DNA of 53,447 bases, counting the filler, from Ionaspis alba (lineage: Eukaryota): assembly GCA_964255285.1 (NCBI GenBank). It is 3 parts of 3 records of this genome, joined end to end, with 100 filler letters (N's around TTAATTAATTAA, not from the genome) between each part and the next. Parts side by side here need not be neighbours in the genome. Positions count along the whole stretch, not along the records: positions 35,780 to 53,447 come from CAXUUL010000314.1; 2 more parts are not named here. One strand, given 5' to 3'. Shown piece after piece: positions 1 through 53,447 of this stretch. The notes below the pieces were generated by a model, which was not told the origin of the DNA, made no database searches, and saw only the letters and a program-made list of their open reading frames with translations. The first letter of the stretch is position 1. Each line of letters begins with the position of its first letter. A program made the position numbers and the translations under genes.

Positions 1-282
1 AGTGTAATATTGAATACCCTCAAAGTAAAAGCAGCTCTTGTCCAATGCTGCAGACAGCGCCTGCTCGAATCCAATGCCACATCAGCTCTCCCATCTTCCC
101 GGAACAATAGCAGCGTAATGGGTATGCACCTCCAAAAAGAGCACGCAAGCCATGCTAAGCAACAACAACATGCCAAAAGCAACATTAATACGTGGTCCCA
201 TCCAATCAACCACTCTTTCATGCAAAAATCCTCAAACTCAAGCACACCTTACGCCATGAGTTCGTTCTTCCGAACCTTCCGA

Positions 283-2530
283 TCATGATCTTCCACCCAT
301 AACACCCATCCTCCCCTTCCTGGCCAAAAAAGGACTCGGCATCTCATCCCTCTCCCAATCCCAAGTCGCAACCTCCATGTCCTTCTTTGTTCCCTGCCCA
401 CCACTGTTCCCATTCTCACCATTCCCATCTCTCGCCTGCGCCAACTCCACCAGCGTCCTGCCGACCCCAGCACCAAGCATGTTCTTAGACAACACAGCTT
501 TGACCATCATCTCGCCCCCTTCGTTCGCCTTATGCGCCTTTGCAGGATGTTTCGCCATTCCACGTCGTGGTGGAGAGCCAGCCTCTTGCAACGGCGCCAT
601 GGTTGAGAATCGGCGCGGCGAAGGAGCCTTTGGCTTAGCTGGTGGCGGGGAGTGTGCTGAGTTCTGCTTCGAGAATATTGAGGGCTGAACATTCGGGTTC
701 AGTCGATGTATTGGTGCTGTCTGTTGTCTTAGCATGCCAGGACGAGTGAGACGTGGTGGTGGACGTGTGGGCGACGGAAGCTCCGGAACATCATCGTCGT
801 CGTCTGCGTCTTCGGCTTCTGTGTCGGAGATTGCCGGTGACAGGAGGTGAGGTTCCCATTTCGCACGCTGGGCTGCAGCTGCAGCGAAGATGTTTTGGGG
901 ATTTGGGAGCGTGGATGCATTCTGACGGCGAGGGGAAAGCGACAAGGAAGCGATGGACATCGGAGAGGGAGAGGCCATTTGGACGTCCATGGGCGAGTCA
1001 TATTGGGTTCGAGCTCGTGTGAAGGGGGTGCGGGTCGACTTCTTGAGAGGCTGCTTGTGGGTAGGCGCCGGCGGGGATGAAGACAGAGAAAGTGAGGTCA
1101 TGTCTGTTTGTGACGGGAAGGAAATGTCTCCAGCCTCACTGACGGATGAGAGGGGTATATCTGTTGGGGAATGCGTGCCACTCGCTGCTCTGCTGGAAGC
1201 TATTGAACGGAGTTGCTTCTCCACTTCGAGCTGGACTCGGGAGGAAAATTCTGTCTCGAACTGCTTGTTCAGCTTTTCCATGCCAAGGTTCACTTGACGG
1301 TCAATCTCCAATCGTGCTTTGACCTCCCACTCTCGTCGGACCAAAGACTCAATCTCGGCTCTGGCTTGTGATTTCTCTGCCTCGAGGCTTTCCATCCGTG
1401 CATGGGCTTCTTCGATCTTTTGCTGTGCTTGCCTCTCTCTGTCTTTCATGACCCTACCGATCGTGATCATCTCTCTTTCTCTGCGCATTAATTTCACGAT
1501 AGGTAGTTGTAAGATAATTGCTGTATCTGGTCTCTTCGAAGCATTGACCCTCAGACAACTTGTGATCAGGTTCTGCAGCTCTGGCGAATACATATCAGGT
1601 AACGGTTCAAACTTGCCCAACCTTATCTTCTGCGCTAATTGTATGTGTGTGTTGGCATCGAAAGGGACCCTTCCAGCGCAGAGTTCGTACATGATACAAC
1701 CAAGAGACCAGATGTCGGAATGGTGTGTGTACCGTTCCCCAACACATATCTCCGGCGACATGTAGTAGGGCGTTCCTACGTACGTAGAAGCGAAGTCGTT
1801 GGATTGCATGAGCTTCGAAAGACCGAAGTCTCCGAGCTTGACACTGTTATCTTCTCCGAGGAAGACTACGCTCATTAGCATTCATGCAGACGAATGAGAT
1901 GCACGGAGGCTTACCATTCTCTGGTTTGAGATCACGATGCAATATCATAATCTGGTTCTTTGTCTTTAATCCAGGAGGTTTTATACTAGTCGCAGGGCCC
2001 ATGAAGTTCTGGCCCACGTCTGGAGGGTCCGCACCGTAATGGCATCGATACAGTGCCGTGACCAACTGTGCAAGTATGGCCCAGACAAATTCTTCCTCTG
2101 CGAGTTGTTTCTTCAACTTGAGACCCTTGATGATCTTACTCAAGTCTCCTCCCCCACAATACTCCATGTAGATATGCAACTCTTGGTTTGACTTTCGGTG
2201 ATCTCGGTGGTAGTATTGAACAATATTGGGGTGTTTGAGAGAACTGAGGATAGACAACTCTGCCTGTAGCTGCTCTTTCTCTCTGTTCGTCATGCGGAGG
2301 TAATTGACTTCTTTCCGGCAGAGGATCTGAGGACGATTTAACAGGCCGCAATCGTTGAGGTGCTATTGAACTCATACCTCATGATCCAACTTTCTTTTGA
2401 CCTTGTGTATGATTCCGAACGAGCCATGCCCTAGTCAGCCATTAGCCAGAGCGTGAATATCGTTGACCGGACCGAACAAACCAATCTTCTCGACCACGTC
2501 CCATTTCTCTGCTTCATTAGAGGTTGCCAT
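283..2530 (-). CDS. nimA: NimA/NEK family G2-specific Ser/Thr kinase, 4 exons (2482-2530, 2378-2430, 1915-2326, 283-1865), ~698 aa
   Basis: Spliced frame gives MATSNEAEKWDVVEKIGHGSFGII, ILCRKEV, HRDLKPEN, DFG, YVGTPYYMSPE. A coiled coil follows, then the NimA-type C-terminal motifs GRTLVELAQAR and DEMPSPFL. All three introns are GT-AG and phase-compatible. Confidence 0.95.
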
Positions 2531-3106
2531 GTTTTCCTTGGAGGCTATTGCGCCTAGGAGACTGAAAGACTTTTGAAAGTAAAGAAGGAAATGTCAATCC
2601 ATGGAGTCGATGATCTTGTCCAGCAAGCTGTAAAGGCTTTCGGTGAGGTGTCGAGGACCAGTCTGGCATGCGGCCAGGATGAGGTTTCGTCTCATTCGCT
2701 TAGCCATTGTTGATCATAGTCTTGAAGCTTCTGTTGTCAGGGCAATAAGTGATATCGCTGCTTGACACCGAGCTACGGTCACCGGCGATATAATATTGCG
2801 CGATCTTTGAACTTTGCCGTCGTCATACCGGGCGCCGGACTTCTTTTAGGTTCTCGTCGGTGCAGTGTACTTCTTATGCTGTTTTGAGGATTTTCTGTGT
2901 CGATATCTTCCTTCGATTGTGCAAAATGGCGTGGCCATATCCTTGAAGCTGGAACTAGGTCTAGCTCCTCGAGTGGGCGAGCTACTTGCTAATCATCCGC
3001 CTCTTCAACTCCACCGGGTCATTCGGTGATACAACTTTATCTGCTGCTTGCACAAAACCTTACCTGTATAGCTCAAATAATTGCAACGTTACCAAGAAAA
3101 TTGGAG

Positions 3107-4469
3107 ATGAATTCTCCTATGCTAGCCGTTGGAGGCAACGAGTCCGTGACGCGTGAGTTTCTCAGACCAGAAGAGAGCAGTATCACAACAATCACATCCG
3201 ATGGAGACCTACTTTTACAGATAGAAGACCAAGCACGGCAGAGGCCGTTCTACTATAGAGTCTCCTCGAGAATCCTAAAGCATTCATCGCCCTATTTTGA
3301 CAATTTATTGGATGCTGGGAAGTTCAGTGAAGGTGCAATGTTTGCCACCAGGATTGCTGAACTGCAGAGCACCTACGACGATTTTCAGTCTATACCTGCG
3401 ACTGACCTTCCGATAATACACATTTCAAATACTGGTCTCTTCTCTGAGAATACTCTCCACCAAGCTGTTTTGATACATTTCTTTGATATTCTGCATAATA
3501 CGACGTCCGTCAGGATTGTGGCAAAAGGACATGCGGTGAACCACATCGCTGTACTAGCCGCCATTGCGGATAGGTTCTCCGCGACTCCAGTCATCGTTAA
3601 ATACGCAAAGACCAGAAAGTGGTCGCAATTGTCGCAAGATTTACAACCAGGTAAGGGCAATATCATACGTCGCAACAATGAGATCCTCCGCAGGCAGAAG
3701 ATATATGCTGGCTATGTGTATGGGTTCAACAGTTGGGTCCTGCTTCATAGTCGTCTTCTCATCGAATCCGGATCTGTCAAGTGGACAGACAGTGATCCTG
3801 ACGTCGGCGAGGACTATGCGCCATGGTGGACCTTGCCCGGCGGTCTAGAAGGTCAGAATTAATACTCCACTTGTTCGGAGACATCAACTGACAGATTCAG
3901 AGGAAATATTACACCGTCGTGAAATGATCTTGGCCACAATCGGCTCCGTTCAAGGGTTCTTCGTCAATCGATACGTAAGTGGTCAGCGTCAGTGTAGGCT
4001 TGGTTACGATTCGTCGCCGCAATGTGATTCCTTTCAGCTGGGAGAGATCATCCGTTTCTTTACGCGCAAAGGGACCCTCAGCCTACAGAGCATGATCATC
4101 AGCAATCAGAATTCCCAATTTTACGAAGGGTCGATCGAGCGCCTTCTGGAGGCTTTGAGGGAGTGTCCTTCTTACCAGCTCGACTCCTATCATTCGCACT
4201 GCGGAATACGGTCTTCCAACTTCATGCCAGCTCTACGCCACCTACAATGGATGTGCTCACTGCCAAACCAGATCGGTATATGCTTATTATGCTGGCAAAA
4301 GAGTAGATCCGAGCACAGCTGGCGACTGATACCAGCTGGCGGTTCTTGGCAGTATAAGCTGGCTATGGCTCATGAGAAAAGTTATGAGAGACGTGTTGGA
4401 GAACACGATCATGCCATCGGAAAGAGACTCTTCACAGCGGCCGAACATAATTGGCTTGCAGAAACGTGA
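3107..4469 (+). CDS. Conserved fungal protein with BTB/POZ-like N-terminus, 2 exons (3107-3851, 3901-4469), ~437 aa
   Basis: DGDLLL..YRVSSRILKHSSPYFDNLL is typical of fungal BTB-like starts. Intron 3852-3900 (GTCAGA..CTGAC..CAG) joins the two ORFs as GLEEEILHRRE. The C-terminal part has QCRLGYDSSPQCDSFQLGE and YQLDSYHSHCG. Divergent from nimA. Confidence 0.75.
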
Positions 4470-5146
4470 CCAATCACTTATTCGGCTGTTGCTCTCCGAT
4501 AGGCTGACTACAATATAAGTCAACTAATTATCAAGATTCGTATGTGACTGCTTGAGCCCTCTGAGAGAACTTTACCATTGTCTGTAGTTCAATCAGCCAT
4601 AATCATCTCAAGGCTAACACGGTTTGCCCAAACTATATCGTTGATGAAAACTTGATGCATGGTGAATCTCTCAATCATACTCTAAGCTTCCACTTTGCGT
4701 GCGCACGTTATGATGGACTACTCGACGGGTTTTCCGCACGAAGACCGATCACGTGCATTACAGACCATTTAGCACGCTGCCAAGTCTCATATACCCTAAC
4801 ATTTATACCAAATGACCAAATAACCCTCGACCCTGTACAACGTTTGCTTACATTCAGAAGGTGTATAAAAGTGAACATAAAAGTTTGATATCAGGTACCA
4901 TGAATTTGAAACGAGTTGCCTCAATTTGTTTCTATCCATTGTTGGAGCCTAAAGAAAAAGCCCTGAAGCACGATCTGCAGAAAGTCCTGTCTATCCTTTC
5001 CATATGGACGTGCAAGCAAAACTCCAAAGAGAAGAAGTCGAAAAGCCGAAGCCAGTGTATCTACAAGAAGAGGAAATGAAGCCCAAGCAATGCCTATCCG
5101 AGGAGACTGCTCTATCCACTTTCCATAAAAGAAATCCACTTCTCCA

Positions 5147-6112
5147 CTACCTCCTCAACCCATCCAGACTGACTCTCTTCCTGTCCAATTTTCGATGAAC
5201 CGCCCCAAGGACACATTTCAAAATCCCGTCCGCGTTCAGACCTGTTCCATCCTCTCCACTCCAAGGCACCGTATCAACGATATCCCTGCAACCCTCTCCA
5301 CACAAGTCATCATCCAGCTCCTTCAACGCAGCTGCAGCACCTGGTTCGCGTCCCACCTGGAAGAACTGGATACCAACCTGCCATGCTGGCGCGTCCCACC
5401 GATCTAGCTTCTTCGCAGCTGCCACAATGACGCTCTCAACATCATCTGACGCGACACCATCCGTAACAACAATGACATTCAATGGCTTGACTGCCTCCGA
5501 GCCTTTGGTCTCCACATCCTTGAGATATGGCTTCAGAATGCTGTTGAGACGAGCACCAGTTGGTGTTCCGCCTTGAGGTCGCACCGAAGCGAAGATTTCG
5601 GCCACGTCATCCGCACGCGTGATGTTCTGGTAGTGAGACGAGTGCGGATGGTTCAGGAAATGGATGTCGATGCCGTCAGCGTCGTGGGCAGTGCAGATGG
5701 GCGCGATGGCGGCAAGCGCTTTGGAGGTTTCACGCCAGTTACTGCCTGCCATTGAGCCAGAGTCGTCGATCAGGAAGATCGTGTCGAAAGTGGTGAGGAA
5801 GGCGTATGGGTCATCGGCAGTGGAGCTGATGGGTGGTGTGTAAGCTGGAGGTGCGTCTACAGTGGGTGGTGGCGGGCGACGCGTAGGTGTTGTGCCGGAG
5901 GGGTTGGTTCGGGGTGGTGGCGAGCTGAAAGGGTTGAAGGCGTTCTTGCGGGGTTCTGGAGCCATGAGGATGGATGGTTGTTGCGGAATGAGTTTGCTAT
6001 TCTTGCGGTTCTTCTTTCTGCGCAGGAGATCAAGGAATGGCATACTGTCGTGGATGGAGGAGGAGGTGTTGGAGGAGTGGATGGCGTAGGAGGAATCTTG
6101 AATGAGAGGCAT
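5147..6112 (-). CDS. von Willebrand factor type A (vWA) domain protein; start may instead be ATG 6043 or 5965
   Basis: Intronless ORF with MIDAS motif FLIDDSGSM, plus GGTPTG and IVVTDG. The Pro-rich N-terminus contains PPAY. Confidence 0.88.
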   Translation of the reverse strand: MPLIQDSSYAIHSSNTSSSIHDSMPFLDLLRRKKNRKNSKLIPQQPSILMAPEPRKNAFNPFSSPPPRTNPSGTTPTRRPPPPTVDAPPAYTPPISSTADDPYAFLTTFDTIFLIDDSGSMAGSNWRETSKALAAIAPICTAHDADGIDIHFLNHPHSSHYQNITRADDVAEIFASVRPQGGTPTGARLNSILKPYLKDVETKGSEAVKPLNVIVVTDGVASDDVESVIVAAAKKLDRWDAPAWQVGIQFFQVGREPGAAAALKELDDDLCGEGCRDIVDTVPWSGEDGTGLNADGILKCVLGAVHRKLDRKRVSLDGLRR

Positions 6113-6357
6113 GACTGCAGTTGAGAGTGTTGATGTGTTAAGAAATGTATCTTAGTCAGGTGATATGGTGCTTTCTTTGTCCTTGCTCGCAAATGACCCA
6201 GAAATGAATCGAATTGGGTAAGAGCGACTGATGAAGTATCTGGTAGCAGAAGTCTAAAACTTGTAAGACCTTGGTTGAGGAGTCAAGGCGCTGTATCTGA
6301 CTTCTGGTCTTGAAAGTTGTGAATGCTCCAAGGAACTATGCTACCCCCTTGATGACC

Positions 6358-6364
6358 TTATATA
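6358..6364 (-). promoter_or_regulatory. Putative TATA box of the vWA gene
   Basis: TATATAA on the minus strand about 250 nt upstream of ATG 6112. Motif match only. Confidence 0.3.
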
Positions 6365-7685
6365 CATGATCTAAATTGCTCGAACTTTCACTTCGCATTC
6401 ACGGAGTTACCGAGTCAAACGTAGAGAGCCGTAGAGTATGCCTACGAGGTTGATCCACATGCAAACGACGAGGAATGGAGTCATCAAGTAGCATCATTGC
6501 CTCCGATCCACCGGGCAGTGTTTCTGAAGTGTTGAAAGGTATCTGGACGTCCTTAGCTCACATAATGGTTTATGTCTTTGGTGTGGCGGTACAGCCGAGC
6601 CTTGGCTGCGGCCACATGTTTTGGATGCGAGCGGACTGCGCCGCCCACGCTAAGAGTCTGCCTTGGGGAAGCCCGGTGGACCACAGGCACTAACACTTAT
6701 TCGGCAAGAGTCATGGCTGTGAAGTCTTCTCATAGGATTCCAGGAAATTGTCATTGAAAATTCATAGGCTGCTGAACGCCACATGCAAGTCATCTCAAAC
6801 CTGGAAGAGGCACCAACTTCGACCCCACGAGTGAAGCGGTTATGCGCGGCGCCTCTTCGATATCTGCTCTTGACTCTACCTCAAATGGACTCTGCACAAA
6901 CTGGTAGCCGCCCACAAGTCTATGATATCGCAGACCAGGAAGGTCACGACTTCATTCTCAGGTCATGAACGAGAGCCGCAGTCAGTCACGATTCCCCTCA
7001 TCTTCAAAAACGGCTCGCCTTGCTATGGTGGGGGCAGAAATACCGATGAGTCTTTGAGACAGTCTCGCTACTAGTCAGAGCTGAGACACGGCCGTTTTTG
7101 GAGCACAATATTCGAGTAGATAAGGTCATGTCGTAAAGGCTATCCCATGCTGAGGTCGCATACTCCTCGTCCTGCCCCAGGTCTCCCGATAACAATAGCA
7201 GACAGGACATCACAATATCTATACACTAGTCCCGGCAAGGCGTCCCTCTCCACGTGTTTATGCAATAGCATGATTAATGATCCACAAGAAGCACGCCTTA
7301 AGTCTGATGGAGGATGCCTTACCATACTTGAGGACTATCAGTCTAAGACGCTTGCAGCCACCAATATCTGGAATGGGCGATGCTTGCCCTATAAAGCGTA
7401 ATGGCAATCATCTGTGTCTTAAACAACTCAGCCTCGGATCAAGGTCCAACCCACTTTCTACAGCTGACTTCCTGCTGCCTTTGAATCCAACAAGATAGTT
7501 TTGTTGCGTGACCAGAAGGCAGACCTCCAATGTCCGCTCAGGCTGATTAAAGACTCTATGGCCTTGGGGGCGGCTGATACAACTCCATGTGAAGCGCAGC
7601 TCGTAAACACTCTCGGAAGATATATATGAGAGATATCTAGATAGTAACACAACAACGTCGAATTGGAGGCCCTCGAGACCACGAT

Positions 7686-8880
7686 CTACACAGCACTGTA
7701 CCCTCCTCTTGAATGACCCCCAGTTATTGTATCCACGACCTTCCGGAACCAATCCTGCATAATATACGGGACATCCCTGATCGTGTCTCCGTGCGGTAAC
7801 AGATCCCAACCCCTAGCACCATACCGATTGTGATTCAGCCAAACGCTGAAAAGGACGTAAGCAATAAGAGCAAGAAACAATCTAGAGAAATATTAGCCAT
7901 GCACGTGCGTTAGTCCCAGCTCCACCCAAACCGAGGCGGACCAAGGCGAGCAAGAAGTCCAGACTTACATAAAGAAAAACCACGAAAAGAAACCCCACCC
8001 TCCACTCTTCTTGTCCCCTCCCCCGACCACCGCATCCTCACATGCATATTTCGTCTTCCACTCCAACCTCAGAACATTAGGGTCCAGCTGATCATCATAC
8101 TCGATAAACTTCAATGTCCCACCCTCTCCATCATCCGTCTCCTCCTGACTCCGATCTCCATCGTCCTCGTCGTCATCCTCTTCCACTCCTAGCAAGTCTC
8201 GCTTCCTTTCCGTCGCGTCCGGCCGGATGCACAAGAACTCGATAATAGCCTTCTGCTTTATTTTCTTAGGTCCATAAGAGCCGCCTCCGATCTCTAATCG
8301 TAATCCCTCCTTCTGACTATCGGAGTGCGAAGGTGAGGTACTCAGCCGCGTCCATTTCGGATTCAGGACGCCTCCGCCGCCGCCGGCTGAGTATTCTCCT
8401 GCAATGGGGATGACGCCTAAGGGGTCCTCCTCCACTTTGCCGTCGGGGTGAGTCTCGTGCTGGATGGCGCATACTATGTTCCGAAACTGTTAGTTCCCTT
8501 CTCGTAATGAATTGTATGGTAGTGGTCGAGCTTGAAGGGTGAAGCTCAAAGATAGCTTGGAAGTCCAGGGCCAAACCTCGGGAGATATAGCAAGACTTAC
8601 TCCGTGTCCCACTTTTACATTCCTTGTCTCCAGCGCCTTTCGTTCGTACAAGTGGTTTACAAAGGTCGAGGGTATAGGTTGTGTTGATCGTGCTCGGGGG
8701 ATGCAGTTCGAGGTGGGAAACAGAGTGGGGGCCGCCCAGAGCTTTCAGGTTCCAAGAGGCTTTGTTGACGACAACCTGTTCGCAGTCGAGATTTATGGCT
8801 GAAGTGAGGCTGGGAAGCAGGAAGAGGGAGGTGAGCAGGGTTGTAGCCGTCGGTTGGCAGGTTGGCCGCTGGAGTCGCAT
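7686..8880 (-). CDS. ATG27: Autophagy-related protein 27 (MRH-type lumenal domain, single TM), 3 exons (8601-8880, 7969-8473, 7686-7881), ~326 aa
   Basis: Signal peptide, TTYTLDLCKPL, LRLEWKTKYACE, TM GWGFFSWFFFILFLALIAYVLF, cytosolic RYGARGWDLLPHGDTIRDVPY and terminal RGGYSAV (YxxPhi). GT-AG introns in phase. Confidence 0.93.
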
Positions 8881-9535
8881 GCTGAGGATTCCAGAAAGGG
8901 TTGGATACGAAGGGATGGGCTGCAGGATGCAAGACTATTTGCATCAAAGCTAGAAGTGTAATGAGGTTTGTAGAAGATCTGGGCTACTCAATGTGCGTTA
9001 TGAAGTGCCATCATAATGGCGCTGCCTGAAAAGGTGACGAATTTCCACACTGGGATTGTCAAAGACGGCCAGTGTCAGTATATTAAATGCAGCCATGTGG
9101 AGATATCTCAGCATACACTTTCCGCCTTACAGCCTTATGCTGATCCCTTGTGGCAATGCTGTTTCACTATAGCATCCCGACATGCGCACAAAGTCAGATG
9201 AGCCGACCATATCATTTGCATTCAGGCTTGTCTGTCTGGCCTCTCTGGCTGTCGAAATGTCCCAATGCAAAACGTATCGCCTGACTACGTAACTCTTTCA
9301 AGGACCAAAGGATGACTTCTAGGCTTGGAATGTGAATTTACGCGTGACATGACAAGAGTGGACATTTATGCTTCATATCACTCTTGTCGTGTTGATTCGT
9401 GAAGTACTGCGAGTCGTCAAGTATTGCAAGTATCGTTATTGCTATGCAATCCAGTTCAAGACATGTTTCTTAGCGAGTGTCTCTTCATTTCCATCCGCCT
9501 AGAGCAGCACGCCTTGGGTTTCAAACCAGCGTTGT

Positions 9536-9879
9536 CTACTGTCCCATGTCATGCAGACGTGCCTCAGCGTTGTCCTTGGCCTCCTCTGAAACATTTGGGT
9601 TCTTGATAGCACTTTGACAAGGTCAACAAACAGAAGGATTATGAGTTCAGCGAAGTACCCACCCTTTCAATCCTGCTGCTACATTGTTTGGGTTCTTGCC
9701 TTCCCCAGACTCATCTCCTAGCGCTTGTTCAAGGACCTCTTTGGAGTGCTCTTTGGCCTCTTCGGAAACGTCTGGGAAGTTCTCAGCAAGATGAAAACAT
9801 TACGGAGTTTGTGTCAAGTCGTACTGGGATTGGCCAAAGCAGCCTTGTGCCCACCCAAAACATTTCCCAGATTCGACAT
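9536..9879 (-). CDS. con-6: Conidiation protein CON-6 family hydrophilin, 3 exons (9825-9879, 9663-9771, 9536-9611), 79 aa
   Basis: Spliced product MSNLGNVLGGHKAALANPNVSEEAKEHSKEVLEQALGDESGEGKNPNNVAAGLKGAIKNPNVSEEAKDNAEARLHDMGQ has two NVxxGxKxAxxNPNVSEEAK repeats. A TATA-like TATAA lies at 10004-10008. Not present whole in the ORF track. Confidence 0.9.
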
Positions 9880-10960
9880 GATGTATACGGATGTATGTTT
9901 AAATGTTGGAAGATCTTTGATTGAAGTGAGTGGGAGTTGAAGGTAGTGAAGGGATTGTTGGGAACGATGAAAGATTGAGTACCAGAGGGGATGGGGGGCT
10001 TGCTTATATGCTTCCAACGACCGCTGGGTCCAGGTGCATCCTAACGTTTTCATTTGATCTGTAGCAGCAACTGGCTTCTAAAACCTCTGACTCATTGGTG
10101 CATGAACATCTGCGATTATCCTTCGACGACATTGGAAGCCATAAGCACAGCAGATGTTTTGAAGCAGCGGTGAGCTACTCTTCGACATTATTGGAAGAGT
10201 TATTGGAGGCAGACTCTAGGATGTCAGACTTGCCAGGCAGCTACAATCACCGTTCAGCGCATCTGATCGAAAATGGGTCGATTAGGGAAGGGAAAATCAA
10301 AGAGCATAGTTCTGGGTGGCACCATGCGTATACACTTTCAGGTTTCTCATGGGTTATGCACAGATCTTCGATTGCAAAACCGCAATATAATTCATAGTGT
10401 TTGGCACATGACAGAAATATAGTGCAATACACTCTAATTCACCTGATAGGTTCACCAAATTAGGCAAAACCCGCTGATCCTTCCTCCGTTGTAGATCGTC
10501 TAGTTTTACGACTCCCGCGCTAGTAGTAGTATGTGAAAGGATCATGGATCGCTAGATGGAAGCCTTCATGGCCCCAAAAGCATTGAACATTCAGCGTCAG
10601 AAATCCTGTTTACGTGCAGTCAGTGAATCAGCAACCCGCGATCACGTGATACCGATACCCTGCGATTTCACCCTACTCAACAGAGCCTCTCGAATTGCGG
10701 CTAAATCTGCAGCTTCTTCACATTTCGCCGACTCGCCGCCATGGAAATTGCCGTTCTCGACCAGTTCACCTACTATCCTGAACATTTCATAAGCTGACCT
10801 TGCAGAAGTGACCGGGCCGCAGACCAAATACTGCAAAGTGCGGGGCTCTGCGGAGTACCAAACATTCTTTAAATGCTCTCCGATATCTCAATACTTGTGA
10901 TTCCACTTCAGTTCCTTACACCAATTCATTGTGCGTGATAAAGTGCAATCGATAGCAACC

Positions 10961-11884
10961 ATGTCTCCTCGCGTCCTCCTCATCGGAGGTCATGGCAAGA
11001 TCTCCCTCCTCATGACTCCAATGCTCCTCTCCCGTTCATGGTCCGTGACGAGTCTATTTCGTGACCCCTCCCAGAAGGAGGAGATCCTGTCCAAAGGCGA
11101 TGGCCAGCCAGGCAAGCTGGACGTTCTCATCACCAGTCTAGAAGAGGTCAAAACGACCGGGCAAGCAAAGGCAATTCTTGACGATGCAAAGCCTGACTGG
11201 GTAATCTGGTCTGCAGGTTTGTCTGACCATTGTCCTTTTTACTGACCCTTCGTTTCCCCGACGCTTTCTTCTACAATAATCTTGAAGCACCGAACTCAAC
11301 AATTGCCAACCTACTTACCCACCCCGTCTACAGGTGCCGGCGGTAAAGGCGGCTCCTCCCGCACCTATGCCATCGACCGGGATGCCTGCATCGCTTTCAT
11401 CCGCGCTACCTACCTCACACCCTCCATCACCAAATTCTTACTCATCTCCTACATCGGCTCTCGACGGGCGCGACCCTCCTGGTGGACTGATGAGGACTGG
11501 GCCGCGTGCCAAAAGGGCAATACTGAATACCTGCCCGACTACCACAAGGCGAAGGTGGAGGCGGATGAGTGCTTGACGGCATTAGCGAAGAAGCGTGGGG
11601 ACGACTTTCAGGCCATTATACTACGGCCCGGGATGTTGACGGATAAGGAGCCGACAGGGAAGGTGCTATTGGGCAAGACTCCCAGTACGGGACCGGTGCC
11701 GAGAGCAGATGTTGCGGACGTGGCAGTGAGGATGTTGGAGACTGAGGGCGCGAGAGGGTGGATTGATTTGTTGGAGGGAGAGGAGCCAGCGGAGAAGGCA
11801 ATAAAGAGGGTTGTCAGAGAAAATTTTGATGCTGTGGAGGGGGAGGATATAGAGGCGATGATGAAGAAGTATGGGACAGTCTAA
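10961..11884 (+). CDS. Atypical SDR / NAD(P)-binding Rossmann-fold protein (YMR090W-like), 2 exons (10961-11216, 11334-11884), ~268 aa
   Basis: VLLIGGHGKI glycine motif, VIWSAGAGGKGG across the intron, AIDRD, YHKAK (YxxxK), LRPGMLTD, VPRADVA. Confidence 0.88.
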
Positions 11885-12251
11885 GTCTTGTGGAGAGAGC
11901 TGCATGTTGTATATAGTAAGGATTTGCCTAGAATTGACCTGCATTCTATTGAGCACGAAAACTGACTGCAGAAAGCGGCAGACCCGTCTGAGCGTACTTA
12001 TGATGCTTAAAGATATATCGTCCCAATGAAAGGACAGTCAGGAACTCGTAAAAGAATGGGACTATATCGACGTAAAAAGAACGACACAGCAGATCAAACA
12101 AAGCCAACAGAGCCTTCAAACCAATTGCAAATACAAATACAAGGTACAAATACAAATAACAGTACACTTAGCCATCTATTTTCCCCACTCCTTCCAACAC
12201 TCTCCGTAGTCGCATAATAATACACGAGATTGGACGATCTCCACCTCGTCC

Positions 12252-13650
12252 TCACACATGCCTTGTAGTCGTAGGAGGAGTCTCCCAATGGCGCAAGAGT
12301 TGCGTGAGAGCAGCTGTCCATCCAGTCATACAAGCAGTAGACAGTTGCGTGGTCTCAGCGGCCGTGGGTGTTTTGCCTCCCCACATTTCTGGCTTGGCTG
12401 CAAGAAGTCGAGCATGCTTGGGGATTAGAGCCCTGAGACAAAGCGTCAGAACGTTTGCCTGGGGTGGTTAAGAATACCCCAAGGTATGAATGGGGATGTT
12501 AGGAGAAGCAAGAAAGATGGTGATGTTTTGATGAGAAACCCAGGAAAAATCGGAAGCTAGGGTAGAAGCGATGGACAAACTTACGTATCTTTCGCTTTTA
12601 CCAGCACCAGCCAAGCATAGTTCCAGCTCCTTGAACTTTGGACGTCTGAAATGACAGCCCATTTGGCCTCATCGAGACATTCAGAGGCGAACGGATAGGA
12701 CCTTGTGAGAGCTCGCAGCTCGCTAAGAAGGTTGTTGGAGTTGACATAGTGCGCCCAAGCAGAAGTCATGGCTACGTTGACATCTGGTGTCCAGGAAGCG
12801 GCCAGAGCTCTCTCGATGCGGCGAAGATCGACCAGGGTATTGACACGGCGGTCGTTGAGTGAGCTGATCATACTGGCTTTCTCTCTCTGGAAATTGGTTA
12901 GTCATCCTGGGGACGTAATGCAGATTAAGCATGTAGGGCCATTGATAGAGCTCGGAGATAACAGATACGTAGGAGGTAGGTGCTGACAATATGACTTTGG
13001 GAAACAGGGTTTTGAGGATCAACAAAGTGTACTCGCTTCAAGGGGTCCAAACTCGTGGTTTGTGTGTGTTACACGATTGTGGCGCATCTACGTCAGATGA
13101 AGTCTTGCAAAACCAGCGGTGAGTGACCATTGTATCTGATGAGTAATCGGCAGTAGATGCGCATTTCTCGAACAGGAAAGAAGATGATCGAAGCGTAAAT
13201 GAGATGTAAGATTGCTGACCTGACTCAATGGTGTTGAACTGCTCATATTGGATAGGTTGTCAAAGGTAGACGGTCTAGACGCAAGAGAATTGAAGACGAA
13301 ACTTCCCTAGCATATGGAAATGAGCACTGGAGCTCGGAGTTTGGACAAGGGAAACATACCGCAGTGGAAGATTGGCTGGAGGACGGTGGTCCAGAAATCG
13401 ATGGCGCTGGAGACGGAGAGTACTGGTATCGCGGTGTAGACGTTGGGGCCGGATGACTCGTGCCCTGAGGTATTGGAGAATAAGGAGAAACGTATGGCGT
13501 AGGAGAGTTTGAGGAAGTGATTGGAAGTCTGGGACTTTGAGAACCGCGCCGGCTTGATGCTATCTGACTGGACGGTGGTTCGAGGTGGTCCCTTGGTGAA
13601 GGACTTTCGTGCTGGCTGCCTGAGACTGATGGAAAGCGCGATGTAGACAT
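12252..13650 (-). CDS. Hypothetical protein, Ser/Pro-rich N-terminus plus a Trp-rich helical domain, 4 exons (13360-13650, 13220-13306, 12585-12886, 12252-12432), ~286 aa
   Basis: Phase-compatible GT-AG introns give ..TPLSQREKASMISSLNDRR..WAHYVNSNNLLSELRALTRSYPF..SWNYAWLVL..KPEMWGG..LLRHWETPP. The second intron (333 nt) is the least certain. Confidence 0.7.
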
Positions 13651-14269
13651 TGAGGTCTTGATGCTCCGCTTTTATTGGCAACTTGAGATATCAAAAGAAC
13701 GACCCTTTCCAGTTTGACACGAAGAATTTCTCGGACACGAGAATATACGAGTAATGAACAATAGAAGCGACACTTCTCGGGGAGCAGCATCACGGAATAT
13801 AAGGATGGATCGGAATTGTTAGGGCTAGGGAAAACCCTGGTGCGAGGACCACGACGAGCTGTGCTCTCCCCTGAATCGACAACAAGTTCAAGAACCAATG
13901 AAAACATATTTTAGATCAAGGATCTCATCATTGAGATGAGAAGTAAACATCATTCCAAGGAATCATGTAAAGCGGAATAAGCAGTATCACGAAGCAAAGG
14001 TTTGGAAGCTTCTGCACGAAGTCTCATTTGCCAGCTCACATAATGAGAACAACAGCAGGGCTAAAGAAGCTCACTGTTACAGCCCCAAATTTCTACAATC
14101 TGATGCCATCTTTGAAGAAGGGCCCGCCGCAGTGGGCCGTGGACTGTCGCGTGGAAGACCAGGATCTTGGACTCAGCCCGATAGACATTCTTAAGATGTG
14201 CAGATACTGGTAGATCGAGTGGCCCGGCGAACAGGTCTGACTGTTCATAGCAATCCGCCCAAGCCGCTA

Positions 14270-14369
14270 NNNNNNNNNNNNNNNNNNNNNNNNNNNNNNN
14301 NNNNNNNNNNNNNNNNNNNNNNNNNNNNNNNNNNNNNNNNNNNNNNNNNNNNNNNNNNNNNNNNNNNNN
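14270..14369. other. Scaffold gap (100 N) with an identical 55-nt sequence on both sides (14215-14269 = 14370-14424)
   Basis: An exact duplication flanking a fixed-length gap is typical of an unmerged contig overlap. Confidence 0.9.
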
Positions 14370-16377
14370 TCGAGTGGCCCGGCGAACAGGTCTGACTGTT
14401 CATAGCAATCCGCCCAAGCCGCTAAATGAGATTGAGCTGTTCTTGCAGTCCAGTGATCACAGAGTGAGCAATCTTGAGATACAGAATCATCTGAAATCAC
14501 CATTGACTCTTTCCATTCTGGAGATTGAGTCACCCTCGGATCGATGCATATTCAGAGTCGCTCATGGCCAACGAAAAAAGCAATTAATTCTCCAACGTTA
14601 GGAGAGCCTAAGGTTCTAGTGATGGTGTCACAGAGTGCTCCCGGCGACTATCGCTTAGGTCGGATCAACTTCCAGTTTCGGGGCCGCTGAACCGGATGCC
14701 GCTCGATCCGACTGAACGGTAAGAATGAGTAGATTGGGTTAGCACCAATCTGACAGCTTGCTATATTTGTTTATCGAACTCAGGCTGCATAGGCACTAAA
14801 GTTGGTGTCATCTTGCTTTTGGACCCTTCCAAGTGCCGAGAACACTGTATATCAGACGTTCTCGGTGGTCAAGCCTCTGACACCAAGCGTCCGTGTTGAC
14901 CTGAGTCACAGCCGACCAAGTGGAGACAACGTCATTGTTCGAGCATACAGTTTCCTGTGCGCAAAGGAGTCTTACCATTGGTACACTTGAGCTCTCTTCG
15001 TATCCTCACCGTGGAGCTTTCAGAAGACATGGACATGGTGGGCCTCGTTGCTGTCTACAGATCCTGAAAATATTCGTAGCAAGACTTGAAGGATTTGGTC
15101 AAGACCACGATGACCAATTGACCAGTGGCCGATGTAGAGGGCAGGCCGGCCAGGCTCGTCCTTGGAACGTCCATATAAGCATCAGCCCTGATCATCACTG
15201 CATTCGATGCGTAATTGAAAACAATACCCCTGACCTTGGTTATGTTCCCGTACCTGATCAGATACGCGCTGACTGCCCCCAGTATGTTAGACGTTGGATG
15301 ATGACGAGGCTGCGCGCGTGTTAAACACATGGGCATTTGTCAGTAGGAACATAAGAGAATCCTCGCCAAGCCAAGCATTTTTTGTAGTGGATAGATAAAC
15401 TATGGACATTCCATAGGTCAACGTTCTTTCTTTGATTGAGTTGTCTTTGGCCATGCACGGTCCAGATTTTGCCATGTTGGTGATGGTCTATTGAGCAAAT
15501 GAGTAATAATCCTCAGGGATTGGCCAGAGTGGTGTTCAGCGTCGAGTCCGTCAGAGCGTAGCTAACCTCTGAGCACATCAGCTCCTGAGGCGCAGGGATT
15601 TCCTCTTTAGGAGATCTCCGACCCAAAATGTCACAGGCATGAAAGGAGTATTCCCATTTGGGCCTCGAGCCAACAGGGGGTTAGACGTAAAATATCTTGG
15701 TATCCACGTCAACGACGACGCCTCATCAAAGCTGCAATATGTTGCTGATGCCACATTTTCGCACGCGACGGAATGGCATATTACCGGTATCTGATGATAC
15801 GAATGGGCAAACCGATGATTGTCTTTCTGTCAGAAATTACAGCCCTGTCCACAGTGCCGCGGCGGCCCTTCCCAGTGCATGTCCCAGCTCCGGTAATAGA
15901 AGTCAAGGCAAAATCACGACTTCTTGAGTGCAACTACAGACTACCCAGATTACGACTGTACTGCCCATCTACATTGTTCTATTCGCGGATGGCACTCCTC
16001 ATTGGATGTTGTCGCGCTTTGCATTAACATTAGCATTGACGGTGGCACAGTGGCATTCGCATGAAACACCAGCTGATTCATCGTTCAGTGCACCTGCTCT
16101 TGCCTAGAAAGCTCATACTCAGGCCAAACGCACGCTACCACGATGACAATGCAAAGCGCCTGCGTATACCGTGTGATCCCAATGCCTTCTACGGGCTCAG
16201 ATGTTTTGCTTTGGCAATGCGATCTCAAAGTCGCTTGGCAATTTCAGGGATAAGATATATGCCATATCCACATCCTTCTGTTTGTTACTGTTGGTGTCTC
16301 TCTGTATCATTGAAGCTGTTGTTTAGACTGTAATCAATATCATCTCCTTTCAATCAATCTCTTGTCTTTTCTTCACA

Positions 16378-17452
16378 ATGTTTCCAAATCTCTTGAGACT
16401 TGGCGCATATGCTCCCATTTTCCTCAGTCTGGCACTGGCACAAATACCTTCTGATCTGTCCTCTGGATTTGACCCGTCTTCCATCACGTTACAAGTCAGC
16501 TTCAATGGCAATAGTGCCAATGGATTCGCGGACGGTACTAAGTTTACCGCCAAAGGTCGGTCAGAGCTTCAACGAAATGTATAAACCAGCTGCTGATACC
16601 AACACAGACACTTCTTCCGCTCCGACGTTCGCGCTGGGCGACTCATCGGGTGTGAATACAGCCATCTCTTTTGTCATAATACTTCTAGACACAACAACAA
16701 ACAATCGAGTCCTCCATTACGCTCAAGCAGACTTCAAAGCCGACGGCGATAAGACCGGCATCGCTTCATCATCGCAACCAGCGCTTTCCTACAAAGCTCC
16801 GGGTACCCTGGGAGAGTCAGGCTCAAGGCAGTACAGCTTCTTGATGTATGAGCAAAATGGAGATGTCAAGCTACCTTCGGCTGGACAAAATTTCGATGCA
16901 AAGCAGTTCGAGAGCAGCAACGGGTTGAACGCTGCGCTTGCTGGAATCTCCATGAACGTTGATACAGGATCTGGTTCGGGCTCCGGTCAACAAACAACAG
17001 CAGCGGCGTCCACCCTCCAGCAATCTACGACTCAAGAGGCCTCTGGTACAACTGAAAGCACAGCCAGCGCAACACCTCCACCAGGAATGACAACAGACAC
17101 TACGGTCACGACGATGGAGATGACACAAGGAGACACAGCTGCTGTGCCGACTGCTACGCCCCAGTCTCTACCTCCCATGGGAACGTCTCCTTTGATGACC
17201 GCCACAGATGGCGGCAGCCCTATCATGCCTGGTTCTGGCTCAATGTCCTCGGACATGTCGATGGCTCAAAGTACGTCCATGACGCTGGCGACATCGACTG
17301 TGCAGAACGCGACTGGTGGTGCGGCAACGGCAAGTAGTAGTACAAGCCCTAGCCGAGCAGTGTCCACGAGCAATGATGCAGTCTCGAGATTGAAAGGACC
17401 TCAGGTTGTGATGTGGACGCTTCTTGGTCTTGCAGTACGATATCACTACTAG
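16378..17452 (+). CDS. Secreted, probably GPI-anchored PEBP-like protein with Ser/Thr/Met-rich stalk, 2 exons (16378-16555, 16608-17452), ~340 aa
   Basis: Signal peptide ending LALAQ and intron GTCGGT..CTGAT..CAG. PEBP-like segments FVIILLD..VLHY and YKAP..RQYSFLMYEQ..FDAKQF. S/T-rich region, then a hydrophobic C-terminus after SND. Confidence 0.75.
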
Positions 17453-17791
17453 GTCTGGCTGGGTCTGGGTACAGCATTTTTGGGAAAACATGAATCATCT
17501 TGTTAAAGCGAAAGCATCGTAATCTGGAGTCGGAGTTGAGCTTATGCGTCGGATATATATGTTCGTATTGGAAGCCTCTAGTCATTTAGTTGAAGTTTTA
17601 GCTGCAAATGATCAACATGATCTCCAGTCTTCTTGGGGTGGAACTCTTGATATTGCGCCACGGTGAGATCAGTCAGCGTTACAGCTGCAGTGAGAAATTG
17701 TTGCGTTCTAAAGTAAGTGCCACAAGAGCACTGCATTGACATAGCCTTCGTTTATACGAGTTCATCGGAGTTCGGTGCTTTGAGCCCTGAC

Positions 17792-17891
17792 NNNNNNNNN
17801 NNNNNNNNNNNNNNNNNNNNNNNNNNNNNNNNNNNTTAATTAATTAANNNNNNNNNNNNNNNNNNNNNNNNNNNNNNNNNNNNNNNNNNNN
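17792..17891. other. Artificial scaffold linker (N44-TTAATTAATTAA-N44)
   Basis: The all-frame stop spacer TTAATTAATTAA at 17836-17847 is embedded in Ns. Confidence 0.97.
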
Positions 17892-17893
17892 AT

Positions 17894-19939
17894 ATGGCTC
17901 CTTTGTTCTTGGGGGGAGGCAATGCTAGTTCAGCGAAGTACTTTCAGATAAGGTGGGTAGGTGTTCGAACACTTAAGCGCGCACAGAGGATATCTTATGG
18001 AATGCGAGCTGACTCTGCTTACGGACAGATTAGACCAGTCGAGCCTCATCCTTCGCGGAGAACCAGACGAATCCCCAAGTGCTTTACTCAAAGGAACACT
18101 CGTTCTTTGTCTTTCAGAGCCTCTCAAAGTGCAAGGTATACATTTGCGCTTCACCGGGGAAGCGAAGGTCGAGTATGTCAGCGAAGGGGCAGCCATGGCA
18201 TCAAGAAAGATGGGCTGATGTGACGGAACAGTTTTCCCTGTCTGCCAATACGGAATGGTGTCACGAGGAAGTTGCAAGAGACGGAAATACTGAAAAAATG
18301 CTGGGACTTTGTCAAGCCTGAGAAGGGGCATACGGTCACCCTGCCAGCAGGCAATTATGAATATCCTTTCCAGTATATTGTGCCAGGCAATGTTCCGGAA
18401 AGTCTCGAGGGTTTGAAAAATGGCTGGATCATATACCGCTTGAAGGCTACCATTGAACGTGGGAGGTTTGCCAAGGACGTCTATGCACGGAAACATGTTA
18501 GGGTTATTAGGACGTTTGATCCTAGTGCCTTGGAACTTGCGCATAACATGGTGTGTACGGTCTCTCTGTTGAGATAAAGCACAGAGTACTGATAAGGCGT
18601 AGTCGGTGGAGTCGGTCTGGCCAAACAAGATCGCCTACAACATCTCTACTCTTAGCAAAGCCTCCATCTTCGGTACCAACGTTCAACTCGACTTCAAAAT
18701 TATTCCCCTGCTCAAAGGACTCAAGATTGGCAAAATCGAGTGCTTTCTTTTCGAACGACAAGATTTTGAAGTCGAGCAAGAGGCTCTAAGTGACAAGTAC
18801 TATCAAGTCAGCCGGGTTGTGGCCGAAGATGTCTGGGAGCTGGACGAAGATGTCGAGACGGAGGACATTGACGGGCAGGATGGATACGTATTTTCGAGGT
18901 GCTTGCAACTCCCGAAGAATTTGAAGGACTGTGTTCAGAGTATCGATACGCATGGTATCAAGGTCAAGCATCAGATCAAGTTCGTTGTTGGATTGCTAAA
19001 TCCGCCACACCCTGGTGGGCACAAGTCAGAGGTAAGATTACATTTCCATTCCTAGGCGTACCCGTCAGCGAAGTCATCAGGACTTGTAAGGCGCCTTGGC
19101 CATTGACTAACGCATAATCATTATTACAGCTCAAAGCAGCATTACCAGTTCAAATCTTCATATCCCCAAACATGCCCCTAAACGACAACAACGAAATCGT
19201 CAGCCAATCACCCGCTCAAGTCTCAACATTGACCACCATGGCCAACGCCCCACCCACCTACGGCGAACACAGCTTCGACCAACTCTACAGCGACGTCGAC
19301 CCCAGCGGATACATGACCCCCGGCGCAACTAGCGGCTTCAGCACACCCTTCGCCCAGAGCCGACGCGGCTCCCACGAAGACATGACCTCCATCGGCGCCG
19401 GCACAGACAGCGAACTCGTAGCCAACACCCTGCACAACCGCCTCCACAGCCTCCAAAATCTCGCCTTCGGCCACCGCACCCGTCAACGCTCCACCCCCTC
19501 AGGGCATGCAACCCCCGCTTACGGCTCCATCGACGCAACCCCCGATCCCGACCACTCATCCCGCGCTAGCTCAATCCCCCACATCAGTTACTTCCCACGG
19601 CAAGATGGCAGCAGCAGTCGCGGAAGCCACAGCAATCCCCTCTCGCGGAGGGGATCGGACGAGCATACCGGGTCCTCGGCACCGATGACGCCGCAGCATG
19701 TTGAGTATAATAACGACGATTTATGCAAGGTCCCGAGTTACAATACGGCACTTCAGGGCCCGTTGCCAACGCCCTATAGCGAGGATTTGCCGAATTATAG
19801 GACTGCGATTAGTAGACCACCCAGTCCGCCGCCGCCGATGCCGCAGGTGCCGGGCGCGGTACATGTGGGGAGCGGTGGGGTGGATAGTGCGAGTAGTTCG
19901 ACGACGCTACATCCGGGTGATTATGGGCGGCAGGGCTGA
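17894..19939 (+). CDS. creD: Alpha-arrestin, CreD/Rod1-like Rsp5(HulA) adaptor, 5 exons (17894-17952, 18029-18172, 18232-18550, 18603-19031, 19130-19939), ~586 aa
   Basis: KYFQIRLD..LKGTLVLCLSEPL, LPAGNYEYPF..PESLEGL..YRLKATIERG, WPNKIAYNIS, HKSELKAALPV. PY-type motifs PPTY, VPSY, LPNY. All introns GT-AG in phase. Confidence 0.9.
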
Positions 19940-20290
19940 GTGTTTTGGTGAATTGGAAACTTTGGGATTGATTATACCCCAGATTNNNNNNNNNNNNNNN
20001 NNNNNNNNNNNNNNNNNNNNNNNNNNNNNNNNNNNNNNNNNNNNNNNNNNNNNNNNNNNNNNNNNNNNNNNNNNNNNNNNNNNNNCCATTAGTCGTGACT
20101 GGAGCTTGGCGCTTTGAGCTAGGGTTTGCAGTATGACATCAGAGGCAGTTTTCTAGAACATGATCGTCGTTGCTAGATTTGAATAACAATATATATCCCC
20201 TCGTCTTCCAATTTGACCTTTTCGTCTGATGAGACTGCTTTGAGTATCATACAGTATCATACAGTATCAAATACTTGAGCACACGTCAAG

Positions 20291-21927
20291 ATGTCGACAT
20301 ATCCACCAGAGAAAGCAGGACAAGCGGGTTCGCACACGCTGCCTACCAGAACCACAGGGGAATCGGTATCAGACGACGATGCGGTCCCTGATGCCAATCC
20401 AACCGATGTGTGTAAAAATCGCCAGCAACACAAAAGAATGCTCAGCTTACGAAGGTGTTGCAGACCGCTGGGCTGCTGATGGAACGCCTGCAAGCTTGGA
20501 AACATGCATGCGGATACCTCGAAGATTATATCACCGCTACTGAAAAAATGCAGAAGGCACATTCGAAGGAGTATGAGAAAGTTCTCAAGGAAAGTGTCGG
20601 TTTTCCAGAGAAAATAGTGTGTTTAACTAACATTTTATTATTAGACGATTTCACATCCGCTGAAAGAGGGCCATCATTTTGATCAGAGTCTGGGGGGCAT
20701 TGCAGGTCTGTTCGAGAACATGAGATCCAACACTCAGGTATGATGTGCATTACCTCCGATAGGATCTATTCTCACCGGTATCAGGGAATAGCGAATTCCC
20801 ACCTCGAAACCGCGAAGAATCTCTCGGGATCCGTCCTCCCGCTCCTCACACGACTCCACTCTGAGATCAAGAACAAAAACAAGGAGCTATCGAGTGGTGC
20901 AGCGAAGGGTGCCAAAGGTGTAGCTGCCGCACGAAATGACACGCAGAAGTACATCGAGCTCCTTGGCCAGCACTCTGCAGCATTCGATGCATCCGGAGGG
21001 AAACTCGACGCTTCAAATGATCCATATGTTATTCATCGAGGCATCCAGTACCGACTTCATAAACAGGTGCTAGAGGAGAATAACAGTCGTCAAGATCTTC
21101 TCTCCGTGCAGAGCAGCTTCCAGGCTTTCGAAGGACACATTATCCAGACCATCCAACAAGCATTAAGCGCATTTAATCAACAGGTTGGGGGCCAGGCCGA
21201 ACGGCAAAGAGCCTTGTACACCGACATGATTGGCACGAGCTCGCGAATCCCACTGGACTTTGAATGGTCAAAGTTCTTGCATCGCAACGGAAGCCTGATG
21301 ATTGACCCATCTGCTCCACAAAGATCAATGGAGCATATCTCATACCCAAATCAGAACCATCGCTCCACACAACCACTCATCTCAGGAACCCTGGAACGAA
21401 AGAGCCGGGCGATGGGAGCCCTGACTGGCTACAAGACCGGTCACTACGTCGTCACCGCTGCCAAATACCTCCACCAATTTGACGACGACGACAACTTCCG
21501 CAAAGAACCCACTCCCGAGCTTTCCCTCTACCTCCCCGAATGCACCATCGGGGCCGTCTCAGGCGAGAAATTCAACATCAAAGGTAAAGACGTCTCCAAA
21601 GGTAAGGTCGGCACGGCACTTCAGATGAGCCATGAGTTTTCTTTCAAAGCTCACACACCCGCCGATGCTCAGAAGTGGCATGCCATTATCTCGGAGGCTG
21701 CTGGCTCCGGTAATGTCACGACTGATCTTCCAAGCGCGGAAAATAGTCCTACTAGTCCCAGAAATGTTAGCGGACCACCAGCTTATGGCGAGAAGCAGGC
21801 GCCGCCAGTGCAAACGCAGGGTTTGCCGGCTGGACAAGGCCAGAGCAGTGCGACGCCTCATAGTGCGACGACTGCCCCGCAAAGTGCTGGAGGTGCTGCA
21901 ACACATAGCCCTGTGGTTGGGAAGTAG
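20291..21927 (+). CDS. Slm1-like BAR-PH domain protein, 4 exons (20291-20407, 20464-20589 or 20595, 20645-20737, 20785-21927), ~492-494 aa
   Basis: LMERLQAWKHACGYLEDY helical region, DPYV, PH domain GTLERKS..YVVTAAKYLHQF..PELSLYLPEC..FKAHTPADAQKW. C-terminal PPAY. Confidence 0.85.
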
Positions 21928-22570
21928 GGGTTGAGAACTGAGAGGATACGATAGCGCGAAGGCAGCAACATTGATTATGTGCATGAACTCTGTCGTTAGT
22001 GTTTTTGCTCTGTTCATAGCGATTGCTCCGCAAATGTAATATTGCATATAGTCATACAATCTAATGTTCGTCAACCTGGACTCCATTGCATGTCGAACGC
22101 ATTGTCATCAGTAGACATGCACTTGGTGAAGTGAATTGTGCCAGTGGATTGCTGGTAGTCGCCAAACAACATGGGAAATGATAGGTGGCGAGTAACACAA
22201 CAGCATGGGAAAGTTGTTGTGTTGTCACAAGAAAACGAATTTCGGTAAAAAGCCCCTGCCGCGCTCGGCGACTTTAGCGTCATGGCTTGGCCGCCTGCTT
22301 GTGAGCTAGTTCTAACCTGGAATTGTATCATCAAGTNNNNNNNNNNNNNNNNNNNNNNNNNNNNNNNNNNNNNNNNNNNNNNNNNNNNNNNNNNNNNNNN
22401 NNNNNNNNNNNNNNNNNNNNNNNNNNNNNNNNNNNNTCGTATATTTGGTCGAAGGACAATATCGAATTTGAATTTGGTCTCCTTATGTCTCTTGGCAACT
22501 ATAACCGGTTCACCGTCATAGTTATTTGACATCCGCAGCAATCACAAGCTAATTGATTTTTACCCTACAG

Positions 22571-25544
22571 ACCAGCTCAAGAGCCCGCGAAAATGGCGGA
22601 GGATATCTCACCAAACGTATGTTGTTCTATAACGGAAAGGGTTCGGCCTGCTGAGAAAGATATTCTAGAGCAACTCGCAGACAAGCCCCGCGGACATGCA
22701 GCACAAATCTCCATCAGCGATGACAACCACCACGTAACAGAGGCAATTGGAGATTTATATGGGGATCATTACGGAAGACGAGAGTCGAGGCCGCTAAGCT
22801 TCCTCCCTTCGCTCAACAACGACGGCTTCCCGCAACCAGCGCGAAACGCAAAGATGGATTCGGGCACTACATCGGCGCAGCCAGGGCTCACCAAAACAAC
22901 CTCGAATGAAAGAGCACCGCACATAAACGGACAATCATACACTTCACCGGACAGAAAACACTCTTTTGGTCAGGGCAGTCTTTCGCTATCACCACCTCTT
23001 GGCTCACCAGTCCGTTCACCTTCTGATACTGCCACTTCCTCTTTTCCTCTCAACGATCTTGACTATGAATCCAACCCGGCCGCTGTCGCCCAAGAATTGA
23101 GCAACTTACAAGCTCTACGTCGAATGTCAATGGACGTGAACGCTGCCGGTGATCCCGACTTACCCTCTTTCAACTCGGCTTTCGGCATGCCTACGGTTGC
23201 ACCTACTGGTTCCGCAGATGAGGACGACACGTCGAGACTGTTTTGGGTACCAGCACGAATACACCCAGAACTTGCACCAACAGAGTTCAAGACATTTCTT
23301 GATAGCAGAGTGGATTCCATCAAACGCAGATCTTCAGAATTCTCACTTTCACTGGATGACAATCAACGCAAGGGATCAGGTAGTAGCCTGCGGAGGAAGA
23401 AGTCTATGCTTTCTAGGCAGATCGATAACACCGGAGGCAAGGGCGCAGAAGGATATCAAGATGGCGCTGAGCAGTTGGACAGAAAGAGGTCTCTCTCCGG
23501 TCAGGATGCTCTGAACACAGGAATATCGAATCTACGGGATCTTGAGGTCCTTGTGAATGACCGGACCAAGGTCATACAGAAGTTGAGCCTGGATACTGGC
23601 CAGAAGGCTACGGGAGAGGTGCCGGCCAGTGAAGACATGCCGATACTGCCATCTGTACCACCGGGGAACTCTCTACGAAGATCCACACGAACCCAATATC
23701 GTCGTGGCAGTCTTCGTAAGGGAGATCGCGTTCCTTTGTCAAAGCGCGGAGTAAAGTCCGGGGATACGGATAATGAGGATATATCAAGCGCGTCTCCTCA
23801 GACTCCAATCGCCAGCGAAACTCTTGACCTTGCGAGGGTATCGACAGATCCCACTCCTACGTCTGATAGACCTGCCGAAAACTTCTCAAGGCCTAGTCGA
23901 ATGAACAGGAATCGCGTTATAGCTCCGACTTCATCATCTCCCATTACTTTCAACGACAACCCCATCATTCCACCGTCTTCTTCTCCCGCGACTGTCAGCG
24001 ACACACCTCCAAGCATTCCTCCTATTCCTCGCCATTTCGTCTCCCAGATCGCATCGAATGGTCGCTCGACAGCGAACATCGATGGCATGATACCCAAGAT
24101 CATCGAAACGCCCCCACCTCCAGATGAAACGCGGCCAACCCCTCCGCTAGTCCACAAGTCTCGCTTACCCGAAAGGGTATCTTCACACGAGCCTCCTCCA
24201 TCACTACCACCTCAAGCGCCGTTACCGAGTGGTCCACCATTGAGAGGTGGTAAGAGACCTGGATTGTCACGCCAGAACCAAAGTGAGAAAGGCAATCAGA
24301 CTCTGCGAGATATGGCAGCCCATCCTTCTCCATTGCCTGGCAATAGTACTCGGACTGATAGTTTATCGTTCATCCCTACTCTTACGGAAGACAGAAAAGC
24401 TGAGCCAAAGAAGCCTGTGTCTAAGAAGGATGTTGCTGACGGTAGCGGTGCTAAGAAGTCAAGTTGGAGCTGGGGCTCTTTGCTTGGCAATGAGGAGAAG
24501 GAGAAGGAGAGACGAAAAGAGGAAGAGGCAAAGGAAGCAAGCAGGAGAGCCAAGCTGAGACAGGCCAAGTCTTCAGAGAAAGACAACACCAGGCTTGATG
24601 TTCTTCAGACTACTATGGACGGAGGCCGCGGTCGCGAAAGCCTTGTCCTCGACCGCGATAACCTCAAGCTTGAGGAAGAACGTAAGAAAGAAAGTAGCCG
24701 CAAATCATCAGGCAGTGACACGAAGAAAGAGAAAGAGTCCGGCCTCTTCTCATCCCTCTTCGGCGGAGGCAAGAAGAAGAATGAGCGAGAATCCTTCGGC
24801 AAGAAACACTCTTCCCGAGCTTTATCGCCAGACCCACCTCATCCTGTTCTGAAACCCGACCTCGACTACCCTTGGAGCCGTTTCACGATTCTTGAAGAAC
24901 GAGCTATCTACCGAATGGCCCACATCAAACTCGCCAATCCTCGACGCGCCCTCTACTCCCAAGTCCTCCTCAGCAACTTCATGTACTCCTACCTCGCCAA
25001 AGTCCAGCAAATGCATCCACAGATCCAAATCCCGCAGACCGCCGCTCAGAAAGCCCAACAACGGCAACAGCAACAACAACAGCAGCAGCAGCAGCAGAGG
25101 AAAGCCGACCAACCTGACGAGTTTTCCCAGTATCAGCGCTACCAAGAAGTACGCTCTACTCCCCTCTCTCTTCCTATACCTACCTGTTTGAAGCATTACT
25201 GACACACGCCCCAGCAACAACAACAACAACAACAAGACCTCGAAGCCTCCCGCTCCAACCCCTCTCCGACCACCGGCATCCACGACCCCGCCCCATATGT
25301 CGACGACGCCCAAAACTACAACCATGACCACGGCGACCCAGACGGCGGCAACCACGCTCCGTCACGGGGAAGCCAGCACAGCGCCCATAGCTTGGATGGC
25401 AGTAATGGGCATTATGCCCTCAATGGCGCCGGGCAACATTATCAAAGGGCTGGAGCAGGACATCAGCAACAGCAGCAGAATGTGTATCAGTATCCGCAGT
25501 CGCAGTTTGAGGAGGAGCGAGAGGACGATGATGATATGTGGTGA
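22571..25544 (+). CDS. zds1: Zds1-like protein (PP2A-Cdc55 regulator, Zds_C domain); exons 22571-22616, 22669-25148, 25215-25544; first exon probably in or beyond the gap at 22337-22436
   Basis: ELSNLQALRRMSMD, FWVPARIHPELAPTEFK, LRRKKSMLSRQ, and the Zds_C core RFTILEERAIYRMAHIKLANPRRALYSQVLLSNFMYSYL. Last exon ends DDDMW*. Confidence 0.9.
25056..25235 (+). repeat. CAA/CAG polyglutamine tracts in zds1, on either side of the last intron
   Basis: Mixed CAA/CAG run at ~25056-25096 and (CAA)7 at 25215-25235. Confidence 0.8.
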
Positions 25545-26433
25545 TGGGGTTCTGCTTGCTTGAGGCTTTCAGAGGAGGAGGGGGTGGTGCGTGTTTGGAT
25601 GTCAGGTAGGGAGGGAGTGGGGGAGTCTTGGGCAGGGCATATTGGTGGCGTTGGAAGGGCGGGAATTGGTCTTCATGTTGATGTGATGAAAATGGGGTGC
25701 TGGCATTGGCTTGTGTTGTGGAGGTCGAGAGCGGAGGCGGGGTCGGTTTCTCTTTCGTGTATATTCTTTCTCTGCGCAACGGGTAGACTATGAGGCATGG
25801 TCTGCCTACTAGCACTGCATGCTTGTGGTCTTTGGGAGCTGAGGCTGCAGCCCAACGAGTGTGATAGCTTGTCGGNNNNNNNNNNNNNNNNNNNNNNNNN
25901 NNNNNNNNNNNNNNNNNNNNNNNNNNNNNNNNNNNNNNNNNNNNNNNNNNNNNNNNNNNNNNNNNNNNNNNNNNNCTTTCTCGCCCCTTGCGTCGCGGTC
26001 ATTCGCTCAATATTTGATGCGGTTCCAGCTTGTCTTGATTTCTTGAGCTATGAATGCTAGTGAGAGTTCTTTTCAGAGACTGCTGGCAACTTTTGTGGCT
26101 CGGTCGTCATCATCGCAAGCCTGAACATGGTATCCACGTCGTCCTTCGCAGTCCGTCTGCTGATGAATCCTAAGTACTGGCTCTACTGCAGCCTAGTTGG
26201 CAGCTTGGCTGCTCTTCTTCGGACAGTCCTATCGCCAGGGGGTTTATTCGAGGGTGTTGCTGACCGATTCATGAACATGTCGTGGCGGCCACGAAGGAAG
26301 AGGAATCGTATAGCTGCTGGTCTGGGGCACGTAACCCCAATATTGATCCTTCGTTCTTACTCTCGTCTTGGCTCGATGTTCGCTGCTGCAACTCCCTTGT
26401 CCGATGGATTCTATAGACCCCTCAAAAGCCATC

Positions 26434-26439
26434 TATAAA
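26434..26439 (+). promoter_or_regulatory. Putative TATA box of the con-13-like gene
   Basis: TATAAA about 90 nt upstream of ATG 26527, followed by a CT-rich leader. Confidence 0.4.
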
Positions 26440-26526
26440 GAGGAGCTATGGGCCGTTCATAAATTTTGTTTGATCACTCGCGGTCCTCTTCTCTTCTCTT
26501 GCCTCTTCCTCCTGCTGTCTGCCATA

Positions 26527-27853
26527 ATGGTCTTCATCCGAGCTTTTACTTTGGCTACTGCCTCTGTTCTCTTGTTTATCCATTCATTGGCTATGGCCCA
26601 ACAGCTCACCAAACCGGTCATCAGTCCCGCGATCGACTTTTCCCAAGTTGATCAGGGCCTCTATGACCATTTGACACCCACGCAATCTACTTGGGATCAA
26701 TGGGGTCCAGGCTGGATCCCTCAGGCATGCAAGGACCTTACCCTAGGTGCTGGCTTTAATCCTACCGATATCGAGGTCTTCAACGTGCACTATACTGATG
26801 TAGGTCCTCTTCATGTTGTTCTTAGCCCTGTGGTTCTGACGTCTTTCCAGTGCGGTGATGTTTGGATCATGTGTCGCCATCACCAGTCCCCGATGAGGTA
26901 CGAGCCAGCTCTCGATCTTGTCATGGATAGTCACCCGATATGAGCAAATCTAAGTCGTGATACAGTCAAATCGACATGATTGACAATTTCGGACGTATGC
27001 CAGTCCGTATGCGAGACTACGTCCGCCACATTATTGCGCTTCCAGGACAAAAATCAGCAGGAAGCAATGGTGATAACATCGCGTTTTTCGGCACTTCGAA
27101 CGTCATCTCGATTTTTATACATGAAACAGCACACAGTCTAGACTCGCATGCGTACAGTCCAGATATCACTCCATTTCATGGTGAGTCATATTATCAGCTA
27201 TGACGCCTAAATCAATGTCTCGAAACATAACTGATGCACATCACAGGATCTGCACCATGGTTGCAGGCATACGATCAGGACCAGGCTATCTCTGACCCGT
27301 ATGCAGGCACAAGTCAAGCAGAGGTAACCAGTTCCCAGACCAGCAGTTGCAGTTGTGTAGCTCCTTTGCTAACTACTGTACAGAATGTGGCTCAGGAGAC
27401 CGTCATCTCTATCTTCGATAAAGTGGTCCCGGGCGGAATTGGCACAATCGAGCCTAATTGGAACGCCATCTTCCACCAATACGCTACTCTTCAATACTAC
27501 GCTGGCCAAACCATTATCCCAGGCGGGACTTGCATCTATCGCTTGGCCAACAGGTAAGCAGTCACCAGCCCATTTCTGCACGCCTCTTCCTCTAAGCTTT
27601 TTCGTCTCTTTTGCGTGTGCTCAGTAAATGAGGCTCTCAAAGAATTGAAATGCTGATATGAAGTGGCGGCAGCCCTCCCGTGTCGATGACATCTAGTCCT
27701 CGTCTGCGTCCCAGGTCTAAAGCACCTGACGTGTCATTGAGCGCAAATGTCAAGGTCATTCCAGAAATTCCTATGACGGCGGAGTATTTGGTCACGGAGT
27801 GGGACGACAAGCAGAAAGCGACCCGGGCTAGGAAGGCGAAGGCGCATACTTAG
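26527..27853 (+). CDS. Secreted CON-13-like protein with HExxH motif, 6 exons (26527-26799, 26851-26897, 26966-27180, 27247-27323, 27384-27553, 27673-27853), ~320 aa
   Basis: Signal peptide, WGPGWIPQACK, FNVHYTDCGDVWIMCRH, FGRMPVRMRDYVRH, IHETAHSLD, YAGTSQAENVAQ. Five GT-AG introns, all in phase. Confidence 0.8.
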
Positions 27854-28260
27854 GGAGATCATCCTCATTCGGGTGCAGTGAGGCAAGTGTACGCTGGTAC
27901 AGATTTCTCCAGTACCAAGACTTTTGCATCCAAGATATNNNNNNNNNNNNNNNNNNNNNNNNNNNNNNNNNNNNNNNNNNNNNNNNNNNNNNNNNNNNNN
28001 NNNNNNNNNNNNNNNNNNNNNNNNNNNNNNNNNNNNNNCATCCAAGATATGCTCCCCTCAGACTTAGCTGAAATGGCGATTTCTCCTGGCAGCCAACTGT
28101 GTTGAAGTGTGAATATTTGTGGAACTGGGCTTGCAATGTGATCTTCTGGAAGATACGAGCAACTTGGGTAGATTGGTGTCTGATCATGCAATGTATGTGC
28201 TAAGTGTGGTCTGTTGAGAGATAGAATCCTGGCTGAACAGAGATTGAATGGTTTCTTTCG

Positions 28261-31200
28261 CTACGCGGTGTCCTCCGGGAGTTTATCGTTAACTGCTTCT
28301 CCTTTGGCCCGCAAAAGCTGCTCGATCACATCATCGCTTCTAGGGGATCTGCTATACCTGGCTGTCTGCAGCACATTACGACCATGATCGTCTTTCAATT
28401 CTGTACTGGCCCCTGCTTCTAACAACACCTTCACTGCTGCCACATTCCCGTCAGCTGCTGCGTAGTGGAGGGCTGTCCGTCCACCGTCATCTGTCGCATC
28501 GAGGCAGGCGCCTTCAGCAATCAGTTTCTTGGCCCAAGAATCCTGTCCGTAGTTCTTCCAAGCAATCAATGCCCAATGTAGCGGGGATTGCCCTATCGCA
28601 CCTCTTTTGTCTATAGCACCTTTGTCTTTCATAGCTTCCAGGAACTTTTTTTCGTGCACGTGCAGAGGAGATTTGTAACCATAGACTGCAGTGAGGATCG
28701 AGCCCAGACCAATGCTATACTGAAGCTCTGGCCACTGGTCTTGGAAATAGTCTTCCTCCTTTACTCCGTTCTCGATAATGAGTCGAAGTATGTCGGTCTC
28801 GTTATACATTATGCATGTGGCAATGGCTGTAAAGCCGTTTCGATTTTTAAATTTCAAGTCGACTCCATGATCCAGAAAGATTTTTGTTCCTTTCAAGTTG
28901 CCAAAAGCTATAGCAGTTTGGAAGGCTGTGTTCCCATCTCGATCCATAGCCTTGACATCCGAGCCAGCTTCAAGCAATAAGCCGCACACCGGCCTATCCC
29001 GCCCATGCGCTGATAGAATCAGGGGTGTCCGTCCCATGAGGTCACGTGCCTCAGTATTGGCTCCGTTGTCGAGTAGTGTTTTGATAACGGTGTCATTGCC
29101 CATTGCAACTGCGCGGAAGAGAGGAGTGAGTGCTTGGGAGTCTTTCCCTTCGATTTTGGCACCATGATCAAGCAACAGTTGTATCATAGAGGAGTTATTG
29201 TGATAACATGCTAAGTTCAACGGTGGATCTATGTCGTCGTCTTCCTCATTCACATTAACGCCTTTCTCAAGTAGCAGCCGAACCACATCCTCATGGTCAT
29301 ATCTGGCTGCTCCACCGAGAGGTCTGAAGCTGCCAGAGATGCTTCTTGCTTGAGCTTCGATATCAGCTCCGCTGTCAATCAAGTGACGAACCATCTCGAC
29401 GTTTCCATTGCATGCTGCAACGTGTATAACTTCGATGGCGCCCTTTTCTTTTCGGACCTCGATCCCCATCTCATTTAGCAGACTATATGAAATAAGTCTC
29501 AATCCATAGCAAGCACAGACCAGGAGCGCAGATCCTTGCTTCTTGAAGTTGAACGCATGTTTGAGATATCTGAATTGAGAATCCTCATGCTCGCTGCCAA
29601 CGATGCGGACCAATAACTCAAGTGGTACGCATCGCTTCAGGAACTCGAGAAACTGGTCTCTTATCTGCAGTTCTTCATTACCTTGCGCATGTCTCCCCCA
29701 AAAGTTGGACGCGTAATTAACAAGTGGATTCTCACGAGAAATCTCGAGGACAGTCTTAGTGTCGTGGTCAATGAAGGACAGATAACTCAGGCAGTTTTTT
29801 GCGATCTCAATTTGAGCTGTCGGGAAATGACGAGACCTGGTGCGCTCGAAGTATTCTTGAGTAGTGTAATGTACCAGGCGGATAATTTTGCTTTCTTCTT
29901 CCACGTTTACTAAACCAGCGCAAACAGAGACGATGTCATCCTCGTAGGGAAGAGCTTCCTCATCTAATAACTCGATGCCAGACGCTGTCGCTAAAGCGTA
30001 CCGGAGCTCTGGAATCGTCAATGGCCTGAAAGCATGGGTAATCCACGACAGAGCCCGTCTAGCTAATTGCACGTCGTCTGCCTCCTGTTGGTAGATTCTT
30101 TCCATAGCCTCATCATAAATCTCATCTAAGCTCTCTGGCATTCTCTGCAGGGCCAGTCGAAGGTCCCTCTTTGTCAGCTTCTTCGCAAGAGAGTCCATAT
30201 GAAGTTGAGCTAACAAGAACCTATGATCAATATTGCTCATCAGTCACTGTCCTGGAAAGACCGTATAAGGGGCTTCACTGACATTCCATTCGCATTAGCT
30301 ACCAAGACATCAATAATTTCAGTTTTAAGAGCCATGTCTCCCTCAATATGACGTACCATCCTTCGACTTTGGAGAACACGGGCTCCGACATATCTTTGAA
30401 CATCTTCATCGGTAGCACGTATCTCAAGCCTTGCTCCAAATTCATAATCACGTTCTATAGTTGGCAGCGGCCTTGAGGTCACCAGTAAGTACGCGTTCTG
30501 AGGCAGATCCATCAGTTCCGCAGCCATGAGGTCTCTCGTTCCTTCCGAGCATTCATCTAAGGCATCAACGATGAGGAAGACTTTCGGAAGTGCTTCGATT
30601 TCATGCCGCAACATTGTGCAGACCTCGTCCAGATATGGCCTTGTTTGTGATGAATCATGCCGGTTGTATGCAGCAAGTACCTCGTTTGAAACATCCTCCC
30701 GTGCCCTCACAAGTTGTTGTAGCAGACTTGAGAAAAGGGCGTTGGCAGTTTGTTGTTCTTTGTAATTACAATAAACATATCCAATTGCGATGCTTCCGTC
30801 TTTCCGGGATCTGTCTTCGAGATACTCAACCACAATGGACCTAGTGCTATTAGCTAAGCTTGAAATAGTCTCAAGGCCGATATACACACGTCATAACAGT
30901 CTTCCCTGCCCCCGCTGTCCAAGTATCAGTTTCCGTCATCCTTCCGAATTGAGTAGAGTCTTACGAGGTCCGGGGCACCACAGACTACGAATGGCGCCGT
31001 CAACCCAACTTTTGAAAGTCTCTGTTTCCAAGAACCATTTTCCAGTGCCCGGCTGCCGTCGGCTTACGGTATCAGCTTGGTGTGGAGCGAAATTGAGGGA
31101 GGACAGCCACGCAATTACAGCCTGGCGGTCTTCAACCTTCTTTTCCAGCCGAGTTTCTCTGATGGCATTCACAACATCGTTCATCTGGGAAGATATCTGT

Positions 31201-31643
31201 AGGTTTTGCTCTCTTACAGCCAACGAGAGCGCAAAATGGTCCTTCTGTAAAGCCAGGCCAACAAAAGTCTTCATTCGCTCAATATTGGCCAAAGTCTTGG
31301 TGACATCTTTCTCATCCAAGGGCCACAATACCGCCTGTTTCCATTGAGCTTTGGGCTCCAACTTCCGAGCCAAGGCTTCCATGTCATCCTTAAGAAGCTC
31401 TAAGGGCCCATGAATAGCACCTAGAGAATGTATGCCGGCAGACCATGCGTCGTTTGAGTCAGCTTCTTCCACCCTATATCTCAGGTCAGTCAGCAAGGAC
31501 AGTAGACTGGTAGCTTCTCGTGCTAGACGCGCCCGATGTTTTGGGGCGCTCTTCACGTCATTGAGATATTGAACAGCTTTCGTGGTTGCTTCAACCAATT
31601 GCACGATACTGGCAAGAAGACCAAGGGTAGCGATTGGGTCCAT
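28261..31643 (-). CDS. Fungal NLR-like STAND protein: HeLo-like/SesA-type N-terminus, NACHT, winged helix, ankyrin repeats; 4 exons (30965-31643, 30890-30914, 30283-30840, 28261-30220), ~1073 aa
   Basis: MDPIATLGLLASIVQLV N-terminal helix, PGTGKWFL, spliced Walker A GPPGAGKT, Walker B LIVDALDEC, LLVTSRP, GMFLLAQLH, LVHYTTQEY. About 9 ankyrin repeats (GRTPL, GQSPLH, GRTALH). Confidence 0.92.
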
Positions 31644-32608
31644 AAAGATAGATTGAGTGGTAACAGCATATATACTGATGGGAAGAACAAAACGTAGAAT
31701 GCTTCACAAATGCTGTTGCGCCCAAGAACAGTCCTTGGCCTTCTTGCGAGGTACCCATGAGTAATTCTTCTCTTGTTAAGAACGATAACAGCGCAATGTG
31801 CGGATTACACAGCATGAAAGTAGAAGAAAGCTATATTGGAGCGCACGGCACAGTAGAGGGTCTCACTACATGTCCAGCACATCCTCCAATTGCAGTGTCT
31901 TCCGGTTCCAATAAAACCCTGCTACGTTGTGCTCGAGGCTGCAGACAGCCAAGATGCGCCTCTACTATTCGTCCTCCATCGTTTGTGAGTCGGGCGTGTG
32001 CATGCCCGTGCATGGAAGCGGCTCGTAGGCCAATAGGAAGACCAGACGAGGTGTGACAACTCCCTGAGCATCGAGGAGAGCCTTCAGGCTCGCCGAAGAC
32101 GAAGTACCCCGATCGGTTTAGGTAGGATCTGCAGAGTTGTCCGAATAAGACTCGAAACCCAAATAAATCAACGAAGTATCAATCCAAACGGATTCGAAGC
32201 TGCTTTTTGTGACAGCAAGTTCATGTTGAGATTGTAGAAATATAGGCATAGCAGACATCGCGGTCGCGTTGTCGTTTCTAGCGCGGTGATCCTCACGACC
32301 CGGGCCTTTTTCCTCCGGCTTCCTATCCCATCACTTTCGGTTGCTGGATGACAAGGTAGTTTATAATGATGATAACGAGCGCAATGAATTACTCGGAGAT
32401 ATATCAGCTGGATATACTGCTTCAGAGATGAATTGTCGCATTGCAGGAACATTAGTCTTCATCTGATCTGAGGAGAACTACTACGTTTAAATTTGATCCT
32501 GTTTAATTCGTTGCCGTTGTTTGAGTCTGTGGCTGCTAAGGCGAACATACTGAAGAGTAGCAGATATTCGAGACTTCCTCATTGCTAGTTGCAAATTGGA
32601 GCAGCGTT

Positions 32609-33550
32609 TCATTGTCTAAACGCGTCTTCTTCCTGTCGAAGTATCTTGATCGTGAACTCGACGGTGAATTGCCCGGTGGGAAACCTCCACTGCCTATTCC
32701 AAAATCGCGTCCTATAGACAGCGACACAGCGTGTCACAAACATGACTAGGTGGGCAATCCTAAGAGTAGCCCGAACTTAGCATTACGTCTTTGAATATCC
32801 CCGACATAGAGTCTTAACTCAGCTTAAAAGCAGAACGGGAGTAACTCACCCAGCAGCAAGCGCAAAACCGAACGCTACCCCAGCCAAAACATTGATCGTT
32901 TTCTCAAAGTGCTTACACGTCGCCATGTCATCAACCCATCGCGAATTTGACTCGCACCGGCCGGAGCCATAATACGGATCGAGAAGGTATGTTAGGCCTT
33001 GCGACGCCCACCCAGTGGAATAGGCACCGATGACCAGATCCAATGACCAGTTTACCAGAAGAGGGAGCGCTCGCCGTGAGATACGAAGTCGGATAAGATT
33101 GAACAGCGAGCTTAAAGCGGCTAGGATACTCTAGACATTGGGAACTATGTCAGCAACGTTCACACCACGGTTGGAGGTCCACGAAGGGACGAAACGGACA
33201 AAGCCAAAGATTGGTCCAAGACTCTCTGACAACGTCCAGGGCAGATCGTGACCGCTTGGTCTATTCGCCGTCAAGATGAAGACTGCAGTGGCAAAGGTGA
33301 TGGTTATGAAGGAGAAGACGAGAGAAAGGGTGGTCAGGATGGTCAGGACGATGATAGTTCTAGCTGTTCGAGGAGCTGGGGAGTCTTCCGCAGAGGCTTC
33401 ATGTACTTCGGAGGAAACGTGATTGTCATCATTGATGGCGGGAGAGGGATCGCCCTGCTCAGTGGTAGAGGACAGTAGAGGGGTGGCTTCGGAGGCCACG
33501 ATTGGAGAAGCTGGAGGCGAATCTGACCTGTGTGGTTGACTGTCCACCAT
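32609..33550 (-). CDS. Hypothetical ~4-TM membrane protein, 3 exons (33200-33550, 32850-33130, 32609-32759), ~260 aa
   Basis: Cytosolic N-terminus with an EATPLL dileucine-type motif, four hydrophobic stretches, a Cys pair in one loop, and C-terminal WRFPTGQFTVEFTIKILRQE. Phase-compatible GT-AG introns with branch sites. Confidence 0.75.
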
Positions 33551-34456
33551 GACTGCTCCGTAAGAACTCGGAATGCTCAAAGATGGAATCGGTGGTGAGC
33601 TTCTACATGGTGGGAACTGTTGATTCCGGGGCGCAGCCGGTGCTGCCTAGTATTGGAGGTCGTGATGTTGGTATGGCTAAGTGCCCGTGCCATGAGAGGC
33701 GCAGCGCGAAACAGTCAGCCTTCGCCGCTATTCTTCGGTAGTTTCTTGCTAGGATATCGAGATTCACCTTTGTAATGTTCAACATATGTAAACGTTTGGA
33801 AGAAACGAGATTTTGAGAGTTTGTCTCTTCTTCTGCTTAAGACCGAGGGGCTACTCGAGCCGACAATCATCGACACCATGACATTTGCTGAATAGTTGAG
33901 CTCTAGTGCTTTGACTTCAACAATGCAATGGTATTAGGTCTATGATTAGAACTAAGGCAATAGCTCAACATTCATCGTGCTGAAGGGGCAGTTTCATAGC
34001 AGTTGAAGACAGAATACTATCCATATGTCTGGAGAATAAGGCAATGCTCAACTAGCTCAAAGTCAAGTCGGCTCCGTATTGAGCTCGTGCATATCAGGTT
34101 TATATGCTGCAATCGAATTATCGAATAATAGAACACCAAAAATCGGCAGGACTATCGAGGGTATTCTCCTCCACCGAATAATAGGACAAGACTCAGACAG
34201 CTCCTTAGGGTGGGCACTAGAAAACCTCAGACCGGAACCCTATAGCCCTAATGCATCGAATGAGGCTCCACACTCGAGCGCTCACGATAGGCTCAGCCTA
34301 GTATTTGTATACCCTTGTCGCCGATGTCATCACCGACTTTGGACGGAATAGAATCTCAAATTGCGATAACGTCACTTGACAAATATCTCCTACATTGCCA
34401 CTTGAAGACCTTTCAGAAATTGTCATTATCGTCTTTATCAACTCACATATAATCCC

Positions 34457-35160
34457 ATGCGTCTCCTGTCATTCCCGAACATCATACGGACTCTCTACAC
34501 ATTTTCTAACGCCACCGCTCGCACCTTCCCGTCTCTTCAGCAGAAAACCGTTCCGCCTTTTACCAGAGGGACCATTCTCAGGTCTATGCCTACAATCCCT
34601 TTCTTTGGATCTCTATTCAGCAGCTCGAGCTCGAAAGACATGAAAAATTACCCAGTGCAGAAGAGCGACGCTGAGTGGCGCGCTGTTTTGAGTCCAGGTA
34701 AGAGCTTCGACTTTCGTTCGATTCATGACGAGGTCCATGCGTAAAGTTAGCTTTGTACTGACTATTTCCTTTTGCAGAACAGTTCAAGATCTTGCGTCAG
34801 AAGGGTACAGAAGACGCTTATTCTGGCGAACACTACAAGCCCATGCCCTCCGAAGGCATTTACACATGCGCTGCTTGCGACGCTCCTCTATATAAAGCTA
34901 ATCACAAGTTCAAGAGCGCATGTGGTTGGCCAGCATACTTCGACAGTATTCCTGGCGCCGTGGACCGACGCGAGGACGGCTCGTTGGGCATGTTAAGAAC
35001 TGAGATCGTCTGCTCGAATTGCGGAGGACATTTGGGTCACGTATTCAAAGGAGAAGGATATCCGACTCCCACGGACGAGAGACATTGTGTAAACAGTGTT
35101 TCCTTGACTCTTAAGAAAGAGGGGGGAAAAGCGGGGACGGACAATGCAAGCAAGGTCTAA
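34457..35160 (+). CDS. msrB: Peptide methionine-R-sulfoxide reductase MsrB, 2 exons (34457-34697, 34778-35160), ~207 aa
   Basis: WRAVLSPEQFKILRQKGTE, Zn ligands CAAC and CSNC, CGWPAYF, HLGHVFKGE, catalytic RHCVNS. Confidence 0.95.
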
Positions 35161-35631
35161 TAATGCGGAAATGTGTATAAAGTGGGAGGACATGACGACT
35201 GTTCTAATAGCCATGGGGTTGTGTGATACTTTACTCACCGCGGATTTGAGGTTTCCTTCCCTTTTGCTGCCTTCATTATAGCATGCCGGTCATGGCGTGT
35301 ACCGAGAAGATAGCAAATTCAACATGACCAACATGATCATACCGAATAAAGTGCAGATTATGGACGACTCCATGGAGTGAAAAGCGACATTGAAAGGGCA
35401 AGTTGAAATATAGTAGATAGTTCTAGAATTCCTCGGACTCCACGACCATGTTCATAACTATCGCTTCATTATCTCGGCTATACCTACCGCAACCCACCAT
35501 CAAGTCTAGACCAGGCACACAGTAATACAACATTCGACCAACGAAATTAAAAAAATAGCCCTAAAGCTGATAATTCTCTAACACTTCCCGAAAACTTCAA
35601 GTTCTGTTGAAGAGGAAAGACAGGACCGAAA

Positions 35632-35679
35632 ATGTCGAGAAGACCACCAAATCCAGGCGCTGACCGCGCAGCCCAGAAC
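35632..35679 (+). CDS. 5' fragment (16 codons) of a probable Age2/SMAP-type ArfGAP, cut by the scaffold end
   Basis: ATG in A-rich context gives MSRRPPNPGADRAAQN, which matches my recollection of the N-terminus of filamentous-fungal ArfGAPs. The zinc finger is not in the window. Confidence 0.55.
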
Positions 35680-35779
35680 NNNNNNNNNNNNNNNNNNNNN
35701 NNNNNNNNNNNNNNNNNNNNNNNTTAATTAATTAANNNNNNNNNNNNNNNNNNNNNNNNNNNNNNNNNNNNNNNNNNNN
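35680..35779. other. Artificial scaffold linker (N44-TTAATTAATTAA-N44)
   Basis: TTAATTAATTAA at 35724-35735 within Ns. Confidence 0.97.
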
Positions 35780-36118
35780 GGCTTCATTTACAGATGAATG
35801 AGCCCGTTGTTGACTGCTTAGACTACGACGGTGTCCCCTGCCACTACACCGTGTTGTATGAGTATTGAATACTTCGTGTCACTCTGAGAGCACAAGTCGT
35901 AGTTGTTCCTCAGGGCTGCCGGCGCCGGATGACGTCGCCCAGTCAACTGGCCGCGAGGCCCGAACTGCCTAATCGGTGCTCTCGAACGTTAGAGCATCTT
36001 CAAGCAGCGCATATATCCCATCTCTATTGTCACGCAGCTTCGATAACCTATCAACGAGTTCATTCTCCATCTCTCAATACCTGTATATTACACTCTTTAA
36101 TCAGCTGGTGCCATCACC

Positions 36119-37871
36119 ATGAAGGTCCTCGCATCGTCGCTCCTATTCGGAGCTGCGACTGCGGCCGTATTCCCACAGCAGCAAGTCTTCAAGGCGCCAA
36201 CTGAAAAGAAGCTTTCCGACTCATGGACGAAGCCACTGCACAACCTGAAAGAGTCGCTCACCTCATTATCGTCCGAGGCACGAGCTGCTTGGGATGAAGT
36301 GGCTCTTATGTTCCCAGAGCAGATGAGCCAAGCGAGTTTCATGTCATCGCCAAAGAAGCATACCCGCAGGCCCGATAGTCATTGGGATCACATTGTCAAG
36401 GGCGCTGATATCCAGAGTGTCTGGGTCGAGAATGCACAAGGCGAGAAGGAGCGAGAGATTGATGGACGACTGGAAACCTACAATCTCAGAGCGAAGAAGG
36501 TGGATCCAAGCAAGCTCGGTGTTGACCCGTATGTCAAGCAGTACAGCGGATACCTGGACGACGAGGAGAACGATAAGCATTTGTTCTATTGTAAATACCA
36601 TACGATCTGATCGTGCTCATCGAGACTGATATAATTCATAGGGTTCTTCGAGTCCCGCAACGATCCCGAGAATGACCCAGTCGTCCTATGGCTGAATGGT
36701 GGTCCTGGTTGCTCCTCCCTTACTGGCTTGTTCATGGAATTGGGACCCTCCTCAATCGATAAAGACCAGAATCTTGTCTTCAATCCATTCTCATGGAATG
36801 CGAACGCCTCGGTCATCTTCCTCGATCAACCGGTTAACGTCGGCTTCTCATACAGCGGCTCGTCCGTCTCAAACACAATCGCAGCTGGCAAGGATGTCTA
36901 CGCCCTCCTTACCCTCTTCTTCAAGCAGTTCCCAGAGTATGCGCATCAAGACTTCCATATTGCTGGAGAATCGTATGCCGGTCACTACATCCCAGTCTTC
37001 ACGTCGGAGATCCTGAGCCACAAGAAGAGAAATATTAACCTCAAGTCTATCCTAATTGGCAACGGTCTCACCGATGGTCTTACGCAGTACGCATACTACA
37101 GACCCATGGCTTGTGGGGAAGGTGGATGGGAAGCCGTTCTGAGCGAAAGCGAATGCCAGGCTATGGACAATGCTCTTCCTCGTTGCCAGTCTCTCATTCA
37201 GAGCTGTTATGACAGCGAAAGCGTCTGGTCCTGCGTTCCCGCCTCCATCTACTGTAACAATGCTATGATGGGTCCATATCAGCGAACTGGACAAAACGTC
37301 TATGACATCCGCGGGAAATGCGAAGATAGTAGCAATCTCTGTTACTCGGAGCTCGGCTATATTAGCAAGTGGTTGAACCAACCAAAGGTTTGGGAAGCAC
37401 TTGGAGTGGAGGTCGAGGGCTATGATAGCTGCAACTTCGATATCAACCGCAACTTCCTGTTTGCTGGTGACTGGATGCAACCGTTCCATCGCTTGGTGCC
37501 TGGTATCCTTGAGCAGATTCCTGTCCTCATCTACGCCGTAAGTTTATGTTGCTGCTCATTCTACACGTTCCATCTTGCCGTTTATCTTGTGCTTATTACT
37601 CCAGGGTGATGCCGACTTCATCTGCAACTGGCTCGGTAACAAAGCCTGGGCCGAGGCTCTGGAATGGCCTGGTAAGAAGGCATTCAATAAGGCTAAGCTC
37701 GATGATCTGAGGATGGACGGCGACGGCGACAAGATCGGTGTAATCAAGAGCAGCGGCAACTTCACCTTCATGACCATTCATGCCGCTGGCCACATGGTGC
37801 CATACGACCAGGGATTGTTTTCGCTTGAGTTCTTCAACAGGTGGATTGGTGGTGAATGGATGAAGAAGTAG
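36119..37871 (+). CDS. cpyA: Vacuolar carboxypeptidase Y (S10 serine carboxypeptidase), 3 exons (36119-36590, 36642-37537, 37605-37871), ~544 aa
   Basis: Signal and propeptide, [23 protein letters not shown] (Ser), GDADFICN (Asp), AAGHMVP (His). Confidence 0.96.
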
Positions 37872-38667
37872 GTGGGGAAGGCTCGGATAAATACTAGATT
37901 GCTATGAAGACAAGATCAGATACGGGCAGATCATTGATGATGTGGGTCCGGTGTATAGGAATTAGTATAAGGACACAGTATGATATCCATATTACTTTCT
38001 AGTATCCAAATCGGTCTTCTCTTCCACTGGAGTTCTCGTCTATGTTTCTTCGCGTGCAATCAATTCTGAAGAAGTTGTTTATCCCGACAGTTGCATGGAA
38101 GTGGAACGCCACAACGTAGCGTGGGATTTTCCCGGAGATGATGTGGTGAATCCCGCCGATATAGTTTTGTTCCTTTGCAGAACCGAAGTCCGAGGCAAAG
38201 GACGTCAGCTTGAGAACGATGTTGAGACTGGTATTGGGGTGCCGATATATGTCCCTGAAACTACTTGAACCCATACAAGTTTAACCTCTGATGGCACTGA
38301 CTGGTGGGATCGTGTATAGATATCATTAGTGGAATATGTAGGACTACGAGATTTGCAAATTAATCCTGAGGCCACTGTTGTTCTAGCAGTTAAAGGTATT
38401 CACAGTTTGCATGGATTGCACTTTTTAAGCAGTTGCAATATATTGACTAGCCAGTTGCAAGAGGCCCCGCCGTCCTGGTAAATCTAAAATAAATTAATGA
38501 TAGTAGAATATTTCCCTCTAATAGAACTATTCTCGTCTGTGCAGCTTCCCCCAAGTGGCCCCTTCCCCAAGAGGCAAGACCAATGCTTCCGGTAATAGCC
38601 CACCATCTTCCACAACATCGATACCGCCTTCCCGCAACAGAAGCACCATTCCTCGCGGATTCCCCTC

Positions 38668-39343
38668 CTAGCTATGCTTTTTTGCAATCATCCCCGTAAC
38701 AGGCACCACAATCGGGTGTGTAGTGTTTTCAAAAGAGCATTCACCAAATCCACTGGCCGCATACACACATGCAAATCCAGGGACCGTGCTGCGACTGATG
38801 ACCCCGCCGGTGCCGAACAGAGTCTCTGGCAGCTTGCCCACTCTGCTCGCTTATTAGTAACCAAACTGCGGAGGGGCATATCCCCATACAACGGGGCAGC
38901 ATATCAGGATGAGGACTAACTTAGGATCCACATAGGTGTGAATGACATCTATCGAGAAGTTGCCAAGGCCATTGTAGGAGCTGAAATACCACCCGAAGTG
39001 GTCGTCATCGCAAGGGACTTTGTGCGACGAACTTGGACGGCTCGCATCCAATGGTATGAAGGAGGCAAAGCACTTGGTTGTAGCATGTTTGTCTGAGACA
39101 TCGATGAGAGTGACTGTAGGCAAGAGGTTAGTTGAGTGAGCTCACCGTTGCGTGAACGAGTAGAGGTGAAGCGGCTGTGTATCCTTGGAAGACAACGACT
39201 TGAAACATACATGTGATAGTGCTGTTGGGGCTGTTTCCTGGACGACCGCTACTTTGAGTAGTCGTGACGCAGGGGATGTGGAAATCCCGCGCGATTGCGA
39301 TCTGGAGGAATAGTCCCAACATGAGGACCGTGCATATGAAGCT
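38668..39343 (-). CDS. Small secreted Cys-containing protein, Alt a 1 (AA1)-like; exons 39211->39343, 38921-39113, 38668-38842; start codon probably in the gap
   Basis: Spliced: SFICTVLMLGLFLQIAIA-RDFHIPC..SGRPGNSPNSTITFTLID..TTKCFASF..VPCDDDHFGWYFSSY..FSIDVIHTY..FACVYAASGFGEC..IA. Two GT-AG introns with CTAAC/CTAAT branch sites, in phase. Confidence 0.75.
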
Positions 39344-41200
39344 NNNNNNNNNNNNNNNNNNNNNNNNNNNNNNNNNNNNNNNNNNNNNNNNNNNNNNNNN
39401 NNNNNNNNNNNNNNNNNNNNNNNNNNNNNNNNNNNNNNNNNNNCGTTCCACCAATACGATCATGGTATAATCAGTGGAGCAGATCTGCTAAGGCTATTCC
39501 TTGCATTCCTGCGGATGCTGGAATTGGATCCAAAAATCCCACTGCAGTAGCCTACTTGCAGACCACAACAAACGGAGCGACGGAACAACGGGACATTTCA
39601 CGTGGTACTTGCATGTCATACATCTCGTATTGAAAGAAAGCATCAATTGTTTGCGATTGGCACCACTAACTCGATTTTATGATTCGGCTGCAGCTTCATT
39701 ACGCTCTTTTGGACAATTGAGTTTTCCAATCGCTCGTGCATAACGTTATACACACGATTTGAGCACAAGAAGCAACGGCGAATACGGCAGAGGAAAGAAG
39801 GCAGCATGTATCGTTGAACAGAAGAAGCTTGAGAAACACTTGCGGCGTGTAGCTGCACATGGGAGGAGCGGCTAAGATATCTTCACGTTTTCGCCGGTCC
39901 TATGAGATGTCGGGTCTATCGTGCTCCAATACATGCTGTTCTTGTTCCCGAGGCGGTACAACGCCAGGTCTGATCGCTCAGCTAGAGACCAAGAGCAAGA
40001 AGTGGTGTGTCTGGTGATTCCCATCACCTGGACCGGCCCAAGTAAACGTCGCTGTGTCTAGAAGTCGGAATAGCTTCGCCATCGCCACAATGATCGCCGG
40101 GCAGAACATCACCATTCAACAGCGAGCACCTCGGGCAATATTTGAGTTGTACAAAGGTACATTCAACTGTGCCGTCAGTGCGGCTATCTCAAACGGAAAC
40201 GTCTGCTAAGAATAGACAACGCGGCAGTCTGGTACTGATGGCGGTGTGTTCCTCTAACGTATACAGAAGCGATCAGCGCTGTCAGAGACACATTGGACTT
40301 CGGATGGCAGCTTTGGCGGTGGCAAAAGGGAGGGAGGAAATGAAAGTTAGAGGCGCAGCAGGAAAGAGATTGCAGAGAAGACGAGCCATATCAGCCTCGA
40401 AGCGATCCTTTGGGTCCTCAGGTCCGCCAGAGCTCATCAATGACCTCGAAGGCGTCATGCAGGTGGAGGAGCTGGACGGCATGAAATAGGAGGTTCGAGG
40501 CTTATTTACTCCCCAGTGTGGCTGCCGTCGACTCCGACTGGAAAACAGCGACAACGGCCTTGGTTGGAATTGGTCCGGGTAGAGGATAAGGTAGAGATTA
40601 GGTGAGTTTAGGTTGCTTATAGGGGACTGCAGCTTGGGGGAGGGGGAAGTCCTCCGCCGGCCCGTTACAACACAGCCTCAATTGGGCTTGCAGCAGCTCA
40701 TGCATCCGTCTTACAAAACAGCCGTCTCAGGCCCTTCCAAGGTCTTCGGACTGTGCTCAGTACTGGAATCTTAGGCATGGACGAGATTAGTCGATACGTT
40801 TCAGGTCTCCTCAATCCTTTGAGACCCCCAACTGAAGTCCAATGAGCTGTTGGGCTGGGAGGACAAACCCCCCTCTTCTTGCAGTAGTTTCGGTGATCCA
40901 GTCTTTACAGTGGCTATTGCCAGCAAGCACACAAGGCCGATAGTTCAGTCGGCAATGCATACTGGATCTGCTATGGAGATTACTCCTTTCTGTCAACCTC
41001 GCCGTAGCCATACACCAGCCCTGGATCTCGTTTGTTTGCGTCCGAGAGTAGTCACCTTCATCAAACGATAATCTCAGCAAGCATGGACATTATTGGGATA
41101 GCATAGCATAGCATATTCCACGACCTAAAATAGAAACCCCACACAAGCTACCGGCTACAGGCTACCTTAACCCTTCTTCAGACCTGTATCTGGCCTGACG

Positions 41201-43802
41201 ATGCACTCCCATAAGACGCACAGGTCGCATTACTCTCTTTTCAAGTCCAACAGGTCGCAGGCTTCCTTGCTCAGCAACCAGAGCAACACCCAGGAGCGAG
41301 CTTCAACTTATCAGGTCTCACCTTTCGAGAGCCCCTTGGCTTCTCCGGCTCGTGGCACTTTTCCTTCCCAACAATCCACCGCGTCTTCCCCTCTAAGTCC
41401 AGACGACCGAGACAGAGACGACAGCTTGGCACGAACCTACGAGGTCGATGCTGCCAAGTTCTACCAGCAGAACAATAACATCCCTCGAAGGACGCAGAGT
41501 CAACGCACACCGCCGTTACAACGATCGAATCTTGGACCAACCATCAATCTAGTCGGGCCCACCCAAAGTGGTGGTGGCTCACCCACCATCGAGGAGGATC
41601 TTAATCCAGATTCATTCTACAGCCAACAGCCGCAACAACCTCCGGCAAAGACAGAGTTGAAAAAGAAACGGCGCTTTTTTGGCATTGGAGACTCATCCAG
41701 CTCACGCGATCAGCTCAACAATCTATCGTCAAATTCTACAAAAGGACTTGGGCGAAGCATATCAGTGCGGAAGGCGCCTCCACCGCAGGTTTCGACAAAG
41801 ATAGGATACGATCCTACCCAGCAACATTGGCAGTCAGGGTCGACCTCAGCGAAGCTTCCTCCGACCACATTCGATAACAGGCAGGACGCTGGGCAACGTT
41901 TGAATAATCCATACGATCATCCTTCCTCGTCAGATCCATTGACAACTCCCAAAGATCCTTCGAGATCGCCTGGCTTTCCCCACAACCCGGATCCGGACTA
42001 CTTTCACAACCAGTTACAGCCTACGAATTCCAACACAACGACAGGCCAATCTTACTCATCTGAATCAGCAAGCTCCCAGAAAACACCTGCTTGGGAACGG
42101 ATTGGAAGGGTTCCGAATCATCTTCGTACTTCCTCGACCGACCAACAGCAACAACATTTCCAAGCATTCCATCCAACACCTTCATCCGCGAGCTCTACAT
42201 CTAGTCACCCACTACCTTCCCGAAGCGCGCAAGATCTGATATACCAAGCTCAACACCACTCGCAAGGTAGTAGACCATCTTCTCGTCAATCCTACGACCC
42301 TCCAACTCCCCCACCTCACGCACCATATCACCATCGAACTTCCTCCTTCCAGTCGCCCGCACCATACCTAGAGGGCTCGATGGCTCCACCAGCGCAGCAC
42401 TCAAGTGCACGCAACACAGATTTTAATCAGCAGAGTCAACAGTCAGGATCTGGCAGGGAGAGCAATAACCATCAACAATATACACAGGGGTCAGGAGGAA
42501 ACCAATCTGGACAATCCTCCGGGCAATATGGTGCTCAACTTGGTGTGAATAATGCTCAAGGTGGCAATTATCGGAACACTCCTCAGACATCGCCCATGGT
42601 TCCACAAATTAGCAATTCTGACCAAGGTCGAAATACACCTCCGCCGACAAAATCAAGAGATGATTTATCCGGACTAGACATTAATCAATTGTTGCAACGA
42701 CATGAAGAACTTAGTGCGTCAACACACAGATATCGCAATCTTGACTTCTGGCTGACATACTCCAGATGATAAATACCGCAAAGTAAAAAAATACTACTTC
42801 GATAAAGACGCCCAAGTCCAACAACTCCAAAACACCCTCGCCCACCAACGCCTCGCCCAGTCCCGCACCTCCCTCGATGACAACGAATACGCCACCCGCT
42901 TCTCTCGCCTTGACGGCGCCATCAACAACCTCGCCTTCAACATCCGCAAAGACTGGCGCGCTGTCCCGCCATGGCTGGCCCCATATGTCAACCGCGACGC
43001 CACCACAAGCGTCACGAAAGAGATGACCGCCGTTGGCCGCGCCTGCATATCCCGCTGGCTCGTCGACGAACTCCTGGACCGCTACTTCCACCCCGCCCTC
43101 GAACCAAACCTAAGTTCCCAGCTCAAAATCATCGAGCGCAACCTGCGGCGCTTCGCCGCTCCCACACCCTCCGAAGAAGAAAAAGAAGCTCTCCTCTCCA
43201 AAATCAGTAACTGGCGCCTCGCTACCCTTGACGGCCTTGGCGATATGCTCGCCTCACCCGAAGCGGCCGAATATCGCAATCAACTCACTGATATTCTAGT
43301 CAAGATGCTCACCGCCGATCTGATGATGAACCTCAAGGACCCCGCACCCCCCGGCCTCGACGCAGGCGTCATCGGCATCGTCGAGCTTGCCGTCGGCATA
43401 GCCGCCAACCTCCCCCTCGAATCCCGCGACGTCTTCGTCGACTACGTCATGCCGGGTACACCCGTCAACGACACCTACATGAAAGTCGAAAGCGCTTTGC
43501 CCGTGCTGACCAACCCTGGGGAAAACGAAGCAGGCGATCGGGCTAGCGTGAACAGTGTGGAGGAGAAGGACGAGGCGGGTGAGGCGGAGGCGAAGGAGGC
43601 AGCGGCGGCGACGGCTCAGCAGGGAAGGAAGAAGGGGATCCTGGGGGGATTGATGAATAAGAAACAGGTGTCGACGGGGACGCCGCCGGGGAGTTCGAGA
43701 GGTCCGGAACCGCCGAAGGAGGAGAGGGTTAGGTTTGCGGCTTTTATGAGTGTGGAGGTTAGGGGGAAGAATATGCTTATTAAGGCGCCGGTTTATATAT
43801 AG
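41201..43802 (+). CDS. Conserved fungal protein with a long S/Q/P-rich disordered N-terminus and a helical C-terminal domain, 2 exons (41201-42713, 42766-43802), ~849 aa
   Basis: Intron GTGCGT..CTGAC..CAG joins to KYRKVKKYYF..QLQNTLAHQRLAQSRTSLDDNEY..RLDGAINNLAFNIRKDW, ending VEVRGKNMLIKAPVYI. I recall this family being labelled SAM-methyltransferase-like, but I see no SAM-binding motif. Confidence 0.85.
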
Positions 43803-44199
43803 GTGCTGAGGGCGTGATGGGTGGTGCAGTGGCTGTGTATGGGTTTGGTTGATGGAATGATGAGGGGAGGCAGAGGATGTCTATGTGTTACGATTTCATG
43901 AGAAAGTATGCCGTTGTGCAGGTGGGAGAGTTGGAAAATGTGAGTGGGTATTTGGAACTTGTATATAGTTCTTTTCAATTTTCTTTATGGGTGGATGTGT
44001 GGTTGTTTTCTTGGGTCGGAAAATTGATAGATCCTCATCTTCAACGAAACAGGAATTGGAAAAGCCGGATTATAAATTGATTCTCTACATCTATGAATTT
44101 CTTAGTCTAATTCTAGTCGATAAAATTTCCTCGCTAGCCCATTCGAGCACCCTCCATCACCTATCTGTACCAACCTCTCCACGTCCCTTCTCTCACATT

Positions 44200-45709
44200 C
44201 TACAGCTTTGCCTTAACCTCTGACCGCTCTCTCCCCCGCAAATCCATCTCCACCTCCTTTTCCAACTCCCTAACAGCCTCCTCCGTCTCCCCCAACCTCA
44301 CCCTCAAAGTCCTCATCCCCACCTCCCTCCCCATCCGACAATTCTCCCCAATATCATCCAAAAACAGCACCTCCCCCGGCCTCACACCACTCCCTCCTCT
44401 GCCCTTGTCAAAAGCATCCAACTCCTTAATCGCCAATTCATAGATCTTCCGATCGGGCTTGCGGATCCCGACCTCGGAGCTGGAGATGAAGACGTCGAAA
44501 AAGGATTGCAGGGTTTTGCGATCTGAGGCTGGCAGACCGGCTGAGCCTTCAGAAGAGGGGGTGGAGGTTGAGGGGCTGAAGTTGGTCTCTGAGAATGGAT
44601 GTCCGGGTGGGAAGGTGATGGTATTCGAGAGCGCACCCAGAATGAACTTCTTCGAGGCGGAGAGAGATTGCAGTGCTGGGAAGATGTGAGGGTCTGGGGC
44701 GCGGGAGATGGTCATCATGGCCCAGAAAAGAGCGGAGGCGTCGATTGAGGGGGTGGGAGGAATAGACTCTGAGTTCGAAGAGATGGGCGAGGAGGCGGCA
44801 CCGCGGTCGTTTTCAGTGGGTGAGGAATCGGCAGTTTCGGCCTTCAGGCTGACCGGATCGCCGAGCATGGTTGGGTTTTGTTTGGCGAGGTCTTTGAGAC
44901 TTTTGTGGGCGGTCGAGGTGGATGAGGGTGGTGATTGCTGCGCTCCTCTGTCATGGTTTGTGGGAGAGGAATCGGCGGCTTCGGCTTTGAGACTGACTGG
45001 GTCGCCGAGGAGGGTGGGGTTTTCTTTTGCTAGGTCTTTGAGCTTTTTCGGTTGCTCGTTACTTGAAGGTGCTTTGGAGGGGTTGCTGGAAGAGGATGAG
45101 GAGGACTGAGCTCCTTTGTCTTGTTCTGTTGGAGAGGAGTCTGCGGTCTCTGCTTTGAGACTGACAGGATCACCTAGCATCGTCGGATTCTCCATAGCAA
45201 GATCCTTCAGCTTCTTGGGTGGCTGCTTGCTCTCCTGGCCTGAGGGAATTAAATTTTGTTCGGTTGAACCGGGTGACTGAGCACCTCTGTCATGATTCGT
45301 AGGTGTAGAATCAGCAGTTTCCGCCTTCAAACTGACCGGATCCCCCAGCTGTGTAGGATTGGCAATATCCTTGAGTCTCTTTTTCCCAGCCTTGAAACCA
45401 GTGCGGTGAAACTCTTCCCAAAGTCTAGGATTTTCTAGGTCTGCTTTGAACCCTTTGAAGAAGTCATCGTCGAGTTTTATCTCTCCTCGTTCGAGCCGTT
45501 GCCAACTGCCATTTGGAGCAGAGCGGGAGATGGCGAAGTTGATCCAATCTTTGGGGATGTTATTTTTCTTCTCGTAGTCAACAATGGCTTGGAATGGTGA
45601 TGCTACCTGGGGAACGTCAGTATCCTGTGCTTAGAATCGTTATGGCCGAAGGATGGAGACAAACACAAACACCACCAATGTCGAACAGGATTGCTTTTGG
45701 AGGAGCCAT
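44200..45709 (-). CDS. HAD-like hydrolase (epoxide hydrolase/ACAD10 N-terminal type) with four internal repeats and C-terminal PTS1 (AKL), 2 exons (45665-45709, 44200-45606), ~483 aa
   Basis: Motif I ILFDIGGV, cap WQRLERGE, motif II ALSNT, motif III FDVFISSSEVGIRKPD, motif IV FLDDIGEN. Ends KAKL*. Confidence 0.9.
44795..45385 (-). repeat. Four in-frame repeats of about 35 aa, LKD(L/I)A..NPTxLGDPVSLKAE(T/A)ADS(S/T)PTxxD(R/K)GA
   Basis: The NPT codons start at 45360, 45189, 45021 and 44877 (spacing 171/168/144 nt). LGDPVSLKAE is invariant. Confidence 0.93.
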
Positions 45710-46141
45710 TGCTGGATTGTTGGTGCTGGATGAGTTCCTGACCAAGCAAGTAGAAGGTCCTTTGGGGAAAGAAAGATACGCATGCAGGGAAGATATTTAT
45801 GTGGGGTAGATCAAGCACAGGAAGCTATGATGCTAACATTCCAGGAAAGCCTCGGCCCATGATTAGGGTTTCGGCCCCTTATCGATCTATTCATGTGCAG
45901 TTGTAGGCAGATCTCCATAGTCCAATAGGTGCGACGTCACGGACAAATCGGCTTGACGGACGATGTCCATAAAAGCAGATTCATTATCGTGCAGCTTACT
46001 TCATGCTGTCATCAAGGATGTCCCCATGTTGAAATCGGCAAAGTTCGAAATGTTGTTCGCCAGAAAAAGAATACCCCACATCCAAAAATAATTTCTTGAA
46101 ATCCAGGGACATCAACAGATCTCAATAAGATTCTCGCCATA

Positions 46142-47202
46142 ATGCCTGTCGGAATCATTCAAGTGAGCGAACATACGCTGAAACATATGCACGACGCACT
46201 AACCTCGAAGCATCAAGCCCTCGAATCAAATCAAACTTACCAATGTTTCCCTAGTCCGACTGAAGAAAGGTCAGCTTATACCGACAGCTTGCAGTATTGC
46301 CTGGTTGGAAACTGATATTTGATCTCCAATCAGGCAAGAAAAGGTTCGAAATAGCCTGCTACAAAAACAAAGTCCTGGAATACCGCTCCGGCATCGAAAC
46401 CGACCTAGACAACGTCCTCCAAATCCCCTCCGTCTTCCTGAACGTCAGCAAAGGCCAAACGGCGCCCGCCTCCGACCTTGCCAAAGTCTTCGGCGCCAAA
46501 ACTTCCATAAATGATATCATCCTCGAGATCCTCAAAAAGGGCGAACTGCAGGTTGGAGACAAGGAACGACATGCGCAGCTAGAAAGGGTGCATAATGAGG
46601 TTATCGATATCGTTGCGGGCAAGCTGGTGGATCCGAAGAGCAAGAGAGTGTACACTACGGGTATGATTGAGAAGGCGCTGGATCAGCTGAGCAGTCAGGG
46701 TGCGCATAAGCAGGAGGAGGGGAAGGGGAGCGGTACTGCTACACCGACAACGGGTGAACAGGATGATGAGAGTGGAAAGGCGAAGGCTAAAGACATGCCG
46801 ACGTGGACGGGCGTGGTGACGACGAAGTCGGCGAAGAGTCAAGCGTTGGAAGCCATGAAGGCGCTTATTGCGTGGCAGCCGATTCCTGTCTCGAGGGCTA
46901 GGATGAGATTACGCGTGTCTTGTCCCATGGCTATTTTGAAGCAGGCGGCTAAGCCTGCGCCGAAGAAGGATGGCGGGGAGGGAGCGGATGCGGATGGAGA
47001 GAAGCAGAAGGGGACGGTCAAGGATAGGATATTGAGCTACGTGGAGGAGATTGAGTCTCAAGGTGAGATGGGGTCTGAATGGGAAGTCGTGGGATTTGTG
47101 GAACCGGGCGCCTTCAAAGGTTTGGGAGAGTTTGTTGGTGGGGAGACGAAGGGGAGAGGTAGGGTGGAGGTCTTGGATATGGCTGTTGTGCATGAAGACT
47201 AA
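46142..47202 (+). CDS. SDO1: Ribosome maturation factor Sdo1/SBDS, 3 exons (46142-46162, 46218-46269, 46334-47202), ~313 aa
   Basis: [71 protein letters not shown]. Confidence 0.95.
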
Positions 47203-47367
47203 GAATAGACGATTTGGTCACTACTCAACGGTTTCAAGGTGTTTCGTGTCCGATACCAGAGGAAGTATTCGATTTCGCTACTCCTCAGCTACAGCAGATT
47301 GTGATATCTCCACGCTGTAGCAAAAGCCATCATACATACACCAATCAACATCACCTCCAGCACACAT

Positions 47368-47998
47368 CTATCCCTTCTTCTTCGACACACCAACAGTCCT
47401 ACCCCTCCGTCCAGTGGTCTTCGAGTGCTGACCTCGAACACGGAGACCCCAGTAGTGACGAAGACCACGATGAGCACGGATCTTCTTCAGTCTCTCTAAG
47501 TCCTCACGTAGCTTGCTGTCCATGTTGTTTGCCAATACCTGCGAGTCCTTGCCATCCACGATATCACGTTGTCTGTTGAGGAACCAAGTTGGGATCTTGT
47601 ATTGAGTAGGGTTTTGGATGATGGTGACGATTCGCTCGAGTTCTTCGGAAGTAATTTCACCGGCACTGTGATGGTTTTGATGAGTTTTCGCGTCTTCTGG
47701 GAGGCCTTCGATGGAATTGGCTGGCTTACCGCTTGTTCAAGTCGACGTCGGCTTTCTTGCACACCAGGTTGGAGTAGCGGCGTCCCACGCCCTTTATCTT
47801 CGTCAAGGCGTACATGATCTTCTGCTTGCCGTCGACGTTGGTGTTGAGGAGACGAAGGATGAACTGGAAGTTCGACTTCTCTCCTGAGACGAGCGCTGTG
47901 GTCACATCTGTCAGTCTCTGCTAGTCTGTCTCTATGCCAGGCCGATATATGCATCTCAAGTATAGACCAAGTGAGTCTTAAGTGTGAGACTTACACAT
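47368..47998 (-). CDS. RPS18: 40S ribosomal protein S18 (uS13), 3 exons (47995-47998, 47730-47895, 47368-47665), 155 aa
   Basis: [72 protein letters not shown]. Confidence 0.98.
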
Positions 47999-49048
47999 GA
48001 CGGGCGATGCACTTCGTGGTCAGGTCGATGATTTGATGTCGCTGTCGTCGATAATCAAGATTTCGATTGTGGAGGTTTGAGCATTAGTGCGTCGCTTGTA
48101 GGCGCTACCATCAGCCCTATGAGCTTCCGAAATGCCTCCCCGATTTGACTCCACCTTCTTCACTACACACCATTACTCCAAATCTGGTCCTTGAATGCTA
48201 TTACTCGTACACTAATAGCTGACCCGTCTCGTTGAAACTAGGGCTAATTGCCATTATCTGTGTAGTTCTCGACTCATCCTTCTGCGAAGTGTCGAGGCCG
48301 AGCGTGTTCGCGCCGCTTGGCACTGCGAAAGGGATATCTTCATCCTGCTCCAATTTAAGAAGAGGATGACGCAGCTCAGCACCAATTGACAACGTTCCTG
48401 CAGCCAGTCATCTGCTGCTGGTGCCCTCCCCGTTGGCTCGTTCGTCATCCGTAACTTTGTTTGCAAGCATTGTGCTGTTTGCTGTGCGGCATGTCGAGTT
48501 TCAGCTCATTAATGCAGGACGATTCGGGCTTGTGTCTGCCCACTAGACTCGAAGAAGTACACCAGAACAAGGAGCAGTGTTCCACTTTGTGTCTTGGTCT
48601 CTAGCAAAATGGTGGCTTCCATGAAGGCTGAGTGGAGGACAAGGTGCTTATCTGTTCCATGCGTCGCATCGGCCTGAACACCGAGCGTTATGTCGGCCGT
48701 TTGTTCAGCGCCTCCTGGGGTAAGATCATCCTTACCGTACTACGTTGAGCCGCCTCTATCTGCTCATGATAGGATGAAGCTTTGTGAGTCCTGGTTGGGT
48801 TGGAGGGCTGCGTGTTACAAATGCGAGAACGGAGATCTTCTCATCCGAAGATAGTCCTATCTGTGCTTGTACCTTAATATCACTGGATCTACCTTCAAAA
48901 CCATGGAGCAGAAGCTTTTACGTTCATTGCTACAACGGTGTACTCATTCGATACACTCTTTCTGATTCTTATCTTACCTTCAAGCCTGTGCATTAGCTTC
49001 TACCTTTACCATCTACGTTTCTGAACATACATTCACTTGCTCTTGAAG

Positions 49049-49636
49049 ATGAGATTCATAGCTACATACTCTGTGACAGCCTTAGTGCTGGCAATACTCT
49101 TTGTCCAGGCCGGTTAGTATAGACGACATTTTCCGTGAATGATCAAAATGCGTTTAGATGACTGACATGTTCATCCATAGCACCTCATAATGGAGCAACC
49201 GTGGCTCGCTACGAGGGACCAAGAGGACCGAAAGTCTTCAGATCTCTACCGCGTCTTTCTGTTCGAGCTGTCGATGGTATGATGCTCCTTCTGGTTCATG
49301 ATGGATGATCTGTCTCTCTAACTCTACCTACTCGCAATAGCTGCAGCTGTAAACGCTTCTGATGCCGCTCTCAACGCAACTGTTGCTGCATGCCTCGCTA
49401 ATACTACTGCTGCTGCCAACGCTACCCTCCTCGCCGACGCCGCCCTGAATTTGACCGCTGCAGACTTGGCAAATATGACTGCGGTAGCTGGCAATTTGAC
49501 TGCCTGTGCTACGAATGTCACTATGGCTGCTGGTAGGAAGGCTGGAAAGAAAGGCAAGAAAGGTAAAGGAGGCAAGAAGCATAAAAAGGGGGGTAAAGGG
49601 AAGGTCAACAAGGGCAAGAAGGAGGAGGCTGAATGA
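49049..49636 (+). CDS. Orphan secreted Ala-rich glycoprotein with Lys/Gly-rich tail, 3 exons (49049-49112, 49181-49276, 49341-49636), 151 aa
   Basis: Signal peptide MRFIATYSVTALVLAILFVQA. Introns GTTAGT..CTGAC..TAG and GTATGA..CTAAC..TAG are both phase 1, and the frame is continuous to TGA at 49636. Confidence 0.82.
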
Positions 49637-50002
49637 TGGTAGAGCGGTGCTATCATTAATGCTGTCCTTATCTGGCTATAAGTCGAACAGCATTATGTTG
49701 TGAAGCATGATATTTAGGGCGGTTAGCATTCTAGCACTTCCATCAACCTGTCGTTACAATCCGATCAATGCCAGACATTTATAGAAAGACATCCCTCTAG
49801 TACCGTAGCTGTGGAAATGTAAAAACGAACATGTGAAGAAATCAAATCTCAAACTAGACCATCTCGTCAAGCGTGCTTGAAAGGCGCAATGCTCGAGGAA
49901 GGAAAGGCCAAAAGCAAAGAGTGGGCCAAACTGACGGCAATGATCGAAAGGTCTCGATACCAACCGCGGATATAGATCACGAGGCGCGCCACACGCCCAT
50001 CA

Positions 50003-50018
50003 TGACGTAGCCGAGGGG
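50003..50018 (+). promoter_or_regulatory. Adjacent CRE-like (TGACGTA) and STRE (AGGGG) motifs upstream of the dehydrin-like gene
   Basis: Motif match about 630 nt upstream of ATG 50637. Short motifs, so could be chance. Confidence 0.25.
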
Positions 50019-50636
50019 TTGTTTACATCTCAACAGGCGAAGGCTTCTAGGATCGAACAATGTCAATCAATGGAGACCGAGAAAGAAATACAACAAAAAT
50101 GAATGAACGATTCCTGGGGCTGTTTGATGGATACTGATTATACTCTTCATACAGTGGTGGCTAGCGAAGTATTGTAGACATGTGCATGAAGAAATGGATG
50201 CACCGCCTCAGCAAGCGATCGAGAAGAAAAAAGAAGCGCATCTCGACCGCCAATTGTGCAAAGCAGGACGGCAAGCAGGGAAACAGGTTGATCCGTTCGA
50301 CAGAAAAACAAGGATAAGACAACCTAATGCTGTTGGTAAAGCCGGTGACTGGCTGGAAGCTTCAAGCTAGCCCTCATGCTAGACCCGACAGAGGCGGGTA
50401 ACGTCGTCATTCACCCGCCATTATGGTGGAGAGTGGAGAAAGTGCTCCGGCCTGTGACTTGATGCTCCAGCCTTCCAGCTTCACACTTTACATACAAGAA
50501 CTATTCCTCCTCCGCACCTTCCAACTTCTCTACAAAAGCATACGCACATCTTGCAAAGGTCTGCCTCTGTATTAAAGCAATCGTTGAGATACCCCAAACA
50601 ACAAACAACAGCACTTTGTGTAATTAGTAAATAATC

Positions 50637-53447
50637 ATGGACAAGGTCAAGAACATCCTGTAAGTTCACCGCTTGTTCTGTATTATCCACGCAGATGCTC
50701 ACTTTGCCAATAGCAAACCTGGAGCAGGACATGATGACGAAGTTCTCTATGGATCAGGACAATCATCAGATCCAGTTCATTCGGGCAACACAACCACTGC
50801 ACAGGGTGAGGGAAGTCATTTTGGCAACTCCAGAACAACCGGCTCCGACACCAACCCACTGTCTTCCTCTACCAACCCGAGCTCGACTACTGCCACCTCA
50901 GGGCTAGGTAGCAGCACCACTGGCACTGGAAGTCACAATCCTCTGTCTTCATCGACCAACCCCACCAGCACTACGAGCGGGACGACTTCTGGGTTGGGTT
51001 CTTCAACACTAGGATCTACAGACAATAGCTCTCGTATGGCCCCCAGCGACACCTCAAGCACTACAGCTATTAAATCTGGTATTCCAGGCAACACTCACAC
51101 TGGTACCGGCCTGACAGGATCTTCGGATACTGACAAGGCTCTACCAAGCCAGCCAGGTAGCACTACTGGGACAAGTGGGTTGTCTGGAAGCACTTTACCA
51201 GATCGTAGTGTTGGAAAGTGAGTATTGACCGTAAAACCACCTTTCATAGACATCCTTCGCTAACATCAATCCAGTACAACCTCTGACAGCCGTTCGTTTC
51301 CACTAGGAGGCACGACAGGCACGACTGGCAGTTCGGGACTCGGCTCCAACACCACTGGCTTAGGGTCTTCTACAGACACAACCACTGGCACACCCTATCA
51401 GAGCAATGTTGGACGTGACGCAGCATTAGGAGGCGCCGCGCTTGGCGGAGCTGACCTAGCTGAACATCACCATGGCACTACTGGCAGTGGTTTAGGGACA
51501 AACACAAGCAGAACAACTGGTACCGAATCAGGCATTGGCGGCTTTGGCCCCGAGGCATGGGAGCGCAATCCCCAGCACGAACACACCTTCAAAGGCGAAT
51601 CTCAAGGCCCGGCAGGACATCACGCAACGCGTACTGCGGAGCTGCTGGATCCTGTGCATGGACATGGAAATGTTGTCCACGGCTTGGCTGTTGCGCCAGA
51701 GCTCGCCGGATCCTCTGCTGGCTCTGGTCTGGGCTCTACCACCCGAAGCACCGAGTCAACGACCGGTACCGGTATTGGCTCCACTACTGGATCTGGTCTA
51801 GGCTCGAGCACTCACGGCACCGAGTCGACCACAGGCACTGGTATCGGCTCTACGACAGGATCTGGTCTTGGATCATCTACTGAAGGTCATCATCATGGCG
51901 CACGCGATGCTGCCATTGCCGGTGGTGTAGGTTCAGGTGGAACTGGTGCGCCTCATCATCATGATTCTTCCTCTACTGGAGCACCCGATTATACTCACGA
52001 ACAGCCTCGTCACTCAAGTAAGATTTTGAACAAACTTGACCCGCGATCTGATACCATTCCTATTGAAGAATCGCGTGGTGTCGATAAGCATTCCACTACT
52101 ACAAGCGGTACGAGCGGGTCTACTCATGATCATCATCATGGGAAAGAGGCCGCGGGAGCTGGCGCACTTGCTGGTGCTGGTTATGAAGCTGAGAAGCATC
52201 ATCACAAGATGGACGACACAGCTGCTCCGTCCAGCAGCGCTGCTTATGGTTCTCAGGTTGGATTTGGTAGCCATGAGAGTCGCGATGCAGGTGTTGCCTC
52301 CTACGGTGGTGTCAATGATCCCTTGAATCGCTCTGCAGGACCAACTACATCGACAGGTCAACATCACACAGGCAGAGATGTCGCTGGTGGAGCTGCCGTT
52401 GCCGGTGCGGGATACGAAGCCGGAAAGCATCATCACGGACACGAACCGTCCTCTACCATTGGTGGAACACCTTACGAGCAGCAAGCGGCTGATCCTTCGC
52501 GCACTACTACCGATAAGCATCACCTTGGTAGAGACACTTCTGCTGTTGGAGGCACTGGGCTTGCTGCCACGGAAGATGAGAAGCACCGTCACGGTCACCA
52601 CGACCCGACCAGCACGACTGGTACCACAACCTCCCCTACGCAGCCATCTACGCTTGACAGAGACACCACCGACAAGCACCACACTGGCAGAGATGCCGCA
52701 CTAGGTGCTGGAGCCGCCGGAGGAGCTGCCTATGCCGGCCACGAGTATTCCAAGAAGGAAGCCGAGAAAGAGGCCCATGATCGTGCCAAGGCAGAAGCCA
52801 AGCATGAAAAGGAATTGGAGAAGGAGCACAAGCATCACGACAAGGCAGCTGTCAAGGAAGAAAAGCACGAGGAGAAGAAGCACGGCGGAATTCTTGGATT
52901 GTTCAAGCATGACAAGACCAAGGATGAGCCGAAGAAGGAAGAGCTTGAGCACGATCGCCACGGCAAGTCTCATCATGGTGCAGAGACTGCCGCTGTCGGA
53001 GCTGGAACTGTAGGCGCGGCTGGAGTCGCTGAGCATGAGCACGATCGGAACAGATTGCACAAGGTAAGTGATGTTCCCCCTGGTCTATATACTCTGTTTC
53101 TTACACACAAACCAGGATCCTCCAGCGTCCTTGACCCAAGATACCCACCGCGGTAGCTCAATTACCGATGAAGTCACTGGTCTACCCATCGACCTCTCAA
53201 AGGGTCAGCACACGGGAATGGGAACCGATGATATCCCTCATGGCGAGAGACACACTGCCACCGGTGATCAATTAACTTCTGGAGGCAAGTATCATGATCC
53301 AGCGGGCATGGGATACGGCGCAGCAACTCTTCCTGGTACCGATGTCCCTGGTTCCAAACATGATACTACTACTGGCACTCATGGAACTACGACGACTGGG
53401 ACCCATGGAACTACTACCACTGGAACGCATGGGACAACTGGCACGAC
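50637..53447 (+). CDS. Large Gly/Thr/Ser/His-rich hydrophilin (fungal dehydrin/DPR-like), exons 50637-50659, 50714-51217, 51275-53063, 53116->53447; 3' truncated
   Basis: MDKVKNILKPG start, RSFPLG, repeated HHxGRD(A/V)A..GA blocks, NKLDPR, K/E/H-rich segment, GGILGLF, RNRLHK|DPP. Three in-phase GT-AG introns. Confidence 0.85.
51720..51880 (+). repeat. 69-nt (23-aa) tandem repeat GSGLGS(S/T)T..TESTTGTGIGSTT, about 2.3 copies
   Basis: ACCGAGTC(A/G)AC..GGTAT.GGCTC.AC.AC.GGATCTGGTCT occurs twice, 69 nt apart. Confidence 0.8.
53374..53447 (+). repeat. 24-nt (GTHGTTTT) tandem repeats running off the window end
   Basis: Three CATGG(A/G)AC units spaced 24 nt apart. Confidence 0.75.

Follow-up and report, generated by a model that had tools for sequence, protein, structure and literature searches.

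The HAD-fold domains of human EPHX2, whose N-terminal domain is a lipid phosphatase, and of ACAD10 are the closest described relatives of the enzyme reported here, and in both the cap shapes the substrate pocket (according to the available excerpt of bioRxiv 10.1101/2025.09.10.675409). For the repeats that this enzyme carries, the closest described systems include the group of ascomycete DPR dehydrin-like proteins (TbDHN1, A. fumigatus DprA/DprB and Alternaria AbDhn1-3), which are hydrophilic and disordered and consist of a conserved short repeat, variable in copy number and separated by variable linkers. Their signature is [GRK]-[PV]-H-x-[ST]-x3-N-phi-phi-D-P-[RTP]-V-D-[SN] (Abba et al. 2006, PMC1550403). 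These proteins are linked to peroxisomes, as seen from the co-localisation of DprA/B and AbDhn1/2 with DsRed-SKL (available parts of PMC3103405 and PMC3788798), and DprA/B are reported in the available part of PMC3788798 to have no targeting signal. Hydrophilins and LEA proteins resemble the repeat proteins in composition and disorder, and hydrophilins are delimited by Gly >6% and a hydrophilicity index >1.0 (available part of PMC11277543). What is new here, on the evidence of sequence comparison, is a family of unannotated proteins with a predicted peroxisomal location and, in one lineage, a fusion to an enzyme.

The gene lies at 44200-45709 of the window, by which we mean the whole 53,447-nt stretch of Ionaspis alba DNA that was analysed (filler included), on the minus strand, as do all the features given below. 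Open reading frame analysis and translation give two exons and a spliced product of 483 aa, a PTS1-bearing HAD hydrolase ending in AKL, with relatives at E 8.6e-191 and weaker. The start codon ATG is at 45709 and the spliced frame has no internal stop. Exon 1 (45665..45709, MAPPKAILFDIGGVC) encodes an N-terminus identical to that of relatives such as P0016. It is followed by an intron of 58 nt (45607..45664, GTTTGT...CAG, with a TACTGAC branch-like site), the splicing of which we infer from the DNA sequence itself and from relatives, in whose N-termini GGVC is joined to V(A/V)SPFQ at the junction. Exon 2 (44200-45606) ends in KAKL and the stop codon (44200-44202). The terminal AKL (44203..44211; among relatives, K471 and L472 hardly vary) is, with the stop, of the C-terminal tripeptide type [SAC]-[KRH]-[LM], and a PTS1-like tripeptide by the broader pattern [SAPCGT][KRH][LMIF], which takes in 72 of the 8000 possible tripeptides, also ends 121 of 124 HAD-type relatives. 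The peroxisomal signal claimed in a preliminary description of this DNA was thus found again, and the enzyme is predicted to be peroxisome-targeted, a location judged from its last three residues.

The enzyme belongs with the HAD-fold hydrolases, and among them with the soluble-epoxide-hydrolase-N-terminal / ACAD10-HAD type. In Pfam, PF00702, which has a cut-off of 26.4 bits, scored 28.8 over residues 370-434 (E 2e-06), and PF13419 scored 20.1, under its cut-off of 23.8. Of the solved structures, the N-terminal lipid-phosphatase domain of human EPHX2 was the best match by sequence (5mwa_A, E 1e-09), and EPHX2 was also the top fold match (5alj, E 1.1e-05), the best Foldseek matches being sEH entries and other capped HAD enzymes. 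Several of the relatives are named “epoxide hydrolase” or “Acyl-CoA dehydrogenase member 10” by their sources. The AlphaFold2 model, made from exon 2 only and hence without the first strand, has a Rossmann-like core, mostly with pLDDT above 90, and a helical cap after motif I. Core, helical cap and motifs II-IV are shared with the EPHX2 and ACAD10 domains: motif II is LSNT (44620..44631), nearly invariant in 139 aligned relatives, the motif III lysine stands in RKP (44455..44463; R386, K387 and P388 invariant in the same set) and motif IV, FLDDIG (44347..44364), aligns to FLDDIG of human sEH. The Ser/Thr of motif II, the Lys of motif III and the acidic pair of motif IV are all present, and invariant or nearly so across the 139. 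Motif I, FDIGGV in exon 1 (45668-45685), aligns via the relative P0467 to FDLDGV of human sEH and keeps the nucleophile Asp, but the second Asp (Asp+2) is not present in the window's enzyme, where Gly takes its place. This difference from EPHX2 belongs to the whole fungal subfamily, as Gly occupies the position (FDIGGV or FDMGGV) in 14 of 14 proteins with an intact N-terminus among the 102-326 aa matches listed. Asp+2 is the general acid/base of HAD phosphatases; with Gly in its place the phosphatase chemistry is not assured. The protein is also unlike EPHX2 and ACAD10 in being a single-domain enzyme with a PTS1, in the 207-aa repeat insert of its cap and in a second, smaller Ser/Pro-rich loop downstream of motif II (44524..44607), which most aligned relatives lack and in which pLDDT is <50 at residues 351-357.

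The large insert is a disordered segment that alignment against insert-free relatives places at 44764..45384, between cap helices (64-78 and 294-305 in the AlphaFold2 model, P0001 numbering). The preliminary description had spoken of about 200 aa containing four copies of a peptide with an invariant LGDPVSLKAE; we found four repeats of 36-38 aa in which 26 of 38 alignment columns are invariant, that string included. They are repeat 1 (KRLKDIA--NPTQLGDPVSLKAETADSTPTNHDRGAQS, 45274..45381, HMM 84.3 bits), repeat 2 (45103..45216, 91.8 bits), repeat 3 (44935..45048, 90.9 bits) and repeat 4 (44791..44904, 89.0 bits), with the consensus K-x-LKD-LA-x-x-NP-T-x-LGDPVSLKAE-x-x-D-S-x-PT-x-x-DRGA. Repeat 1 has a 2-residue deletion at profile positions 8-9 that is shared by about 70% of HAD-embedded repeats. 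At the DNA level the 84-nt repeat cores are just 71-76% identical to the reference copy, and the codons differ exactly as had been claimed (Gly GGG/GGT/GGC/GGC, Pro CCG/CCT/CCA/CCG, Leu TTG/CTC/CTC/CTG, Ala GCG/GCA/GCC/GCC). Tandem Repeats Finder missed the array because the copies are too diverged and are split by variable linkers, although a separate repeat search of the DNA did recover them. Six-frame translation of the whole window did not find the motif elsewhere in it. By the Nei-Gojobori method the six repeat pairs have pS of 0.61-1.03 and pN of 0.10-0.17, and dN/dS is 0.149 for repeats 3 and 4, the remaining five pairs being too saturated for dS correction. Saturated synonymous sites together with low pN indicate copies that are old and constrained at the protein level, again as first described, and this substitution pattern shows, as judged from DNA, that the array is translated and that purifying selection on it is strong.

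The same figures bear on the possibility that the insert is spliced from some transcripts, as an in-frame exitron or by other alternative splicing, so that the four-repeat protein would be a minor isoform or none at all. Removal of a coding segment by an alternative event has been documented for the unrelated dehydrin-like AbDhn2 (available part of PMC3788798). Among the enzyme's own relatives, gene model P0395 of Usnea florida, 277 aa in length, is without exactly the repeat segment that is present in its family relative Alectoria P0049, and another short Lecanoromycete gene model, Stictis P0425, has an unrelated loop and no repeats. These two repeat-free models imply that the insert is not indispensable, or that it is maybe spliced out in some species. 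However, pN is far under pS, the reading frame is open over all 621 nt of the insert, and the 124 HAD-type relatives of the first set, among the matches listed, carry 1-5 repeats each, in all 124 in frame. A scan found no GTRNGY donor in the insert or at its edge and no in-frame donor/acceptor pair, though it was a crude one, which also misses the gene's real first-intron donor, GTTTGT. Moreover, 621 nt would be long for an intron of a filamentous ascomycete. Splicing of this kind therefore seems highly improbable to us as an account of the array.

The distribution of the insert among relatives is uneven. Our homologue lists give the best 120 of 371, 525 and 212 matches, and what we say on taxonomy draws on those listed rows that carry names, a minority. 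The named insert-bearing HAD-type relatives (five taxa checked) we take to be Lecanoromycetes, and among the matches listed enzyme-embedded repeats occur in Lecanoromycetes and in one decayed Dothideomycete protein, Cryomyces P0130, which consists of a HAD cap remnant, two repeats and a terminal PKL. Insert-free relatives come from a search limited to 102-326 aa, whose listed matches include 14 proteins of 263-294 aa in which the N-terminus is intact. At the insert site each of the 14 shows just a short loop and zero repeats, in keeping with the earlier statement that this subfamily normally has a short loop there. Thirteen of them belong to other fungal classes, and 13 still end in a PTS1-like tripeptide.

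The preliminary description had also mentioned small stand-alone fungal proteins built from this motif, and these turned out to be real and present in large numbers, with hundreds of two-repeat proteins of 90-200 aa in Dothideomycetes, Leotiomycetes and Chaetothyriales. A four-repeat profile search of 1.84 billion proteins gave 221 cluster representatives at E<=0.001 (130 at E<=1e-10), so that the motif is conserved in other species, and searching a word index of proteins shorter than 259 aa yielded 525 matches (best 120 listed). Both the free and the HAD-fused forms were recovered. Out of 365 proteins collected in the repeat searches, 241 are not HAD-type, with a median of 119 aa, and 198 of these 241 have two repeats. 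PTS1-like endings are found in 215 of them (SKL 114, SKI 35, PKM 31, PKL 15, and others), that is, in 215 of 230 free repeat proteins once 11 truncated HAD gene models are subtracted. The targeting signal of the mini-proteins themselves is new with respect to the preliminary description, and as almost all of them have their own, the repeat module itself would appear to be peroxisome-linked. The free form is shown by these comparisons to be little more than two repeats and a putative PTS1, in other classes of Pezizomycotina. In Hyaloscypha, the enzyme (P0467) and the mini-protein (P0202) are encoded as separate proteins.

We compared the profiles of 433 full-length repeats, 252 enzyme-embedded and 181 free. 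In either set, conservation is 85-100% at each of the positions N10, L14, G15, D16, V18, S19, L20, K21, A22 and E23, as well as P29, T30, D33 and G35, with K21 and E23 at 97-99%, and the linkers between repeats are free to vary in length and sequence. The first and second repeats of the free proteins can be told apart (118 of 144 and 105 of 144, respectively, are nearest to their own kind), and the free repeat nearest to the enzyme repeats is the first for 107 and the second for 166. Either a two-repeat gene was inserted into the enzyme, or the mini-proteins may derive from an insert-bearing HAD protein through loss of the core. Against Pfam, the insert and 144 mini-proteins yielded only scattered matches below the curated cut-offs, and the literature search with the repeat motif strings found no paper printing or describing the motif, which agrees with the initial view that no characterised domain explains the repeat. 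Keyword searches of the literature surfaced papers on DPR dehydrin-like proteins and reviews, none of them on the LGDPVSLKAE repeat. One source names P0202 an “SMP domain-containing protein”, an assignment that Pfam did not reproduce.

The predicted structures are those of flexible segments. In the AlphaFold2 model of the enzyme, the 10-residue pLDDT means of the insert run from 39 to 74, there is one short helix within it (residues 137-143, in repeat 2), and the repeats are not predicted to dock onto the core. This is relevant to the idea of a cis-acting cap element, in which the insert would gate or occupy the HAD active site as a pseudo- or phospho-substrate or as a flexible lid. The insert is located in the cap, the part that shapes the substrate pocket in this class of HAD enzymes, and every repeat has conserved Ser/Thr residues. 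Against it, besides the absence of a docked conformation, the repeats are equally conserved in hundreds of enzyme-free proteins and their copy number varies from 1 to 5. A tethered phospho-substrate is further disfavoured by the occurrence of the module free of the enzyme and by the lack of the second catalytic Asp, the general acid of HAD phosphatases, in the whole subfamily. We consider a role in cis very unlikely. Still harder to credit, in our opinion, is a precursor from which cleavage at Lys-rich sites would free four similar peptides. The units are repeated and each follows basic residues (KKR, PKK, PKK and HKS for copies 1-4, the lysines noted at the outset), but a K-R pair is found at repeat 1 only, a 38-aa unit is long, and the flanking halves of the enzyme are conserved and fold as one domain in the AlphaFold2 model. 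The protein begins with a strand of the HAD core, with no secretion leader recognisable by eye, and ends in a PTS1; such an N-terminus, and peroxisomal targeting that bypasses the secretory proteases, speak against processing.

The mini-protein model has a pTM of 0.20 and two helices (9-19 and 86-96), each immediately before NPxxLGDP. The ESM Atlas model has pLDDT 0.55, only Ascomycota “hypothetical protein” clusters were matched there, and no structural neighbour came up to TM 0.3. A prediction of the complex between the insert-free enzyme P0467 and the mini-protein P0202 gave no answer for or against binding (scores 0.00 and 0.00, with alignments unused and the partner fold uncertain). Disorder of the mini-proteins and of the insert would suit a peroxisomal protectant of the hydrophilin or LEA type, a non-specific molecular shield or water-replacement polymer that protects matrix enzymes in drying, freezing or oxidative stress, the fusion simply protecting the HAD enzyme. 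The composition of the mini-proteins points the same way (median GRAVY -1.23, Gly 8.0%, Ser+Thr 19.8%, Cys and Trp nearly nil), and 99 of 144 have both Gly >6% and hydrophilicity >1, the limits given for hydrophilins in the available part of PMC11277543; with so many of them hydrophilin-like, a non-specific protective role suits the composition equally well. Lichens and rock-inhabiting and black yeast-like fungi are, moreover, among the named carriers in the matches listed (e.g., Cryomyces, Friedmanniomyces, Elasticomyces, Aureobasidium, Exophiala), but this list is biased by which genomes are named and also contains ordinary plant pathogens and Helotiales. The insert of the window has a GRAVY of -1.07 and just 4.8% Gly, and so misses the glycine limit. 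About 14 residues that are near-invariant across four classes, Gly, Pro and a single Lys included, exceed what a composition-driven role needs, and a core rich in Pro and Gly, rather than in helix formers, is incompatible with the long amphipathic helix by which LEA motifs are characterised. Pfam gave no LEA or SMP match in the insert and the 144 mini-proteins, and the plant dehydrin K-segment pattern [KR]-[LIM]-K-[DE]-K-[LIM]-P-G occurs in 0 of 483 proteins. Protectant motifs are, however, also strongly conserved at times, dehydrin K-segments being an example. On balance we judge protection somewhat unlikely, but an alternative to be taken seriously.

The repeat family has the hydrophilic, disordered, repeat-and-linker architecture of the DPR proteins, with the same kind of conserved short repeat in variable copy number. 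Nevertheless, identity with them was rejected, as neither the strict signature nor its core DP[RTP]VD[SN] is present in any of 483 proteins, the window protein included, a comparison made by the published signature pattern. The repeat family also carries a PTS1, unlike DprA/B as reported in the available part of PMC3788798.

The account that we prefer, tentatively, is that the cap loop of the enzyme has acquired a disordered array whose repeats are a multivalent docking peptide for a partner in the peroxisomal matrix. Multivalent binding is also the best fit among the functions listed at the outset, and multivalent docking in the matrix is the most likely function that we can suggest for the repeats. 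Each repeat would be a short linear docking element, combining a short amphipathic helix with an NP/GDP turn and the invariant SLKAE, that would fold on and bind a conserved matrix partner. The PTS1 would bring the carrier into the matrix, where two to five copies could make it a multivalent carrier able to cluster, retain or co-import that partner, and in lichen-forming fungi the module would be hard-wired to the HAD enzyme, physically linking the latter to the partner of the mini-proteins. The fusion could also be an evolutionary accident without functional coupling. A more specific version, which we regard as unlikely, makes LGDPVSLKAE a dedicated matrix docking motif and the mini-proteins piggy-back import adaptors or scaffolds for a signal-less client, the lichen fungi having fused the adaptor to a lipid-phosphatase-like HAD protein. 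Catalase would be a candidate client, as would the DPR dehydrin-like proteins, which are associated with peroxisomes and lack a signal. If this were true, the HAD enzyme would be tied to the client of the mini-proteins, a disordered-protein family may have been born from, or captured by, the cap loop of an enzyme, and the decayed Cryomyces protein would represent an intermediate that has survived.

Nearly all proteins of the peroxisomal matrix are enzymes, and a widely conserved, disordered and unannotated family made up in essence of two invariant peptide motifs and a PTS1 stands apart from them. The lichen fusion may be a Rosetta-stone-type hint at the working partner of the module, with natural variants that have from 0 to 5 copies, and the alignments suffice to define a Pfam-style family now. 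Should the module dock a partner, it would give a handle on the organisation of the crowded matrix or on the entry of proteins without a signal; should it protect instead, organisms known to withstand drying would have in it a hydrophilin directed to the peroxisome.

The invariant SLKAE also allows the repeats to be read as a modification platform, with a SUMO-type acceptor and an acidic Ser/Thr patch (CK2-like, T-x-x-D) that would be modified in the cytosol and so control how the carrier is imported, retained or turned over. By the consensus rules for SUMO acceptors and CK2 sites, LKAE is psi-K-x-[DE], and it is present in all four repeats (residues 97, 154, 210 and 258, P0001 numbering), the Lys and Glu being the nearly invariant K21 and E23 of the profile. 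The repeat profile also matched P0346, with six PPVSIKAEIxDSSETE units (E 1e-10), which we take to be an unrelated, zinc-finger-like animal protein. However, the SUMO consensus covers only 4 of about 26 conserved positions, and the SUMO machinery acts in the cytosol and nucleus, where matrix proteins stay only briefly, so that this reading appears quite unlikely.

A last resemblance, to the HR1 domain of TOCA-family F-BAR proteins (FNBP1L, CIP4), extends over about 20 residues at the turn between the helices, where K-M-KD-V-Y-E-K-NP-Q-M-GDP-S-SL of HR1 aligns with K-L-KD-L-A-K-E-NP-T-L-GDP-V-SL of the repeat. Two HR1 entries were the only matches of the repeat profile to PDB sequences, both sub-threshold (5frg, E 0.33; 2ke4, E 1.4), and Pfam HR1_TOCA matched 4 of 144 mini-proteins under its cut-off (best E 0.0013). 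With all matches sub-threshold and no second long helix predicted, we rejected the repeat as a TOCA-type HR1 domain. The HR1 segment comprises the end of helix 1, the loop and the start of helix 2, and the resemblance at most suggests a common geometry of helix end and turn.

The interval 44200-45709 on the minus strand corresponds to exactly one gene, with its start ATG at 45709 (opening MAPPKAILFDIGGVC). Unspliced, the reading frame from this ATG runs into a stop codon, and what we infer is a two-exon splice over a 58 nt intron at 45607-45664 (minus strand, GTTTGT...CAG, with a TACTGAC branch-like site), followed by a long open frame on the same strand that ends in KAKL-stop at 44200. In sequence comparisons the exon junction, between GGVC and VASPFQ, matches the N-termini of relatives, e.g., protein P0016 of our analysis. 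The spliced product has 483 aa and no internal stops. The query used in our searches (P0001) was the direct translation of exon 2 (472 aa), in which residues 1-4 are intronic and the 15 residues of exon 1 are absent. The intron interrupts the gene directly after motif I, its GTTTGT donor is missed by the standard GTRNGY pattern, and many database models of relatives begin at an internal Met downstream, thereby lacking exon 1. The neighboring plus-strand frames, at 46264-47202 (a ribosome-maturation protein of the SBDS family, in which Pfam detects all three SBDS domains) and at 42756-43802 (348 aa, no Pfam match), have no evident tie to this gene.

The insert contains four repeats of 36-38 aa each (R1-R4, minus strand, 45274-45381, 45103-45216, 44935-45048, and 44791-44904), and the motif was not found outside this array in a six-frame translation of the window. 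Their alignment has 26 invariant columns out of 38, LGDPVSLKAE among them, while at the nucleotide level the cores share only 71-76% identity with the reference copy; Tandem Repeats Finder, run on the window, did not report the array. The codon differences pointed out in the preliminary description proved correct, as did its view that the copies are old and constrained at the protein level, since pS ranges from 0.61 to 1.03 and pN from 0.10 to 0.17 among the six repeat pairs (Nei-Gojobori). As for the dN/dS comparison that it had suggested, five of the pairs are saturated, past correction, and R3-R4 gives 0.149. This pattern of divergence, together with the pS and pN counts, therefore settles that the insert is translated and selected as protein, at least in enough of the transcripts to matter for function, and we consider it very unlikely that the segment is simply spliced out.

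Apart from an unusual motif I, the host enzyme is a typical representative of a known fold. The single Pfam family recognized was that of the HAD hydrolases, within the C-terminal portion (PF00702, 28.8 bits, cut-off 26.4), and the nearest solved structure was the N-terminal lipid-phosphatase domain of human soluble epoxide hydrolase, both by sequence (5mwa_A, E 1e-09) and by fold (5alj, E 1.1e-05). Motifs II (LSNT), III (RKP), and IV (FLDDIG) can all be identified, and the relatives conserve them. Motif I (45668-45685, minus strand) reads FDIGGV, whereas the human enzyme has FDLDGV; the nucleophile Asp is retained and the second Asp is replaced by Gly, both here and in all 14 relatives examined with an intact N-terminus. 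Throughout this fungal PTS1-HAD subfamily (relatives P0395-P0483) motif I is FDIGGV or FDMGGV. The Asp at position +2 is the general acid of HAD phosphatases, and given its replacement phosphatase chemistry is not assured; the enzyme may be something other than a conventional phosphatase. A recent preprint (bioRxiv 10.1101/2025.09.10.675409) attributes ether-lipid phosphatase activity to the related HAD domain of ACAD10, which it describes as resembling that of EPHX2. In the AlphaFold2 model, built from an alignment of 139 relatives, the enzyme core is confident (pLDDT mostly above 90) and residues 79-285 form a disordered insert (10-residue pLDDT means of 39-74) with one short helix (137-143). 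The model places it between the cap helices 64-78 and 294-305, in agreement with the original assignment to the cap between motifs I and II. A second, smaller Ser/Pro-rich loop after motif II (44524-44607, PGHPFSETNFSPSTSTPSSEGSAGLPAS) also has low model confidence and is absent from most aligned relatives.

The whole-protein search gave 371 matches, the best 120 of which were considered; our taxonomic statements on homologues are based on the named minority of the matches listed. The named ones among these 120 are all, we take it, lichen-forming Lecanoromycetes; lineages were checked for Xylographa, Lasallia, Usnea, Teloschistes, and (from a later search) Stictis, spanning three subclasses. 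An HMM of the window repeats found at least one repeat in all 124 HAD-type proteins of the first set (one in 58, two in 41, three in 14, four in nine, and five in two), and 121 of them have a PTS1-like tripeptide at the C-terminus. In the consensus of the 139 relatives the insert consists of one good repeat, often with GDH for GDP, and a decayed second one (SLSKLAKDTTIGDPVSLESE), a pattern found among named matches in Lecanoromycetidae such as Alectoria. The first repeat of this consensus reads LGDHVSLKAE, His being found there in 49% of the HAD-embedded repeats; P0049 (from Alectoria), P0326, and P0354 exemplify the His-bearing first or decayed second repeat. Inserts of three to five copies were found in named proteins of Xylographa, Umbilicaria, Lasallia, and Agyrium, as well as in the window protein. 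R1 lacks two residues at profile positions 8-9, where ca. 70% of the HAD-embedded repeats have a gap. Because the identical deletion occurs in the first repeats of P0016 and P0049, the ancestral insert would have had two repeats, the second of which was presumably amplified in the lineage of the window.

A search with the C-terminal core only, against proteins of 102-326 aa, gave 212 matches. The best 120 included 14 proteins whose N-terminus is intact (263-294 aa); each of them is free of repeats and has only a short loop at the insert site, and 13 of the 14 have a PTS1-like end. Ten of them are named: Rasamsonia, two Thermoascus species, Lepidopterella, Dendryphion, Massarina, Bogoriella, Hyaloscypha bicolor, Sclerophora, and Usnea florida. 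Two Lecanoromycete gene models are repeat-free. The one from Stictis (P0425) starts after motif I and has a Gly/Asp/Glu loop unrelated to the repeat, and the one from Usnea florida (P0395, 277 aa) lacks exactly the repeat segment of the related Alectoria protein, for which a genuine loss is one explanation and removal by splicing, in the gene model or in the cell, the other. Among named matches, then, the repeat appears embedded in the enzyme cap almost only in Lecanoromycetes.

The observation itself holds, and so does the interpretation given with it: the small stand-alone fungal proteins that the preliminary description mentioned do exist, and the repeat HMM search that it proposed recovered both free and HAD-fused forms. 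The window insert gave 525 matches to proteins under 259 aa, and the repeat profile gave 221 at E ≤ 0.001 (130 at E ≤ 1e-10) against 1.84 billion representatives. A typical mini-protein has 90-150 aa: after the start Met come two repeats joined by a variable linker, then some ten residues and a terminal SKL. Among the matches listed, the named carriers include Dothideomycetes (Aureobasidium, Zymoseptoria, Cercospora, Fulvia, Friedmanniomyces, and others), Leotiomycetes (Hyaloscypha, Cadophora, Mollisia, Diplocarpon), and Chaetothyriales (Exophiala, Neophaeococcomyces). Two repeats were found in 198 of the 241 non-HAD proteins and a PTS1-like tripeptide in 215, or 215 of 230 once 11 truncated HAD gene models, without PTS1, are set aside; the pattern used covers only 72 of 8000 tripeptides, and such endings are therefore overwhelmingly enriched. 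Across 433 full-length repeats, ca. 14 positions are 85-100% conserved, in both the enzyme-embedded and the free copies. The first and second repeats of the free proteins can be told apart across taxa, so that the two-repeat architecture must itself be old. Hyaloscypha illustrates the unfused state, with an insert-free enzyme (P0467) and a separate mini-protein (P0202). A 205 aa protein from the dothideomycete Cryomyces antarcticus (P0130) has at its N-terminus a decayed HAD cap lacking motif I, followed by two good repeats, the beginning of the post-insert helix, and PKL; this single case, on a 4-kb contig, could represent an intermediate in evolution between the embedded form and the free one, or else a paralogue resembling a pseudogene. 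The existence of a free-standing family weakens the idea of a lid or pseudo-substrate acting in cis on the enzyme, which we regard as improbable.

The repeat constitutes an unannotated family whose conservation spans classes, and the PTS1-like ends of its carriers link it to peroxisomes. No characterized domain that would explain it was found in Pfam, with no family above cut-off on the window insert or on 144 mini-proteins; the ESM Atlas contains the family solely as "hypothetical protein," and literature searches by motif strings and keywords found, within the library searched, no paper printing or describing it. Among solved structures the sole resemblance, sub-threshold and ca. 20 residues long, was to HR1 domains of the TOCA family, at their inter-helix turn. 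In FNBP1L and CIP4 (PDB 5frg, 2ke4) the segment K-M-KD-V-Y-E-K-NP-Q-M-GDP-S-SL resembles the repeat over its first 20 residues, below threshold yet visually striking. We take this likeness as a common helix-end/turn geometry rather than as homology. A fungal dehydrin-like DPR repeat was our first idea, because DprA/DprB and AbDhn1/2 are described as repeat-bearing disordered proteins observed at peroxisomes (PMC3103405, PMC3788798). The DPR signature (PMC1550403) occurred in none of the 483 proteins, and neither did the plant dehydrin K-segment. We would rank the family among those disordered ascomycete proteins that bear repeats and are associated with stress or with peroxisomes, with a real chance of something more specific.

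The module combines an invariant core, free linkers, two to five copies, and a PTS1 nearly always alongside; it is predicted to be disordered (AlphaFold2 and Atlas models), with a short helix just ahead of each NPxxLGDP. Our tentative preference, held with somewhat less than even confidence, is for a multivalent short-linear-motif module brought into the peroxisomal matrix, where each unit would fold onto a conserved partner, and the fusion in lichens would have put this docking capacity on the HAD enzyme. A hydrophilin-like protectant is a less probable alternative, rather doubtful though far from negligible: 99 of the 144 mini-proteins have a hydrophilin composition and stress-tolerant fungi are numerous among the carriers, but the window insert itself lacks such a composition. 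A precursor of processed peptides seems extremely unlikely. A platform for SUMO or phospho-modification is slightly less improbable than the cis-acting lid, given the psi-K-x-E core and acidic Ser/Thr tail of the repeats and the profile match (E 1e-10) to P0346, an otherwise unrelated protein of 214 aa with six PPVSIKAEIxDSSETE units. What P0346 shares with the repeat profile is the psi-K-x-E motif and an acidic Ser-rich tail, and its N-terminus, read by eye, has a zinc-finger-like Cys/His segment.
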